From Candidatus Poribacteria bacterium (GTDB lineage: Bacteria > Poribacteria > WGA-4E > WGA-3G): a DNA stretch of 64,000 nucleotides. The notes under the pieces were generated by a model. The model saw nothing but the letters and a program-made list of their open reading frames with translations. It had not been told where the DNA came from and did not search any database. Where the stretch lies: assembly GCA_965205015.1 (NCBI GenBank), contig OZ242029.1:5408001-5472000 (forward strand), read 5' to 3'. The first letter of the stretch is position 1. The number at the start of each line of letters is the position of its first letter. Of the stretch, positions 1 through 64,000 are shown one piece after another. Position numbers and translations under genes: made by a program.

Positions 1-507
1 CCGCCTTAGAATGCGAGGCAATCCTTTTTGCGGCAAGTTTTCTACTTCCCAACTCGCCATTTGCCTCCGTAGCGAACTATCAATCGGGTTTTCAACCCCA
101 ATATCTACTTGATGGCAGGCTTGTATGAGTTTATGGTCATCCGTGGCAAGGATGTTAGCATTACGAGTGAGCGTTGTTTGCACCAGAACTGCATCAGTGA
201 TGTCAATTTCTAAAGTGTCAGCACTCTGCATTGCGGCGAGCGTAATAGGTAAGTCTACTTCAACAATTTCTATAGGTCCCGCGGAAAAATGGGAAAGTTG
301 TTGTGAGGCAAGGTTGACATCTACCGCATAAACCTTTGTGAGAATCGCCTTTGCTTCAAGCAGGGTAAGCGTTGTCGTGAACCAACTCGTGTGGTCTCGG
401 ATAAACGACTCGCACGCGGCAGATGCGGGATGGTTGTCAAGCAAGGAGTAGACAATCAGCATCGCGTCTAAGCCACGCGACGCGAATTGATCAGAAGATA
501 AGGTCAT
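1..507 (-). CDS. PIN-domain (VapC-like) toxin, runs off the left edge
   Basis: Not in the ORF track. Manual translation from ATG at 507 gives MTLSSDQFASRGLDAMLIVYSLLDNHPAS...TLLEAKAIL...DITDAVLVQTT...ILATDDHKL, with the PIN acidic residues. It overlaps the stop of the upstream AbrB-like gene. Confidence 0.8.
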   Translation of the reverse strand, partial: MTLSSDQFASRGLDAMLIVYSLLDNHPASAACESFIRDHTSWFTTTLTLLEAKAILTKVYAVDVNLASQQLSHFSAGPIEIVEVDLPITLAAMQSADTLEIDITDAVLVQTTLTRNANILATDDHKLIQACHQVDIGVENPIDSSLRRQMASWEVENLPQKGLPRILRR

Positions 508-727
508 CACCGCTTACCTCGGACAAGTCTAATGCCGAAGGGTTCCCCATTTTGAGTTTCTCGGCATAAATCTCATCCCACGTCTGGGCAGCGTGGGGAC
601 GGATTAGGATACCATCATCTGTCCTTTCAAGCACGACCCCCGATTCCAACCCCAATTCTTTCACCCAGTCAAGGGGCAATTTGATCTTATAATCAGTCTC
701 CAACGCAAGTGTTTTCATGGTATTCAC
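491..727 (-). CDS. AbrB/MazE-like antitoxin
   Basis: 78 aa with KIKLPLDWVKELGLESGVVLERTDDGILIRP (swapped-hairpin pattern), directly upstream of the PIN gene. Confidence 0.75.
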   Translation of the reverse strand: MNTMKTLALETDYKIKLPLDWVKELGLESGVVLERTDDGILIRPHAAQTWDEIYAEKLKMGNPSALDLSEVSGDDLIF

Positions 728-750
728 CTCTTCCTATAAATGTTAAAGAA

Positions 751-779
751 AGTATATCATAACTTGCGTCAGTTATCAA
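751..779 (-). promoter_or_regulatory. sigma70-type promoter of the TA operon with an overlapping inverted repeat
   Basis: Minus strand TTGATA-N17-TATACT. ATAACT-N6-AGTTAT (759-776) overlaps it and is a candidate operator. Confidence 0.6.
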
Positions 780-868
780 CAGTTTTGAGTAGGCTTTTCT
801 AAGCGGATTGACACTCTGTAACATCAAGTTATCTGCTAAGAGGACGGCTTTGTGTTTTACTGCTATGT

Positions 869-1400
869 CTACAACGGGGTTAGCAGTGCGGCAAGGTCTT
901 CTGGCAACTGAATACCGGTTTTCTGCTCAAAATTTGTAATACTTCCATATATTTGACAAAACGATCCGATGATATCTACCCCATTTTCCTGAACACGGGT
1001 TAGATCTGCTCTGGCTTTATCCCATTTTTGAAAGTGGAACCATACTAAGGCGCGACAGCAATAAGCATTGATAAAACTGGGATTCATTTGTATCGCTTCG
1101 TTATAGTTTTCTATAGCAAGGTCAAATTCGCCTTTTTGACAATAAGCACTTCCACGATTGAAATAGGCCTCAGCAAGTTTTGGGGTAAACCTTATTGCTG
1201 TGGTATAGTCTTCTATAGCAAGACCAATCTCGTATTTTTGAAAGTAAGCATTGCCCCGATTGACATAAGCGTCAACATAACAGGGATCAATCTGTAATGC
1301 TGTATTACAGTCATCAATGGCTTTGTCTACCTGACCTTTTTTGAGGTAGGCATTGCTGCGATTACTATATGCTTCGGTGCAATTGGGATCGAGTGTACTG
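869..1400 (-). pseudogene. C-terminal TPR-repeat part of a disrupted FRG-TPR gene
   Basis: The frame extends upstream of ORF 869..1087: LDPNCTEAYSNRSNAYLKKGQVDKAIDDCNTALQIDPCYVDAYVNRGNAY...EAYFNRGSAYCQKGEFDLAIENYNEAIQMNP (TPR repeats). No start codon; the junction with the IS3 fragment is approximate. Confidence 0.8.
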
Positions 1401-2031
1401 CCTCCCTACGACAGATATGTGAGGTGCTGGGTTTCACCCGAAGTAACCTCTATTATCAACCGAAGCAAGACCCGTCTGAAGACATCCTCTGCGATGAAAT
1501 GGAGGCGTTGGACCCTGCGGTATCCGACGTATGGATACAGGCGTATCACACAGCTGCTACAGCGGATGGGATACACCGTTGGGTCTAAGCGTGTTGCGCG
1601 CGTGATGAAAGCAACAAACCTATCAGTCGCAGTCAAGCGTGTCTGTCAGACCTCAACATCGCTTGACGAACCGCTGCCGTGGGTGAATCGCCTTCAGACC
1701 CTTGAGGTTTCACGATGTGATCAGGTCTCTGGGTTGGCGATATGACCTATGTCCATCTGAAAAGCAGGTTCGTGTATGTTGCTCTGCTCATGGATGTCTT
1801 TACGCGCATGATTAGAGGGTGGCATCTGAGTCAGCACTTGACGCAACCGCTGACGCTCAAACCGCTCGAAGAGGCGTTGTACCACGGCGTCCCGGAGATT
1901 CATCATTCCGATCAAGGCGTGCAGTATCTTTCAAAAGCTTATATTACCACGCTACAAGCACATGGCGTTGAGATTTCCGTCGCAGAGCGCGGACGCCCTT
2001 GGAAGAATGGATATGCTGAAAGACTCATCCG
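1401..2031 (+). mobile_element. degenerate internal fragment of an IS3-family transposase (OrfB)
   Basis: Across three frames: SLRQICEVLGFTRSNLYY / YPTYGYRRIT / WVGDMTY...MDVFTRMIRGW...HHSDQGVQY...NGYAERLIR. Two frameshifts; no terminal inverted repeats seen. Confidence 0.85.
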
Positions 2032-2236
2032 CTTGTTTCACATAGCCTACGAACAAGTCATCCAATAAATCGGGATCAGCATCGACTTGCTTTTCCAAAC
2101 GACGGTAAGCACTGCTGGTCACGCGCCACGCCTCGTTTTCTTGACCCCGATAGAGATACGTTATTTCAGGACGTGTTATCTTATCTATTTGGCTAATGTA
2201 GTTTGTTAAATTAGAGATTTCAATGGGTGTATTCAT
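2032..2236 (-). pseudogene. N-terminal FRG-domain part of a disrupted gene
   Basis: MNTPIEISNLTNYISQI...YLYRGQENEAWRVTSSAYRRL is an FRG-domain start. It runs into IS3 sequence after GYVKQ. Confidence 0.75.
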
Positions 2237-2276
2237 GTATTGTCGTTTCTATCCTATATTCCTCTGACTAATCTCA

Positions 2277-2305
2277 ATTATACAACCGAGGGGTGGGTTT
2301 GTCAA
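2277..2305 (-). promoter_or_regulatory. consensus sigma70 promoter
   Basis: TTGACA-N17-TATAAT on the minus strand, about 40 bp upstream of the FRG start. Confidence 0.75.
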
Positions 2306-2612
2306 TCTTAATTTTCAAGATCATTTACCCCCATTTTTAAAAGCGTTGAGAATATAGTTGTTATGGATTGATGTTTATGTTTGGTGGCGAGTTTTTACCA
2401 TTGTCAGAATCGCAGTCTCAGTTTCGGTTACGCGGTATTATGAGTATACCAGCGGACAATCTCATTTTCAGGGAAACTTCGGCTTGGAGTTGCATGTTTA
2501 AGGAGGGAAGTTTGTGTGTTCAGGTGCTGTAATAGCCTTTAATTCCACCAATGTTCTGACGGCTACTACAAAGGGGATTGGGATTGGATATTCCCCTACA
2601 AATATAGTGTGA

Positions 2613-2639
2613 GGCGAGGTTCGTAAACCTCGCCAGCGA
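2613..2639. repeat. palindromic repeat GGCGAGGTT-N4-AACCTCGCC-AGCGA
   Basis: Near-identical copy at 42437-42463. Confidence 0.65.
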
Positions 2640-2708
2640 ACTATAGAGGACTTCTTGTAATCCGGTGTGATGTATGATGAAACCTGTGGTTCACAAAAAT
2701 GCCCGACT

Positions 2709-3545
2709 TTATTTGTACGCAGATTTCAGGGAACCCCATGTTGTGCTCAGTTTGCCAGCCGGATCAACGCTGGTCGTTGAATCGACAAACGGATCTTCAG
2801 GACCGGTGGCGAGATGTGCAATCTCGTCTTCAGTGAGTGCTCTGTGGAACATCAGGAATTCATCCAAAAGCCCGTTGAATGCCCACGTAGGTCCCACGTT
2901 ACCATCAAAAGCAGGTGCCTCTGAACCGATCCCGATGAACCCGAACCGTGCTGCTCCCGCACCGATGACCTCCGTCGGAGAGTCAATTTTTTCATCGAGT
3001 TTGCCATCAACATAGATACGCTTCTCTTCGCCATCAAAGACTGCGACGAGATGATGCCAGTTGTCATCGGCGACATCCGTTTTGCCATACCAATCGTGAA
3101 TTGGACAGCAGTGATCGAAAGCAACGAAAGTCGTGCCGTTGTTGCCACCCACGTCATCACCGACAGCAAAGCGGAAGAATTCGCTCCGATCCCACGACGC
3201 AATCATCCCTCTTACGCCTGTTTTCGACCAGACAGCAAGACTGAGTGCCGGGAACGGTTCTGCGTAGTTATGATTCCGCACCGAGATATATTGGGCGGAG
3301 TCTCCTGGAAGCTCTATAGCACCTCCCACTTTGCCTGCCACGATCTGTAAATCGTCGCCGTGGAGGAAACCATCATTCCCGTTGCCAGACCCATCGAGGA
3401 CATCATCCCCCTGCTGGGTATCCTCGTTGAAACTGTAGTAGATAACAAGGTCTGCGTCACTAACGCTCTGCGCGTGGCTTGTTAGGACCGCTCCTGTCAG
3501 CATTAGACCCAACATCAAAAATCTGAAGATAAAAGAAGTTTTCAT
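2709..3545 (-). CDS. secreted LamG-like jellyroll domain protein
   Basis: Signal peptide (MKTSFIF...SHA), YYSFNE, WHHLVAVFDG, YVDGKLD, GLLDEF, and C-terminal SVDPAGKLSTTWGSLK. Confidence 0.85.
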   Translation of the reverse strand: MKTSFIFRFLMLGLMLTGAVLTSHAQSVSDADLVIYYSFNEDTQQGDDVLDGSGNGNDGFLHGDDLQIVAGKVGGAIELPGDSAQYISVRNHNYAEPFPALSLAVWSKTGVRGMIASWDRSEFFRFAVGDDVGGNNGTTFVAFDHCCPIHDWYGKTDVADDNWHHLVAVFDGEEKRIYVDGKLDEKIDSPTEVIGAGAARFGFIGIGSEAPAFDGNVGPTWAFNGLLDEFLMFHRALTEDEIAHLATGPEDPFVDSTTSVDPAGKLSTTWGSLKSAYK

Positions 3546-3737
3546 TGGTGTTCTCCTTGCTATGCAAGCATGTATTTTCAAAGACGCTACTGTGCCAAAA
3601 CCTCAAGTCCTGCGCCCTACACACGACTATAAAATGAGGTTTCCTAACAGTACTGCTTACCATCTTCACACGGAGGGTGCGGTTACGAACTGTCCCCGCA
3701 CAGGAAACAAATGTGTGTAGGTCTTGAAGTTTATGAG

Positions 3738-3766
3738 ATTATATAAGTTATAGGTGAATTTGTCAA
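3738..3766 (-). promoter_or_regulatory. consensus sigma70 promoter
   Basis: TTGACA-N17-TATAAT on the minus strand upstream of the LamG gene. Confidence 0.7.
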
Positions 3767-3875
3767 TACCATTTTTAACTTCTACAATTCAGATGCCTTC
3801 GAATGCATGATAACATGTATCAGGAAATGAACGGGGGTCCGCTACCAGACTGGAGAGGCGTTTTGGCTTGACAGG

Positions 3876-4649
3876 CTAAATGGAGAGCGCGCACAGGTCT
3901 TCGGTGTGCCAACTGACAGTGCGATCATCAATCTTCTCTGCACCCCGTTTCAGGTACCCATCAATTGGTTTGCCTTCGAGCACTCGGACTTCAAACGTAT
4001 AAGGCGGATCAATTTTCAGTGGGGCGATCTCAGTGATGTTTCGGCAAGCCGTCGCGGCAGTCTCTCGAATCAGTTCTCTTGATCGTTGCGGTGATAGATG
4101 CAACGCAAGTTCCTGTCCGAGTCCTTGTTTGGTTTCAACGCCGTAAATGTCGGGTATAAGTTGTTTCGCCTCTGCAACCGCTTTATCGTCGCCGGAGATG
4201 AAAACCGTTGGGACATTGAAACTGCCTGCAAGTGCTGCACGACATCCGAATTCTCCGATCATTTCTCCGTTGAGTTTGTAGTATTCAATTGACAAAGAAG
4301 AATACGTATGACTCAATGGCGCGTTTGGCGTGCCTGCCATAGCGTGTTGCCCTAAGAAAAAGAGGGCGTCGTAGGTTACGTCGAGGAAGTAGGGCGGACG
4401 AATAGGACCCCGCGCAATTAACTTCGCCTTCGGATGGAATTCGAGCACATCAATACCGCCAGTCCCGTGCCCGTCCCAGACCACGATTTCTGCGTCTGCA
4501 TCCACATCAAGGATGCCATCAACGGCAGCATTTAACTCCTGCGTCAACAATTTCATGGCTGTCTGTTTCTGGGGACCTTCTTCACGGGTTTGACTGAAGC
4601 GGGATACCATCGCAACCCCTTCTAAGTCGGTTAAGATATAAATCTTCAT
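3876..4649 (-). CDS. M55 family D-aminopeptidase (DppA-like)
   Basis: MKIYILTDLEG, DGHG, GQHAMAG, LSHTYS, ISGDD motifs. Confidence 0.9.
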   Translation of the reverse strand: MKIYILTDLEGVAMVSRFSQTREEGPQKQTAMKLLTQELNAAVDGILDVDADAEIVVWDGHGTGGIDVLEFHPKAKLIARGPIRPPYFLDVTYDALFFLGQHAMAGTPNAPLSHTYSSLSIEYYKLNGEMIGEFGCRAALAGSFNVPTVFISGDDKAVAEAKQLIPDIYGVETKQGLGQELALHLSPQRSRELIRETAATACRNITEIAPLKIDPPYTFEVRVLEGKPIDGYLKRGAEKIDDRTVSWHTEDLCALSI

Positions 4650-4678
4650 GGTCGGGATCCTGTAAATAGCCCCCTACG

Positions 4679-4790
4679 GGGTAGGCACAAGACCTACCCC
4701 TACGGTAGGGTAGGCACAAGACCTATTGCTACGGTAGGGTAGGCACAAGACCTATTGCTACGGTAGGGTAGGCACAAGACCTACCCCTAC
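4679..4790. repeat. tandem array of four 29-bp REP-like palindromic units
   Basis: GGGTAGGCACAAGACCTA(CCCC/TTGC)TACGGTA x4. Related units at 36243, 38041, 49715 and 54446. Confidence 0.9.
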
Positions 4791-4818
4791 ACTTTATTGA
4801 AACGCCCAAAATTTGTGA

Positions 4819-4832
4819 GTAGCAACTTGGGT
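4819..4832. repeat. solo IS982-like terminal inverted repeat
   Basis: GTAGCAACTTGGGT is identical to the right end of the IS982 copy (19913-19926). Confidence 0.55.
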
Positions 4833-4842
4833 TATAGGACTC

Positions 4843-5889
4843 CTATGACACAGTCCACGTTTCGCCGTCGTTAAGGAGTGCTTCGAGGTTGCCTTCGCCC
4901 ATCCGTTCTTTTGCGGTGCGGATCTGGTTCGTCATCAGGTCCTCGTAACACGGGTGCCTGATACTGCGGAAAATGCCGATGGGATCCGGCAGGTCAAGCG
5001 TATCACTCATCCGTGCGAGGAAATTCGCCAAAGTGGTGTCCTCCGCATACTGGTCGTGGACGATGAGGTCATCCGTGGAGTATTCGCCGTTTGTGGTTTT
5101 CACGACTTCGGGTTGGAAACCGTTCAGTCGGATACCCTTATCGCGTTCGGCGCCGAAGACGAGAGGTTCATTGTGTTCCAGAACCACCGTGTTGTCAGCC
5201 TTTGTATCTTTTTCCGTGTATTGGAAGAAGGCACCGTCGTTAAACACGTTGCAGTTTTGGTAGATTTCGATAAACGAAGTGCCTTTGTGTTCAAACGCGG
5301 ATTTGATAATGGCTCGGAGGTGATTTGGATCTCTATCCAGCGAGCGCGCCACGAATGTAGCACCGGAAGCCAATGCGAGACTAATCGGATTAAAGGGAGT
5401 ATCTACCGAACCGAGAGGCGTGGATTTCGTCTGTTTCCCTTGCTCGGATGTCGGGGAGTATTGCCCCTTCGTCAATCCGTAGATACGATTGTTAAAGAGC
5501 AAAACGTTAACGTCGAAATTGCGGCGCATCAGGTGGATGAAATGGTTGCCACCGATTGAGAGTGCATCACCATCGCCTGTGATGACCCATACAGAGAGGT
5601 CGGGATTCGCCATTTTTACACCGGAGGCGATCGTTGGGGCTCTACCGTGGATGGTATGGAAGCCGTAGGTGTCCATGTAGTACGGAAATCGACTCGAACA
5701 CCCGATGCCGGAGATAAAGACAATGTTCTCTTTGGGGATGCCGAGTTCCGGCATAATACGTTGGGTCTGCGCGAGGATGGAGTAATCACCACAACCTGGG
5801 CACCATCGGACATCTTGGTCGGATTCAAAATCCTTTTTAGAGAGGGTGGGTGCCCCAGCGGGGATGCGTGAGGATCTTTTTCTTCTCAT
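4843..5889 (-). CDS. korB: 2-oxoacid:ferredoxin oxidoreductase beta subunit
   Basis: RWCPGCGD, SGIGCSSR, HGRA and the TPP-binding GDGD...NN motif. Start placed at MRRKRSS. Confidence 0.93.
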   Translation of the reverse strand: MRRKRSSRIPAGAPTLSKKDFESDQDVRWCPGCGDYSILAQTQRIMPELGIPKENIVFISGIGCSSRFPYYMDTYGFHTIHGRAPTIASGVKMANPDLSVWVITGDGDALSIGGNHFIHLMRRNFDVNVLLFNNRIYGLTKGQYSPTSEQGKQTKSTPLGSVDTPFNPISLALASGATFVARSLDRDPNHLRAIIKSAFEHKGTSFIEIYQNCNVFNDGAFFQYTEKDTKADNTVVLEHNEPLVFGAERDKGIRLNGFQPEVVKTTNGEYSTDDLIVHDQYAEDTTLANFLARMSDTLDLPDPIGIFRSIRHPCYEDLMTNQIRTAKERMGEGNLEALLNDGETWTVS

Positions 5890-5975
5890 GGTTTGTTTAC
5901 CGTCTTTTTTCGTAAACCCTATAGGCAGGATTTCCAACCCAACCAGTAGGGGGCGGGTATTGCGGGCGTTAGGAC

Positions 5976-7832
5976 CTAAGCGCGCCCTATTTCTTCAAGT
6001 ATTTCGTCTATTTTCGATGCCAACTCAAAAACATGGAAGGGTTGCCCTTGCACCTTGTTAAAACCGATTGCATCAATAAGATAGGTGCTACGAATGAGCT
6101 GAAGGAGTTGACCACTGTTTTGTTCAGGGATTAAAATCTTTTTGAATCTCTGTAGAATGTCGCCTAAATCTTTAGGAAACGGATTGAGATGTCGGAGATG
6201 AACGTGTGCGATTGGAAGTCCGTCGGCGAAACAGTTTTCTGCTGTCGTTCGGATTGCGCCATAGGTGCCGCCCCATCCAAGGAGCAGGATGTCACCTTCT
6301 GAGGCACCGAAAACCTCTGTCGGGGGTAACGCATCGGCGATGCGTGCGACCTTTTCTGCGCGAATTTCCACCATTCTTTGGTGGTTTTCGGCATCGTAAC
6401 TGACGTGTCCCGTCACATCCGATTTCTCTAAGCCCCCGATGCGGTGTTCTAAACCAGCCGTCCCGGGTTTCGCCCAGGGGCGCGCAAGCGTTTCTGGATC
6501 GCGTAGATACGGTTCAAACCCGTTACGGGTATCTGCGCTCACTGCGAAATCGGGCCTAATGTCCGGGAGTTCAGAGAGTTGCGGAATCTTCCACGGTTCA
6601 GCCCCCATGGCGATGTAGAGATCGGAGAGGAAAATCACCGGTGTCCTGTATTTCACGGCGATACGACAGGCTTCGTAGACCGTCTCAAAGCAGTCGAACG
6701 GACGTGACGGCGCAATAATAGGCAACGGGGATTCGCCGTTCCGACCGTAGAACATCTGCAAGAGATCCGACTGTTCCGTCTTTGTCGGCATCCCTGTTGA
6801 GGGACCCGCACGCTGGATGTTACATATTACGAGTGGAAGTTCGGCAATCATGGCGAGGTTAATCGCTTCCGACTTGAGCGCAAGCCCTGGACCGCTACTT
6901 CCGGTGACACCGAGCGCGCCACTAAATGCGGCACCGATTGCGACCCCGACAGCGGCAATCTCATCTTCCATCTGCATTGTAACGACCCCAAAATTCCGGT
7001 ATTGTGCAAGTCCGTGAAGAATATCACTTGCGGGTGTTATTGGGTAGCTGCCGTAAACGAGGGGTAGACCGGATTGATACGAAGCTGCGACAAGTCCCAG
7101 CACGGTTGCCATGTTCCCTTCGATATTTCGATAAGTCCCGGGTTCAAAGTCGGCAGGTTTCACATCGTAGGAGACAGCAAACTGCTCGGTCGCTTCGCAA
7201 TAGGTATTGCCGGCACGGAGCGCGAGAATATTGGATTCTACATACTGAGGCCTTTTCGCGAACTTCGTCTTGATCCACTTCATCGTGTATTCCATCGGAC
7301 GATTGTAGAGCCAGAGGATCATACCGAGTGCGAAAAAGTTTTTACATCTATCGATTTCCGGCGTGCTTAATTGTGTCGCTTCGAGTGCTTTTCGAGTGAG
7401 TTGTGTTAATTCGACACGGAAAACTTGGTATTTCGTGAGTTTATCGTCTTCGAGCGGATCCGCTTCATATCCTGCGAGGCGTAAATTACGGCGTGCGAAG
7501 TTGTCGGTATTTACAATCAGGATGCCGTTGGGTTTGAGTTTATTGAGGTGTACCTTTAAAGCGGCAGGGTTCATCGCGACGAGGACATCGCAAAGGTCTC
7601 CGGGGGTATGAATTTGTTCGCTTGAGAAGTGGAGTTGGAACCCTGACACCCCTGCTATCGATCCGGCGGGTGCTCGGATTTCAGCGGGATAATCGGGGAG
7701 CGTGGCGACATCGTTCCCAATGAGGGCAGTGGTTTCAGTCATTTGTGTGCCAATGGTCTGCGACCCATCACCGGAGTCGCCAGCAAATAGGATTGTCGCT
7801 TCCTCGATTTGCTCAACTGGTTTGCGCATCAC
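5976..7832 (-). CDS. korA: 2-oxoacid:acceptor oxidoreductase alpha subunit (with fused gamma domain)
   Basis: FAGDSGDG, YPITPASDIL, EDEIAA, QRAGPSTGMPTKTEQSDL. Confidence 0.93.
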   Translation of the reverse strand: MMRKPVEQIEEATILFAGDSGDGSQTIGTQMTETTALIGNDVATLPDYPAEIRAPAGSIAGVSGFQLHFSSEQIHTPGDLCDVLVAMNPAALKVHLNKLKPNGILIVNTDNFARRNLRLAGYEADPLEDDKLTKYQVFRVELTQLTRKALEATQLSTPEIDRCKNFFALGMILWLYNRPMEYTMKWIKTKFAKRPQYVESNILALRAGNTYCEATEQFAVSYDVKPADFEPGTYRNIEGNMATVLGLVAASYQSGLPLVYGSYPITPASDILHGLAQYRNFGVVTMQMEDEIAAVGVAIGAAFSGALGVTGSSGPGLALKSEAINLAMIAELPLVICNIQRAGPSTGMPTKTEQSDLLQMFYGRNGESPLPIIAPSRPFDCFETVYEACRIAVKYRTPVIFLSDLYIAMGAEPWKIPQLSELPDIRPDFAVSADTRNGFEPYLRDPETLARPWAKPGTAGLEHRIGGLEKSDVTGHVSYDAENHQRMVEIRAEKVARIADALPPTEVFGASEGDILLLGWGGTYGAIRTTAENCFADGLPIAHVHLRHLNPFPKDLGDILQRFKKILIPEQNSGQLLQLIRSTYLIDAIGFNKVQGQPFHVFELASKIDEILEEIGRA

Positions 7833-7902
7833 AATTGTCCTTTGTTATGATAAGTGCATGTTTGGCAACTGCACCCAAGAAATATGAAAAATTTTGAGGT
7901 AT

Positions 7903-8436
7903 TTAGGCACCCTCTCGGGCTTTAAAAGCATCTCGAACCGGTTTCGGGGGTAGCGTTAAGACTTCCTGGAGAAACTCCTCGACGAGATAGGACATTAAGT
8001 CACGAATGGATACCATCCCGATCGGACGATTTTCCGTATCAACAATAGGGACGTGTCGGTAGCCGCCCCGTGCCATGTAGAGGAGGGCAGTGTTCAGCGT
8101 ATCTTCCGGCTGTGCTGTCTGCGGATCTGCGATCATGAATTCCGTAACGTTAATGTCGTCCAAGTCTCCAACGTGTTTATTGAGAATTTTGTTGAGTACG
8201 TCTCGTTCACTAAATATTCCGCGGAGATAATTGTTCTCAACAACAGGTGCTGCGCCGATTTCGTTCGCGAGGAGTAGATCAATCGCCTCATTTGTGCTGG
8301 AGCCGATGTCAATCCGAATGATGGGACGCATCAGATCCTTTAGCGAAACCTGAATCTCTGGCACTCTCCATGCTTTCAGTGCAGCGTCTTCGTCCATCTG
8401 CTCTAATTCTTCATCAATTGCTAGGTCATATAGCAT
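7903..8436 (-). CDS. CBS-domain protein
   Basis: CBS pair (LRGIFSERDVL, GYRHVPIVD, GMVSIRDL). Likely start MLYDLAID after GGAGG. Confidence 0.85.
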   Translation of the reverse strand: MLYDLAIDEELEQMDEDAALKAWRVPEIQVSLKDLMRPIIRIDIGSSTNEAIDLLLANEIGAAPVVENNYLRGIFSERDVLNKILNKHVGDLDDINVTEFMIADPQTAQPEDTLNTALLYMARGGYRHVPIVDTENRPIGMVSIRDLMSYLVEEFLQEVLTLPPKPVRDAFKAREGA

Positions 8437-8447
8437 GGTTAGGCCTC

Positions 8448-8876
8448 CTACTCCTGATTTTCTATAAAGATAGCGATATGTTCTAAGATATCGCGGGTTG
8501 AAATTATGCCGATGGGGTATGCCTCTCCCTTGTCGTCCCAAACACAAAGCGGGAGATGCCGGAAGTGCCCGAGATGCATCAAGTTGAGTGCGAAGGCAAT
8601 TGGGTCACTGGCGCGTAATGTCTCTGGGTCCGCTGTCATCACCTGTTCGACCTTAAATTCCGCGGGAGCAGCGCGCTGCCCACTCACGTGCCGGAGCAGA
8701 TCCCGTTCCGTGATGATCCCGATTAATTGTTCATCTTCATCAACGACGAGAACACACCCGGTTCCTCTCTCTTGCATCATATCAATGACGACAGAAACAG
8801 GGGATCCGACTTGCACGGTGGTGGGTTGCTTGTAATTGAGTGTGCTGATCGGTAAAGACAGCGTTCTTGTGTCCAT
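8448..8876 (-). CDS. CBS-domain protein
   Basis: LIGIITERDLL, FRHLP, GIISTRDI. Confidence 0.85.
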   Translation of the reverse strand: MDTRTLSLPISTLNYKQPTTVQVGSPVSVVIDMMQERGTGCVLVVDEDEQLIGIITERDLLRHVSGQRAAPAEFKVEQVMTADPETLRASDPIAFALNLMHLGHFRHLPLCVWDDKGEAYPIGIISTRDILEHIAIFIENQE

Positions 8877-9092
8877 CGTAACTATTCCTTTAGTATAACG
8901 TCAGAAAACAGTTTTGGGTTTCCTATTGTCTTCCTTAATATAAGGATACCATATTTTTCGCCGATTTGCAAAAAAATCTTCGGCGAAGAACTTCGGTGGC
9001 ATTCTATCCTCGCGGGTTGTTTGGCAGTAGGCACTTGGCTATCAACGGTCAACGTTTAGGCGTCCGAATCCCGCTATCTCTCCCACAGATAT

Positions 9093-10034
9093 TTATACTG
9101 CCAATGTGATCGCGCGAGAGGACCGTGAACCCCATCCGGGGACGACAATCGTCCATCTCCCTGCGGGTCCCCCTGCTACCATCAGTATCAGATCCTCTGC
9201 TGCGTATTGCTTTGTGGTGTCAGCGATGTACTGCCGGATGTCGGCTCTGTTGAACCCGTCCTCTGAGATGGTCTTTGCGTGTTCAACGCCAATGACGAGG
9301 ATGGTTTCACCGACACTGTTACCGGGGGCAGCGATGTTATCCGCGATTGTGTTGAGGATGCCTTCTGCGGTGTTATTACCGTGGTCGTTGACGGTTTGGG
9401 GACCGGCACCCGCAAAGATGGTAACAGTGCTATCGTCCGCTTGGAAACCGCGTTCGACATGCAACGGATCCCAGGGGCTTTCTTCCTCTTTTTCGGCGAT
9501 GCAACAGGTATATTTTCCAGCGTGTCCGAATGCCGATCTATCCAGCTCACCGGGCAATCCGCCGCCGATATTGGTGCAGATGAGTCGTAGCGTGCGACCG
9601 ATGGTTGCGTTCGCTCGCCATCCTTGCCCAAAGAGGTTGAATCCGTCGTTAATGTCTAACTGCTTTCGGATAGGTCCGTTCACAACCAGCACCGGTGAAA
9701 CGTGGGATGTTGTAACTTGAACGCCGTGGAGATTAAATTGCTCAGATGTCATCGCCTCCACTGCGGTGAGAAGCAGCGGTAAATATTCGGGTTTGCATCC
9801 AGCCATGACGGCATTAATCGCGACCTTTTCGACGGTGGCTCTGCCCCATTTTGGCGGGACCGCTGCGATGAGTTCATCCGGATCGCGGTCTGTTCCGCTG
9901 AGCATGCGTTCGACGCGTTCAGGGGTCGGTGGAACGACGGGAAGCCCATCCGTCCATCCGTTCTGATAGCAGATCTCAATGAGGTCCTCGGTTTCGTCAA
10001 TTTCTAACGCTGTAGACTGCCATTCTTGTGCCAT
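9093..10034 (-). CDS. conserved hypothetical protein (TDGLPVVPPT family)
   Basis: GWTDGLPVVPPT, ATVEKVAINAVMAGC, RANATIGR motifs. Start placed at MAQEW. Confidence 0.7.
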   Translation of the reverse strand: MAQEWQSTALEIDETEDLIEICYQNGWTDGLPVVPPTPERVERMLSGTDRDPDELIAAVPPKWGRATVEKVAINAVMAGCKPEYLPLLLTAVEAMTSEQFNLHGVQVTTSHVSPVLVVNGPIRKQLDINDGFNLFGQGWRANATIGRTLRLICTNIGGGLPGELDRSAFGHAGKYTCCIAEKEEESPWDPLHVERGFQADDSTVTIFAGAGPQTVNDHGNNTAEGILNTIADNIAAPGNSVGETILVIGVEHAKTISEDGFNRADIRQYIADTTKQYAAEDLILMVAGGPAGRWTIVVPGWGSRSSRAITLAV

Positions 10035-10131
10035 GTGTGTTTCCTTTCTGAACCTTATTTGAATACGTGTGTTGAGATATGCTATCATATTAGCATAGAT
10101 TTTATAGGTTTGCAAGGTGCTCTTTATCCTT

Positions 10132-10156
10132 GTAGGAGGGAACTCCGATTCCCGAC
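10132..10156. repeat. GTAG-type palindromic repeat, family B
   Basis: GTAGGAGGGAACTCCGATTCCCGAC. Reverse-complement copy at 44514-44538 and an interrupted copy at 15173-15218. Confidence 0.8.
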
Positions 10157-10178
10157 GCTTTATTAAAATACATTAGGA

Positions 10179-11150
10179 GTGAAAATGACATCTATTACCC
10201 TTCAAGGAATTATGTCGGCGCGACGCGTTGTATCACAATTTTTAAAGCCCACACCTTTGATTCATTATCCAGAATTGTCCGAAAGACTCGGATTTCAGGC
10301 GTATATCAAGCACGAAAATCATCATCCAACGGGTAGTTTTAAAGTGCGCGGCGGCATCAATTTCATGCACCACCTACCACGGGCGCAACGTGAAAAGGGT
10401 GTAATTACGGCAACACGCGGGAATCATGGGCAGTCGATCGCCTACGCAGCGGCGCAGTACGGTGTTAAGGCTACTGTTGTCGTGCCACACGGGAATAATC
10501 CTGAGAAGAACAGCGCGATGCGAGCGTTTGGCGCCGAACTCATTGAACACGGGGCTGATTTTGATGAAGCACTTACGTTGTGTGAAAAACTTCAAACGGA
10601 ACGCGGGCTTTACTACGTTCATCCGTGCATGGAGCCGGCACTCTTCCACGGTGTCGGTACTTATTCGCTTGAGATTTTTGAGAGGCTCCCAGATGTGGAC
10701 GCAATCATTGTACCTATCGGCGGTGGGAGCGGTTGTTGTGGAGCTATCACAGTTGCCAAGGCGATCAATCCAGATGTCAAGGTCATCGGTGTGCAAGCAG
10801 AAAACGCACCGGCTATCTATCGTTCGTGGAAGACAGGTCAGCGTGTAGAGACCGATTCTTGCGATACCATTGCCGATGGGATCGCGACCCGTGCGCCGTT
10901 TTCGTTGCCGTTATCCATCATCAATAAAGGCGTTCACGACATTGTGCTGCTCAGTGAGGCGGAACTTGTAGAAGGCATCCGTTTGGCGTTAAGGTGGACG
11001 CACAACTTGGCGGAAGGCGCAGGCGCGTCTCCGATAGCGGCAGCGCATAAACTCACGGATACACTGGCAGGGAAACGCGTGGTAATGGTGATGAGCGGCG
11101 CGAATTTGGACACAGAGACGCTCAAGAAGGCGCTCACCTACCAGTTGTGA
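10179..11150 (+). CDS. PLP-dependent threonine/serine dehydratase
   Basis: KHENHHPTGSFKVRG, ATRGNHG, PIGGGSG, SGAN. Confidence 0.9.
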   Translation: MKMTSITLQGIMSARRVVSQFLKPTPLIHYPELSERLGFQAYIKHENHHPTGSFKVRGGINFMHHLPRAQREKGVITATRGNHGQSIAYAAAQYGVKATVVVPHGNNPEKNSAMRAFGAELIEHGADFDEALTLCEKLQTERGLYYVHPCMEPALFHGVGTYSLEIFERLPDVDAIIVPIGGGSGCCGAITVAKAINPDVKVIGVQAENAPAIYRSWKTGQRVETDSCDTIADGIATRAPFSLPLSIINKGVHDIVLLSEAELVEGIRLALRWTHNLAEGAGASPIAAAHKLTDTLAGKRVVMVMSGANLDTETLKKALTYQL

Positions 11151-11851
11151 ATCACGTAAACCGGTGAGGAGTCGTCAGTCAATTGGACGGTTGCCGATGC
11201 CGCACCTTCTATGAATTCGTTGCGAAGGGCGTTTGTTAAGTCGGGATGGATATGTAGCGATGCCAAGTCCCACCGTAGGTTTTCGCTTTTTTCGACGATG
11301 ACGTTGGGGAATTCCGCAATGAGAGAGACGCGTTGCAGTCCGCGGCTTTTTCGGGTTAGCTGCACGATTGATAGGACATAGTGGATGGTTTGTCTCGGAT
11401 CCCGCATTTCGGCGGTGTAAGATGCATCTGTGGACACACGGTAATGCCCAAAACGCATCAATTTGAGATTACCAAGGAACTGGTCTGTTTCGTATGCTGC
11501 CGGACGCGGTAAACCCCCGTAGATAACAATATGTCGACAATGGAACTGTTCCAAGGCGTAGTCTACGGCGAGTTGTCCATCGGTGTAATCTTTGTCCGTT
11601 TTTCCTACCCATTCCTGAACGACGTGTTTTGCTTTGATCATGCTTTCGGCGCTCGAATCCATGTCACCGATGAGGACATCCGGCACGATGGAGGTGTCCG
11701 AGTGCTGGTTGAGCTCGTCAAATATGCGGATGCCGCCGTCCGCACAGATGAGTGGGCACCCGTTTTCCACCGCTGTTTCGATCTCGTGACGGTAAAAGTC
11801 GAGATACTGTGTGTCGTAGTAGCCGTTGAGGAAAATCAGTGTTATTTCCAT
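11138..11851 (-). CDS. thiamine pyrophosphokinase-like protein
   Basis: ICADGG, IGDMDS, DKDYTDGQLA motifs. Start placed at MEITLIFLNG. Confidence 0.75.
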   Translation of the reverse strand: MEITLIFLNGYYDTQYLDFYRHEIETAVENGCPLICADGGIRIFDELNQHSDTSIVPDVLIGDMDSSAESMIKAKHVVQEWVGKTDKDYTDGQLAVDYALEQFHCRHIVIYGGLPRPAAYETDQFLGNLKLMRFGHYRVSTDASYTAEMRDPRQTIHYVLSIVQLTRKSRGLQRVSLIAEFPNVIVEKSENLRWDLASLHIHPDLTNALRNEFIEGAASATVQLTDDSSPVYVIHNW

Positions 11852-11855
11852 TTTT

Positions 11856-12773
11856 TTATGCCTCCGCCATAACAATATTGTATGACGGAAGCAGTTCGAG
11901 CGGATGATAAGAACGTTTGACACGCTTTAGATTTTCTAACCCTGAAGCGTCCATCGCGTTAATCCATCTGTAGGTCCCCATCAATTCCTTACAAAACTCG
12001 CGGTAGATGAACTGTGCCAGCCCTTTTATCTCAAGATCCGTAATCTCAAATAGCACACAGAATGTGTCCGCGTTCAGTGGGTAGCCGAAGGTGTAGCCTC
12101 TGATTTCCGCATCAATACGGACAACCCTTCCCAGAAGTCCGAGTGCCTCCGCATGCGCGATCGCGGTTCGGTGTGCTGATCGAGAATCCTCAAGCATCGC
12201 GCAGTAGACTGCGTCATTACATGTCGTTGCGCGTGCGGCATGCCACGCGTCATAGCGTGTGAAACACGCGTCGCTGTCGGCGGGGCAGTAGGGGCTTAAT
12301 TCTGCCGACGGATACCGATCCATAAAAGCGTTATAGGCGTTCCGCTTGCTTTTGAAGCGATTGCCACGCAACTCACTGAGTGCCTCTGTCTCATAGAGGT
12401 ATTCGGTCTCCTTCAAGGTGGCGCGGAATCCATCCTTTTCAAAAAAAGTGAGCAGCGCGTGTGGAACATTCTCGATTCGGGCGATGTGTGGATTCCGATT
12501 TGATGCTAACATAAATTGATATGCCGCGCGGATAACATTTCGGTACGTGCAATTTTCAGGAGTGCACGGCATCGGTAGGATCGGCATGAAATAGTCTTCA
12601 CCCTGTTTTGCGAAGATGCATAGATGTTTCGCGATCAATGCCCAATAAAACTGAAAATGCTCTTTCCACACATAGAGGGGTGCGAAGGCATAGTGGGAAA
12701 GACGCGTGTCTGCCTGACGGGCGTATTCATCAAAAATTGGCTTGTCATTGAGCGTTAGCAGTTGAAGTTGCAT
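11856..12773 (-). CDS. DUF2156 / phosphatidylglycerol lysyltransferase-like domain protein
   Basis: EYLY...LRGNRFKSKRN, WINAMDASGLENLKRVKRSYHP. Confidence 0.8.
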   Translation of the reverse strand: MQLQLLTLNDKPIFDEYARQADTRLSHYAFAPLYVWKEHFQFYWALIAKHLCIFAKQGEDYFMPILPMPCTPENCTYRNVIRAAYQFMLASNRNPHIARIENVPHALLTFFEKDGFRATLKETEYLYETEALSELRGNRFKSKRNAYNAFMDRYPSAELSPYCPADSDACFTRYDAWHAARATTCNDAVYCAMLEDSRSAHRTAIAHAEALGLLGRVVRIDAEIRGYTFGYPLNADTFCVLFEITDLEIKGLAQFIYREFCKELMGTYRWINAMDASGLENLKRVKRSYHPLELLPSYNIVMAEA

Positions 12774-13314
12774 CTGTCAATTGCGCTAAGGTGTGGACAA
12801 TTTTCACCGTGTCCTGATAATCACCGATCAAGCTCCAGTTGGCGATTATCTGCGCCGTGACCGATTCGGATTCGACATAATCAATAACGTGACGGATATG
12901 CTGCTGAAAGGCTTCCGTTTCGAGGTGTGCTTCGCCAAACGGGCAGAGGGTATCCACGCCGAGCACAACCGCGTTGCCATCCTCGCTGCGCATGAGTGCG
13001 AATGGATAGAGTTGGCAGTCAAGCGGACGGATCGGATAGATGGTGCAGTGGCTTGTCTCTGGTTCAAAAAAGGGACAGATATAGAAATCGTTGTGCGGTT
13101 TTAGTTGGATCTGTGCACTCTTTCCGTCTGCCTGTCGGCGGAACAGTGCGGGATCAGCACCCTCTACAATGGCTTTTTCCATCTCTGTTGCTGTAAAGAT
13201 GGGCGCGAGCGGACTGTCTGCCTCTAAAAATCGGCAGCAGACATCACACGAGAAACAGACATCACTGGGGATAATTTGATAGAGGATAGCGTTTGCTGGG
13301 TTAGGTGTGTCCAT
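12745..13314 (-). CDS. YkgJ-family cysteine-cluster protein
   Basis: CFSCDVCC...CPFF...CTIYPIRPLDCQLYPF. Confidence 0.85.
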   Translation of the reverse strand: MDTPNPANAILYQIIPSDVCFSCDVCCRFLEADSPLAPIFTATEMEKAIVEGADPALFRRQADGKSAQIQLKPHNDFYICPFFEPETSHCTIYPIRPLDCQLYPFALMRSEDGNAVVLGVDTLCPFGEAHLETEAFQQHIRHVIDYVESESVTAQIIANWSLIGDYQDTVKIVHTLAQLTDATSTANAQ

Positions 13315-13427
13315 CTTAGAGTATATTAAACCACAGTATCCACCGAGGATTTCTGAGCATGATTAGAACCCAAAGCCTGTTTGTAGTAGGGCAATTCATT
13401 GCCCGTTCTTTAGTTCCCAGGACATGA

Positions 13428-14573
13428 TTATGAATCCAAAATCTTTCCTATTTCACCGATTACGATATGAATTTCCTCTTCGGTTAACCCCGGATGGAGG
13501 GGTAGACTCACGACGCGTTCAAACGCTGCCTCAGCACACGGAAAATCGCCGACACGGTAGCCGTATTGCTCCTGATAAAACTCGAAGAGGTGTAGCGGGA
13601 TATAGTGAACACTGCATTCAATGTTTGCCTCGCCCAAGGCTCTGATAAATCCGTCGCGTTCACCGGGTGGAAGTTGAATGATATAGAGATGCCACGAGTG
13701 CTCGCTCGGATTCTCCGGTGCGACGGGTGTGCTGATGTGCGGAAGATTTGCGAGTTCCTTTTGATAAATCTGTGCGAGATCTCGACGGCGTTCGTGTTGT
13801 TTGTTGAGTTTCATGAGTTGGCACAACCCCATCGCGGCTTGGATATCGGTCATGTTATATTTATACCCTTCAGTCGCGATGTCATACCGCCAAATATCGC
13901 GCTGTGACTGACGCGCCCAAGCGTCTTTGTCGATACCGTGGAGTCGCATTGTGTGGAGGGGTTTGGCGAAGGCATCATTGTTAGTCGTAATCATACCGCC
14001 TTCCCCTGTCGTCAGGTTTTTGTTCGCATAAAAACTGAAGGCGGACAGGTCGCCGATACTGCCGATGTATTCCCCTTTGTATTCGGTCGGAATGGCGTGG
14101 GCAGCGTCGTCGATAAGGACGAGGTTGTGGTTTCGACAGATGTCTTGTAACGCATCCATGTCGCACGGGAGACCGGCAAAATGGACAGGCATGATTGCCT
14201 TCGTGCGTGCGGTTATCGCCTGTTCAATTTTGGTTATGTCAATGTTCAACGTATCTGGATCGATGTCCACAAAGACGGGGTTCGCGCCCACATATCGGAT
14301 CGCTTCAGCAGTAGCAGTGAAGGTGTAAGGTGTCGTGATGACCTCATCGCCACTACCGATTTCGGTTACCACAAGGCTTAGATGCAGCGCGGCGGTGCAG
14401 GAACTGACAGCAATGGCGTGCTTGACGCCGAGGTATTCGGCAAAGGCGCGTTCAAATTCGCGGACTCTGTTACCTGTGCTAATCCATTTGGAGGCGAGGA
14501 CTTGGCTAACGGCTTCGATTTCAGTATCATCGATCCAGGGACGACTAAAGGGTATGAAAGGATGCTTTGCCAT
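13428..14573 (-). CDS. DegT/DnrJ/EryC1/StrS family aminotransferase
   Basis: SSCTAALHL, DDAAHA, FSFYANKNLTTGEGG. Start placed at MAKHPF. Confidence 0.93.
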   Translation of the reverse strand: MAKHPFIPFSRPWIDDTEIEAVSQVLASKWISTGNRVREFERAFAEYLGVKHAIAVSSCTAALHLSLVVTEIGSGDEVITTPYTFTATAEAIRYVGANPVFVDIDPDTLNIDITKIEQAITARTKAIMPVHFAGLPCDMDALQDICRNHNLVLIDDAAHAIPTEYKGEYIGSIGDLSAFSFYANKNLTTGEGGMITTNNDAFAKPLHTMRLHGIDKDAWARQSQRDIWRYDIATEGYKYNMTDIQAAMGLCQLMKLNKQHERRRDLAQIYQKELANLPHISTPVAPENPSEHSWHLYIIQLPPGERDGFIRALGEANIECSVHYIPLHLFEFYQEQYGYRVGDFPCAEAAFERVVSLPLHPGLTEEEIHIVIGEIGKILDS

Positions 14574-14607
14574 AGAGGGATTCCTTAAAAGTAGTAGGCA
14601 TACTCCG

Positions 14608-15060
14608 TTATGCCGTGACATTTTGTGCCAATATCTGGATCATTGCCTCAAGAGCAAGGGTATAACTATGCGTTCCGAAACCGCCGATGACACCGACAGC
14701 AATCGCCGATATGTAGGAATGATGCCGAAATTCTTCGCGGGCATAAATGTTAGAGAGATGAATCTCTATGACGGGGAGTGCGACTGTAGAGAGCGCGTCT
14801 CGGATAGCGACACTGGTATGTGTGTAGGCTGCGGGATTAATCAGAATACCATCCGCCCAGTCGATGTGGTCCCCAATGATAGACACAAGTTCGCCTTCGT
14901 GATTGGATTGGAAGATTTTGAGTGTAATCGCGTGAGATGATGCCGCTGCTTGGCGATCAAGTGTATTGTTAATATCCGATAGCGTTTGATGTCCGTAGAT
15001 CTCCGGTTGGCGTTTTCCTAAGAGATGTAGATTGGGTCCGTGGAGGACGAGGATATTCAT
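14608..15060 (-). CDS. aroQ: type II 3-dehydroquinate dehydratase
   Basis: [50 protein letters not shown]. Confidence 0.95.
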
Positions 15061-15172
15061 GCGCGTGTTTCCTTTTGACTTGAAGTATTGCCTTTCCCGA
15101 AAGAGTATACAATGAATTGGGAAAATTTGCAAAGTTTTTTCATCGGTTCTGGCAGAACCATTCAGTTTTTCT

Positions 15173-15218
15173 GTAGGAGGGGAAGAAACACCCAAGCAAA
15201 AACACTCCGATTCCCGAC
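15173..15218. repeat. family-B repeat interrupted by a 21-bp insert
   Basis: GTAGGAGGGG + AAGAAACACCCAAGCAAAAAC + ACTCCGATTCCCGAC. Confidence 0.75.
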
Positions 15219-15388
15219 AATATTGGCTATCAGAAACCATCGGTTAATCGCTGAATGCCTCTGCGATTTTTGGAGGGATAGGTGGAAAGTTAAATGATGA
15301 ACCCAGACCCCATTTTTAAATAATCCCACCCCGTTCTCGGTTCAAAATCAAACTTATTCGAAGGTACTAACATCGCTGTCATACGCCT

Positions 15389-15541
15389 TTAGTGCGTATG
15401 CATGGGTTTAGGTTCAGGTAAAGAGACCGATTCTTGACCTGAAGGTGTCTCATCTATTTCCCAATGATACGTGAACGTGTTCGCCATGGCAGAAGAAGCC
15501 AGAAAATATATCAAAAATGTATGAAATAGTATTTTCTGCAC
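15389..15541 (-). pseudogene. short or truncated secreted-protein gene
   Basis: AAGGAG RBS then GTG: MQKILFHTFLIYFLASSAMANTFTYHWEIDETP..., a signal-peptide-like start, 50 aa. Not in the ORF track. Confidence 0.4.
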
Positions 15542-15883
15542 AGAAGGACTCCTTTCGGATTTTTGACTATTTACTTAAGTAGGGCGCAGTTTTACGACCT
15601 ACCCGGGTCGTGCTTTTGGGGGTTGCTATTTTTGTATTTGCCTTTCAGATCCTATCATTGCTGCGGCGAATCGTACGTTCTTTTCTTTTTCTCCCCCATA
15701 GTGAGCTTTGGGGCTAATCCCAGCGAAATTTCCTATGTCCGCGATTGCTGTGCCGGCGATTGCTCTGTCGTGGTCGCGTGCGTTCGGGTCAATATGGTGA
15801 TGGTATTATCCGCCCAATCGGGTTCAGGCTCAGGTGGGAGTGCTTCGGTGACGTCCTCTAATAGCTCCTCCTCTTCTTCATCG

Positions 15884-16534
15884 TCACCACCGCCACCAAG
15901 AAGAAGATGTTTCCAACTCTTCTAATAAGGACTGATGCAAGAGAACGATCCGATGTTGCGGACTTTCGAGTGTCAGCCAATTCCCTTCTACCTCCCACGT
16001 GTATTCGGTGCCGGCTTTCAATAGCGGCTGTATCTTCTGTTGAAAGAAGTTTGCTGTGTGAGCCCCTAAATCCGATTTGAGTGCCGCGAGTTTCTCTTCT
16101 GTTTCCGGTTGCCCTGCGGCTTCAGGGTTGTGGTAGACATCGACCTGCCGCTGTGTGCTGGCTGTCGTAATCGTCATTTTTTTGCCTGTCAATCTATTGC
16201 CGTGCGTCGTGTAACGCCCCTGGGTTGTGTAAGACACTTCTACCCAAATAACGGCTTCGGGGGATAGCCTAACAGTTCGAGAGGGTCTTAAGACGTGGGT
16301 CAACGCCCCTGTATAAGAGAAAAAAAGGCTGCCGTAAGAGCCGTAAACCAATTCACTCTTTTTTCTATTGAAGTCATTGACGGAGTAAATATCCCACCAC
16401 TCGGTGTAGACATCTGGGTCGTGCGGGTCGTCGTTGACTTCGTGCGGCGAGACAAAATCAGATGACTCTTCACCACACCCGATAATGCTGGCAGCAAATG
16501 CCATGATACAAAGCATCCATCTAACTATTTTCAT
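15884..16534 (-). CDS. putative lipoprotein
   Basis: MKIVRWMLCIMAFAASIIG-C lipobox. Confidence 0.7.
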   Translation of the reverse strand: MKIVRWMLCIMAFAASIIGCGEESSDFVSPHEVNDDPHDPDVYTEWWDIYSVNDFNRKKSELVYGSYGSLFFSYTGALTHVLRPSRTVRLSPEAVIWVEVSYTTQGRYTTHGNRLTGKKMTITTASTQRQVDVYHNPEAAGQPETEEKLAALKSDLGAHTANFFQQKIQPLLKAGTEYTWEVEGNWLTLESPQHRIVLLHQSLLEELETSSSWWRW

Positions 16535-16557
16535 AGGGCTTTCTCTTCCTTGACTGC

Positions 16558-16986
16558 CTATTCTATCGTCAGACACTCATGTTTGGATGTAATTTCAAAG
16601 TGTTTGACAATCCCATTAACATGGACGCTATAACGCCCTGGGAGGAGGCTTCCGAGTGCAAAATACACGGTTTCGTCCCACACAACCGTTGGACAATCAC
16701 CGGGGGCATCCGGGTGAGGTTCTGACGCCTGAACGGTAAGGTAATAGGTATTGCCGCCTTCCCATAAAAGCTCTGTGTCGTGGTAGTTTCTGCACCCATC
16801 GAGAGGTATTGTATACTTAACAAGAACGTATGCCGGTCTCTCAGATGTGGCATACACTTTGACGGAATCTTCATAGACGGGTGCCTCCGTAATAACGGGA
16901 TCATATCTCTCACATCCGGCGGACATGAATAAAATCATGCCTATGAGTCCGAAAAAAAGCGTGGTAACCACCTGTTTTCTATTCAT
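16558..16986 (-). CDS. putative lipoprotein
   Basis: MNRKQVVTTLFFGLIGMILFMSAG-C lipobox and a beta-rich domain with two Cys. Confidence 0.7.
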   Translation of the reverse strand: MNRKQVVTTLFFGLIGMILFMSAGCERYDPVITEAPVYEDSVKVYATSERPAYVLVKYTIPLDGCRNYHDTELLWEGGNTYYLTVQASEPHPDAPGDCPTVVWDETVYFALGSLLPGRYSVHVNGIVKHFEITSKHECLTIE

Positions 16987-17001
16987 CGTGATTTTTGCTC
17001 C

Positions 17002-17351
17002 TTAGAAGAGTTCGGTGCATAGAGCAGGAGTGGTGAGTGCCTGATAGTTGAGTGCCTGGGTTCCATCCGTCCAGGTGATCGTCAATACGGACAATTTTGG
17101 GGGAAAAGGACCCGTAATGTCGCTGTATTGCCGGGAACCGTAACCGTTCCAGCACTCACTGTGACATCATGCGGGGCATTATCGAAGATAACCGTAAGTG
17201 TATCACGCATGGGGGAACACGGGTAACCGGGTGGGAGCGCGCTGACGATGTTCGCAATGGGCGTGACTTCTTTAATGGCACGGGAGCAAGCGATGAGCGT
17301 TGTCAGAAAAAGTACTGCAAGGAGTGCAGTCGTGATCCGGATATATTTCAT
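17002..17351 (-). pseudogene. frameshifted lipoprotein gene
   Basis: MKYIRITTALLAVLFLTTLIA-C. After GNTAT the sensible sequence continues in another frame (ITGPFPPKLSVLTITWTDGTQALNY...). Confidence 0.55.
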
Positions 17352-17633
17352 ATCGTAGGACCTTCCTTTTCGATTGAAGTGCATACGCTTATTTAGACCA
17401 CAATTTCGCAAATTTAATCCAAGTTTTGTTGCTCGAATTCCATAGGTGTCAAATACCCTAACGCCGAATGTGGACGTTTCTGATGATACACCTGTGTGAT
17501 AAAATGCCCAATGCGGACTCTCGCTTTGATTGGTTCTCCATCCGGGACTCCTTCCAGTGAGAGTGTGATTGTAGCATAATCTTATATTGGAGAGTGGTCT
17601 AAATTTCCGGTGGCAGTACAGAGTCTCATAATG

Positions 17634-17707
17634 AGGCAGGTGCGGTTAGGGGATTTAGTCTGGGAATAGACTAAATCCGTTTCTTGTATTACATTCCGCA
17701 CCTGCCT
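17634..17707. repeat. nested inverted repeat (possible terminator or repeat element)
   Basis: AGGCAGGTGCGG...CCGCACCTGCCT encloses GGATTTAGTCT-N6-AGACTAAATCC. Confidence 0.6.
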
Positions 17708-17740
17708 TAGATTAGGGAAAACTGGTTCTGTGAATAATTA

Positions 17741-18958
17741 TTACGCATCAATGGCGTGGCCGAATTTTTGGCGGTATTCGTCGTGGACCATCTGCTCATA
17801 ACCCGTCGTTTCCGTTATCGGGAGGTCGATGGGCATCATGCCTGTCCGTGAGGATTCGTATAGCGCGATACACATCTCCACATCTTTTCTGCCGCCGATC
17901 CCGTATTCCGGTGGTTCGCCTGTAAGTGCTGCCCTCGCTGTCGTCATAATCTCCTCAGCAGTGCCGACGTTCCAATCGTCTATCGCATACGTTCTGAAAG
18001 GATTTTCATAGGTAATCTGTGGGTCGGTATGCACAACGATTCTCGAAAGAACATCTACACCATCAACCTGATGTCGTTCCGTTTCGATTGGGATGTCTTT
18101 CATTTCACCGTTGACGAGGGCACGCAGCGGAAAATCGGCTGTCCAGAAATCAACGTCTGTGATCACACCCTTCGTTCCCATAATCTGTCTGTACTTAATC
18201 GTCTCCTCTCCGACTTGGGAGGTTTCATAGATCCCGACAGCACCACTTTCAAATTCAATGATTGCGTGTCCCCAATCTTCGTAAACGTTGTTGTTGGAAC
18301 TCGGCGCGAATTGCTTGGTAATTCCTGTAATTCTTTTCGGTTCGCTTTGGGCATAAAACCGAATCTGGGACATCCGATGAACACCCATGTCGATGCAAAC
18401 GCCGGAGTGGGACGTAAATGTTGAGATAGGAGATTCTATGCCGCGCGGCTTTCCGGCACCGTCCACAAACGGTCTACGTCCGAAAGGTTCGATAAAGTGA
18501 ACCCGCGCAATGTCACCAAGAATACCCTCCTGAATGAGTTTGATGATGATGCGATCCCCCGGCATCCGAAAATAGTTTTCGGCGACCTCAAAGTGAACCC
18601 CATTTTTTCTGCAGCTGTCTATGATCACATCACAACAGGCGAGGGTCGGTGCCATCGGTTTTTCAACGATCGGATGCATCTTGCGTTCAGCGGCGATCTT
18701 CGCGACTGTATGGTGTTCATAGTCACCGGTGCTGATGTCTACAACGTCGATGTCCCTGTGTTTCTCCAGCATCTCTTCGACGTCCGTATAGTACGGGAGC
18801 CCGTATTTTTCACCGGCTTCGCGGGCGGTATCCGCGTCTACATCGCAGACGGCGATGTAATCCAGATCCCCTCTTTTCGTCAATTCGGCGATTGTCGGCA
18901 GATGCCAGCGTTTCGCGACCCAACCGCAACCCACGGATGCAATCTTGGCTTTCCGCAT
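17741..18958 (-). CDS. Gfo/Idh/MocA family oxidoreductase
   Basis: VGCGWVA, VEKPMA, DMGVH. Confidence 0.9.
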   Translation of the reverse strand: MRKAKIASVGCGWVAKRWHLPTIAELTKRGDLDYIAVCDVDADTAREAGEKYGLPYYTDVEEMLEKHRDIDVVDISTGDYEHHTVAKIAAERKMHPIVEKPMAPTLACCDVIIDSCRKNGVHFEVAENYFRMPGDRIIIKLIQEGILGDIARVHFIEPFGRRPFVDGAGKPRGIESPISTFTSHSGVCIDMGVHRMSQIRFYAQSEPKRITGITKQFAPSSNNNVYEDWGHAIIEFESGAVGIYETSQVGEETIKYRQIMGTKGVITDVDFWTADFPLRALVNGEMKDIPIETERHQVDGVDVLSRIVVHTDPQITYENPFRTYAIDDWNVGTAEEIMTTARAALTGEPPEYGIGGRKDVEMCIALYESSRTGMMPIDLPITETTGYEQMVHDEYRQKFGHAIDA

Positions 18959-19002
18959 TCCTTGTCTCCTTCACTCTTACTAAACTACGGTTTCCTATTC
19001 TA

Positions 19003-19926
19003 ACCCAAGTTGCCAGTTAGTAGGTAGTTGTAAATCCATGGGACCTCCTTTATAGTGTTTTTATACATAAAAAACTCAAAGGAGTATCCCATGGACTTGA
19101 CTATTGTAGAAGTTTACACGATTTGTGACGACTTTTTAATCGCAGCAGGCCACCAAGAGCATCCCTTGGCTAAAATGTCAGATGCTGAAGTCATGACGAC
19201 CGCTCTGATTGCCGCAAGATACTTTGGCGGGAATCAACACACGGCTTGTGCCGCCTTGAAAACCCTTGGATATATTCCAAACATGTTAGGACACTCGCGA
19301 TATAATCGCAGACTTCATCGGATCCGTGGTGTGTTTCAAACGCTGTTTGAACACTTCGCAGAGATATTCAAAGCAGAGAATCCGAATCAGATTTATAGCA
19401 TTGATACGTATCCGGTTTCCGTCTGCGACCCCATTCGCATTTCACGCTCACGCTTGTATCAAGGCGAAGCCTGGCGAGGAAGGATCGCAAGTAAACATCG
19501 CTATTTTTATGGTCTCAAGGCACATCTGATGGTCACTGAAGCCGGACATATCGTTGAAGCGTTCTTCACACCGGGACGTTGCAGTGATGTGCGAGGCTTA
19601 CGGTGTTATGGGTTCGATTTACCGCCGGGAGCCGTCGTCTATGCGGATAAGGCGTATTGCGATTATGCCATCGAAGATGCTTTACAAGAAGCAAGGATTA
19701 CGTTGAAACCCTTACGCAAGAAGAACGCCAAGCGTCAATATCCACCGTGGGAAGTTTATCTGCAACACACCTATCGCAAGCGTGTTGAGACTTCAAACAG
19801 TCTCATTGAACAGTTGCTCCCTAAGTCGATTCATGCGGTGACCCCTGCTGGATTTGAGTTGAAGGTCTTTTTGTTTATCATCGCTACTAATATCAAACAA
19901 CTTTTTACATAGGTAGCAACTTGGGT
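19003..19926 (+). mobile_element. IS982-family insertion sequence, apparently intact
   Basis: Terminal IRs ACCCAAGTTGC / GCAACTTGGGT with flanks TATTCTA and TATTATA. Encodes one DDE transposase. Confidence 0.9.
19091..19912 (+). CDS. IS982-family transposase
   Basis: MSDAEVMT, YSIDTYPV, YFYGLKAHL, YADKAY, RKRVETSNS. ATG at 19091 after AAGGAG. Confidence 0.92.
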   Translation: MDLTIVEVYTICDDFLIAAGHQEHPLAKMSDAEVMTTALIAARYFGGNQHTACAALKTLGYIPNMLGHSRYNRRLHRIRGVFQTLFEHFAEIFKAENPNQIYSIDTYPVSVCDPIRISRSRLYQGEAWRGRIASKHRYFYGLKAHLMVTEAGHIVEAFFTPGRCSDVRGLRCYGFDLPPGAVVYADKAYCDYAIEDALQEARITLKPLRKKNAKRQYPPWEVYLQHTYRKRVETSNSLIEQLLPKSIHAVTPAGFELKVFLFIIATNIKQLFT

Positions 19927-20075
19927 TATTATAACACAAACACTGGGTGTCTGCAACTTTTTGAGGAGTGCCACCCGCCACCGAGCGACAGCATCTGGTA
20001 CGGGATGCACTGTTCGATGCGCAATTTCACCCGATCAAACGGCACCTGTGGCTGGGGTGGGAAAAAATCATCTTT

Positions 20076-21023
20076 CTATTGTGGATAGACATACAGATGA
20101 AACACATCGCCGGGCGCGATATCCTCACCCATCAGGCGCAAATCTTTCGATTGCTCCTGCGTGATGTCGACATGCTGGATATAGGCGTAATTCCCGCTAT
20201 AACGGAGGTCGGCGTGCGTGAACTCGATCCGCCGACCGAACCGGTTGCGGCGGTGCGGGGCAGAACGTTGCGTCCACGCGAGCCGAAACGCTGCTGGCAA
20301 CCCATCTTGGATGCGTTGACCCGCTGCTGCCCGCAATGTGAGACCGTTTACATCATAGGCAAGACCGGTAAGCGTGAGACTGTAGAGGCGTGTTGACCCT
20401 GACCAGAAATAGCCCGTCTCTGCGATTGCGGTGAACTCTACAGCGTCGTTGTGAGAGGGGTTCGCGCTCGTATCCGCGGGGATACTGCGCTCTACAGGCG
20501 TGTTGTCTATCGGTCTGCCGTCTGTCGAAGCGTTTTGATACATCAATGAGATTTCCCACGTGTTTTCACGCAACTTCAACGCGTCGGTAAAGATAAATCT
20601 GACGTTCTCGTGTCTGCCGACACCAAAACGCTGGAAATCCGATTCGTTTCGGAAGTTCAAAAAGAAGTAGATGAACTGCGGAATCCCGTTATGCGTCCAG
20701 CGGGTCGCATGGGGCGGGTGAGAGCCCGTGCTCAGGCGCACCCACCGATTCTCCCGTTCAGAACGTCTCACACGCCGAGACCTATACAAAACCTCACACG
20801 CTGCGAGTCTGAATTCCTCGCCGGCTATGTCGTCGATACCGACAGCGTGTTTCGCGGCATACGGAAAAATCAACTCGTCAATCGTGATCGCATCGGGCGT
20901 CCATGAGGGTGCAGCGGGGACAGTCTCATCAGTCAGTGGCAGGGTCCTATTGACAACCCCTTCGTCACCGCAGCCTGATAGCAATGTGATGAAAAAAAGG
21001 CACGTGAAAAAGTTGCGTAACAT
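20076..21023 (-). CDS. putative lipoprotein of unknown function
   Basis: MLRNFFTCLFFITLLSG-C lipobox and GGAGG RBS. Confidence 0.7.
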   Translation of the reverse strand: MLRNFFTCLFFITLLSGCGDEGVVNRTLPLTDETVPAAPSWTPDAITIDELIFPYAAKHAVGIDDIAGEEFRLAACEVLYRSRRVRRSERENRWVRLSTGSHPPHATRWTHNGIPQFIYFFLNFRNESDFQRFGVGRHENVRFIFTDALKLRENTWEISLMYQNASTDGRPIDNTPVERSIPADTSANPSHNDAVEFTAIAETGYFWSGSTRLYSLTLTGLAYDVNGLTLRAAAGQRIQDGLPAAFRLAWTQRSAPHRRNRFGRRIEFTHADLRYSGNYAYIQHVDITQEQSKDLRLMGEDIAPGDVFHLYVYPQ

Positions 21024-21181
21024 GATGTTGCCTCCAGTTCGGTTAGGGTGGGGGTTGTAACCTCACCTGTTGGGGTATTTCATGAGTGTGTTGCCCCGGG
21101 ATCTTCACCGCACATCGCACTATGCTGGGACGGGCTCAGATCGGTACTATCGTCGGGCACAGGCCCAGGGGTCAATATGTT

Positions 21182-21278
21182 CTTTCATATACGCACAGGT
21201 TCGATTAAAAGGTGGTGAAACGGCTTCTACAGATGCCGGAGGACACGCGTTTCAATTCCAAACGGGTTCAATGAGAAG
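21182..21278 (-). CRISPR. orphan CRISPR-like mini-array: repeat, 37-bp spacer, degenerate repeat
   Basis: Minus strand: CTTCTCATTGAACCCGTTTGGAATTGAAAC (30 bp, 21249-21278, ending in the ATTGAAAC handle), spacer 21212-21248, then CTTTTAATCGAACCTGTGCGTATATGAAAG (21182-21211, 20/30 identical). No cas genes in the window. Confidence 0.7.
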
Positions 21279-21309
21279 CCCCAAAGGCAATCTTTTAGAC
21301 GTATCCATC

Positions 21310-21504
21310 TCAAGATTTTCTATATTTTCGGATCAACGCCCCGATACCATAGCAGATCGGCACCCAGACAGCCGTTGCTATCAAATACATTGGCCATCTC
21401 TCAATCGAGTAGATGAAGCCAACAACCCATGTCACGATTGCAACCGTTTTCATCCATCTTTGCTTGAAGGCGACAAAAAGAACCACAGAAATCAGAAAAA
21501 TCAC
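21310..21504 (-). CDS. small hydrophobic membrane protein (64 aa)
   Basis: AAGGAG RBS before the GTG start, two to three hydrophobic segments and a basic C-terminus (RKYRKS). Confidence 0.55.
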   Translation of the reverse strand: MIFLISVVLFVAFKQRWMKTVAIVTWVVGFIYSIERWPMYLIATAVWVPICYGIGALIRKYRKS

Positions 21505-21570
21505 GCCAAAAAACTCCTTACGTGCTAAAGACGCTCGCGAAAAACGAGATTTATACAGGATTCGCCTGTC

Positions 21571-21655
21571 GCCTGCTAAAACCGCTTTCCACGGCGGTGG
21601 ATAGCACTCGCAACGGAGATTGTTGCGAGGTGGAAACGCTATCCAACAGGCTTAT
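21571..21655 (-). ncRNA. putative structured RNA with a three-way junction and pseudoknot
   Basis: P1 GCCUGUU/AGCAGGC, P2 GGAUAGC/GCUAUCC, P3 CUCGCAAC/GUUGCGAG, P4 ACCGC/GCGGU. The bulge UUUCCAC is complementary to the P4 loop GUGGAAA. It begins right at the predicted transcription start. Confidence 0.65.
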
Positions 21656-21660
21656 GTCGT

Positions 21661-21690
21661 ATTATACACTGTTTGCGGGGGAACCGTCAA
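21661..21690 (-). promoter_or_regulatory. near-consensus sigma70 promoter
   Basis: TTGACG-N18-TATAAT on the minus strand, with an A-rich upstream tract. Confidence 0.7.
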
Positions 21691-21705
21691 GTTTTTGTTT
21701 TATAA

Positions 21706-24700
21706 TCACTGATATGCTTCGTTGTCAAGTAAAGCCAAGTACAACTTATAGAACGCCACGCTTTCTTGAAGTCTCGATCCTGTTAACATTTCATGGAGAG
21801 AATTAATCAAACGTTCGAGAGACTTCGGATCATTCTGCGAACTGCGCAGACTTCTAAACACTTCAAGTGTTTGCTTCCTAAAGTTGTCAAATGCCACTGA
21901 ATTCTCAGCCAATTTTCCCCAATATTGTTCATCGTCAGGAAAAGATTCGATAATTCCACTATCTCCAAGAACATTGGTCGTTAACGTCCCAATGGGTAAA
22001 GCCCCATTTTCTTTCGGGCTAATATTCCCCACCGGTTTTATATGTTCAAAGTAGCCTGATACCTCCTGATTGATCGGGTGAAATAACTCCCGACAGGCTC
22101 GCCAGTGCAACTTTATCTCCTCCAACCGTTGGCTAAATCGACGTTCTTCCTCAATCGCATCCAAATCGAACTTATCAGAATTTTTATCAATGTGAACGGG
22201 GTCTTCATCTCCATTTCGATACCTATCCTGAGCTTTATCATAGGCTTCCTTGAGTTGCTTGCTAACAAGAATATCGTTAATGGTGTAGCCAGCTTCCATC
22301 AGATAAAGCACCTGGAGGCTTGGGACAGGAAAATTACCTTCGAATTCCGCTTGTGTTTTAAATCTCAAATCTTCGTCGTCATTCTCAGGTTGAGCAAAGA
22401 GATAGCGGAAAAGTCTTGTTGTGCCACCTTGTTGCTCGAATTTTAATCGGTAGTTCTCATAGTTGGGAGTGAATTCTTGATAAGGACTTGAACGCTTATG
22501 GGCATCCTTGTCAAAAGAAAAATTGGCAAAAGAAAAATTGGGCGCAACTTCATTAAAAGATTCTCTTAACATATCTCTTACAGCCCACTTGAAAGCATCA
22601 GGTTCAGCCCTGAGTAGGAGATCAATTAACTTTTCAAGCGGTGTTTCCGAAAGGACGCGCTGCCCTAAAACATGAGCTACATTTTTGTCTGAGAAATTGC
22701 GATCTGATCCTACAATTAAACCAAATGCTTGCTCGATAGCAGCGATTTCCGTTGCTACGTTGCTGAGTAAGCCATCAATCTCCGCCAACATACGCTCAAA
22801 AGTTATTGAAATCCAGTGATTAACGAGCCTATCATGATACTCCTGTTGAAGCCACTTCAGTGCCGGTTCAAGTTTATCAATATCAATAACGTCCCGATTT
22901 CGTTTATCCCTTCCAAAGATTCCTGTGCTAATCTCTTCAGTTGCAATAGCACCGTCCACGGCATTATCCGCATCTGTTTTGAGATTAGGATCCGCTGCAG
23001 AGTTCAACCCTTTCTGATTTTTTTCAATAAGGTTTTTAACCTCGCGAAGAAAATCTGACTTTGGCTTGAGTTGACAATACCCCTTGAGATTTCTCAACTT
23101 TTGGTCCAAGTCTTTACGAAATTGACGACGATACTGGTCACTATTTTTTTCAAAGACAGTACCATATGCTCCCTTAGGCGTCCATGAATGTAAATAAGAC
23201 TCAGCTTTCATCTTGGCTGTTTTGCGATCATGTGGATCAAATTTAGGAACGGAGGGGTTAATGGCGTCGTCGGTTTGAGAAATTTTTGCTCTTACATCGT
23301 CGAAAGAAACCAGTGTATTCGGGTCAGCAACACCACCTGCAGGGGGACTTTTTCTCCAGCGATCGCGAAGTATCCGAGTAAACCCTTCAACAGTAGAGGT
23401 AATGGTTGAATATTTAGGTTTCCCAGTGATCTCTACCCCAGAACTGAACATGTACTGGACAAATTCCCCACCCTGCCTCACTTGTCCAAAACGATAGTCC
23501 CGCTTTGGGACATTTGCAAGATCTGCTTCAATGCGTGCATCAATCCCAAGACTCCGAGCGAAGAGGTCCTTCGCTGCCATTTTACTAAGTTGTTCCCTCT
23601 CAAACAAACCTTCTGAGTTTACACAATTCCAGCTTTCCATATTGGTAGCAGAAAGGAATGTGGCAACGTGAAATGGGGCTTCGTATGTGTTAATGTAAGA
23701 ACCATTAGGGAACCGAACTTCATACCGCGTTTCAGGGCGTTTATAGTAGTCTAACTCAACGAGACTTGCGTAGCAGTTTGCTAACAAAATAGCCGAGTCG
23801 CCACCTAAAGCAAGTCCCTCATTATACATTGTAAAGATACCGTAAATTCGAGTATCCGCATTTCCGATGTGCCGGAAGTAATAAGCAATGTCCAACAACA
23901 TCCCGCTGCATGTTCCACCGCAGAGGGTTCCCACAAGAAACACGTTGTGTTTCTGATTATCAACATTGATTGCGCTATTGAAATGGTTCTTTAGAAATCT
24001 CTCGGCTTCGTTCTTATGATCTGGGTGTAAGAAAGCATGATATGCCTGAGTGAGTTTGGGTCTAACCGTATTATTCCATTTTTCCCAGAGCGATAAGCGC
24101 CCTGCCATTCGGAGGTTCCCGGCACCCGCACCCGCAAGCTTTACAGATTCGCTATCCAATATCCTTTTATCCAGCCATTTCGCTAGATATTTATCGTATA
24201 CCGGACTCTCTGGGTCTATTCTTTCACGGATCGGATCGGTATACGGGATAGATGTGTGGACAACATCATTAACTTCGTACGGCTTTGGCTTCAATCCTTC
24301 CTGAATTTTAGGGACGCCGCTTTCATACCAACCTTGAATACGATTCTCACCATCCAAGTGAAGATCTTTGCCATTATTCGTCTCATCGGTCTCAATGGAT
24401 ACATATCTGAAAATAGGAAGTCCTGCCTGTCCATATTCGTTAAGGTTAAGTTCCCGAAGATTCGTTAGAATTTCGACACCTGTTGTTCCTAACCCTACAT
24501 ACAACGTCGGTCTGATTTCCATATTCGCACCTCTATTTACAACGGACTTTGGGGCATTTTCAGAAGATGACTGCCCCTCTGCTTGTATAAAATTATCTTC
24601 TCCCAACACTGCTGTCTCAAATTGAAACTGTGTCATCGGTAAAAAACGACCGTCCCCTTGATTCTCAAAGTATTCCCAATGACTCGGACCTGCTTGCGTA

Positions 24701-25008
24701 TTGGCGAATATCCCATAACGCGTCGCTGTTACGTTAAGGTAAGCCTTTAACTGATCGGGACCGTCTCCGGTGACGCCCTCCCTCTTGCACTCTACAATAA
24801 CATCAAGAAGGACAGGAGGGCTTTTGCCTATATTTTCAGCCTCGATCCTATTTTTTTCCGCAATCAGCACAACATCGGCAGACCCTCGAGAACTAAAACT
24901 CTGAATTTGATGTTCGCACTTGGAATAAAAATCCCTGAATTTGGGTTCATTGAAATAGTTTACAACAACATCAACGACTTTAGCTTCCAGAGGCAGTTTC
25001 TCTTTCAT
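21706..25008 (-). CDS. PD-(D/E)xK (HsdR-N-like) nuclease fused to a divergent tubulin/FtsZ-like GTPase (Tubulin_2/FtsZl1 type) with a helical C-terminal region
   Basis: N-terminal SADVVL...IVECKR...QLKAY...YGIFAN. Tubulin-like PTLYVGLGTTG, SIETD, GAGAGNLRMAGRL, GTLCGGTCSGMLLDIAY, ANCYASLVEL. Visibly more AT-rich than neighbouring genes. Confidence 0.8.
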   Translation of the reverse strand: MKEKLPLEAKVVDVVVNYFNEPKFRDFYSKCEHQIQSFSSRGSADVVLIAEKNRIEAENIGKSPPVLLDVIVECKREGVTGDGPDQLKAYLNVTATRYGIFANTQAGPSHWEYFENQGDGRFLPMTQFQFETAVLGEDNFIQAEGQSSSENAPKSVVNRGANMEIRPTLYVGLGTTGVEILTNLRELNLNEYGQAGLPIFRYVSIETDETNNGKDLHLDGENRIQGWYESGVPKIQEGLKPKPYEVNDVVHTSIPYTDPIRERIDPESPVYDKYLAKWLDKRILDSESVKLAGAGAGNLRMAGRLSLWEKWNNTVRPKLTQAYHAFLHPDHKNEAERFLKNHFNSAINVDNQKHNVFLVGTLCGGTCSGMLLDIAYYFRHIGNADTRIYGIFTMYNEGLALGGDSAILLANCYASLVELDYYKRPETRYEVRFPNGSYINTYEAPFHVATFLSATNMESWNCVNSEGLFEREQLSKMAAKDLFARSLGIDARIEADLANVPKRDYRFGQVRQGGEFVQYMFSSGVEITGKPKYSTITSTVEGFTRILRDRWRKSPPAGGVADPNTLVSFDDVRAKISQTDDAINPSVPKFDPHDRKTAKMKAESYLHSWTPKGAYGTVFEKNSDQYRRQFRKDLDQKLRNLKGYCQLKPKSDFLREVKNLIEKNQKGLNSAADPNLKTDADNAVDGAIATEEISTGIFGRDKRNRDVIDIDKLEPALKWLQQEYHDRLVNHWISITFERMLAEIDGLLSNVATEIAAIEQAFGLIVGSDRNFSDKNVAHVLGQRVLSETPLEKLIDLLLRAEPDAFKWAVRDMLRESFNEVAPNFSFANFSFDKDAHKRSSPYQEFTPNYENYRLKFEQQGGTTRLFRYLFAQPENDDEDLRFKTQAEFEGNFPVPSLQVLYLMEAGYTINDILVSKQLKEAYDKAQDRYRNGDEDPVHIDKNSDKFDLDAIEEERRFSQRLEEIKLHWRACRELFHPINQEVSGYFEHIKPVGNISPKENGALPIGTLTTNVLGDSGIIESFPDDEQYWGKLAENSVAFDNFRKQTLEVFRSLRSSQNDPKSLERLINSLHEMLTGSRLQESVAFYKLYLALLDNEAYQ

Positions 25009-25039
25009 AAGTATCCTTCACCTTTATTTACTAAAGTTT

Positions 25040-25967
25040 ACCTAAGTTGCCACTAATCTTCAAATTGCATTTTTATATTTGTGGCGATAAGAAATAAAAA
25101 CAGTTTCAACTCAAATCCGTGGGTCTCCGTCACGGCGTGGATGGACTTGGGTAAAAGTTTTTCAACCAGACTATTAGTCACTTCAACGCGTTTCCTGTAA
25201 CGCTGCTGTAAGTATACTTCGTGAGGTGGATACTGACGCTTTGCATTCTTCTTGCGCAAGGGTTTGAACGCAATACCGACATCACCGAGGGCATCTTCAA
25301 TGGCATAGGTACAATAGGCTTTATCGGCATAAACCACCGATCCTTGCGGGAGATCAAACGTATAATATCACATGCCTACAACATCGTTGCATCCGCCCGG
25401 AGTGAAGAACGCTTCAACGATTTCACCCGTCTCGGAAACCCTCAGATGCGCCTTCAGTCCATAGAAATGCCGGCGTTTGCTGGCGATCTTGCCTCGCCAT
25501 GTTTCGCCTTGATACCGGCGACACCGAGAGATACGGATGTTATCACAGACGACGACAAGAAAGGTATCCACCGAATAGATATTATTGATGTTCTCGGTCT
25601 TCGCCGTTTCAACCAACTGTTCAAAGAGCGTCTGAAACAGCGGTCTGATCCGATGAAGTCTACGATTGTAGCGAGAGTGTCGAAGCATATTTGGAATATA
25701 TCCCAGCGTCTTCAAAGCAGCGCACGCGTTTCGGTGGTTGCCTGCGAAGTATCTCGCCGCAACGACTACCGTGGTCATGACTTCAGCATCTGTCATCTGT
25801 GTTTGTGGATGCTCTCGATGTCCGAGTGAAATTAAAAGATCGTCACAAATCGTATAAACTGCTACAATAGTTAGGTCCATGGGAGACTCCTTTGGTTTTA
25901 TCGTGATGTAAAAACTATAAAGGAGATCCCATGGATTTACAACTTTTTTATAGGTAGCAACTTAGGT
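25040..25967 (-). mobile_element. IS982-family insertion sequence with an inactivated transposase
   Basis: IRs ACCTAAGTTGC / GCAACTTAGGT. Homologous to, but diverged from, the copy at 19003. Right flank TATTCTA. Confidence 0.88.
25053..25880 (-). pseudogene. IS982 transposase with an in-frame premature TGA
   Basis: ORFs 25368..25880 and 25053..25337 share a frame (VGM*YYTFDLPQGSVVYADKAY). The stop aligns with an Arg codon of the intact copy. Confidence 0.88.
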
Positions 25968-26043
25968 TATTCTACAAAAGAGTGAACAGGCTAACAGCCT
26001 ATTCTACAGCAAATTGTCCAAACTATAGTCACTCTTAATGATA

Positions 26044-27255
26044 TTACTGAGGGGGTCGTATTTTCTCAGTCAATTCTTCGTCAACGGTGATTGCCAGATG
26101 CCCTTGGGGTCCGACCATCTTATTTACCATAATTGACTCAAGTTCTTTATGCTCAAGGGCAGTCAGTTCCTCTGCCAAGGGACTGTTGATAAAGTCTTTA
26201 TAGGGACGACTTGTATCCATAAACGGCATGATGTACATCGGAATGACCGCCTGCAACATCGCTGCTCGCTTATGTGGCGTGCGATTTACACCTGCGCGAT
26301 GCCAAACCCGAGAATCGTAGACGATGTAACTCCCCGGTGGTGCCTCAACGACATCGGCATCCGGTCCGGTGTATGGCAATCCTTTGGACTCACGGTGTCC
26401 GTCCTGCCTTGAGGTATTTCCGTTTACCCACTCGACGGGTGGACCTTGACCGAATGTGTGGGATCCGAGTTTGAAACAGGTCGCCCCGTTTTCCTTACGA
26501 AATTCCGAGACGCAGAGGTTTCGTTGGACTCCCATGACCAAGCCATCAACTTGGTGAATCGGGATTCGGTTGGCAACTTCACTGCCGGCAATACCCCAGA
26601 GATAGGGAAAATCTGAGTGCCACCCTTGAACTTTCCGTCTGCCATCGTCGGGTGGGAGGATTGCAAAGCCTGGCGAGTGGCCGAGACGGATTTCCTGCGT
26701 TCGCATGTACTGACGCATCAGCCATAAGGAGACGGGTTCTGTCGCAATTTTCGCAACCGCTGCAGTCTCATTCAGGGGAGGCATACGTCGCTCGTAAGTG
26801 TCTTCTTCCCAGCGACCCGTGCAGCTCACCCGTTCCAATTCTTCGACAATATCAGGTGCGATGATGGAGGGGAGGCAGGCCCATCCGTTTTGCTCGAATG
26901 ATTTTAGGTATTCGGAGGGCAGATGTGCGGGACCATGTCCTGCAGAAAACACAGCACCTTCAGATGCTATGCTGCCATCCTCCATAAGCAGAATTCCTTT
27001 ATGACGCAGGTAGCAGCCATCTTTAACATCAGCGGGTTCCGCTTCGAGTTGGATTCCGGTAACGACATGACGATAAGTATTGCTGCCTTCAACCTGCTCC
27101 CATATTGCATCATCGTCAACATAATGAAATATTGAAAGTTCGTTGATCTCGGATACACCAAGAAAATCGCCATCGGGGTTCCGAAGTAGTGTAAAGTGCG
27201 CCGACGGCTTTTCAACCCGGACAACGCGTTCCTGAAACATTTCGTCTTTCACCAT
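26044..27255 (-). CDS. phytanoyl-CoA dioxygenase (PhyH) family Fe/2OG oxygenase
   Basis: GWHSDFPY, NGAT...GSH, YDSRVWHRAGVN...R. Confidence 0.85.
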   Translation of the reverse strand: MVKDEMFQERVVRVEKPSAHFTLLRNPDGDFLGVSEINELSIFHYVDDDAIWEQVEGSNTYRHVVTGIQLEAEPADVKDGCYLRHKGILLMEDGSIASEGAVFSAGHGPAHLPSEYLKSFEQNGWACLPSIIAPDIVEELERVSCTGRWEEDTYERRMPPLNETAAVAKIATEPVSLWLMRQYMRTQEIRLGHSPGFAILPPDDGRRKVQGWHSDFPYLWGIAGSEVANRIPIHQVDGLVMGVQRNLCVSEFRKENGATCFKLGSHTFGQGPPVEWVNGNTSRQDGHRESKGLPYTGPDADVVEAPPGSYIVYDSRVWHRAGVNRTPHKRAAMLQAVIPMYIMPFMDTSRPYKDFINSPLAEELTALEHKELESIMVNKMVGPQGHLAITVDEELTEKIRPPQ

Positions 27256-27301
27256 CGGTGTTAACTCCTGAATAATGATGAGATTCTACGTTTACATATA
27301 T

Positions 27302-28336
27302 CTAATGGACAACGCCTACCTCGGCAAGCCATGCCTCCAGTAGCTGCATGTTGCCGAGCGTATCGTCCCAAGACATCGCCGGTGCTTGCCGGTCTGCGAT
27401 GTGGGCGGCGACTGTATCCGCTTCATAGGTGAAGAGGTCCCGATCAACGTCGACTGTAATTTCTTCCCGACGCTGATGCGCGTCAACGATAATTTTTGTT
27501 GACGGGAAAGTTGTATCGAGTGGTAACGGCTCTCGTGCGTGGCGGCAGAGCGATGAAGGTAACCAAGGGCTTGGGATGGTAATTGAGCCTTCTGTGCCGT
27601 AGATAAAGACGCTGCTCCCAACGCTGCATTCAACGGCGGCGATTATCTCCCCAATGATGCCGTTTTCAAACTTAAGGGTCGCTGCTGCGATATGGTCAAC
27701 ACCCGTCGGACCCACTTTGCCGTTCCCTTTTATTTCGACAGGATTCAGGAACAGCTTGTTTTCAGCGGCACCCGCCATTTTGCGAGTCATTGAAGCCGTG
27801 TAGCATCCGATGTCGAGGATACCGCCGCCCCCCATTTCGCGGTTGAAAATTCGGCTTTGGGGGTTAAAATTCGACCGATAACTGAAAGTTGATCGGATGA
27901 CCCGGACATCGCCGATTGTTCCATCTTGTATCAGTTCAACCACCCTCGCGACCTGTGGATGGGTCCGATACATAAAGGCTTCCATGAGAAACACATCGTT
28001 TGCGCGTGCTGCGTCTACCATCGCAGCGGCTTCGGCGTGGTTCATACTGATCGGTTTCTCGATGAGGAGATGTTTCCCCGCTTCGGCACATTTTATTGCC
28101 CATTCCGCATGAAGTGGATGGATCGTGGCAATATAGACAGCGTCAATATCGTCGTCCGTTAGCAAGCCATCGTAGTCATTATATTGGCGAGGAATGTTGT
28201 AATCGTTAGTGAGTCTATCTATCTTGGATTGGGTGCGACTCGCAACGGCAAGGATCTGCCCGGAGTCCGTAAAACGCATCCCGTTGCAGAAGACATAAGC
28301 GATGCCGCCTGCCCCCATAACGCCCCAGTTTAACAT
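27302..28336 (-). CDS. Gfo/Idh/MocA family oxidoreductase
   Basis: WGVMGAGGIA, IEKP, GGGILDIGCY. Start placed at MLNWG. Confidence 0.9.
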   Translation of the reverse strand: MLNWGVMGAGGIAYVFCNGMRFTDSGQILAVASRTQSKIDRLTNDYNIPRQYNDYDGLLTDDDIDAVYIATIHPLHAEWAIKCAEAGKHLLIEKPISMNHAEAAAMVDAARANDVFLMEAFMYRTHPQVARVVELIQDGTIGDVRVIRSTFSYRSNFNPQSRIFNREMGGGGILDIGCYTASMTRKMAGAAENKLFLNPVEIKGNGKVGPTGVDHIAAATLKFENGIIGEIIAAVECSVGSSVFIYGTEGSITIPSPWLPSSLCRHAREPLPLDTTFPSTKIIVDAHQRREEITVDVDRDLFTYEADTVAAHIADRQAPAMSWDDTLGNMQLLEAWLAEVGVVH

Positions 28337-28352
28337 ATTTTGTCTCCTCCTA

Positions 28353-29555
28353 TTAACTGTTTCGACCCTTTGCTGCTTCAGCGCGCTTGCTTGAGAGCGG
28401 GTGCATAATACCGGCACCGGGGGGCCAGACCCCTGGATCCGCTTTGATCCATTCACACAACTTCTGAGCATGGGGTGTCAAGGTTTCCCAAATTTCGTGC
28501 GGCATGATTCTGCTGAAACCGTGTTGTGAACGCCACGGTGCGGCGTACTCAACGTTTGGTAGTGCGCGAATTTCTCTTGAGAGGTTCGGGGTTGCACCGT
28601 GCCACGCGCGGTTATCCCGGAACACACCGGAACCAGCCGTCGCACCGACGAGTGTTGAGTGTTTCATCCAATCGGGTTCATCGCCGGGAGGTGGCGGGTT
28701 CTGCTGCAGTGTGTGTGACCCCGGAATTTGGCGGATGGGACCGTTTTCCCACGTCAGATCACACATGATGAAGTTAATCGTTACGGTCGGCGGGGTCATC
28801 TCCATTATCATCTTTTGTGATGGGACATCAAGGTTTCCGTTATCATCTCTATGGAGTTGAATGCCGAGGCGTTCCGCTTGCCTGATACGTGCTTCAGTAA
28901 GATGCTGTGAATCCCTACCATCGGAATGCAAGTGTTGGTACTCGACTGCGCCGGGGAGGCAGAGGTCGCCGCCTGAACCCCAGACACGGTAATCTGACGA
29001 ACCGAAGATTTCTTTAACAATAGGGGTTGTCGTCGGCAGATCTATCATGCTTGCCCAGGCGTGGTGGTGTAGCATCTGTCGTGAAGCCGAAGAGGTGCCG
29101 TAGCTATAGCGGTGTGGCAACCGTCCGGTTTCGGTTATATATTTTCTGTTCCCAGGTCCCGGTATGGAGAGGATATCGCGTAGGGCTTCAGCGCAACCCG
29201 CTCTCCAGCGTGCGAGTTGCTCGGCGTTAAGCAGGTCTTTGACGACAGCGAAACCATCGCGATGGAAGATTCGAGCGATTTTCTTGGTTTCGTGAGGTTC
29301 ACAGATCTCGAGTCCGCGGATACCGTTGTGCTGACGTAACTTTTCCCGTAGTGTGTTAACCTCTGGATCGTCGTAAACACGGCGTTTTGGCGAGTTGGGG
29401 TCTGCTACGCCGAACCCTCTTTCGCCGGGGAAGAGATTTCCTTGCGCGTCAACGGTTTCATTGATGGGTGTATTCTCATCCCACCCGACCCGTGTTTCAC
29501 CATAGACTTCCATCTCTTCCAGTTCTGCGGTGAAGGTCCGTCCGTTGTTACTCAT
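28353..29555 (-). CDS. PhyH family dioxygenase
   Basis: YQHLHSD, NGPIRQIPGSH, RDNRAWHGATPN...R. Confidence 0.85.
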   Translation of the reverse strand: MSNNGRTFTAELEEMEVYGETRVGWDENTPINETVDAQGNLFPGERGFGVADPNSPKRRVYDDPEVNTLREKLRQHNGIRGLEICEPHETKKIARIFHRDGFAVVKDLLNAEQLARWRAGCAEALRDILSIPGPGNRKYITETGRLPHRYSYGTSSASRQMLHHHAWASMIDLPTTTPIVKEIFGSSDYRVWGSGGDLCLPGAVEYQHLHSDGRDSQHLTEARIRQAERLGIQLHRDDNGNLDVPSQKMIMEMTPPTVTINFIMCDLTWENGPIRQIPGSHTLQQNPPPPGDEPDWMKHSTLVGATAGSGVFRDNRAWHGATPNLSREIRALPNVEYAAPWRSQHGFSRIMPHEIWETLTPHAQKLCEWIKADPGVWPPGAGIMHPLSSKRAEAAKGRNS

Positions 29556-29893
29556 AGCTCTAACTCCTTACTCCCACCTACTGCAAGTGATGGGAAAATA
29601 TTGTTTTTTCGGGGTAAGCAACGCATATAGATACGACTCTGAAATTGGATATAAATGTATCACAATTGTATTTTTTTAGCAAGACGGGATAATTTACACA
29701 ATAAATCCAACTTTGGCACCTTCGGGTAAATTCCACGTTGTATAGTCTTGGCTGAAACCTATCGGTAGATACGTGGTTGAAAACAGGATAAACGTGAAAA
29801 AAATCGCAATTAACTTCGTTTTCACGGCGAGTTTCTCCTTTAGATTGCGTTCAAGTTGTGGACGATTATTGTGCGCGGGTGTCAGTGCGAAAA

Positions 29894-31390
29894 TCAGTCA
29901 GTAAACCAGAAGGCATAAAGTTGTGCCTCGAGCAGAGAAAAGCGAAGGCGCACGGTTCTACCGTGAAGTTCAGAGAAATCCGTCTTCTCCTTCCAGCGCA
30001 TCGGTTCGTCAATACTATCAATCATTGCCGGGATACTCTCGTCGAAGGTGTATCCTGGCAGAGGCCGTCCGTCATCGGCATTGAGGACCTCTACCTTAAC
30101 CCTGCCGCGCCAGGAATCCACATTGACACGCAGTTCTTTGGCTTCCACTACGACAGGCTTGGTCAGTACCGAACCCCATTCAATCCCTCCTTTGAGCGAC
30201 ACAAAACCGTCAACGCGAAGTTTTGCGAGTGACATGGCGAGATTATCAAGGTATTTTCTGTTCATCACATCTACCAGTGACTGGCTGCGGTGTCGAACGC
30301 CGAGATAGTAAAACCATAGTTCATTGTTGCGTCTGAGTGGTCCGTTGACGACCGAGATTTGCCCCGTATCGTAAGCACTGCCATCCCCAACAGGCGATAA
30401 CTCGATAAATGGTGTGCGGTTCGCGACCCGCTCCCACTGTCGTAGATCTCGACTCGAGGCTAATTCTACTGACTTGCGACTGTCTACGTTTTCATAGAGT
30501 GGCGGATGCTTCCCCGTCCAGTGGTGCATCACAGGTAGTCCGAGATACAACCCTTCATAGCGAAACACGGGAAAATTGTAAACGTCGGTGCGCCATTCCT
30601 CAGGTCGGTTGTATATCGGAGTAAGATAATCGGGATCCTCAATAAATTTTCGGATCCGTTCCTCCCCGTTCTCCTGATCAATCTGGTCGGCATGAAAAAT
30701 CAGTTCCAACCCGCTCCAGTTTTCAAAATCCTCACTGGTGCTCAAACAGAAGCTGCGTCCGTAAGGCGATCTACCATCGGGTCCAGCGTGCTTGACGGTC
30801 GCGATAAACAATCCATTTTCTTCGTCATAACCGAAGTGCGCCTCGTCCGAGCTTGGAACAAGTGGCACATCAAGATATGTCCAGTGAAGACAGTCTGGGG
30901 AGATGGCTGGTGTCAGTCCACCGCCTTTTCCCCATCCCATCCCTTTGTAGCGACGCTGTTCGTCAGGGTCATGGGGGTCGTAGATCGGTCCCAGAGGGAC
31001 GCCTGTAGGTAAGATGTTGTTCTCCGTGCCAATTGGGGTTCCCCGCCATGTAAGGGCATCGTAATCGTGAAACCCCAGAGACGGTTTCTCCCAGTTCACA
31101 CCATCTTCCGAAGTCGCATAGCAGATAAAGCTTTTCCCATCCATCGGTGCACCCGTCATGTCGAGCTTGACCTCCGGACTGTCTGCCTCTGAACTGGCAT
31201 AGTAGAGTGTTTTGTATACCGCTTCATCCGGCACCCACGCAGGGGTTGTCCACATCATAATGCCGCAGTTCTCCCAGCGATGCTCAGCCCGAAGCACGAC
31301 ATTCTTCTCGAATTTTTGCAGTGGGTGTAGTTTCCGGGCGAGATTGTCGATTTCCTCAACAATATGGTCATCGATGAATAACGCTTTCAT
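29894..31390 (-). CDS. beta-propeller glycoside-hydrolase-like protein
   Basis: Asp-box-like repeats (YATSEDGVNWEKP, STSEDFENW, SSRDLRQW) and C-terminal LRVDGFVSL. Confidence 0.65.
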   Translation of the reverse strand: MKALFIDDHIVEEIDNLARKLHPLQKFEKNVVLRAEHRWENCGIMMWTTPAWVPDEAVYKTLYYASSEADSPEVKLDMTGAPMDGKSFICYATSEDGVNWEKPSLGFHDYDALTWRGTPIGTENNILPTGVPLGPIYDPHDPDEQRRYKGMGWGKGGGLTPAISPDCLHWTYLDVPLVPSSDEAHFGYDEENGLFIATVKHAGPDGRSPYGRSFCLSTSEDFENWSGLELIFHADQIDQENGEERIRKFIEDPDYLTPIYNRPEEWRTDVYNFPVFRYEGLYLGLPVMHHWTGKHPPLYENVDSRKSVELASSRDLRQWERVANRTPFIELSPVGDGSAYDTGQISVVNGPLRRNNELWFYYLGVRHRSQSLVDVMNRKYLDNLAMSLAKLRVDGFVSLKGGIEWGSVLTKPVVVEAKELRVNVDSWRGRVKVEVLNADDGRPLPGYTFDESIPAMIDSIDEPMRWKEKTDFSELHGRTVRLRFSLLEAQLYAFWFTD

Positions 31391-31411
31391 TTGGGCACCT
31401 CACATCAGAGA

Positions 31412-32413
31412 CTATATCCAACCATCTTCAATCATCAATGTCAACGGCGATTCCATCTCTTCCAGGGGTAGATGAATCCGTTGCCGTTTCCGAGAGGACT
31501 CATAGATCGCCATGAGTAGTTCGTGGGTGGCGTATCCCTGATGACCACTGGAGCGGTGTTCCCGACCTTCCTCAATAGCCTCAATCATGTCTCGCACAGG
31601 GGTGCTTTCTGACGGGAGTTCGGGTGTTACCCACTCTCCACCTGATTCTGCGGTACGGTAACGGATAGAGGGTCCACCGGGAGCAGCGAGTTCAAGCTCG
31701 CCTTCCGTTCCATAACAGTAGATGTGGTGATAACCGGAGGCGGTATCGCTGCCCGATTCAATGATCGCCCGCACATTGTCTTCGAACTTGAAGTAGCCGA
31801 TCGCGAAATCCTCGGAATGCAAGTCATATTTGGTCGGCGTGCCAATGCGTTCAATCTGACCGATCACCCAGCTTACGGGACGGTCGCCATAGACATATCG
31901 CATCAGATCAACCGTATGCGTAGCGTTATCCTTCAGGTCGCCTCCGCCACAGACCCCGTGAATGCGAAAGATATCGCCGATCACACCCGCAGCAATCATC
32001 TGTCTTGCGGCTTCATAGGGTGCGCTAAATCGTACTTGATGGTCGATCGCCAATTTCACATTGTGCTGTGAACAGGTTTCCAGCATCTCCCGCGCCTGTC
32101 CGAGGTTCTCCGCCATCGGCTTTTCTGAAAGAATCCCTTTCACACCCCGTTTCGCGACCTCAATTGCCACCGGCGCATGCAGTTTCGGACGGGTGCAAAC
32201 GGAGACTAAGTCAATCTTTTCCGTTTCGAGCATCTCAATGTAATCGGTATACTGTTTTTCGACCCCGTACTGTTCGCCGTAAGCTTTCAGTCCCTTTGGG
32301 TTAATATCCGCAATCGCCGTCAGAGAAGCCCTCGGTTCATTCACATACCATCCGGCGTGCATGTGAGAAATCCCACCGCACCCAACTATTGCAACGTTGT
32401 AGGTTTTATCCAT
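31412..32413 (-). CDS. Gfo/Idh/MocA family oxidoreductase
   Basis: IVGCGGIS, SEKPMA, HTVDLM. Confidence 0.9.
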   Translation of the reverse strand: MDKTYNVAIVGCGGISHMHAGWYVNEPRASLTAIADINPKGLKAYGEQYGVEKQYTDYIEMLETEKIDLVSVCTRPKLHAPVAIEVAKRGVKGILSEKPMAENLGQAREMLETCSQHNVKLAIDHQVRFSAPYEAARQMIAAGVIGDIFRIHGVCGGGDLKDNATHTVDLMRYVYGDRPVSWVIGQIERIGTPTKYDLHSEDFAIGYFKFEDNVRAIIESGSDTASGYHHIYCYGTEGELELAAPGGPSIRYRTAESGGEWVTPELPSESTPVRDMIEAIEEGREHRSSGHQGYATHELLMAIYESSRKRQRIHLPLEEMESPLTLMIEDGWI

Positions 32414-32425
32414 TAGAGACTCCTC

Positions 32426-33154
32426 TTATTTCTTTTTTGTTTCGTGTTCCAAGCAGGACAAAACATCATGTAGATTTGAGATGGAGTAATCTGGTTGTTC
32501 GTCTACTGTTTTTGCCCCCAACACATCTGACTTTCGGTCAATGAGAATGCTGGTCATGCCGGCGCGGTTGGCACCCACGATGTCGTTTTCAACGGTATCA
32601 CCGACGAACAGAGCCGCTTTCGGTGAAACGCCTGCGCGTTCACAAGCGACTTTGAAGATTTCAACCTTCGGTTTTCTGACACCGATTTCACCGGAAATCG
32701 TCAACGACTGGATACGCTCGCTGAGACCCAGGTGTCGGACTTTAGAAAGTTGACTGTCGGTGTGTTCATCGTGCGCACCGTTTGTAATAATGCCGACATG
32801 GTATGTATGTAACTTCTCAAGGACGGTGACGTCGTCGTAAAGCCTTAAACTCGTGAGGTAACGCGAACAGAAAAAGTCGCTTAGTTCTTCCATAACTCTA
32901 TCTATGGGTAGATCCAATTCTTTGAACAAACACTCGAAACGTGAGTCTCTCACGTCTGCCATAGCACATTTTCCGGCGTCGAGTTGCTTGAAGAGTTCCT
33001 GGTGGACTGTTTTCCATGCCTCTGTAAGCACCTCTTCTGAAATAGCTGGATACTGCTGGCGCAGAAGCTGAAACATTTCTCTTTGCGCGATGCTCCATGC
33101 CGTATCGGAGTCGCAAAGTGTGCCATCAAGGTCAAAGAATACTGCTTTAATCAT
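32426..33154 (-). CDS. HAD-superfamily hydrolase
   Basis: FDLDGTL, ITNG, KP, VGDTVENDIVGA. Confidence 0.9.
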   Translation of the reverse strand: MIKAVFFDLDGTLCDSDTAWSIAQREMFQLLRQQYPAISEEVLTEAWKTVHQELFKQLDAGKCAMADVRDSRFECLFKELDLPIDRVMEELSDFFCSRYLTSLRLYDDVTVLEKLHTYHVGIITNGAHDEHTDSQLSKVRHLGLSERIQSLTISGEIGVRKPKVEIFKVACERAGVSPKAALFVGDTVENDIVGANRAGMTSILIDRKSDVLGAKTVDEQPDYSISNLHDVLSCLEHETKKK

Positions 33155-34061
33155 TTACGTTGCTGCCTTCCAGGAATTCGAGTAGAATTTTCTCGCTGAT
33201 TGCATCCAATGCGCCGTGTCCCTCGTTGACGACTTTATAGTGAATCACGTCACCATTGAGGTAACTGAAGATTTCCACATTGCCATCGATTCTGGTAGGG
33301 TTGGATAATTTCTCTCCGCCGTATCCCAGCTGCCTCGCCCAGAGAAAAATCGATTCTTCGGCATCAACAAAACCCAACGTGCCGTCCTTGGCAGGAATGT
33401 ATTTTGAAGGACCCCCGCGGTAAGGGACAAGATCATCAGTGGTGCCCGAGATATTTATGAGACGTTTGCCGGTCATCGGTGTTGCTACAACTTGATAATT
33501 GTTGTCCGCGCCTTTGGCTTTGAAATTCTTCCCATCGTGCTGATATACATTCAATGGACTGACTGCGGTCACATAATTCCGAAGATTCGGTAGCTTGCTT
33601 TCGATCGCTAACTGGTTCACTAAAGCAGCGCCATTTGAGTTCCCCATGACGCTGAAATTGTCCTCCTGAATGTTGTCGTATGTGGATAGTTTTTTTACAA
33701 TCGCCTCGATGAATCCGAGGTCATCTGCCTTGGAATGCTCCGACACGATGTTCCAACCGGTCTTGTATCCGTTGGCAAACACCATGACGTACCTGGTTGC
33801 TATCGTCGTGTACCGCCGCATGAATTCATTCATCGCTCCTTTCGCATTTCCACCATGGCCATGCAAAAAGATGAAAACTGGGAACTTTTGTTCATCTGCA
33901 CTTTCAGGAACGCTGACATAATATGGACGCTTAAACGCTGTCTCTTGTGTCCACGACTGCGTGATATAATATGCCCCAGATTTTAGTTGTTCTGCAGCAT
34001 TCACGATCGGAATGCCACCTGCTGTCAAGACAGTAGTCAATATCAACATGAGGCGCTTCAC
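33147..34061 (-). CDS. secreted alpha/beta hydrolase (esterase/PHB-depolymerase-like)
   Basis: FLHGHGG, nucleophile motif GNSNG, GTTDDLVP, GH. GTG start after GGAGG. Confidence 0.75.
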   Translation of the reverse strand: MKRLMLILTTVLTAGGIPIVNAAEQLKSGAYYITQSWTQETAFKRPYYVSVPESADEQKFPVFIFLHGHGGNAKGAMNEFMRRYTTIATRYVMVFANGYKTGWNIVSEHSKADDLGFIEAIVKKLSTYDNIQEDNFSVMGNSNGAALVNQLAIESKLPNLRNYVTAVSPLNVYQHDGKNFKAKGADNNYQVVATPMTGKRLINISGTTDDLVPYRGGPSKYIPAKDGTLGFVDAEESIFLWARQLGYGGEKLSNPTRIDGNVEIFSYLNGDVIHYKVVNEGHGALDAISEKILLEFLEGSNVND

Positions 34062-34180
34062 TATATCCCCTCCAAAGGTCCCGAAAAATTGTAAAAAAGA
34101 ATTCACTAAGCGATTCGATCTCTAAGCCACCCCAAAGATGTAAACCAATCCAAGGACCCCACATCCAGGCAGCAGCATCA

Positions 34181-34603
34181 CTATCTAAATACCCAGAATA
34201 TGTAAACCAACCCAAGTACTGCCCAAATGCCTGCAGCTATTTTCATGACACGGCTTGTCCATCCTGCTTTTGTGAAGTGAAAGGTAATATGATTGAATAG
34301 TAGCATCAATGCAACTACCAGATTGACATTAAGGTAGTCGTTAGAGCCAAAATTTTTCCACCTAAGCAATTGAAACACATTGAAGGCAAGCAGGCAGAGA
34401 ATAATCGCAAGCATACCATATTTCCAGAGATAGTTTAGCCCAAACTTACGGACACCCCCCGTTTCTGCGAATGCGGCTTCTAAAGTTTCCGGTAGGTCGG
34501 GATTCATTTTCCGGAGTGTTTGTTGGCGTTTTTGAAACTTGTCAATTTTTCCCTCAAGCTGCTTCTTCTCAGCGTCGGTTAGTTGTCTCATAAAAATTAC
34601 CAC
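34181..34603 (-). CDS. hypothetical membrane protein
   Basis: 140 aa with three C-terminal hydrophobic segments, in an operon-like position. Confidence 0.55.
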   Translation of the reverse strand: MVIFMRQLTDAEKKQLEGKIDKFQKRQQTLRKMNPDLPETLEAAFAETGGVRKFGLNYLWKYGMLAIILCLLAFNVFQLLRWKNFGSNDYLNVNLVVALMLLFNHITFHFTKAGWTSRVMKIAAGIWAVLGLVYIFWVFR

Positions 34604-35100
34604 TCTTTCGATGATTTAAGAGGCATGACAAAAGCTAAACACTTTTCATCGCGTTCCATCGGTTCCACGGCAAACCCCATAGAGAGTTTGAGATGATGGT
34701 TTTCAGGGTGATTCTCACCGCTGACGGATCGCACTTGGTAGCAGTCGTACAATTTTGCTTGCCGGATAGTGTATTCCTGTAGTGCGGTGCCGATGCCTTG
34801 CCGTTGGTATTCTTTCTTCACGCCAAACGCGAGGATTTTCGCCTCCCTCAACGTTTTTCCTTGTATCTGAAGGGGTGGGTGATCGCGGTCGTGGGGACCG
34901 ATGTCCCACACCACAAACATGAGAAATCCAACAATCGTCCCCTCCTGTTTCGCCGCCAAAAAATAGCGTGAAAACCGCTCAAAATAGGGATTAAATGCCC
35001 AGCCTTCTTGGTTTAAGTTCTTGACGAGCGCGACAAATTCCTGCCAATCCGGATGGTCGGGTGTGAGTTCTTCAATGGAAAAGTGACGTCGCTTGTTCAT
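34597..35100 (-). CDS. GNAT family N-acetyltransferase
   Basis: FGVKKEYQRQGIGTAL acetyl-CoA motif. Confidence 0.85.
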   Translation of the reverse strand: MNKRRHFSIEELTPDHPDWQEFVALVKNLNQEGWAFNPYFERFSRYFLAAKQEGTIVGFLMFVVWDIGPHDRDHPPLQIQGKTLREAKILAFGVKKEYQRQGIGTALQEYTIRQAKLYDCYQVRSVSGENHPENHHLKLSMGFAVEPMERDEKCLAFVMPLKSSKEW

Positions 35101-35241
35101 TATACGCTTTATTTCTTCAGAAAGGCAAGGTCAGATGAAGATTCAGAATTTAACTCGGTCCTGTAGGCGTTAATTGTTCTGAATCAGGATTTCCAGGATT
35201 CAAGGATTTTCAGGATGGGATGTCTTCCTTAAGAGATGTCC

Positions 35242-36015
35242 CTACGGCGAAACTTTTATTGCTCCCCAGGTGAGTGTTAATTTCTGGGTCGGTTCGACAG
35301 CAAGTCCCTCCGCTTCAAGGTTCTGTTCAACCTCTGCTTGGCTGAGACCGCGGTTGTAGAGGCGAAGTTCGTCAAGAATGCCGTGGTAAGGCAGACCATC
35401 CGATTTTCTGGCACCCATCCAGAAGTTCTCTCCGTTATGTTTGAGGACCCCCTCGAACTTTTTTTCATTATCTACTTCACCATTGATATAAATAATGGCT
35501 TCGGAACCGTCGTAAACGCCAGCGATGTGATGCCATTTACCGACATCGGGCTGCGCTACGCTGTGAAAGGGCCACGTCTCTAAGGCACCGTTCCAGAGAT
35601 TAAAATCGACCCGAGTTTGGTCCGACCACGCAATCACATAAGAGTTATTTCCCGACCTGGATATGCCAGCGAAAATCGCCCACCCAGGTTTTTCAGGCTT
35701 TATCCACGCCTCCAACGTAATCTGATCGCCGATATCGGTTAAACTCTTATCTGCTCCACAATCCACATGCCCGCCACTAAACTTGAGTGCCTCACCGACT
35801 TTACCGTCAACGACCTCAACATTTCCGTCCATGGTTCCATCGTTTACCCCGAAAATGTCTTCAACCGTTTTCCCTGCGACTGAATCCTTATTGAACGACC
35901 AGTAACTCACCAGCCCGTCGGTAACTGCCTGACGGGCGTGGGCTGCATTTGTAGCCATTAAAACGACCATTATAATGGCTATAACAATTAGTTGTCTCAG
36001 AGTTCTGTTAATCAT
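35242..36015 (-). CDS. secreted LamG-like jellyroll domain protein
   Basis: Signal peptide, LVSYWSFN, WHHIAGVYDG, DELRLYNRGL, and C-terminal AVEPTQKLTLTWGAIK. Confidence 0.88.
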   Translation of the reverse strand: MINRTLRQLIVIAIIMVVLMATNAAHARQAVTDGLVSYWSFNKDSVAGKTVEDIFGVNDGTMDGNVEVVDGKVGEALKFSGGHVDCGADKSLTDIGDQITLEAWIKPEKPGWAIFAGISRSGNNSYVIAWSDQTRVDFNLWNGALETWPFHSVAQPDVGKWHHIAGVYDGSEAIIYINGEVDNEKKFEGVLKHNGENFWMGARKSDGLPYHGILDELRLYNRGLSQAEVEQNLEAEGLAVEPTQKLTLTWGAIKVSP

Positions 36016-36242
36016 TTGGTCCTACCCTCCATTTCAGAATATTAGATCCCCTTCGGTAAGATTAGTTCCGTAATTTACCTAAGTTGCTCTGTTTCCTTAT
36101 CATGGTCACAACACGGGTTCAATTGATACAAGAAACCTCTATAGACCTATAGTACTAATGAAGATCGAGAATTTAATCGAGTAATGCGCGATGTTAATTG
36201 TTTGAATCAGGATTCACAGGATTAAAGGATTTGCGGGAATGC

Positions 36243-36315
36243 GGATAGACACAAGACCCATCTCTCGGGTAGGCACAAGACCCATCTCTCGGGTAGGCAC
36301 AAGACCTACCCCAAC
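36243..36315. repeat. three tandem REP-like units (24-bp period)
   Basis: GGGTAGGCACAAGACCCATCTCTC variants, same family as 4679-4790. Confidence 0.8.
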
Positions 36316-36350
36316 AGCAGAGACGGACTCCCTGACTGCTAACAGCCAAT

Positions 36351-36728
36351 TTAGCCATCGTATTCGACGACGACATCATCACCGTCAATCTTGACTGGGT
36401 ACGTCGCCACTCGCAAGGTTTCATCGACGAGGCACCGTCCGGTGGCAATGTCAAACGTCCATTGATGCCACGGACAGCGCAGCACCTCGCCTAAACTATC
36501 AACAGAGAGCGTCGCCCCTTGAATTGAAGGCGGGGCATCGGCGGCGAACCTGCCGCTGAGTTCACCTGTGCAGAGCGGTCCCCGTCTGTGTGGACAGATG
36601 TTACGAATGGCGTAAAATTTGCCATCAACATTAAAGACCCCAATGCCCGCCTTCCCACGGAACGGGACGATGATTTTGCGTTTCCCCGGTGGAATCTCTG
36701 ATACTTTTCCGACGACAACACGTGCCAT
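36351..36728 (-). CDS. Rieske [2Fe-2S] ferredoxin
   Basis: CPHRRGPL...CPWHQWTF. Confidence 0.9.
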   Translation of the reverse strand: MARVVVGKVSEIPPGKRKIIVPFRGKAGIGVFNVDGKFYAIRNICPHRRGPLCTGELSGRFAADAPPSIQGATLSVDSLGEVLRCPWHQWTFDIATGRCLVDETLRVATYPVKIDGDDVVVEYDG

Positions 36729-36743
36729 ATTTTAATTTTCCCT

Positions 36744-37940
36744 TTAATTCGCTACTGGATTCTGGGATCCGTTGGTTTCCTTCACATCCAATCGAAGGAT
36801 ATCGAGGGCATTCTGGGCGAAGATACGACGGTGTAAGTCTTCTGGGAGCTTCGGGAAAACCGTTACCGGATCGTTCCAGTCGAAATGCGGGAAGTCTGAG
36901 CAGAATATCAGCGTTTCATCCGCATGGAGCATTTCTAACATCTGGTACATCTGTTCCGGCTTCTCCGGTTCATGCATCGGCTGTGACCCGATTCGGATGT
37001 GCTCACGGAAATACTCACTCGGTAACCGCTTCAGCCACGGCGTCTGATCGCGAATTGCTTTCCAATCGGTATCGAGATGCCACATCACCGGCACCGCCCA
37101 CATCTGCTGTGCTTCAATGAGCGCGAACTTGAAGTTCGGAAATTTTTCAAAGACCCCTTCGCAGATCAGCGATGTCGCGTGTGTACTGGCGACATACGGA
37201 CGACTCATCCGGGATTCTATGTAGTAAGTCGGATGCCCGACCGGCGTGGGTACGTTTCGGTTCGCACCGCCGCCACCCCCGATGTGCGATATGACAGGCA
37301 ATCCGTGTTCCTCACACGCTTCCCAGATGGGGTGATAGAAGCGGTTGCCAAAGGGACGACTCGTTCCCATGGGAACCATAACGGCGACAGTGTCCTTGCG
37401 GTGTGCAAGCCTGTTAATCTCTTCTACGGCTTGCGGTGGATCGGATGGCGAAACGAGAATGGCGTTCACAACACGCGCATCCTTCTCGAGCCAATGCTCA
37501 ATTGTCCAATCATTAAAAGCCCGACAGAGGGCAGCCCCCCAATCGGGGTCAGGAACTCCAGAGTATCCATAGAACACAGGGGGTCCCGTCAGCACGGCGA
37601 TATCGATATTCCAGACATCGAGATGCTCATCTTGCAGGAACTCCAAGGTGAAGTTGAAATCTCTGGGATCGCCGCCGGAGTTTTTAGGTGTCGATTCGAC
37701 GGCTTCTTCGACCCGTCCCCTGAGGTCTACACGATTGCTTCGAACCGGGATGTTGGGATACCCGCCGAGATGTAGCCCCTGGTCAAGGAGATGTTCTTGA
37801 TAGAATTTTGACAGGTGGGGCAACAATTGCGTAGGGTGACGGAAATTGTGGTGCACGTCACAGTCAACGATAGCGATCCCGTCTTTCGGTTTCGCAGTCC
37901 AACCGGGTGCGGTAACAGGGGTTGATCCAATTTGACGCAT
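36744..37940 (-). CDS. amidohydrolase-2 family TIM-barrel protein (possible dinuclear oxygenase)
   Basis: IVDCDVHH, YHPIWEAC, SHIGG, EGVFEKFP, SDFPHFD. Directly upstream of the Rieske gene. Confidence 0.85.
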   Translation of the reverse strand: MRQIGSTPVTAPGWTAKPKDGIAIVDCDVHHNFRHPTQLLPHLSKFYQEHLLDQGLHLGGYPNIPVRSNRVDLRGRVEEAVESTPKNSGGDPRDFNFTLEFLQDEHLDVWNIDIAVLTGPPVFYGYSGVPDPDWGAALCRAFNDWTIEHWLEKDARVVNAILVSPSDPPQAVEEINRLAHRKDTVAVMVPMGTSRPFGNRFYHPIWEACEEHGLPVISHIGGGGGANRNVPTPVGHPTYYIESRMSRPYVASTHATSLICEGVFEKFPNFKFALIEAQQMWAVPVMWHLDTDWKAIRDQTPWLKRLPSEYFREHIRIGSQPMHEPEKPEQMYQMLEMLHADETLIFCSDFPHFDWNDPVTVFPKLPEDLHRRIFAQNALDILRLDVKETNGSQNPVAN

Positions 37941-38040
37941 GCAAACGCCTCCTTTATCAGCCATCAGCCATCAGCCGTCGGCTTTCAGTAAGAATAACTG
38001 GACAGTTATCAGTTAGACGGATATGATAAGCCTAACATCT

Positions 38041-38158
38041 CTGGGCAGCCACAAGAACTGTCGCTAAACACCTCTGGGTAGCCACAAGGGCTACCCCTAC
38101 TTCTGGGCAGCCACAAGGGCTACCCCTACTTCTGGGCAGCCACAAGGGCTACCCCTAC
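38041..38158. repeat. tandem REP-like units (29-bp period)
   Basis: TCTGGGCAGCCACAAGGGCTACCCCTACT x3 plus a degenerate copy. Confidence 0.85.
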
Positions 38159-39045
38159 TAATGACGGTAGGTCTCACCGATTAAGTTATTGGCAGCGCGG
38201 ACGGGCCGGAAAAGGGTCTGCCGTTTGGCTGGCATTTCAGCTAACAATTTCGGGTGCGGATCCCAATCGTGCCACTTGCTATTGACGGTATTGTAGCAAC
38301 TGAAAATAGCGAGTCGGTCATTTTCCGCATTCGTCCACGTGTGTGTACTATGGGTCAATGCCTCTGTGAAAAAGAGGAGGGACCCAGCCGGACACTCATA
38401 GGTATCCCAAATCGGAGAGTCCTGGCTTTGGATTGTGTCGGGTGCTGTGTAGACGGCTTTATGGCTCGCCGTAATAAACAGGGTGCCTCCCTGCCGATAT
38501 TTGACGGGATTCAGTTCCCAGACGATACGCGTTAAGCCGCTATAGCCTCTGCCGGGGATACACCGATAGAGGTGCGAATCACCGGGAAAACGGAGCATCC
38601 CGTTTCCGTTGTGGGGTCCAAAGTTTCCATCACCCGCTGTCCGATAGAACAAACTACACGATTCCATACGGAAACCGTAGCATTCCTGGCTCGACAACGC
38701 CGGATGCGCGAGAAACTCGTTGAGAAAACCGATGACATTCGGATGGTCGGCGAGCCGTTGCATAGGACCGCCGAGCGGGGAGCGTTCATGTTCGGGAATC
38801 GACTCGGGTTCGTGGCGGAGTTTGTACCCGAACTCTTGCATCTCTGCGAGCGTATCGCCCGACAACACGCCCGGCACTAAAAGCCATCCGCGCATGTCAA
38901 AGAGGTATTTCTGTTCTTGTGTCGGCGCGACGACGGGTGTCCCATCGGAGGTGGTCTCCGTGAGTTGTGCGTTATCAATGTCGAGTGCCGCCCCGAGGTT
39001 TTTATCAACAATAAACGGTTTGGTGTGATCCGTGACGGGTGCCAT
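38158..39045 (-). CDS. PhyH-like dioxygenase with an atypical metal motif
   Basis: QKYLFDMRGWL, PHNG, GGTLFITASHK, FTEALTHS. Start placed at MAPVTD. Confidence 0.75.
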   Translation of the reverse strand: MAPVTDHTKPFIVDKNLGAALDIDNAQLTETTSDGTPVVAPTQEQKYLFDMRGWLLVPGVLSGDTLAEMQEFGYKLRHEPESIPEHERSPLGGPMQRLADHPNVIGFLNEFLAHPALSSQECYGFRMESCSLFYRTAGDGNFGPHNGNGMLRFPGDSHLYRCIPGRGYSGLTRIVWELNPVKYRQGGTLFITASHKAVYTAPDTIQSQDSPIWDTYECPAGSLLFFTEALTHSTHTWTNAENDRLAIFSCYNTVNSKWHDWDPHPKLLAEMPAKRQTLFRPVRAANNLIGETYRH

Positions 39046-39094
39046 AATAGAAATCCTTTGTATTGACTGTTGGTTAATTCGCTGACCACTATTC

Positions 39095-40300
39095 TTATGC
39101 AGCTTTCGCGCGTTTGAGGGCATCCTCAGAGACGCTGAGTGTCTTCGCGACATCTTCATCGGTGTGCGACATGGACATGAACCAGATATGTCCCTCAGGC
39201 AGATATAAACCGCCATCTAAGGTCGCTTCGTAGAAGGTCTTCTGGAACCGCTGTTGGCGTTCATCGTCGCTGTCGGTACTCAAGCCGAAGTAAGGCATGG
39301 GTCCGATGCCACCGATGCGGGCATTCTCAATACCGAGCCGTGCCGTCATCTCTCTGTAGCCATCCAACAATTTCTGCCCCTGTTTCCACATAAAGGCGAC
39401 TCCATCCTTCGCCTCAAGTTCCGCAATTGTAGCGATTGCAGCGGCGACAAGCGATACCTCGCCGTGGAAGGTTGCGGCTACCCAGACATCGCTCACTTCA
39501 TCCATAATTTCTTTTTTCCCCACAACGACAGCCGTTGCAAACCCGTTGGCGAGTGCCTTTCCGAAAACCGACATATCGGGGGTGACCCCAAAGTATTCCT
39601 GCGCACCGCCCAACGAGTAGCGGAATCCGGTTTTGACTTCATCGAAAATCATCAAGGCACCGTTGGCATTGACGATCGCCTTTGCCTCTTCAAGATAATT
39701 GTCTTTGGGTAGGTCGTGTCCGGAAGGTTCCATAATCAAACACGCAATCTGATTGGGATGTGCTTTAAAGAGGTCAGCAAGTCCTTCGAGATCGTTGAAA
39801 TCGACGCTGAGTGTCGCAGCGGCAGCCCCCGATAGATGTCCGCGTGCGTGGCTACACCAATCGTGCCAACCGTGATACCCCGACCGAATCACTTTTTCTC
39901 TCCCGGTATATGCGCGAGCGAACTTAATCGCGCCGGTCGTTGCATCCGATCCCCCGACAAAATAAGCGACCCGATCCGCCGACGGGATAATCTGAACCAA
40001 CTTTTCGGCGAGTTCTACCTCAAGGGTATGTCCGAAATTATATACATTCCCTCGTTCAACGAGATATTTTGTGACCGTATCAATCACAGTCGGATAGGCG
40101 TGTCCAAGGATCATAGGTCCAAATCCCATCAGATAATCGATATAGTCGTTTCCATCGGCGTCCCAAAAATGTGCGCCTTTCGCGCCTGCGATCATAACAG
40201 GTCTCGGGGGCTGGCTCTGTTTATGGGGTTGCCCACCGCCGACCAATGCGGCTTTGGCTCGCTTCTGCCATGCGAGTGATTTTTCAAAACTGCGTCCCAT
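39095..40300 (-). CDS. class III aminotransferase (GSA-aminomutase-like)
   Basis: WDADGNDYIDY, GYHGW, IFDEVKTGFR, GKALANG. Confidence 0.9.
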   Translation of the reverse strand: MGRSFEKSLAWQKRAKAALVGGGQPHKQSQPPRPVMIAGAKGAHFWDADGNDYIDYLMGFGPMILGHAYPTVIDTVTKYLVERGNVYNFGHTLEVELAEKLVQIIPSADRVAYFVGGSDATTGAIKFARAYTGREKVIRSGYHGWHDWCSHARGHLSGAAAATLSVDFNDLEGLADLFKAHPNQIACLIMEPSGHDLPKDNYLEEAKAIVNANGALMIFDEVKTGFRYSLGGAQEYFGVTPDMSVFGKALANGFATAVVVGKKEIMDEVSDVWVAATFHGEVSLVAAAIATIAELEAKDGVAFMWKQGQKLLDGYREMTARLGIENARIGGIGPMPYFGLSTDSDDERQQRFQKTFYEATLDGGLYLPEGHIWFMSMSHTDEDVAKTLSVSEDALKRAKAA

Positions 40301-40394
40301 GCTGAAACCTCCAACGTTGGTATGTTGTGCGTTAAATCCGCTCTAATTTTATCTATTTTAACATAATTCGGAATTTGATGGCAGAATTTCTTTC

Positions 40395-40423
40395 TTGAAA
40401 ATTCCTCGTCTGTGGTATATAAT
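40395..40423 (+). promoter_or_regulatory. sigma70 promoter of the TA operon
   Basis: TTGAAA-N17-TATAAT, ending 6 nt before the ATG at 40430. Confidence 0.6.
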
Positions 40424-40429
40424 CGTTTT

Positions 40430-40747
40430 ATGGATATGCAGATTTACCGGGATGAAAATGGGAATGAGCCGTTTGAGCAGTGGCTTTCCTCAATTAGAGA
40501 CAATGCCACTTGGGCGCGAATCGACAACCGTCTCAAGCGGGTCCGGTCAGGTCTGTTAGGCGACCATCGTTTAATAGGTGAAGGCGTGTTTGAGTTACGC
40601 TTAGATTTTGGTCCTGGTTACCGAATTTATTTTGGGAGAATCGGGCGTGAACACATTTTGCTTCTAATGGGTGGAGATAAGAATTCCCAGCGGAGGGACA
40701 TCGCGATAGCGAAACGGTACTGGCAGGATTTTAAGGAGTCAATGTGA
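40430..40747 (+). CDS. RelE/ParE-superfamily addiction-module killer protein (HI1419-like)
   Basis: PFEQWL...GEGVFELRLDFGPGYRIYFG...LLMGGDKNSQRRDI. Confidence 0.88.
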   Translation: MDMQIYRDENGNEPFEQWLSSIRDNATWARIDNRLKRVRSGLLGDHRLIGEGVFELRLDFGPGYRIYFGRIGREHILLLMGGDKNSQRRDIAIAKRYWQDFKESM

Positions 40748-40989
40748 TGAGAAAATATAGGAATTACGAAGAGAGCCTCAAGGAGCGATTGGCAGATCCT
40801 GCGTATGCAAAGGAGTATCTTGCCGTAGCACTCGAGGAATATGAGGAAGATGGTAACATTGAAGCGTTTTTGCTTGCAGTCAAAGACGTGGAAAACGCTC
40901 AAGGGGATTTATCAAAGTTAGCAGCGAACGTCCAGCTGAGCCACCAGAGTCTTTATAAGGTATTGTCCGAACATGAAATAATACGATAA
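40747..40989 (+). CDS. addiction-module antidote protein (HI1420-like), probably C-terminally truncated
   Basis: LADPAYAKEYL...EAFLLAVKDV...QSLYKVLS then an early stop. Coupled to the toxin through TGATG. Confidence 0.75.
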   Translation: MRKYRNYEESLKERLADPAYAKEYLAVALEEYEEDGNIEAFLLAVKDVENAQGDLSKLAANVQLSHQSLYKVLSEHEIIR

Positions 40990-41022
40990 AAGTTATAGTA
41001 AGTGTTAGAAAAAGGGGGAAAG

Positions 41023-42411
41023 ATGGCAGTACACCTTTTGACAGACGCGCAGATGCGGCATTTCATTGTGAACGGTTATGTGACCGTCACTACCGAATTG
41101 CCTGCGCAATTTCACGATGCAATCTACGAGAAGACGGTAACGGTCTTTGACAAGGAAGGCAATCCGGGTAATAACATGATACCGCGGATCCCAGAGATTC
41201 AGCAAATTCTTGACGATCCGAACGTGAGTGGGGCTTTGACCAGTCTGCTTGGCGCGGACTATTATAAGCAACCGCACCGCCATCCGCACTACAATCCACC
41301 GGGTAGCAATGGACAGGGAATGCACCAAGATGGTGGGAAACGCTGGTCTCATCACACCCGCAGACTGCTGGTTTTCTATTATCCGCAAGATACCCCCATC
41401 GAACTCGGTCCAACGGGTATAGTCCCGATGAGCCATTATTATAGCACGCGTGAAGGGGCGGAGATCTCTCCAGAACAACCAATTGTCGGGAAAGCGGGAA
41501 CAGTCGCTTTTGCAAACTATGACCTCTGGCACCGGGCAATGCCCAACAGTAGCGAGAAGAAACGCTACATGATGAAGTTCCTCTACGCTCGGATGTCAGA
41601 ACCGCACGAACCCACCTGGGCAAACAAGGAAACAGAGTGGGCAAACGGCACATCTGTGGGACCTATCGAACATCAGGAGATGTTTCGACACCTTTGGAAC
41701 TGGCATCGGGGCAAGGAATTCGGGGTTGAAAACCCCTCCCACAACAAAACATCGAACGGGGAATCATTATCCGGTTTAATCAGTTCTCTCAATAGCACAT
41801 CGGAATCGACAGGATTGCAGGCGGCTTATGAAATGCCAAAATTTGGTGAGAAGGCGGTGCCTGCCTTGGTTCGGTGTTTGCAAGATGAATCGGAGATGAC
41901 GCGCCGAAATGCCTGTTACGCCCTCAATGCGGTCGGAACGCCGGTCGTTGATGCCTTACAAGAGGCGTTGAAAGATTCCCGTGAACACGTGCGGGATAAC
42001 GCTGCGGAAGCACTCGGTGACTTGGGACATAAGGCAGAATCCGCGGTGCCTGCGTTGGTGGAAACGTTAGCAGCGGATACTTCAGGTTCTGTGCGGTCAC
42101 ACACAATAGAGGCATTAGGAACGACGAGTCAAGCGAGTTCAATTGCTGTTCCCGGTCTTGTGAAGGCATTAGAGGATTCGCACGAGGGTGCCCGGCGAAA
42201 TGCGGTCTTCGCGCTGGCGCGGATTGGTCCGAACGCGACTGCGGCGGTTGAAGGGTTACAGAATGTGTTGTTCGATGAAAACCGTTATGTCCGCGGTGAT
42301 GCGGTCCACGCACTCCACCGTATCGGCACACCGGCAGCGAAGGCAGCCCTCCTTGGTTACCTTGAGACGACCCGCTGGTGCCCGCTGACCTCAAAAGAGA
42401 GTACGTTTTAG
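41023..42411 (+). CDS. PhyH-family dioxygenase fused to HEAT repeats
   Basis: MHQD, GPTGIVPMSH, YDLWHR; C-terminal VRDNAAEALGDLG / AVPALVETL repeats. Confidence 0.85.
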   Translation: MAVHLLTDAQMRHFIVNGYVTVTTELPAQFHDAIYEKTVTVFDKEGNPGNNMIPRIPEIQQILDDPNVSGALTSLLGADYYKQPHRHPHYNPPGSNGQGMHQDGGKRWSHHTRRLLVFYYPQDTPIELGPTGIVPMSHYYSTREGAEISPEQPIVGKAGTVAFANYDLWHRAMPNSSEKKRYMMKFLYARMSEPHEPTWANKETEWANGTSVGPIEHQEMFRHLWNWHRGKEFGVENPSHNKTSNGESLSGLISSLNSTSESTGLQAAYEMPKFGEKAVPALVRCLQDESEMTRRNACYALNAVGTPVVDALQEALKDSREHVRDNAAEALGDLGHKAESAVPALVETLAADTSGSVRSHTIEALGTTSQASSIAVPGLVKALEDSHEGARRNAVFALARIGPNATAAVEGLQNVLFDENRYVRGDAVHALHRIGTPAAKAALLGYLETTRWCPLTSKESTF

Positions 42412-42436
42412 GTGAAAAAGATTGCTACATAGAACG

Positions 42437-42463
42437 GGCGAGGTTGGGAAACCTCGCCAGCGA
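42437..42463. repeat. palindromic repeat between convergent genes (possible terminator)
   Basis: GGCGAGGTT-GGGA-AACCTCGCC-AGCGA, same as 2613. Confidence 0.65.
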
Positions 42464-42500
42464 TCGGTATAAAATGGGATTCAAGAACGCGAGGTAATGC

Positions 42501-43217
42501 CTACGTAAAGAATTCCTCGTTATACGGGCGGACATCCACCTCAAAAGTCCACGCGCTCCGCTCCTGCTGTATCAACGCCCAATAGGTATCGGCAATCGCA
42601 TCGGGTTCAAGGAGCGGTTCATTCTCGGCGAGTTTATAGCGTTGTCGCACCCCCGGTGTATCAATGACGCCATCAATGATGACATGGGCGACGTGAATGC
42701 CGTGCGGACCGACTTCGCGGGCGAGTGCGGATGCTAAGCCGCGCGTCGCATACTTGGCACTGCTGAACGCTAACGCGTTTGCCCTACCACGAACAGCAGA
42801 GGTCGCCCCTGTAAAGAGAATCTTCCCGCCGCCTTTCTTGAGCATCCCCGGAACCACCTGTTTTGAACAGAGGAACCCACCGAGGGTGCAAACACGCCAC
42901 GCCCCTTCAAACGCTTCGGGGGTAAGGTCTGCGAAACTCCCCCACGCGGCGTTTGCGGCATGATTCACCAAAATATCGGGATCGCCGAGTTCCGCTCGAA
43001 TACGATCGAAACTCCCTGATACCTGCTCAGCATCAGCAATATCCGTGGGAATAGGGATAACTGTGCGTCCGGATTCTCCCAATCTCGTGGATAGGTTCTT
43101 AATGTAGGCGGATGAGCGAGAGAGGAGTGCTACATCGCAGCCTTCCTGTACAAATTTACGCGCAAGCGCAGCCCCTAAGCCGGGACCCACACCCGCGATA
43201 ACTGCTGTTTTTTTCAT
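42501..43217 (-). CDS. SDR family oxidoreductase
   Basis: AGVGPGLG, FTGATSA, FSSAK, HVAHVIIDG. Confidence 0.9.
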   Translation of the reverse strand: MKKTAVIAGVGPGLGAALARKFVQEGCDVALLSRSSAYIKNLSTRLGESGRTVIPIPTDIADAEQVSGSFDRIRAELGDPDILVNHAANAAWGSFADLTPEAFEGAWRVCTLGGFLCSKQVVPGMLKKGGGKILFTGATSAVRGRANALAFSSAKYATRGLASALAREVGPHGIHVAHVIIDGVIDTPGVRQRYKLAENEPLLEPDAIADTYWALIQQERSAWTFEVDVRPYNEEFFT

Positions 43218-43228
43218 AGTGATTCCTT

Positions 43229-44440
43229 TTACTCGTGTCTGAGCGCATCAATCGGATGAAGTTTTGCTGCCTTCCACGCGGGATACGCCCCGAAAAAGAC
43301 CCCTACCAACGCGCTAACAACAAAAGCGGCTGCTGCGTACATCAGTGAGACAACGGTCCGCCATCCCCAGATGGATGGCACCATCTCGGCACCGATGATT
43401 CCAACGCCAATCCCGACAAGCCCGCCAACAAGCGCGAGCGTTGTAGATTCAACAAGGAATTGAACGAGGATATCGGCGCGCTGCGCACCCACGGCTTTTC
43501 GGAGCCCAATCTCCTTCGTCCGCTCCGTCACAGAGACGAGCATGATGTTCATAATACCGATACCACCGACGACAAGTGAAACGATCGCAATTCCTAAAAT
43601 CATGTTGGTAAAGGTCTGACTTGATTCCTCCAGGGTTTCCATGAATTCCGCTTGGTTTCTGATGTGAAAGTCGAGTTCCTTGTTTATTGGGATCTTGTGT
43701 TGCTTGCGGAGCAGCTCTGTCACCTCAGTTTCCGCTGCTTGAATGAGTTTATCGTCATTTGCCTGTATACTGATACTCGACAGGTATTCCTCCCCAAAAA
43801 CGCGTTTCATAGCCGTCGTATAAGGAATGAAAACCTGATCATCTGGGTTTCGCCATCCGCTCGCGCCTTTCTCTTTCATAACTCCCAAGACGTGAAAACC
43901 GACCCCTTTAATTTTCACTGTCTTGCCGACGGGTTCTATGGTTTCAAAGAGACTGTCAGCAACGGTTTTTCCGAGGACACATACGCGCTGACGGTATCGA
44001 ATGTCGCTATCCGTAAAAAATCGTCCCTTTTCAACGGTAAAATTTGCGGTGACGAGATATTCTGGGGAGGTCCCAACGATAGTCGTGTTTGTATTTTTAT
44101 TCAGGTACTTCACCTGTGCGCGATTGCTTACCTCTGGGGTGACATACCCAAAAGTCTCGCCGCGTTCTTGTAACGCCTCTATATCCTCGACAGTGAGGCT
44201 TTTACGGGCATCAGCAGAACCACGTCCCCGAAACATGCTCTGCCCGGGTCGGACGGCGAGGATGTTCGCACCCAGTGTCTGAATCCGTTCGGTGATGTCG
44301 GCTTTCGCGCCTTCACCAATTGAGGTCGTGGTTATAATTGCGCCAACACCGATGATAACGCCCAACATTGTCAACAGGGATCGGAGTTTATTTGCCAATA
44401 AGGCACTCAATGCATTTGTAAGACTCTCCAAGATACTCAT
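43229..44440 (-). CDS. MacB/FtsX-type ABC transporter permease
   Basis: NKLRSLLTMLGVIIGV, GGIGIMNIMLVSVTERTKEIGLRKAVGA, PIDALRHE. Confidence 0.92.
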   Translation of the reverse strand: MSILESLTNALSALLANKLRSLLTMLGVIIGVGAIITTTSIGEGAKADITERIQTLGANILAVRPGQSMFRGRGSADARKSLTVEDIEALQERGETFGYVTPEVSNRAQVKYLNKNTNTTIVGTSPEYLVTANFTVEKGRFFTDSDIRYRQRVCVLGKTVADSLFETIEPVGKTVKIKGVGFHVLGVMKEKGASGWRNPDDQVFIPYTTAMKRVFGEEYLSSISIQANDDKLIQAAETEVTELLRKQHKIPINKELDFHIRNQAEFMETLEESSQTFTNMILGIAIVSLVVGGIGIMNIMLVSVTERTKEIGLRKAVGAQRADILVQFLVESTTLALVGGLVGIGVGIIGAEMVPSIWGWRTVVSLMYAAAAFVVSALVGVFFGAYPAWKAAKLHPIDALRHE

Positions 44441-44474
44441 AGCATTTCCTCCCAGCACCATTCAGCCTAAAGAT

Positions 44475-44555
44475 GAGTTCCCTCCTACACACCTGGTGAT
44501 AGTATAAGAATGCGTCGGGAATCGGAGTTCCCTCCTACACACCTGGTGATAGTAT
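44475..44555. repeat. 31-bp direct duplication containing a family-B repeat
   Basis: GAGTTCCCTCCTACACACCTGGTGATAGTAT at 44475 and 44525. Confidence 0.85.
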
Positions 44556-46625
44556 TTACCGTCCTCGAGGACCGCCGCCACCGCCCATTCGACGCATTGT
44601 GGAAGCGGGGTTCTGCATCATGCGTCGCCGCCAATCCTCGCCGCCACCCCCGCGCTCAAAACCTCCGATTGCGACGACATCTCCTTCAGTAAGCCCAGAA
44701 ACGATTTCGATCTTGTCAAAGCTGCTGACACCCGCCACAATCGGTTGTGGACGGCCGGGTTGCCCGTCTTCACCAACAAGTCTGACCATCTTCCTGCCTC
44801 GCATATCAAGGACCGCCTCAGCAGGCAGCGTCAGAATGCCAATTTTATTGACGGCTGAGATTTGAACGCTGGCATTCATGCCGGGTTTGAGGAAGGGTAT
44901 CTTTGCATCTTCAGTCTCTGTTGATTCGGGTTGTGCGGGTGCTTCTTCAACAGGAGCTTCCGCAAAAAAGCCGCCGAAAAGTCCACCCCAATCGTCTGCG
45001 TCATCAGTATCTTCCGCCTTCGCAACAGGCTGCTCCTGTGTCGGTTGCGTGGGAGTTTCTTGGGAGGTGGGTCTTGATCTTTCACCGGTACCACCACCCT
45101 CTGCCTGGCGTTGTTGACGCATTGCCCGGAAACGTGCGCGCTGCTCTTCCGTCATATTTGCCAAGTCCGGACGGGTACCACCGCCTTGCCATCTTCCGGG
45201 ACCCCCCCGCATCCCTTGCGGTGTTCCTGTAGCTTCCACATTTTTCAACTCGGAGGTTACTTCAAAAGTCGTCACATTCTGAAGAGACAGTCCTTGGGGT
45301 GCGATCTTCAAGACTTCGCCCTGAAATGGTGTATCGGGATAGGCTTCGACTGTAATCGTCACGGGTTGTCCTATCTCCACCTTACCGATGTCGGTTTCAT
45401 CTACCTCTGTTACGACATAGACGGTGTCAAGGTCTGCCATGGTGACAAGCGTCTGTCCTTCTTCTGAGGCGAGCGAGGAGAGGCGCGAGGTAATCACCTG
45501 CCCCTGCTCCACTTTCTTTTCCAGGATTGTTCCAGCGATGGGTGCCTTGATGATGGTATCGTCATATTCAATTTGACGGAGTTCGAGCTGCGTTTCACTG
45601 CGTTTGACGGATGAGCGTGCGGTCTCCAGATCGCGTTGTTTACGTTCGATCTGTTTCCGGTTCGCTCTTGTGAGTTTCAAAGCCTCTTCCGCTTGGACGA
45701 TCCGTTGCTGCTGAAGTTCGATATCCATGTCTCGGGTGGCTTCCGCCTCCACTCGCTCTCTGGCAACTTCAAGGTTAAATTCCGCCTTTTTAATATCGGC
45801 GGCTCCCAATTCGAGTTCAGCCTCAGTCGCTGGTTCCTCAACCAATTTCAGATTTTCTTCAGCAGACCGATGCCGCGCTTGTGCTGATTTAAGCTGTGCC
45901 TGTGAAGACTCTAAGGAGGCTTGTGAAATGAGTTCTTTCTCGTAAAGTTTTTTATTTCGCTCATGCTCTGCTGTTACCAACTCTAAGTTTGCCGCTTCCT
46001 GATCCAGGGAGTTTTTCGCGCGCCGTCTATTTTCTTCCCGGACTTCATCGGAGGTTAGCAACTTATACCGAATTTTGGCAATATTGAGGCTATTTTCTGC
46101 ATCCATTACACCCCGGGCATTCGCTATCTTTTCAAGACGGATCTCTTCCTTCAACTGGACGAGTCGCTGCTGGGCTTCAATCAGAGATTCCTCCGCCTGA
46201 CGAATCTGGATTGCTGACTGCTCCTTCTGGAGTTCAAAGTCAATTTCTGCCTGTTGCAAACGCGCTTGCGCAGATCTCAAATCGGCTTCAGCCTGCTCCA
46301 AACTAATTTGGACGTAAGTGGTTTCGATGACGGCAATGATTTCATCTTTCTCGACGTAATCACCCGCATCAACTCTGAGTTCCAGAATCTTTCCGCTCGC
46401 TTTGGAACTGACTTCAACAATATTCAACGGCTTAATAGTGCCTGTGGCATCAATCGTCACAGCAATATCGCCGCGTTCGACCATTGCCGTTTTTACCTCT
46501 GATGCCTCAGCACTGTCTGTACCGTTCCCGTTCGTAAATACGATGAATCCTACGGCAACGGCGGCTCCTATCAGTAGCACCGCGCCAACAATTGCAACAA
46601 TTTTCCATTTCCCTAATCCTAACAT
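44556..46625 (-). CDS. efflux periplasmic adaptor (MacA/HlyD-like) with a long coiled coil and a low-complexity insertion
   Basis: N-terminal TM, VEVSSKASGKI, IKAPIAGTI, EVDETDIGKVEIGQ, LKPGMNASV. Confidence 0.88.
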   Translation of the reverse strand: MLGLGKWKIVAIVGAVLLIGAAVAVGFIVFTNGNGTDSAEASEVKTAMVERGDIAVTIDATGTIKPLNIVEVSSKASGKILELRVDAGDYVEKDEIIAVIETTYVQISLEQAEADLRSAQARLQQAEIDFELQKEQSAIQIRQAEESLIEAQQRLVQLKEEIRLEKIANARGVMDAENSLNIAKIRYKLLTSDEVREENRRRAKNSLDQEAANLELVTAEHERNKKLYEKELISQASLESSQAQLKSAQARHRSAEENLKLVEEPATEAELELGAADIKKAEFNLEVARERVEAEATRDMDIELQQQRIVQAEEALKLTRANRKQIERKQRDLETARSSVKRSETQLELRQIEYDDTIIKAPIAGTILEKKVEQGQVITSRLSSLASEEGQTLVTMADLDTVYVVTEVDETDIGKVEIGQPVTITVEAYPDTPFQGEVLKIAPQGLSLQNVTTFEVTSELKNVEATGTPQGMRGGPGRWQGGGTRPDLANMTEEQRARFRAMRQQRQAEGGGTGERSRPTSQETPTQPTQEQPVAKAEDTDDADDWGGLFGGFFAEAPVEEAPAQPESTETEDAKIPFLKPGMNASVQISAVNKIGILTLPAEAVLDMRGRKMVRLVGEDGQPGRPQPIVAGVSSFDKIEIVSGLTEGDVVAIGGFERGGGGEDWRRRMMQNPASTMRRMGGGGGPRGR

Positions 46626-46749
46626 GGAAACCCCCTCCTGACCTTAAATAATATGCTTCTCCGTGCCACCCTCACTCACTAAAAGCGTTCACTGTTTAAG
46701 TTAGTCAAATCCGCAAGAGAAAAGTTCGACTTTTCGGTGGACTTGACTT

Positions 46750-47763
46750 CTACAAACTCGGCATATCGACCGCGCTGTCTCGCCGTTCATGCATATTTTT
46801 TTCCATCGCTTCAGGATACCGATCTGGAAGATGTGAGACTTTATTGAGTTTTTGAAGGGCATCGCCTTCAAGCCTCCACCCGGATGCCCCGAGATTATCG
46901 CGTAAATGCCCCGTATGCCTCGCCCCGACGATCACTGAAGTCATTGTTCGCTGTTCAAGCACCCATCGGAGCGCAACTTGAGCAGGACTATGTCCAAGTT
47001 CGTCAGAAACGTCAAGGAGTGCCTGTAACGTTTCATCGGCGTTGTCGGCGAAATAGCGTTCTGGATACGCCCACCCTTCAGCCGATCGCGTTCCGCCTTG
47101 TGTGCGTTCGCCCGGTCTATATTTCCCAGAGAGAAATCCACCCGCTAACGGACTCCACACGACGACACCAAGCCCTTTACGTTCACAGAGGGGTACAATC
47201 TCTTGCTCTATATCTCGAACGACGAGACTGTATTGCGGTTGATAGCATGCAAATCGGACCCAATTGTTTACATCGCTGAGCCATAACGCTTCGGACAGTC
47301 GCCACGCTTGGTAGTTGCTACACGCCGTATAGCGGACTTTCCCTTGTTGAACGAGATCGTCCAGCGCGCGGAGCATCTCCTCTAACGGTGTTTGCGTATC
47401 AACGTGATGAATATAGTAGATGTCTACATAGTCCATCTGCAGGCGTTTGAGGCTATCGTCAATCGCCTGCATGATATGGGCGCGAGACATCCCGGAATCG
47501 TTGGGACCGGTGCCCATCGGGTTGAAAAATTTGGTTGCGATGACCGCATCGCGTCGTCTGCCCTTGAGTGCCTTGCCGAGGAGGACTTCGGATTCGCCTT
47601 CGGCATAAGAGTTCGCTGTATCAAAAAAGTTGACCCCCGCATCCAGCGCGAGGTCCACCATGCGGTTTGTTTCTGCCTCGTCGGCACCGTGACCAAAGGT
47701 CATTGTTCCTAAACAGATTTCGGATACCTTAATCCCGCTTCTTCCGAGTCTTCTATATTCCAC
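46750..47763 (-). CDS. aldo/keto reductase
   Basis: LGRSGIKVSEICLGTMTF, FFDTANSY, WSPLAGGFLSGKY. Confidence 0.92.
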   Translation of the reverse strand: MEYRRLGRSGIKVSEICLGTMTFGHGADEAETNRMVDLALDAGVNFFDTANSYAEGESEVLLGKALKGRRRDAVIATKFFNPMGTGPNDSGMSRAHIMQAIDDSLKRLQMDYVDIYYIHHVDTQTPLEEMLRALDDLVQQGKVRYTACSNYQAWRLSEALWLSDVNNWVRFACYQPQYSLVVRDIEQEIVPLCERKGLGVVVWSPLAGGFLSGKYRPGERTQGGTRSAEGWAYPERYFADNADETLQALLDVSDELGHSPAQVALRWVLEQRTMTSVIVGARHTGHLRDNLGASGWRLEGDALQKLNKVSHLPDRYPEAMEKNMHERRDSAVDMPSL

Positions 47764-47784
47764 GTTTTTCCTCCGTTTTATAGT

Positions 47785-49518
47785 TTACGCATTGCCCAAG
47801 GGCACCGCTTTTTGAGCAACCTCCAAAATAGCATCAAGCACTTTAGTGACTTCCGGATCAATCTGCTCTGTTGACACATATTGGACTAAAGTATGATAAT
47901 TTGTTTTTTGCATGAGGTTCGGCATTTCCAATTTTTCAAAGAACGTTTCAAACAGTCCATCCAAAAAATCGTCAGTCACCTTGATATCTGGAGACCAAGG
48001 TGATTCTTGACGAAGTGTTTCTCGGGCTTCTTCAATCTCCGTAATCCTTTCCTCCATTATAGACACCCAGGGTATTGAGAATAGTGGACCTCCAATTCGT
48101 TCTTCCGCCTCCGCACGTGCCCAGTCAATTAACACCTGTCTGCTGGAGACAATGTAATTCTCAATCTCACGCCTTTGCCACGCGTATTCTATTAATTCAG
48201 GAGGCGTCTGAAGTTGGTCAGAAATTCGATCAAAGAGACAGAATCCGACGAGGTCAGGCTTTGCCTCACGCAAACCGTAAAAGTGTTTACGTGCCTCCGT
48301 CGGTTGATTACCAACATAATGAACGTAAGGACGTTCTAATACAGCCACTGCATCATGTGAAAGTTTTTCTGCAAACGCCTGCAGGATTGCGAGATCCGTT
48401 GCGCCTTCAAGGTAAAGCACCCAACCCTGTTGCTGTGCCTGATAGTACTGTTCAAAACCAATCGTCCGAAGCGATTTAAGAAGGTGACTACCGCGATCAT
48501 CAATTCGGTGGGGTTTGCCAAGAAAGGCGATAACAACATCGCGATCCGCTGCCTCATTGAGGATAACTTCAGAATGACTCGCAGCAACGATCTGACTGTC
48601 ATTTTCAATTGCTGACTCTGTAAGGATCTGATAAATCTGACGTTGCCGAAGGATTTCAAGATGTGCATCTGGCTCATCAAGTAAAAGGATAGATTTAGGG
48701 TGGGCTGCTATATAGGCGAGTAGTAGTAGCGTTTGTTGCAAGCCCCGTCCCGATGAAGAGAGATCAAGAGAAATACCAGATTCATCTCGATAGTTCATTG
48801 CAATCTCCCCACGCTCCTGAATATAATTGGGTTCATCGAGGTGGACACCGAATAACGAATGGATTTGCGCACAGAGTTTCTGCCACTTTTGGGCATTCTC
48901 TGAAACCTGATAGCAGAGATTACGCAACACCTCTGCTGTTCGTCCCTCTCCGATTCGCACGTTGATTGCCCCTTCATCAAGTCGTGTCTCATTGGAAGCA
49001 AGCCCAGACATCGGCGGGAGGAAGGCAACAGCAATCTCTTCCGCTTTGTCAGGAACAGGCATCCGCTCGGTATCTTTTTCATCTGTTTCTGGTACTCTCA
49101 AAGGACGACAGTAAAAGGATTCCTGATTGGCATAATCGAACTCGAAACCACACTGCCAGTTTTTACCGTCCGTAACACCCTCTACAATAATATCTATACG
49201 GATATTTTGGGTCCGTTGCCTACCTTCAATTCTTTCCACATCACGAACTTGCAAATCTCGCCAGAGCAATCGTGCGCTTGGTACTGGCACGGAGATTAGA
49301 TCACGTCGGTTTATAGCAACACCCGGACGTTTTTCTGGGTTTGCTCTCCCCTTGCGGTTCTCGTTCCAACGCCTGAGTGCTATCTCCCACAAAGCGAGTG
49401 CTTGTAACGCCGTTGTTTTGCCGGAATTATTTGGACCTATGAAGACAACAGGGTTCCCCAACTCGACTTCAACCTCGCCAAAGTTCTTGAAATTACGACA
49501 GATTAGTTTCGTTAACAT
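47785..49518 (-). CDS. ABC-type ATPase with a TOPRIM-like domain (OLD-family-like)
   Basis: Walker A GPNNSGKTT, signature SSGRG, Walker B LLLDEPDAHL, ASHS, then LYLEGATD...LFDR...REIENY. Confidence 0.75.
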   Translation of the reverse strand: MLTKLICRNFKNFGEVEVELGNPVVFIGPNNSGKTTALQALALWEIALRRWNENRKGRANPEKRPGVAINRRDLISVPVPSARLLWRDLQVRDVERIEGRQRTQNIRIDIIVEGVTDGKNWQCGFEFDYANQESFYCRPLRVPETDEKDTERMPVPDKAEEIAVAFLPPMSGLASNETRLDEGAINVRIGEGRTAEVLRNLCYQVSENAQKWQKLCAQIHSLFGVHLDEPNYIQERGEIAMNYRDESGISLDLSSSGRGLQQTLLLLAYIAAHPKSILLLDEPDAHLEILRQRQIYQILTESAIENDSQIVAASHSEVILNEAADRDVVIAFLGKPHRIDDRGSHLLKSLRTIGFEQYYQAQQQGWVLYLEGATDLAILQAFAEKLSHDAVAVLERPYVHYVGNQPTEARKHFYGLREAKPDLVGFCLFDRISDQLQTPPELIEYAWQRREIENYIVSSRQVLIDWARAEAEERIGGPLFSIPWVSIMEERITEIEEARETLRQESPWSPDIKVTDDFLDGLFETFFEKLEMPNLMQKTNYHTLVQYVSTEQIDPEVTKVLDAILEVAQKAVPLGNA

Positions 49519-49714
49519 TCTACTCCCTACCGCGATTACCCTTACGCGCAATGAATTGCGCGACTACAAACCAGATGGAACCTTTGAGGAACATTGGTAT
49601 TTTGAAGGTGTACTTGTTGATAACAAGGAAACTCTTTATCGCCTGTCTGCGTAAGTCTTACTTATTATGGTAAATCCCATAATTAAGTGGACACTGGAGC
49701 GGGACGCTGTGAGT

Positions 49715-49760
49715 GGGCAGGTACAAGACCTAAGGAAACACCCCAGCAAAAACCCCCTAC
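49715..49760. repeat. REP-like unit interrupted by a 21-bp insert
   Basis: GGGCAGGTACAAGACCTA + AGGAAACACCCCAGCAAAAAC + CCCCTAC. Confidence 0.75.
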
Positions 49761-49777
49761 AAGATGTTTACTTATTT

Positions 49778-50833
49778 TTAGGATCCACCATAAACAGGGA
49801 CGGTCTCGCCTTCTGAGCGGAGTCCCGCTTCATAAACCTTCATTACTTCCAAGGCAAATTCAAGCGATCCTTGTTCTGCGGGTTTGCCTTCCAGAATGCA
49901 GTCACAGAAATATCGCATCTCTTGATAGAAGCCTTGTATGAATAGTCCTTTGTTTTCAAGGGTGCCGAGACTGTTTTGGGGTTCCCAGACGATAGCACCA
50001 CTGTCAAAACCTTCAGGGACATAACTCGTGCTGCCACTATAGTTGAAGGGCATGCCGCGTTGCAGTAAAACCCGTGTGCTGTTCCGAATCTCGGCGTGGC
50101 ATCCATCACCGAAGAATTGATAAAGCTCGGCGGGTTGTCCATACCTTGCACCATCAGCCAAATGAAAGTTCCCGAGCGCACCACTTTCGTATTCCAAGAT
50201 ACACGCGCCACCCCCCCGTTGTCCCCGGCGGACGGTCACAGCTGAAACCTTCCCGCCGACGGCTACAAACAACGACAGCGGATGACACCCGTTTTGGAGC
50301 CAATTGGTATGCGCTTTCTCACGCAACACCCGTTTGCCATCGATCGGTATCTGCATCGGATAGACCCCCAGAATGCTGCGTAAGGGACCGTATTCATCGG
50401 TTGCGAAGATTTCAATAATCTTCTGCGTGGCAGGCATGAACGCCTTTTTAAACCCGACAACAACGACACGATCCTTTCGGTGACGGATCATCTCTGAGAC
50501 TTCGGCAGCAAACATTCCGGGCGGCTTTTCCATCCAGACATGCATACCGGCATCTAACGCTTCACAGGTCAATTCGGGATGAAGACGCGGCGGGGCACAG
50601 AGAAAGATCGCGTCCAATTCTTCGTTACGAAACATCTCCGCCATACTCGGATAACACGCCTGAACACCGTATTGCTCGGCAGTGACGCGGGCGCGATCAA
50701 TATCGAGATCGCACAACGCTTTGAGCCGAATGGGGAGAAATGTTAGCGTCGGTAAGACATTGCGATAGCCGTGGGAACCGACACCGACGACAGCGACATT
50801 CAGTCTTTCCTCAAATTCTCTCTGATAACTCAT
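49778..50833 (-). CDS. Gfo/Idh/MocA family oxidoreductase
   Basis: [18 protein letters not shown]. Confidence 0.88.
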
Positions 50834-50985
50834 ATTTTTAATTTACCTTGCGGTTCGGTTAGGTGAACAAGGGATTTGATGTCCCTTTCCGTAGACCCGC
50901 TTTCCACTTCGTTACAAGCTACACATTTGAGGCCTACTTTCATTTAATCTCCTAATTTACCTTGCGATTCGGTCAGGCACAGGGG

Positions 50986-52464
50986 TTACGGAAGCACGTC
51001 GTCAAGGAATGCATCCAAGTCGTCTTTCATCTTACGCAATTCCGCTTGGTCAATATACATCATGTGCCCCGCCTGATAGTAAGTCATTGTGATGTTATCT
51101 TGCAGAGATTCATCGAGTCCCAAGTGGCTGAAGGTATACTCCGATGCCAGAAACGGCGTTGCCAAGTCGTAATAGCCGTTGGCAACAAAAACTTTCAAGG
51201 CGGGATTGATCGTCATCGCCGCGCGAAGTGTATCTGCGACATTGACGTATTCGTTCTGATGGTCGCTGTAGTCCCACGGGTGCACACGTCGGCTCAGGAT
51301 TTCATACGGCAGGTCAGACACAAATTCCAGTTCATCTCGGACATAAGCGTTGAGAGCGGCGGTATACGCCCCTTGCACGACTGCGGAACTCGGATCGTAT
51401 TCGTAATTTTCACCCGCTGAATCGCGATCAATTCCCTTGTATCGGCTATCAAAACGCCCAACCGTGCGTCCTTCATCTCGGAGCAACTCTTTGCAAAACC
51501 GCATAATGTTAATCCGTAAGTCGGTTCGCTCGATATATTCCGGTGTAAGTCCAGTATACTTGGCGAGTTGTTGAACGATATTGGCACGCTGCGCTGGCGG
51601 CACAGTACTGCCCTGCATCAAAGCGAGGGTGTAATCCCCCATCGCGAACGCCCTCACCTCATCCATAAACGCTTCAAATTGGGTATCAATTTCGTCTAAT
51701 TTGTCATGATAACGTGCGGTCGCCGCATAGGTAGGTAGATAGAGGATATAGGGGAGGTCGTTGCCCGGTGCGAAGCGAATCGTCTGGAAGTTAAGCACGA
51801 CTGAAACGAGCATGATGGCGTTGAGATAGGCACCGTGCCGTCCCTGAAGATACCCTGCCAGTCCACCTGCTCGTGTTGTTCCATAACTTTCACCGATGAG
51901 GAGCTTGGGCGATCCCCAGCGTTTGTAGCGTCCCAGATAGAGGAGAATAAAATCGCCAACCGATTCAATATCTCGTTTGAAGCCGTGGAACTGTTTCGCC
52001 TCTTCACCGAGGACGGCTCTGCTGAACCCAGTGCTGACAGGATCGATAAAAACGAGATCCGTTTTGTCTAAAATAGAACACTCGTTATTGCTCAATTGAT
52101 ACGGCGGGTGTGGCAATTCTCCATCTTCGTCAGGTTTGACACACCGCGGTCCCAAGACACCTAAATGTAACCACACCGATGAAGATCCGGGTCCCCCGTT
52201 GAAAGAGAACGTTATCGGACGTTTGGATGTATCTTCCACATCATCACGAGTATAGGCAACAAAGAAAACGGAGGCTTTCGGCTTCTCACCCTCCGTGTCG
52301 ATCTCCTCTTTCAGGACGAGCGTCCCTGCCGTGGCAGTGTAACGGACCTCTTCACCATTGATGGTAACGCTGTGATGGGTAACCGAGAGTTTATCTTCAG
52401 GTATCTCGGAATTTTCTTCCTCATCTTTCATCTCTTCAGATTCTTTTTTTCCTTCTTGGCTCAT
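50986..52464 (-). CDS. S10 family serine carboxypeptidase
   Basis: FNGGPGSSS, FIDPVSTGFS, GESYG, GYYDLATP, AGHMMY. Confidence 0.92.
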   Translation of the reverse strand: MSQEGKKESEEMKDEEENSEIPEDKLSVTHHSVTINGEEVRYTATAGTLVLKEEIDTEGEKPKASVFFVAYTRDDVEDTSKRPITFSFNGGPGSSSVWLHLGVLGPRCVKPDEDGELPHPPYQLSNNECSILDKTDLVFIDPVSTGFSRAVLGEEAKQFHGFKRDIESVGDFILLYLGRYKRWGSPKLLIGESYGTTRAGGLAGYLQGRHGAYLNAIMLVSVVLNFQTIRFAPGNDLPYILYLPTYAATARYHDKLDEIDTQFEAFMDEVRAFAMGDYTLALMQGSTVPPAQRANIVQQLAKYTGLTPEYIERTDLRINIMRFCKELLRDEGRTVGRFDSRYKGIDRDSAGENYEYDPSSAVVQGAYTAALNAYVRDELEFVSDLPYEILSRRVHPWDYSDHQNEYVNVADTLRAAMTINPALKVFVANGYYDLATPFLASEYTFSHLGLDESLQDNITMTYYQAGHMMYIDQAELRKMKDDLDAFLDDVLP

Positions 52465-52894
52465 AGTGCATTCCTTTCTCTGTTTACGAATAGGATCTAT
52501 GCGAATTGTCTTGACGGGTCAGGGCATTTATAGGAAATTACGGCATGTGAATCTTGCGGAATCATTATAGCACATTTCGTAAAAACGGGTGTCATAAAAA
52601 TCCCCTTTTAAAGTAGTCGTACTACGCGGAACGCAAAGTTTGGCATCAATTCTCTATGCAGATGCTTGCCTGTGCATACGGAGAAGATGAACCTGAATAC
52701 ACAACAGACATGCTTAAATGGGTAAATCCGGACTATGATCGCTTAAGGTCTCTTTAATTCCGCTGCGCTTATCCCCAAAACTTGCTATCATATCCACATG
52801 CCACACCTCACTCTTAAGCCCAACCACAAAACGACCTGAGACTACTACGCCACACTGCAGTTCTGAAATGTCCACATCAAGATACGTAAAGAAT

Positions 52895-52922
52895 TTGACA
52901 TAATCCCAAAATGTGCTAAACT
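52895..52922 (+). promoter_or_regulatory. sigma70 promoter
   Basis: TTGACA-N16-TAAACT with a TGn extended -10, before an AAGGAG RBS. Confidence 0.55.
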
Positions 52923-52942
52923 CTACACAAAGGAGACACACA

Positions 52943-53998
52943 ATGCAAAAACCGATCCGATTAGGACTGATTGGCTGTGGCGGTATTGTGCAAATTACGC
53001 ATGCCCGTGCCTATCGTTCCCTCACAGATACCGTTCAAGTAACCGCACTCGCAGATGTCGTCCCCGAAAACTTGCAAAAAATTGGCGATCTGTTCAACAT
53101 ACCCACAGAAAACCGATACACAGATTATCGCGAGATGCTGGAACGCGTAGCACTCGATGTCGTGACGATTGCCACACCGCACTCACTCCACGCTGAACAG
53201 GTTATAGAAGCGGCAAGCGCAGGTGTTGCCATTATCTCTGAAAAACCGATGGCGACAACGTTAAACGAGGCGGATAGAATTCTGGAGGCGGTCCGCCGCA
53301 ACGGTGTGCCTTACACGGTGGTGCATAACTATATTTTCACAGCAGGGATGCGAGCGGCACTGACGGAACTGGACGCCCTCGGTGCCTCCCATTTCGGACG
53401 CAGCGTCGGTATGGGACTGAAACCGACAGATTTCTCGGCTGACCACCCAACGCCAGCGTTCGCATGGCGTGCCAGCAAAGCAAAAGGCGGTGGCTGTATC
53501 ATCGACACGAGTTATCACGAAATCTACGCCGTCTGCACGCTGATGCGATCCCCAGTGCGTTATGTTGAAGCACGCGTGAAAACGATGCAGCTTGACATTG
53601 ATGTTGATGACCTGGCGATGCTACTGTGCGAACATGAAAACGGGGCTGTCACGACGGTTTCAGGGGCGTGGTGTGTACCCGGTACAGATTCGGGTTGGTG
53701 TGAGATGCATGCTGCAAATGGGTCTCTACGCGTCCAGCATCGCCATAACGTCTCAAACGCGCTCCGTCGCTTTACGAGAACAGATGGATGGCAGCAGTTG
53801 GAACTCGCTGGATTTGACGAAGCGGAGCAGCAGGATGCCAGTGGACACGTCCGATACTTCACGGAGACCTTCAACGCACTTGCTGCGGATACAGCACTAC
53901 CGGTCCCCGCAGAGAAGGCGTATCACAACCTCGCGATTATCGAAGCCGCACGCAAAGCGACAACGGAACGCCGCGCTATTGAAATACAGGCACCGTAG
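52943..53998 (+). CDS. Gfo/Idh/MocA family oxidoreductase
   Basis: LIGCGGI, SEKPMA, GGGCIIDTSYH. Confidence 0.9.
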   Translation: MQKPIRLGLIGCGGIVQITHARAYRSLTDTVQVTALADVVPENLQKIGDLFNIPTENRYTDYREMLERVALDVVTIATPHSLHAEQVIEAASAGVAIISEKPMATTLNEADRILEAVRRNGVPYTVVHNYIFTAGMRAALTELDALGASHFGRSVGMGLKPTDFSADHPTPAFAWRASKAKGGGCIIDTSYHEIYAVCTLMRSPVRYVEARVKTMQLDIDVDDLAMLLCEHENGAVTTVSGAWCVPGTDSGWCEMHAANGSLRVQHRHNVSNALRRFTRTDGWQQLELAGFDEAEQQDASGHVRYFTETFNALAADTALPVPAEKAYHNLAIIEAARKATTERRAIEIQAP

Positions 53999-54008
53999 AG
54001 GAGTAGAA

Positions 54009-54440
54009 ATGAAAAGAGGTCTGCTATTTCACGTTTTGATCGTCCTGATGTTCGGACTCGGTTTAAATGTTCCGATGAACTGCTTCGCGCAGCAAAACAG
54101 GGGCGTCCTCAATGCCAAATCGGACGCTGAATTTGATGCCGAAGAGGATATAAATACGACAGTGTGGCTCGCCGCTGGAGGGCTCTTAGGCGTGGCGGGT
54201 AACCTTCCGCTCGGTGTTGTTGCTATCGGTGGGGCTTATGTCTACCAGCCTATCCCACCTGCTGAGCGACTTCTCGGCAAACCCGCGGAATATGTCAGTA
54301 TCTATACGGATGCCTACAAAGCGCGCGCGCGAAGGCTCCAATTGGGTGCCGCTGCAAAAGGCGCACTCGGTGGGTCGGCTGCGTTCTGCTTATTAGGGGT
54401 GCTTAAGATAAAGCCGTGGGCAGACTTCGTTTTCTGGTAG
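54009..54440 (+). CDS. hypothetical exported or membrane protein
   Basis: GAGGAG RBS, signal peptide MKRGLLFHVLIVLMFG..., and two glycine-rich hydrophobic segments. Confidence 0.6.
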   Translation: MKRGLLFHVLIVLMFGLGLNVPMNCFAQQNRGVLNAKSDAEFDAEEDINTTVWLAAGGLLGVAGNLPLGVVAIGGAYVYQPIPPAERLLGKPAEYVSIYTDAYKARARRLQLGAAAKGALGGSAAFCLLGVLKIKPWADFVFW

Positions 54441-54445
54441 CACAG

Positions 54446-54470
54446 CGGGGCAGGCACAAGACCTGCCCCG
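54446..54470. repeat. single REP-like palindrome between convergent genes
   Basis: CGGGGCAGG-CACAAGA-CCTGCCCCG. Confidence 0.7.
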
Positions 54471-54486
54471 ACGGGTGTTGCAGGTA

Positions 54487-55608
54487 TTATGCACGTAAGA
54501 GGTGCCGCAACGCGTTTGCGATAATATCCTCTTCTCCTGCGTTCAGGGTGTAGGCATTAATCACAATGGTTTCTTTACCGTGCGTGTTCACCTTGATACG
54601 CGGGGTCCCTGCATCCAATTCGTGTGCGACCTGCGCAGCATCCTTGCCACTAACGGCAGTATCAAACGTAACATGTAGATTCGACAGGGTATGACTTTTC
54701 TCTTGGTAATGAACGCCACACGATACCCCATCGAGATTTTCAAGCCCCTGTGCGAGGACGGCGTATCTCCCATCCTGCTCCTTTGACCGCGCTTTGTGGT
54801 CCGTTGATAACCAAATATCGATAGCCGTCACCAACCCGATAATCTCCTGCCGATCTACTTTCATACCGCGTCCAACGGGTTTCGGTCCAATGAAACCGTG
54901 TGTCCGGACTGTTTCAATGAGATCCTTTCTGCCACAGATGAACCCTGTAGAGTGTGGGGCGTTGAAATACTTACCGCCGAAGCAGACGAGATCCGCAGAT
55001 TGGGCGTTCCGCCGGAAGTAATCAAGCGGATGGATTTGAGCGGCAGCATCCGCAATCAAGGGTAGATTGTGTGCGTGCGCAATCTCAATCGCTGTCTCCA
55101 ACGGGACGGCGTTGCCCTGATTCGGTTGGATGAGATACGCGACGGCGGCTGTGTTCTCGCCGATAGCATCCTTCAACGCCACCTCGCTGCAGCCGTTTTC
55201 GTCACCCACAGATATAAGTTTACTCCCCGGCACTGTAAACGCACGGTCATAGCCGTAGTGCTGTATCCGCTGAAAAACGATTTCGTCCTTGAGTCCCGTA
55301 GTATCTGGAAGTTGTGCGCATTTGTCAGGGTCGTTTCCGGTCATAACCGCTGCGGATGCCAAGACGAGTGCGGCATAACATCCAGCAGTGACATACGCGT
55401 CTTCAACCCCTAACCGCTCAGCGATAAACTGTCCCGATTTTTCGAGCAATTCTTCCATTTCGACGTAACTTTCATCCGCTTGACGCATCGCGTCCCTGAC
55501 GGTTGCCGAAGGTGTGGAGCCGCCTCGGACAGTCTGGTTGCCTGTCGCATTAATGACGGGTCGTGTGCCGAGTTTTTTGTAGATGTTTCCCCAACCTGTA
55601 TTCGCCAT
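54487..55608 (-). CDS. SelA-like / DgaE-family PLP-dependent enzyme
   Basis: RPVINATG, IADAAA, CFGGKYFNAP, GRGMKV. Confidence 0.8.
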   Translation of the reverse strand: MANTGWGNIYKKLGTRPVINATGNQTVRGGSTPSATVRDAMRQADESYVEMEELLEKSGQFIAERLGVEDAYVTAGCYAALVLASAAVMTGNDPDKCAQLPDTTGLKDEIVFQRIQHYGYDRAFTVPGSKLISVGDENGCSEVALKDAIGENTAAVAYLIQPNQGNAVPLETAIEIAHAHNLPLIADAAAQIHPLDYFRRNAQSADLVCFGGKYFNAPHSTGFICGRKDLIETVRTHGFIGPKPVGRGMKVDRQEIIGLVTAIDIWLSTDHKARSKEQDGRYAVLAQGLENLDGVSCGVHYQEKSHTLSNLHVTFDTAVSGKDAAQVAHELDAGTPRIKVNTHGKETIVINAYTLNAGEEDIIANALRHLLRA

Positions 55609-55737
55609 GAGTAGCCTCCTTGCGTAAGGTTTCTCGATAACTCAAATGAGAAAGCGTTAACGGTTTCGGATATTAATCTAAACTCACTCTAATAGGAAAC
55701 GCAGGATTTGTCAATGAAGTTTCTTTTCTGTCGAGGC

Positions 55738-56691
55738 TTAGAGGATCGTCAATTCGTCTTCTTCGCCACTTTCCTCGAGAACCGTCGCTAATTCCGCCGC
55801 GACCGCGCCGAACGCTTCGGATTGCGGGGACTCTGGATGCCCGGCGACAATCGGCACGCCGATGTCACCCGCAGTGCAGACTTCAGCATCAAGTGGGATT
55901 TGCCCCAAGAACGCAACACCGAAGCGTTCGCTCGTGTTTTTACCACCATCCGCTCTAAAGATTTCTGTCTTTTCATTGCAGTGCGGACAGAGAAAGTAAC
56001 TCATGTTTTCAATAATGCCGAGGATGGGGACACCGAGACGTTCAAACATGGCAACACCGCGTCGGACATCGGCGAGGGCGACATCTTGTGGAGTTGTAAC
56101 AATGAGCGCGCCAGTTAGAGGAAGTGCCTGCGTTAGAGACAGGGCGACATCACCCGTCCCGGGTGGCAAGTCAATGATGAGATAATCGAGTTCACCCCAA
56201 TCTACATCACTGAGAAGTTGGCGGATGGCACCGTGTAACATCGGTCCACGCCAGATCATTGCCTGTTCTTCTGGCACCATAAACCCAATCGACATGAGTT
56301 TAATGTCATGTCGAACGAGCGGAATAATTTTACGTTCCGGGCTGGTTTTAGGCTGTTCTTGAATACCCATCATTGTTGGGATACTGGGACCGTAGGCATC
56401 TGCATCCAGCAGCCCGACTGTTGCCCCTGCAGTTGCCAAGGAGATCGCGAGATTGGTAGCGACAGTAGATTTTCCGACACCCCCCTTTCCACTGGCAACC
56501 GCGATTTTATACTTGATATTCGGCAATGTAATGTTTTGTTGTTGTTGCTGGGGTTGGGGAGCTGCCGGTCGTTGGGGTTGCCGCCCCGAAATTTGTGACC
56601 CCGTAATTACCTTCAAGTCGGGGTGCGCTTTCGTCGCGGTATCTGACGCGGATTGCGGCGTTTTTTTGCCACCTTTTTTTAGAAATCTCAT
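55738..56691 (-). CDS. apbC: Mrp/NBP35 (ApbC) Fe-S cluster carrier ATPase
   Basis: VASGKGGVGKST, DADAYGPS, WRGPM, DLPPGTGD, ENMSYFLCPHC. Confidence 0.93.
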   Translation of the reverse strand: MRFLKKGGKKTPQSASDTATKAHPDLKVITGSQISGRQPQRPAAPQPQQQQQNITLPNIKYKIAVASGKGGVGKSTVATNLAISLATAGATVGLLDADAYGPSIPTMMGIQEQPKTSPERKIIPLVRHDIKLMSIGFMVPEEQAMIWRGPMLHGAIRQLLSDVDWGELDYLIIDLPPGTGDVALSLTQALPLTGALIVTTPQDVALADVRRGVAMFERLGVPILGIIENMSYFLCPHCNEKTEIFRADGGKNTSERFGVAFLGQIPLDAEVCTAGDIGVPIVAGHPESPQSEAFGAVAAELATVLEESGEEDELTIL

Positions 56692-56962
56692 TTCGCTCTC
56701 CTATAGTTTTGTTTATTGGGTACCCAGAAAGTGTTGGACAATGTCAATAATAACGTACTACATAGTGGAACGTCAATACTGCTTTATGTGACGCTGTAAC
56801 TGAAAATAGTTTAACATTTTTTCTGGTAATTTTGTATAATACATATACGAAAAAAAGCGCGTGATCGATAAATTTCCTAAATTCAACCCGGAAACCAGAG
56901 AATTGTCAATCCAATTAAATTGTCATGAATCTCGCGCGTTGCCCTACTGTAAAGGAGTTTTT

Positions 56963-57628
56963 ATGAACATTTTGATGTTACGCCATTCCGCTGGCTTCGA
57001 GCACACATATTTACCCGATGCAGAAGTCACACTGAAACAGATTGGTGCAGCAAACGGTTGGAACGTCACCACAACACATCGATGCGACCGGATTACCGCT
57101 GAAAACCTTGAAAACCAAGACATCCTCGCCTTCGCCACAACAGGTAACCTTCCATTTGATGACGCTCAAAAAGAGGCACTGTTGCGTTTCGTCCGGAATG
57201 GCAAAGCATTCTTTGGTATCCACAACGCGACGGATACCTGCTACGACTGGCCCGAATACGGTGAGATGCTCGGTGGTTATTTCGCGGGACACCCGTGGCA
57301 TGAAGAAGTAAACGTGATTGTGGAAGATGGAAACCATCCGGCAACCCGTATGCTCGGTAGCAACTTCAAGGTGGTCGACGAAATTTATACGTTCAAAGAT
57401 TGGGATCGCTCCAAAACACGGGTCCTGATGCGTTTGGACAACGATTCCATTGACCTCTCTCGCGGTAACCGTGAGGACCACGATTACGCACTCGGTTGGT
57501 GCCATACCTACGGAAAAGGGCGCGTGATGTATACGGCCCTCGGACACCCGGATGCCCTTTGGCGTGAAAAATGGTTCCAAGAGCACATCATAGGATGCCT
57601 CAAATGGGCGGGTGGACTGGAAGATTAA
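56963..57628 (+). CDS. ThuA-domain protein
   Basis: SAGFEH, GIHNATD, GHPW, DEIY, GRVMYTALGH. ATG after AAGGAG. Confidence 0.85.
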   Translation: MNILMLRHSAGFEHTYLPDAEVTLKQIGAANGWNVTTTHRCDRITAENLENQDILAFATTGNLPFDDAQKEALLRFVRNGKAFFGIHNATDTCYDWPEYGEMLGGYFAGHPWHEEVNVIVEDGNHPATRMLGSNFKVVDEIYTFKDWDRSKTRVLMRLDNDSIDLSRGNREDHDYALGWCHTYGKGRVMYTALGHPDALWREKWFQEHIIGCLKWAGGLED

Positions 57629-57641
57629 TAAAAAGTATAGA

Positions 57642-57672
57642 AGGTAGGCGCGCTGTGTTAGCGCGCCTACCT
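57642..57672. terminator. hairpin between convergent genes
   Basis: 13-bp stem AGGTAGGCGCGCT / AGCGCGCCTACCT. Confidence 0.7.
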
Positions 57673-57682
57673 AATTTCGAGG

Positions 57683-58684
57683 TCAACTCGCTATAACGCC
57701 TGTGGCTCGTAGAAGCGTTTCCTGTACCAACAGTTCGTGTGATATCGGACGATCCGGCGGCTGCGTTCCCGCAAGGGTCGCTAAAAACGCATCGAGTTCA
57801 AGTTCATAGGTGCGTTGACGACTCTCGCCATCTATCTCAACAATTTGCTCACCTTGCGAATATCCGTCCTTCGCTGCCTCTAAACAGAGCCGAATATTCA
57901 ATCCCGGTTCAAAAGGTTCAACGATGATGGCACTCCCCTTGCTCCCATAAACTTCAAATCGACGCGCAACGGGTCTCGGTTCCAAAGCGGAAATCGAGAT
58001 GAATGCCATCGCTTTTTCAAATTCGTACACAGTCAGGGTATTATCTTTGAAAGGTTCAAGGGACCCCCCATCGTTTCGGAGGAAAGCGGTTACCTTTTCC
58101 GGGCGCCCGAGGAGCCAAAGCACTTGGTCGAGGACATGGCCACCCAGATCAAAAAAGATACCGCCGATGTGTTGGCTGATACGTGCGCGGGACTCGTGCG
58201 GAATATTGGTTGACATGTGTGCGCGAACGGAAAAAACATCCCCTAAAAAGCCAGATTTCACCCACTCCGCGACCTGTTTAAAGGCGGAGTGATACCGCAA
58301 CATATAGCCCATCTGTACGTGTAGGGATTTTTCTTGGACGGTATTAATGACGCGCTGCCACTGCTCCCAGTTCTCACCAGCGGGTTTGTCGTACCAGACG
58401 TGTTTGCCAGCGTTTACGATCTGCTCGGTCTGATCCAAACTTTCGGCGTTGTTGCCTTCAGAAGCCACCGCAACAATAGTAGCGTCGTCCAACATTTCTG
58501 CCGCATCCGCAAACCAGTGAACATCGGCAAACGCTCCTTCGCCAGCTTGAAGTTTTTCGCGTTGTTCCGTGTCGGGTTCAAATACACCTGCGACCTCGAC
58601 ATCAGGATTGACAAGCATCGCCTGCAGTTTCCCGCGTGCGTGTCCATGTTTCGTTCCGTATTGTGCCATCCGTATTTTCGCCAT
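57683..58684 (-). CDS. Gfo/Idh/MocA family oxidoreductase
   Basis: YGTKHGHA, WYDKP, FFDLGGHVLD. Confidence 0.85.
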   Translation of the reverse strand: MAKIRMAQYGTKHGHARGKLQAMLVNPDVEVAGVFEPDTEQREKLQAGEGAFADVHWFADAAEMLDDATIVAVASEGNNAESLDQTEQIVNAGKHVWYDKPAGENWEQWQRVINTVQEKSLHVQMGYMLRYHSAFKQVAEWVKSGFLGDVFSVRAHMSTNIPHESRARISQHIGGIFFDLGGHVLDQVLWLLGRPEKVTAFLRNDGGSLEPFKDNTLTVYEFEKAMAFISISALEPRPVARRFEVYGSKGSAIIVEPFEPGLNIRLCLEAAKDGYSQGEQIVEIDGESRQRTYELELDAFLATLAGTQPPDRPISHELLVQETLLRATGVIAS

Positions 58685-58730
58685 CGTTCATCTCCAGAAT
58701 CTGAAATTTGCAACGTAGTGCTATCTGGTT

Positions 58731-58809
58731 ATTATACGAACTCGAGATCAAATGTCAAGGAATATTTTTTCAAGCAAAATTTGACAAAAAAACATAACGC
58801 CTTTAGAAT
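58731..58809. promoter_or_regulatory. divergent sigma70 promoters
   Basis: Minus: TTGACA-N16-TATAAT (58731-58758). Plus: TTGACA-N17-TAGAAT (58781-58809). Confidence 0.65.
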
Positions 58810-58899
58810 AAGGAAGTCCGAAACACCAAAAACTTCGCTTCAAGAATGGAACATTAAAGTTCAAACCCACGTCATTTACCCGCAAGGAATAATTAAAAA

Positions 58900-59709
58900 A
58901 TGAAAATTGCAATATGCAACGAAATGTTTGAAAATTGGAAAATCGAAGATGTTTTCACCTACACCGCAGAACTCGGTTACGAGGCGGTCGAGATCGCACC
59001 GTTCACTTTAGCAGATTCGGTTTTAGACATCAGCGAGACGGAACGGACGCGTATCCGCAAGGCGGCAGAAAGCGCGAAGATAGAGATTGCGGGGCTTCAT
59101 TGGCTACTCGTCTCACCCCCCGGACTCTATATGAACCATCCAGATGCAGAGATTCGGAAAGAAACGCGGGATTATTTCCTCGCGCTGATTAACCTATGTG
59201 CCGACTTAGATGGCAAAGTAATGGTGATCGGTTCACCGCAACAACGAAATGTGATGGAACCGCTCTCGTTTGAAGAAGCGTGGGAATACGCGCGGGCGAC
59301 GTTCTCAGAAGGTGCTGAGCTGGCAGGCGAAAGAGACGTGATGTTATGCATGGAACCTCTGTCGAGCGATCAGACGAACTTCATCACGAATCCAGACAAA
59401 GCGGTCGAAATGGTGAAGGATGTCAATCACCCGAACTTCCAGATGATTTTGGATGTGTGTAGCACTGCGAAAGAGGGACTGGATATGCCGACACAGATCC
59501 GTAATCATGCCCCACACGTTGCGCATTTCCATTCCAACGACGATAACGGCTATCTGCCGGGTTCTGGTACTGTAGATTACCCACCGATCATTGAAGCCTT
59601 GAAAGAAATTAATTACAGGGGCTACGTCTCGACAGAGGTTTTCGACTTCAATCCGGATCCGCAAACGATCGCGAAACAGAGTATCGAATTCGTGAAGTCG
59701 CTGCTATAG
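58900..59709 (+). CDS. sugar phosphate isomerase/epimerase (xylose-isomerase-like TIM barrel)
   Basis: GYEAVEIAP, CMEPL, ILDV, HFHSND, PGSG, STEVF. Confidence 0.88.
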   Translation: MKIAICNEMFENWKIEDVFTYTAELGYEAVEIAPFTLADSVLDISETERTRIRKAAESAKIEIAGLHWLLVSPPGLYMNHPDAEIRKETRDYFLALINLCADLDGKVMVIGSPQQRNVMEPLSFEEAWEYARATFSEGAELAGERDVMLCMEPLSSDQTNFITNPDKAVEMVKDVNHPNFQMILDVCSTAKEGLDMPTQIRNHAPHVAHFHSNDDNGYLPGSGTVDYPPIIEALKEINYRGYVSTEVFDFNPDPQTIAKQSIEFVKSLL

Positions 59710-59718
59710 GAGAAAACG

Positions 59719-61287
59719 ATGAACACCGTTATCCATGAATGCTACGAGGCGTATACCACGCTCAGAAACGAAATGGGACGATGGCTGAAACAGAGCATGC
59801 TCCTCGATCCACCAGGTCCCAACGACGGCGGCGAAGACGAGGCGAACTATGCGCTCGCATGGTTTCCACACCATTTAATCACGGGTGATGCGACCGTCCT
59901 ACAGCACTTTGATACACTGAAGAGGGCACTTCTGGGTTGGGTGAAACGTGATTGCGTTCACGGCTATGAACCAAAAGCGGAGGCACATCACGGACCGGAG
60001 CCGTTCCTCCTTTTCCTACCCCGTTACATCGGTCTCGTGCCGCAGGACACGGAAGCGACCTCGCTATTGACAGATGCAGCGGAACATATCGGGAATTGGG
60101 TACCAGAGATTCCACCTTGGTATGACTATGACCGCGATACGTTTATCGGGTACAATATCGGCAGCCGAGATGTGACAAACGATGAAAAGGACGCGTATGA
60201 ACTGGCGGAACACTTTCGATTCATCCACATCGCGATTGCAGCGTATCGGGTAACAGGCGAGAAACGCTATCTGACGTGGGCGTTGCGGTATGGCAGAAAA
60301 CGCGCCGAACGGCTTGTTGCGGCCCCGGACCCGATGCCGTTGCTGTGGACGCTCGACGGAGAGAGCCTTGACGAAGTCTCCGTCAATGAGAAGAATCTAC
60401 AACGACTCGTCGCAAGTACGCACCACATTCCAGGCGACCCGCTGGCTGGTATTGAGGTATTGTTGGCTTCTGGTGCCATCTATGCATTGGGCGACCTGTA
60501 TCTACTCTCTGGAGAAGAGATTTTCAAAACAGCGGCAAAGCGGATTGTTGAGCCGTTAGTGCCATCGTTGCGTGATCCGTATAACGACCCCGCGGCAGCG
60601 GCACTTAGCTACTACCGTTGGACTTTTGGGGATACTGGATTTGATGCGGAAATCCGTGCAGGATTAGCCGAACTCCGTGATGAACCGCCAGAACTGCTGG
60701 CGTTGATTTTCCCACAAGAGGCACGCCGTCGGGAACCCGGTGTCGGTAAACGCTCAGATATGGCATATTGGGGTGAATGGTCGGATGATGGATCTGTGAA
60801 ACCGATTCAGGAGCCCTCAACGGCGACCTTAACACTTGCCTATCAAGTCACAGGCGAGATCACTTACGCACTGCGTGCGTTACGGAGTGCAGCGACGCGT
60901 TTAAATATTGCAAGACGTGTACTACGCGGCGGCAGGGAACACGCCGATATGGGAGGCGCGGTGTGCTCAATTGCGGCGGGACATGGACGGAATTGGGGAC
61001 AAGGCGCGGTCACAGCATGCTACGGTCCTTTGCTTCTCGGTACGCGTGAAGTCCAAAGTGAAGTTACGCAACTTCTCGAAGTTCGACACGGCGACCAACA
61101 AAACCCCCCGCAGACGCTTCTCTCTTTGGTACGACCGATGCTCGGAACAGAAAAGAAAGCAGAGGTGGTCTTCTACAACGGCGGTGACACGCCGCTGACG
61201 TTCTCATGGCGATTGCGAACCGGTGAAGAGGCTGCATGGCAGACGACAACGCTTGATGTCAGTGAAATGAAACAGGGTTCACTCTAA
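59719..61287 (+). CDS. hypothetical protein, possibly an alpha/alpha-toroid carbohydrate-active enzyme
   Basis: 522 aa, GGAG RBS, 9 bp after the epimerase. Repeated 'AY...TGE..Y' helical-hairpin motifs. Confidence 0.55.
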   Translation: MNTVIHECYEAYTTLRNEMGRWLKQSMLLDPPGPNDGGEDEANYALAWFPHHLITGDATVLQHFDTLKRALLGWVKRDCVHGYEPKAEAHHGPEPFLLFLPRYIGLVPQDTEATSLLTDAAEHIGNWVPEIPPWYDYDRDTFIGYNIGSRDVTNDEKDAYELAEHFRFIHIAIAAYRVTGEKRYLTWALRYGRKRAERLVAAPDPMPLLWTLDGESLDEVSVNEKNLQRLVASTHHIPGDPLAGIEVLLASGAIYALGDLYLLSGEEIFKTAAKRIVEPLVPSLRDPYNDPAAAALSYYRWTFGDTGFDAEIRAGLAELRDEPPELLALIFPQEARRREPGVGKRSDMAYWGEWSDDGSVKPIQEPSTATLTLAYQVTGEITYALRALRSAATRLNIARRVLRGGREHADMGGAVCSIAAGHGRNWGQGAVTACYGPLLLGTREVQSEVTQLLEVRHGDQQNPPQTLLSLVRPMLGTEKKAEVVFYNGGDTPLTFSWRLRTGEEAAWQTTTLDVSEMKQGSL

Positions 61288-61300
61288 TTCCGTGAAGTTT

Positions 61301-62107
61301 TTAATTCCCAAACTTCTGGGCGATATGCGTCAAATCGAGAATATTAACGGTGCCATCAGCGTTTAGATCTGCCTTCGGATCTGACTGCCCAAAGCGGGAA
61401 GCGACAAAGACGAGGTCTAAGATATTGATAGCTCCATCGGCGTTCACGTCACAAGGCCTCTCGGTCGCGGGCAAATGCGAACTTACCAATTCAAAGACAA
61501 TATCCTGATCCGTTTCAAATTTAACGGGTCCGAGATTCGGTGCAAGCCATTGATAGGAGATAGAGTAACTTGTGCCTAAAGCAGCAGCGGTTTTCGTGTG
61601 CATTCGAATTTTTAAGCAGTCCTTAAATGTCCCCGCCGGTGTCGTTACGTCCTGAATAGCAATAACCTCGTTCACACTGGAGAGCGTAACGGCACCGACT
61701 ATACTCACTTTGGTTTCGCCTTGTGTCTCCCATATCTCACCGAGTTGAAGCGTCGGCGGGAAAAATACGGCAGATGGTGAGAATTCCACACGAGCTACAC
61801 CGAAAACGTCCCCAAGTTCGGCAACAATTCTATGGAGCTTCATACCTTCCTCGCCGATTTCCACAAGGAAAGTGCTCGTTTTGAGAGTGCTTGTGCCTAA
61901 TACTTCTGTGGCGATTTCCAGGATACGGACCTGCGCGCCGTTGAAAGGTTCATCGGCAGCTTCAATTTTGTAAGTGATACGCTCAGCACCGTCTGTGCTC
62001 TCCAAAACCCACGTATTCCCGATATCAGTAGGGTAATAATTCTGAGCATCCGCCATGTTGGCGAAAGCACAGAGCAGTGCAAGGAGCAGAACAGTATTTC
62101 TGACCAT
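61301..62107 (-). CDS. secreted protein with a C-terminal dockerin-like domain
   Basis: Signal peptide, YYPTDIGNTW, TPAGTFKDC, WLAPNLGPVK, and DVNADGAINILDLV / DLNADGTVNILDL. Confidence 0.8.
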   Translation of the reverse strand: MVRNTVLLLALLCAFANMADAQNYYPTDIGNTWVLESTDGAERITYKIEAADEPFNGAQVRILEIATEVLGTSTLKTSTFLVEIGEEGMKLHRIVAELGDVFGVARVEFSPSAVFFPPTLQLGEIWETQGETKVSIVGAVTLSSVNEVIAIQDVTTPAGTFKDCLKIRMHTKTAAALGTSYSISYQWLAPNLGPVKFETDQDIVFELVSSHLPATERPCDVNADGAINILDLVFVASRFGQSDPKADLNADGTVNILDLTHIAQKFGN

Positions 62108-62174
62108 TTGATTCTCCTTTGTCAAAGTTGGTACGGTTACAATTATTATACCACTCAGAATAGCGAAGTGTCAT

Positions 62175-62207
62175 AAAAAAACGCCTTGATGAAAACACCA
62201 AGGCGTT
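62175..62207 (-). terminator. intrinsic terminator
   Basis: AACGCCTTG...CAAGGCGTT stem followed by a U-run on the minus strand, just after the 62234 stop. Confidence 0.7.
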
Positions 62208-62233
62208 CGCGTGCATTATGTTCGCTGCGTTTC

Positions 62234-64000
62234 CTACTTGAGGATAACCATCCGTCGGGTCGCAGCGAAATCTGACGTCTGGAGCGTATAGAAGTAGATA
62301 CCACTCGCGACACGTTCGCCGACTGCGTTTTTACCATCCCAGTACGCAGCACTCGACGGCGTCATATACGAACCTATCGGCTGCCAACCCAAATCCAACG
62401 AACGAACCAAGCGACCCGATACGTCATAGATAGCGATCTTCACTTCTGTCGCTTTGCTCAACTGATAGGGAATCCATGTCTCTGGATTGAACGGATTCGG
62501 GAAGTTCTGCGCCAGTAACGTGTCTTGCGGCTGCACATCTCCAACATTCAGTTGCAGACTCAGGAACGCGTTGCGAATGTCCCCGGTCGTCACCGTGCGT
62601 TGGAACGGACCCGAGACGATTCTGTTGTTGTCGTCGTAAAGTGCGACCTTGAGTTTATCACCCGCTTCAACGACGCTCTTACGGTTCAGGTCTGCCCAAA
62701 CAGCAGAGGAACGTCTTGCTGTGCTTGTGACGTTCTCCGTGGCAATCGTGCCGGTGCGGAGGTTCTCTGCGACGAGGGTATATGCTGTGCCAGTTTCCAT
62801 GCCTTGGATGTCACTGGTCACGATGAACGCCCATGCGCTTTTATAGGTTGAAAGTGCGGGAGCGGCGGGAGCGTCATCTCCACCGGCATCAGTTGCATCA
62901 GCGGCGGCATCTCCACCTTCGGCATCTGTGGCGGCATCATCTCCACCAGCGTCGTCTCCCTCAGCAGCCTCTCCGCCAGCATCAGCAGCATCTTCTCCAT
63001 CAGGGGTATCACCCCCAGCATCAACGGCATCCCCTTCTTCAGCAGCATCGTCACCGGCATCTGCAGCGTCTGGCGCATCGTCCTCAGCCTCTGCATCAGG
63101 GACCTCTTCTTCAACGGCGGGTTCCTCAACAACTGCCTCTGGGGCAGGTTCTTCAACAGGTGTTTTTTCGGGTTCAGGCTGTTCAGGCTGGTTATCCCAC
63201 GCATCACCTGTGAACTTTACCATGCCACCAGACGGTGTATTGACGATATAACCTTTGTCCCCCGCAATGCCAAAGCCATCACCTTCATCAGCAACCGTGT
63301 AACCCACAAAACGCTGCGTTGCCGCATCAAGTTGAATAACGGCTGTCGCGTCCAGCATTTCTGCCAACGATTTTGCGGTGTAGGGTTCCGCCGGCATCAG
63401 TGGGATCGAAATCATGTTCAGTCCGGGTTCGAGCGTGACATCAAAACCGGGACCTTCCACAACGGGTTCCGGCATCGGTTCTTCAGGCGTTTCAGCGGGT
63501 GCCTCCTCAGTGGAGAGCGTTTCTTCAACGGATGGGACCTCTTCAGCAGGGGTAACCTCCTCAGCGGCGGGTGTCTCCTCAGCAGGAGTTTCCTCGACAA
63601 CGGGTGCTTCTTCGGCAGCGGGTGCCTCAACAAGATTGTAACTTTCCAGTTCAAAAACAATTTCGTTTGTATCCTGGAATTTAACGGGACCCATATCCGG
63701 TGCAAGCCATAGGAACTCATGCTCACGTATAACGGTAAGTGCCGTGACGGCTTTTCGGTTCGTCTCGATCTTAACACAATCTTTAAATACGCCGAGCGGG
63801 GTTTCAACGTCCTCGATTGCAATAACCTCTAAAGTGCTGGTAGTGGTCGCTGCGCCCACCAGTTTCAGGACTGTTTCCGTCACAATCTCCCACGCCTGTC
63901 CCACTGGTAGCGCGGCGGGGAAATTCGTAACCGGTAGATCCCACGTCGCCTCGGCGATGCCAAACGCACCTCGGTCGAAGGCAACTTGATGGAGTAGAAT
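62234..64000 (-). CDS. large exported protein with acidic linkers and a C-terminal FlgD/T9SS-like sorting domain; start lies beyond the window
   Basis: WLAPDMGPVK domain paralogous to 61301..62107, E/P/A- and D/A/G-rich linkers, and LAQNFPNPFNPETWIPYQL...WDGKN...ASGIYFY...RRMVILK. Confidence 0.8.
   Translation of the reverse strand: MLLHQVAFDRGAFGIAEATWDLPVTNFPAALPVGQAWEIVTETVLKLVGAATTTSTLEVIAIEDVETPLGVFKDCVKIETNRKAVTALTVIREHEFLWLAPDMGPVKFQDTNEIVFELESYNLVEAPAAEEAPVVEETPAEETPAAEEVTPAEEVPSVEETLSTEEAPAETPEEPMPEPVVEGPGFDVTLEPGLNMISIPLMPAEPYTAKSLAEMLDATAVIQLDAATQRFVGYTVADEGDGFGIAGDKGYIVNTPSGGMVKFTGDAWDNQPEQPEPEKTPVEEPAPEAVVEEPAVEEEVPDAEAEDDAPDAADAGDDAAEEGDAVDAGGDTPDGEDAADAGGEAAEGDDAGGDDAATDAEGGDAAADATDAGGDDAPAAPALSTYKSAWAFIVTSDIQGMETGTAYTLVAENLRTGTIATENVTSTARRSSAVWADLNRKSVVEAGDKLKVALYDDNNRIVSGPFQRTVTTGDIRNAFLSLQLNVGDVQPQDTLLAQNFPNPFNPETWIPYQLSKATEVKIAIYDVSGRLVRSLDLGWQPIGSYMTPSSAAYWDGKNAVGERVASGIYFYTLQTSDFAATRRMVILK

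Follow-up and report, generated by a model that had tools for sequence, protein, structure and literature searches.

We describe a gene (P0001) that encodes a predicted nuclease, a divergent tubulin/FtsZ-like GTPase domain and a long helical region in a single polypeptide. The combination of a nuclease with a tubulin/FtsZ-like GTPase is previously undescribed and makes the protein new within the FtsZl1 family (Pfam Tubulin_2); the word "nuclease" occurs neither in the main text of PMC2875224 nor in PMC9871819. FtsZl1 proteins have been recognised from sequence since 2010, and we found no experimental study of them in the searchable literature. The gene lies in a 64,000-nucleotide stretch of a Candidatus Poribacteria contig (the window; Table 1). 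Its catalytic and GTP-loop motifs are intact, the usual FtsZl1 partner genes are absent beside it, and it is bounded by IS elements. We tentatively propose, with somewhat less than even confidence, that the product is a one-chain effector-NTPase-sensor protein acting like the Avs/STAND immune sensors, in which the tubulin-fold GTPase would be the switch.

Domain architecture of the fusion protein

The frame is uninterrupted across all 1100 codons. Every motif named in an earlier sequence-only reading of this DNA is present in the translation (D45, E73-C74-K75, Q86-x-x-x-Y90, M163, G172-LGTT-G177, the glycine loop at residues 293-304 and G360-TLCGGTCS-G369) and is invariant across 25 aligned full-length homologues. 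That reading had also called the gene AT-rich, and its GC content is indeed 0.432, compared with 0.502 +/- 0.016 for the window minus the IS-bounded insert; none of 269 segments of 3303 nt outside the insert reaches so low a value. Confidence in the full-length model is middling (pLDDT 67.2, pTM 0.50), and a Pfam scan at E <= 1 returned nothing beyond Tubulin_2 and HSDR_N_2.

The N-terminal domain is predicted to fold as a nuclease, and its D...ExK...QxxxY site is intact. The AF2 model of residues 1-135 (pLDDT 91.5, pTM 0.85) contains the restriction-endonuclease-like alpha-beta-beta-beta-alpha-beta core (H7-19, E27-37, E40-50, E70-74, H83-94, E98-102). The candidate catalytic residues are D45, within strand 40-50, E73 and K75, within or just past strand 70-74, and Q86...Y90. 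None of 51 aligned sequences departs from D45, E73 or K75, and Q86 and Y90 are almost invariant. The best VIA matches are 1wdj (Z 10.7), the HsdR fragment 3h1t (9.3), BpuSI 3s1s (9.0) and 7lo5 (DrdV, 8.5), with EcoR124I HsdR 2w00 at 6.1; all seven chains at Z >= 8 belong to restriction enzymes or REase-like proteins, six as named in their titles; the seventh is 1wdj, an REase-like protein. Foldseek likewise matched REase-like proteins at probability 1.00. The Pfam family HSDR_N_2 (PF13588) aligns to residues 30-105 with 17.4 bits (E 0.0048), below the cut-off of 25, so the nuclease assignment depends on relatives and fold. The family is matched by 97 of the 100 nearest relatives of the domain (E <= 1e-3; best 4.3e-12) and has a precomputed match in 22 of 25 fused homologues. 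A 13-aa insertion separates D45 from E73 in the P0001-P0003 clade.

Tubulin_2 (PF13809) scored 134.4 bits (cut-off 27; E 7.7e-39) over residues 169-465, spanning profile positions 1-280 of 356. VIA aligned about 270 residues of this part with tubulins, gamma-tubulin, BtubA and CetZ (Z 17-18, rmsd 3.5-3.9 A), and Foldseek placed CetZ2 first, followed by FtsZ and TubZ (probability 1.00). When the PDB was searched with a profile of the family, no chain matched the tubulin part. The three glycine loops, which are T1-like GLGTTG (172-177), T3-like GAGAGNLRMAGR and T4-like GTLCGGTCSG (360-369), are invariant in 25 of 25 sequences; the T1 and T4 names follow the motifs of tubulin/FtsZ. Profile and model evidence indicate that the middle of the protein is a genuine, very divergent tubulin/FtsZ-fold domain, as the sequence-only reading had it.

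The several hundred helical residues noted earlier after this domain amount to about 570, mostly helical in the model, with long helices at 532-552, 595-665, 710-825, 896-982 and 1027-1099. By its Atlas features the segment 560-1100 lies nearest to Tubulin_2 clusters, which at a score of 0.82 serves as a lead only. Conservation is uneven: mean pairwise identity is 0.72 for the N-domain and 0.68 for the tubulin part, and lowest in regions C1 and C3 (0.45). C1 is the fastest-diverging segment between the closest relatives, at 70% identity with P0002 where conserved parts are 94-97% identical; it is a candidate sensor or coiled-coil spacer. These fast-evolving segments may merely be loosely constrained coiled coil. 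The conserved block C2 is common to other Tubulin_2 proteins (phmmer matches) and might complete the tubulin fold; VIA alignments extend to about residue 950, though pLDDT is below 50 over 823-909.

Table 1. Features of the P0001 gene and of the surrounding insert (window coordinates)
Feature	Position	Strand	Basis
IS982-family element A, intact 285-aa transposase (19055..19912)	19002..19927	+	NCBIfam NF033520, 170.1 bits vs cut-off 130; terminal inverted repeats
315-aa ORF, lipoprotein-type signal (LLSGC), GC 0.549	20076..21023	-	translation; co-cargo of insert
680-nt spacer 3' of the P0001 gene	21024..21705	.	no Rfam family
64-aa hydrophobic ORF inside spacer	21310..21504	-	no homologues found
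Whole P0001 gene (nuclease + tubulin-like GTPase + helical C-region)	21706..25008	-	open frame, 1100 aa
Variable C-terminal region C3 (helices + small beta unit), aa 951-1100	21709..22158	-	model, pLDDT mostly 70-90; mean identity 0.45
Conserved block C2 (SSPYQEF...GG..R.FRYL...Y.MEAG), aa 831-950	22159..22518	-	mean identity 0.60
Variable helical region C1, aa 561-830	22519..23328	-	long helices in model; mean pairwise identity 0.45
Tubulin/FtsZ-fold GTP-binding domain (FtsZl1/Pfam Tubulin_2), ~aa 163-530	23419..24522	-	Pfam, VIA, Foldseek, motifs
Low-confidence linker, aa 136-162	24523..24603	-	pLDDT <50 at 137-162 (full-length model); mean pairwise identity 0.56
PD-(D/E)xK (HSDR_N_2-type) nuclease domain, aa 1-135	24604..25008	-	AF2 model, fold matches, invariant residues
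Shine-Dalgarno-like AAGGTGAAGGA	25014..25024	-	read off sequence; 5 nt separate its end from ATG
IS982-family element B	25040..25968	-	NCBIfam transpos_IS982 pieces, 101 + 42 bits; Pfam DDE_Tnp_1_3
ATTCT, possible target-site duplication	18997..19001 and 25969..25973	.	abut outer ends of A and B

Homologues and the nuclease module

The nuclease-tubulin fusion was found in 25 of the 120 homologue clusters listed, as full-length proteins with 40-86% identity and 98-100% query coverage. An assembly artefact is therefore excluded, and the architecture is not unique to one assembly. Relatives with names are Candidatus Poribacteria MAGs, and among named records the P0001 clade is confined to Poribacteria. 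The source of the gene is a bacterium symbiotic with sponges.

The N-terminal domain has a wider distribution than the fusion: it occurs on 376 representatives with varied architectures. Its partners among the 100 nearest relatives include OB-fold (20/100), TPR (about 11/100) and HHH (5/100) domains, and DprA is also among them. N-domains within the fused family are 40-96% identical to one another. P0121 is a coiled-coil/membrane protein whose body is unrelated, and its N-domain matches that of the fused member P0011 at 91% identity. With such close copies on unrelated proteins, the predicted nuclease module is a swappable cassette.

Another 20 of the 120 clusters listed are orthologues without the nuclease domain. 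Fused and N-less forms are interleaved on the tree, with at least 4-5 gains or losses of the N-domain. One N-less copy, at locus L002, is genuine, with no nuclease remnant upstream, and lies among ffh, ylqD, trmD, rnhB and yraN. Since such orthologues exist, the core has a nuclease-independent function, and both they and the housekeeping setting of L002 count against a nuclease-centred reading. They fit an explanation that we consider unlikely, yet the best of the alternatives: a cytoskeletal or scaffold protein acting on DNA outside immunity, whose FtsZl1 core would be a structural or membrane-linked assembly and whose N-domain would tie that assembly to the chromosome or process DNA (repair, segregation, nucleoid organisation). 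Membrane remodelling was the first link proposed for the FtsZl1 family (PMC2875224), the closest relatives of the N-domain are coiled-coil membrane proteins, and OB-fold, HHH and DprA are general DNA-metabolism domains. On the other side, just 2 of 175 genomes from the phylum have a full-length orthologue, the insert with the gene is missing from relatives (see below), the N-domain has turned over repeatedly, and the copy at locus L001 is broken by an in-frame stop at the otherwise invariant R868. These features indicate an accessory-type rather than a housekeeping-type gene.

The mobility of the module also bears on whether it cuts at all. One domain on many unrelated scaffolds, at times nearly identical, could be a non-catalytic recognition or homotypic adaptor that recruits P0001 to DNA or to proteins with the same domain, the output lying elsewhere, for instance in tubulin-like assembly. 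Conflict-system adaptor domains described in PMC7159879 resemble it in this respect, and Pfam includes inactive REase domains, one of which (NA-iREase1) lies on a neighbour of the L001 copy. The invariant D45, E73 and K75 and nearly invariant Q86 and Y90 nevertheless form an active-site pattern rather than a degenerate one, and we regard the adaptor explanation as quite improbable.

The IS-bounded stretch and neighbouring genes

The gene is held in a 7.1-kb stretch with an IS982-family element at each end. The inner end of element B, at 25040, leaves 31 nt (25009-25039) ahead of the ATG, matching the upstream IS noted earlier; between element A and the gene lie the lipoprotein-like ORF (315 aa) and the spacer of 680 nt. 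Elements A and B are 71% identical and inverted relative to each other. The transposase of B is broken by a single in-frame TGA into pieces 25880..25368 and 25337..25053; position 25370 is G in other copies of the element (runs X1 and X2). The ATTCT repeat at the outer ends has only five bases and is weak evidence taken alone. ATTAT likewise follows element A.

Contigs of relatives join 18960-18978 straight to 26029-26060, and contigs skipping 7058-7099 nt are present in runs X1 and X6. In one contig the gene is present, about 92-93% identical, and the DNA upstream of it differs. The P0001 gene is thus accessory cargo on an IS-bounded stretch, patchy in distribution; because A and B are only 71% identical, movement of the 7.1-kb stretch as a unit stays putative. 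The flanking elements, the ATTCT at their outer ends, the empty sites in relatives and the TubZ proteins among the structural matches would suit selfish cargo (either an addiction or exclusion module built on the nuclease, or a protein for DNA partition like TubZ, aiding persistence of the element rather than host defence), but no antitoxin-like or centromere-binding gene accompanies P0001, the sole other ORF being lipoprotein-like, no IS elements lie alongside the L001 and L002 copies among the ORFs scanned, and the two elements are diverged with one transposase broken, which leaves this explanation the least probable and distinctly unlikely.

Three genomic contexts of P0001 orthologues were readable: the window, L001 and L002. 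As the sequence-only reading had observed for the window, the gene stands without its usual partners: vWA, divergent GTPase, protein kinase and OmpA genes are absent from the ten scanned ORFs of each locus, and no linked TRAFAC GTPase or HSP70 gene was found around any of the three. No HsdM or HsdS gene was found among the neighbours in the window. The lipoprotein-like ORF belongs to no Pfam or NCBIfam family and has no match in any fetched locus. The L001 copy is surrounded by a PbeA-like helicase, a DUF790 protein, AAA_35 ATPases, a Hypoth_Ymh protein and a methylase-Mrr fusion.

A proposed one-chain sensor and its relation to known systems

The mechanism that we favour, a one-chain effector-NTPase-sensor protein, would begin with a trigger (for example a phage or other invader component) sensed by the variable helical region. 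The tubulin-like domain would then self-associate in a GTP-dependent manner, and self-association would gather the nuclease domains, leading to DNA cutting. The sequence-only reading had likewise suggested a possible one-protein defence system, with GTP-dependent polymerisation controlling the nuclease. The analysis bore out the nuclease and tubulin folds and the absence of partners, and it found recurrence in 25 clusters and a mobile, patchy setting, but it did not bear out the defence role: PADLOC models gave 0 matches, and the context is defence-island-like in only one of the three readable cases. The three-part anatomy with its intact sites, the recurrence of the fusion, module swapping as in conflict-system effectors, uneven conservation, mobility and the L001 context speak for an immune sensor. 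Against it count the lack of a PADLOC or NCBIfam match, the N-less orthologues, the sub-cut-off HSDR_N_2 score, the middling model and the stop in L001. A more specific form, in which the tubulin/FtsZ-fold GTPase would switch oligomerisation on within a one-protein immune sensor, with invader recognition by the variable helical region leading to GTP-dependent assembly and assembly to nuclease activity, and with the cassette exchanged among scaffolds in sponge symbionts, is rather doubtful.

If P0001 is defensive, the effector-NTPase-sensor receptor design would reach a second, unrelated NTPase fold; as a one-protein immune sensor, it would be the first tubulin-superfamily immune effector and an independently arisen functional analogue of STAND/NLR proteins. 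Should P0001 prove not to be defensive, the predicted domains would still couple a tubulin-fold protein directly to DNA, and, defence or not, a nuclease cassette is passed between unrelated scaffolds in a symbiont phylum that is uncultivated. A member of the family with its own enzyme would offer DNA cutting as a simple read-out of a tubulin-like switch, and the entire candidate system is one gene, transferable to a laboratory host.

In STAND proteins, which oligomerise, the effector is N-terminal, the NTPase central and the sensor C-terminal (PMC13581612, PMC13601566 and PMC11897194). P0001 resembles them in the order of its parts, its single gene, effector swapping and horizontal mobility. 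The NTPase, however, has the tubulin/FtsZ fold, and Pfam detects no P-loop STAND domain (NACHT/NB-ARC-type); together with the absence of a PADLOC match, this led us to reject membership of Avs/STAND, so the likeness is one of logic and not of homology.

With FtsZl1 proteins, as described in PMC2875224, P0001 shares the divergent FtsZ/tubulin GTP-binding domain, an extended coiled-coil/helical C-terminal part, a sparse distribution and N-terminal fusions. The partner fused to four planctomycete proteins of the family is a protein kinase in that text, whereas here it is a PD-(D/E)xK nuclease. In that 2010 paper Makarova and Koonin did not find the elements of FtsZ filament formation in FtsZl1 and left polymerisation open. 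Most members of the family lie in an operon with genes for vWA, OmpA, a protein kinase or a divergent GTPase, a typical but not a defining trait; P0001 does not.

TubZ binds DNA via a separate adaptor, TubR, and has no nuclease. Like the TubZ/TubR partition tubulins, P0001 is a tubulin-fold GTPase on mobile DNA that is predicted to act on DNA; unlike TubZ, it has a nuclease and no partner gene, and sequence similarity between the two is undetectable. HsdR and the type IIG/IIL enzymes BpuSI and DrdV share the nuclease fold and the D...ExK...QxxxY site, and they too couple a nuclease with an NTP-driven domain within a single chain. In contrast to HsdR, P0001 is without an SF2 helicase motor, methylase, HsdM or HsdS, and its NTPase is a tubulin-fold GTPase. 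A type I HsdR was ruled out by the absence of a helicase domain (Pfam) and of neighbouring HsdM/HsdS.

Tubulin homologues and REase-fold effectors occur in predicted NTP-dependent conflict systems, according to PMC7159879 (Kaur, Burroughs, Iyer and Aravind 2020). Those GTPase-centric systems are multi-gene with separate GTPases, HSP70 or vWA, whereas the effector of P0001 is fused and partnerless. P0001 shares with them the tubulin homologue and the REase-fold effector, and at a paralogue locus of the same phylum (L004) two Tubulin_2 genes adjoin an Hsp70-like gene.

Domain architecture of the tubulin-like protein

The gene translates as a single open frame of 1100 codons, in which all motifs named in a sequence-only reading of the window are present at the positions given there. 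Its product, P0001, matches Tubulin_2 (PF13809) in Pfam over residues 169-465 (E 7.7e-39, 134.4 bits, cut-off 27), as that reading had expected. The other expected match, to HSDR_N_2 (PF13588), is found for relatives of P0001 but not for P0001 itself, whose residues 30-105 score under the cut-off of 25 (17.4 bits, E 0.0048). This weak score is probably due to 13 residues that P0001 to P0003, unlike the other fused proteins, have inserted between D45 and E73; the other 22 fused clusters have a precomputed PF13588 match. Neither the PADLOC models nor NCBIfam gave any match to P0001.

P0001 is a member of the FtsZl1 proteins (Pfam Tubulin_2) that carries an HSDR_N_2-type domain. In the available text of the original description, FtsZl1 proteins combine an FtsZ-like domain with a coiled coil and a helical C-domain, four planctomycete members have an N-terminal kinase, and the operons include vWA, GTPase, kinase and OmpA genes, filament formation being left open (Makarova and Koonin 2010, PMC2875224). 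A later study, in the part available, equates Tubulin_2 with FtsZ-like proteins that have irregular N- and C-terminal extensions (Santana-Molina et al. 2023, PMC9871819). The word 'nuclease' is absent from the main text of the former and from the available text of the latter. No paper in the literature searched describes a nuclease fused to Tubulin_2, though the supplementary architecture lists of PMC2875224 and PMC7159879 might mention one.

Positions in the window, or residues of P0001, of the features discussed; identities are mean pairwise values
Feature	Position	Strand	Remarks
Gene of P0001	21706-25008	-	1100 codons
Ribosome-binding stretch rich in purines, AAGGTGAAGGA		-	ends 5 nt ahead of the ATG
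N-domain	residues 1-135		identity 0.72
Tubulin-like domain	residues 163-490		identity 0.68
C1	residues 561-830		identity 0.45
C2	residues 831-950 (22159-22518)		identity 0.60
C3	residues 951-1100		identity 0.45
Element A, IS982-family	19002-19927		transposase intact, 170.1 bits (cut-off 130)
Element B, IS982-family	25040-25968		transposase split by a single in-frame TGA (25368-25370, -)
315-aa lipoprotein-like ORF	20076-21023	-	signal LLSGC; GC 0.549 vs 0.432 in the gene; no family match
Spacer, 680 nt	between lipoprotein-like ORF and gene		
64-aa ORF	21310-21504	-	hydrophobic in two or three segments; lies 200 nt past the 3' end of the gene
Promoter-like TTGACG-18-TATAAT	21690-21661		ahead of the 64-aa ORF

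Because the N-domain is modelled with low confidence in the full-length structure, we built a profile from nine N-domains and ran it against 1.84 billion representatives. At E <= 1e-3 it matches 376 proteins, of which 212 reach <= 1e-10 and 89 reach <= 1e-30; they are 92 to 1116 residues long and have the domain at the start, in the middle or at the end. Among the best 100 of the 376, 97 match HSDR_N_2, 14 HSDR_N, 20 tRNA_anti_2 (OB-fold), 10 tRNA_anti-codon, about 11 TPR families, five HHH_3, and two each DprA and Macro. A model of residues 1-145, built on an alignment of 50 of the best matches, reaches pLDDT 91.5 and pTM 0.85. Its elements run helix, three strands, helix, strand. D45 belongs to the second core strand, E73 and K75 lie at the third one, and the helix after it bears Q86...Y90; the 51 sequences of the alignment have D45, E73 and K75 without exception. 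The best Foldseek matches are the REase-like 3ijm, 9y1l and 1wdj (probability 1.00, E ~ 1e-3). In an exhaustive structural comparison seven chains reach Z >= 8, namely 1wdj (10.7), the HsdR fragment 3h1t (9.3), 9y1l (9.2), BpuSI 3s1s (9.0), 3ijm (9.0), 3ot2 (8.8) and DrdV 7lo5 (8.5), followed at Z 5-6 by Holliday-junction resolvases, Cas4, Can2, NucC and EcoR124I HsdR. Searched by sequence against PDB chains, the N-domain finds Card1 only, at a non-significant E of 0.063, in an alignment that covers D...ExK. In the model the N-domain, proposed earlier as a nuclease fold, is a PD-(D/E)xK fold with the full catalytic signature, and we regard it as a predicted nuclease.

The full-length model is of lower quality (pLDDT 67.2, pTM 0.50), and its leading Foldseek matches are CetZ2, CetZ, FtsZ, TubZ and tubulins (probability ~1.00, E 1e-3 to 5e-2). 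A second structural aligner places it at Z 17-18 over about 270 residues (rmsd 3.5-3.9 A) to alpha-, beta- and gamma-tubulin, BtubA and CetZ, in agreement with the Pfam assignment of a tubulin-like domain. In the tubulin part the family profile matches no PDB chain, which we take as a sign that FtsZl1 proteins have no solved structure; elsewhere it gives weak coiled-coil-type matches (E 0.15-0.72). A two-copy complex prediction of residues 163-560 with GTP scored 0.00 (mark 0.42) and is uninformative either way. The structural alignments to tubulins run from model residue 165 to about 950. C2 is conserved and common to other Tubulin_2 proteins; it may complete the tubulin fold behind a helical insertion of some 300 residues (pLDDT is below 50 over 823-909), and the FtsZl1 elements reported missing in 2010 might sit there. 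Between P0001 and its closest relative, P0002, C1 has 70% identity, against 94-97% in the conserved parts.

The fused family and its nuclease module

When 5.8 billion protein clusters were searched, 158 of the 8000 candidates scored reached E <= 1e-3, and the 120 listed were sorted by phmmer with the three parts of P0001 as queries. Twenty-five of these 120 clusters are fused, with N-domain, tubulin-like domain and C-region (40-86% identity over 98-100% of the query length), 20 are orthologues that begin at the tubulin-like domain and keep the C-region (N-less), and in the remaining 75 Tubulin_2 proteins homology is confined to the tubulin-like domain, plus, in 20 of them, a short block corresponding to about residues 834-930 of P0001. 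The fusion, which might have been unique to this assembly, is by these comparisons a family and no assembly accident. Invariant in the alignment of the 25 fused proteins are D45, E73-C74-K75, Q86, L87, Y90 and F101-A102-N103 in the N-domain, and GLGTTG (172-177), G293/G295-AGN-298, R300 and GTLCGGTCSG (360-369) in the tubulin-like domain. A word search with the C-region returned P0001, P0002, P0003 and P0005 only, among the 8000 candidates sharing most words, and is uninformative on other architectures.

Scanned with the alignment, a set with one genome for each prokaryotic species yields 15 loci, seven of which, the best two included, are in Candidatus Poribacteria MAGs. The sole fused locus among them is L001 (genome G001), and L002 (G002) is an N-less form. 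Across 175 genomes of the phylum to which L001 belongs, the match extends past the tubulin-like domain in these two genomes only, and three further genomes match in the tubulin-like part alone (~1e-103); the distribution is therefore sparse. Scans of genome and metagenome contigs with P0001 as single protein found no close relatives, and an alignment scan of metagenome contigs found 16 loci, every one with the tubulin domain only.

On a tree of the part common to both forms (50 rows, 967 columns), fused and N-less proteins interleave. The label has to change 5-6 times, and at least 4-5 of the changes are forced by well-supported branches. The row of P0032, labelled "N-less", is a truncation, since its sequence equals that of fused rows and its contig is 2988 nt long. 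At L002, tblastn with six N-domains as queries finds no remnant of the domain upstream of the gene, which we regard on this evidence as genuinely N-less.

Outside the fused family, the N-domain has its closest relatives in proteins 600-1030 residues long that have a coiled coil and several membrane helices; their bodies match no Pfam family and, the N-domain apart, they are unrelated to P0001. The N-domain of one of them, P0121, is 91% identical to that of the fused P0011 over 124 residues, and identity is 81% between P0123 and P0027 and 79% between P0122 and P0021; within the fused family it ranges from 40 to 96% (median 69%). Near-identical N-domains on unrelated bodies imply that the module moved between scaffolds recently. 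P0121, P0123-P0128, P0131, P0132, P0139 and P0162 share an N-terminal HSDR_N_2 module, a coiled coil, membrane helices and more coiled coil, and form a family of putative membrane-anchored nucleases. Two Poribacteria genomes (G001 and G003) have more N-domain copies in frames of 189-451 aa, some with internal stops (L039-L043); the module is multi-copy within genomes.

Genomic contexts and mobility

Two IS982-family elements, inverted relative to each other and with 71% mutual identity, bracket the gene; the inner end of element B is 31 nt ahead of the ATG, as had been read from the sequence. The AT-richness noted there is also borne out: GC is 0.432, against 0.502 +/- 0.016 for the window minus the IS-bounded insert, and none of 269 gene-length windows outside the insert is as low. 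A promoter scan gave 11 sites (8.2 +/- 3.5 in shuffles), none between IS end and ATG, and Rfam had no match in 18900-26100. ATTCT stands directly beyond both outer IS ends, weak evidence as ATTAT follows element A too. Outside the elements are sugar-type oxidoreductase and PhyH-type genes. At 25370, much deeper contigs of two public runs, X1 and X2, read G for A, giving CGA on the coding strand, so element B is a degenerate member of a multi-copy IS.

The GC of the lipoprotein-like ORF is much higher than that of the gene, and the cargo therefore has a mixed origin. The 64-aa ORF has no homologue in the search and is therefore probably no gene. Neither ORF has a match in any of the retrieved loci, and we do not count them as partners.

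We compared contigs of four public runs with 18500-26500. None of the 10 runs that contain the stretch or part of it is listed as RNA, which says nothing for or against expression. Two runs, probably including the source sample, have window-identical contigs (19802-25228; 19733-25809) that cover the gene and both IS junctions. In a diverged X1 contig 18960 is followed directly by 26060, and in two contigs of X6, a sponge metagenome from a different study, 18970 is followed by 26029 and 18978 by 26045. The flanks thus occur in related organisms with no 7.1-kb stretch between them. A 10,566-nt X6 contig carries the gene (21613-25018; 235 differing letters in 3268 aligned) with about 7 kb more upstream and without element B. 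X6 cover of parts of the lipoprotein-like ORF is almost nil, which is no sign of absence. From the empty sites and the X6 copy it follows that the gene is accessory and lies at different places in related organisms; the IS-bounded stretch is a candidate single mobile unit only.

The gene had been described as standing without the usual FtsZl1 partners, and none was found among the ORFs scanned in the window, nor adjoining the gene at L001 and L002, the other two contexts read. At L001 (9992-13249, +), a Hypoth_Ymh gene and an AAA_35 ATPase precede the fused gene, and an XPB-type helicase gene (PbeA model, 2.5e-54) begins within its last bases. Further along come a DUF790 protein, three AAA_35 ATPases, a TPR protein and a methylase-Mrr fusion. 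These surroundings look like a defence island. In this copy an in-frame TGA (RLF*YL) stands at the position of R868, which is invariant in the 25 aligned homologues; the stop either arose by a recent nonsense mutation or is a read error, the MAG being a long-read one. At L002, ffh, ylqD, trmD, rnhB and yraN precede the N-less gene. The yraN (UPF0102) gene was considered as a split-off nuclease and rejected, since none of six N-domains shows similarity to that region by tblastn; the rnhB-yraN adjacency is common, which also weighed against the idea. Directly after the L002 gene, a 142-aa frame (L038, G002:C1:2294021-2294410) matches family-profile residues 395-531 (E 3.3e-45), a partial duplicate of the tubulin-like domain.

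Possible modes of action

The best-supported mechanism, which we hold tentatively, is that of an effector-switch-sensor protein working like an Avs protein. According to the available text of PMC13581612, STAND/Avs proteins carry an effector at the N-terminus, an NTPase in the centre and a sensor at the C-terminus, and recognition makes them oligomerise. By analogy, the fast-evolving helical parts of P0001 would be the input, the tubulin-fold GTPase the assembly switch and the nuclease domain the output. We favour this mechanism because of the order of the parts, the intact sites and the cassette behaviour of the nuclease, and also because the gene lacks partners, is patchily distributed and mobile, and has the surroundings described at L001. 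Counting against it are the unmatched known defence models, the putative nature of FtsZl1 polymerisation, the few contexts, and the genuine N-less orthologues, one of them in a housekeeping context. Defence as first proposed is supported in part, by the nuclease/tubulin anatomy, the lack of partners and the patchy, mobile gene, and has no counterpart among the PADLOC models.

Next comes an unlikely alternative, that P0001 would be a non-immune scaffold linked to DNA. That the N-domain would be a non-catalytic adaptor is distinctly improbable, and marginally more so is a selfish role on behalf of the mobile element.

P0001 is a member neither of the STAND proteins nor of the HsdR or tubulin-HSP70 systems. 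The available text of Kaur et al. 2020 (PMC7159879) places tubulin homologues in GTPase-centred conflict systems and lists REase-fold effectors. It is a Poribacteria paralogue locus, L004 (10007-19500, +), that resembles the tubulin-plus-HSP70 conflict systems of that text: a 1043-aa Tubulin_2 gene and a second Tubulin_2 frame (287-aa and 561-aa ORFs) are followed, among unannotated genes, by a 1164-aa Hsp70/MreB-like protein with Ig-like domains.
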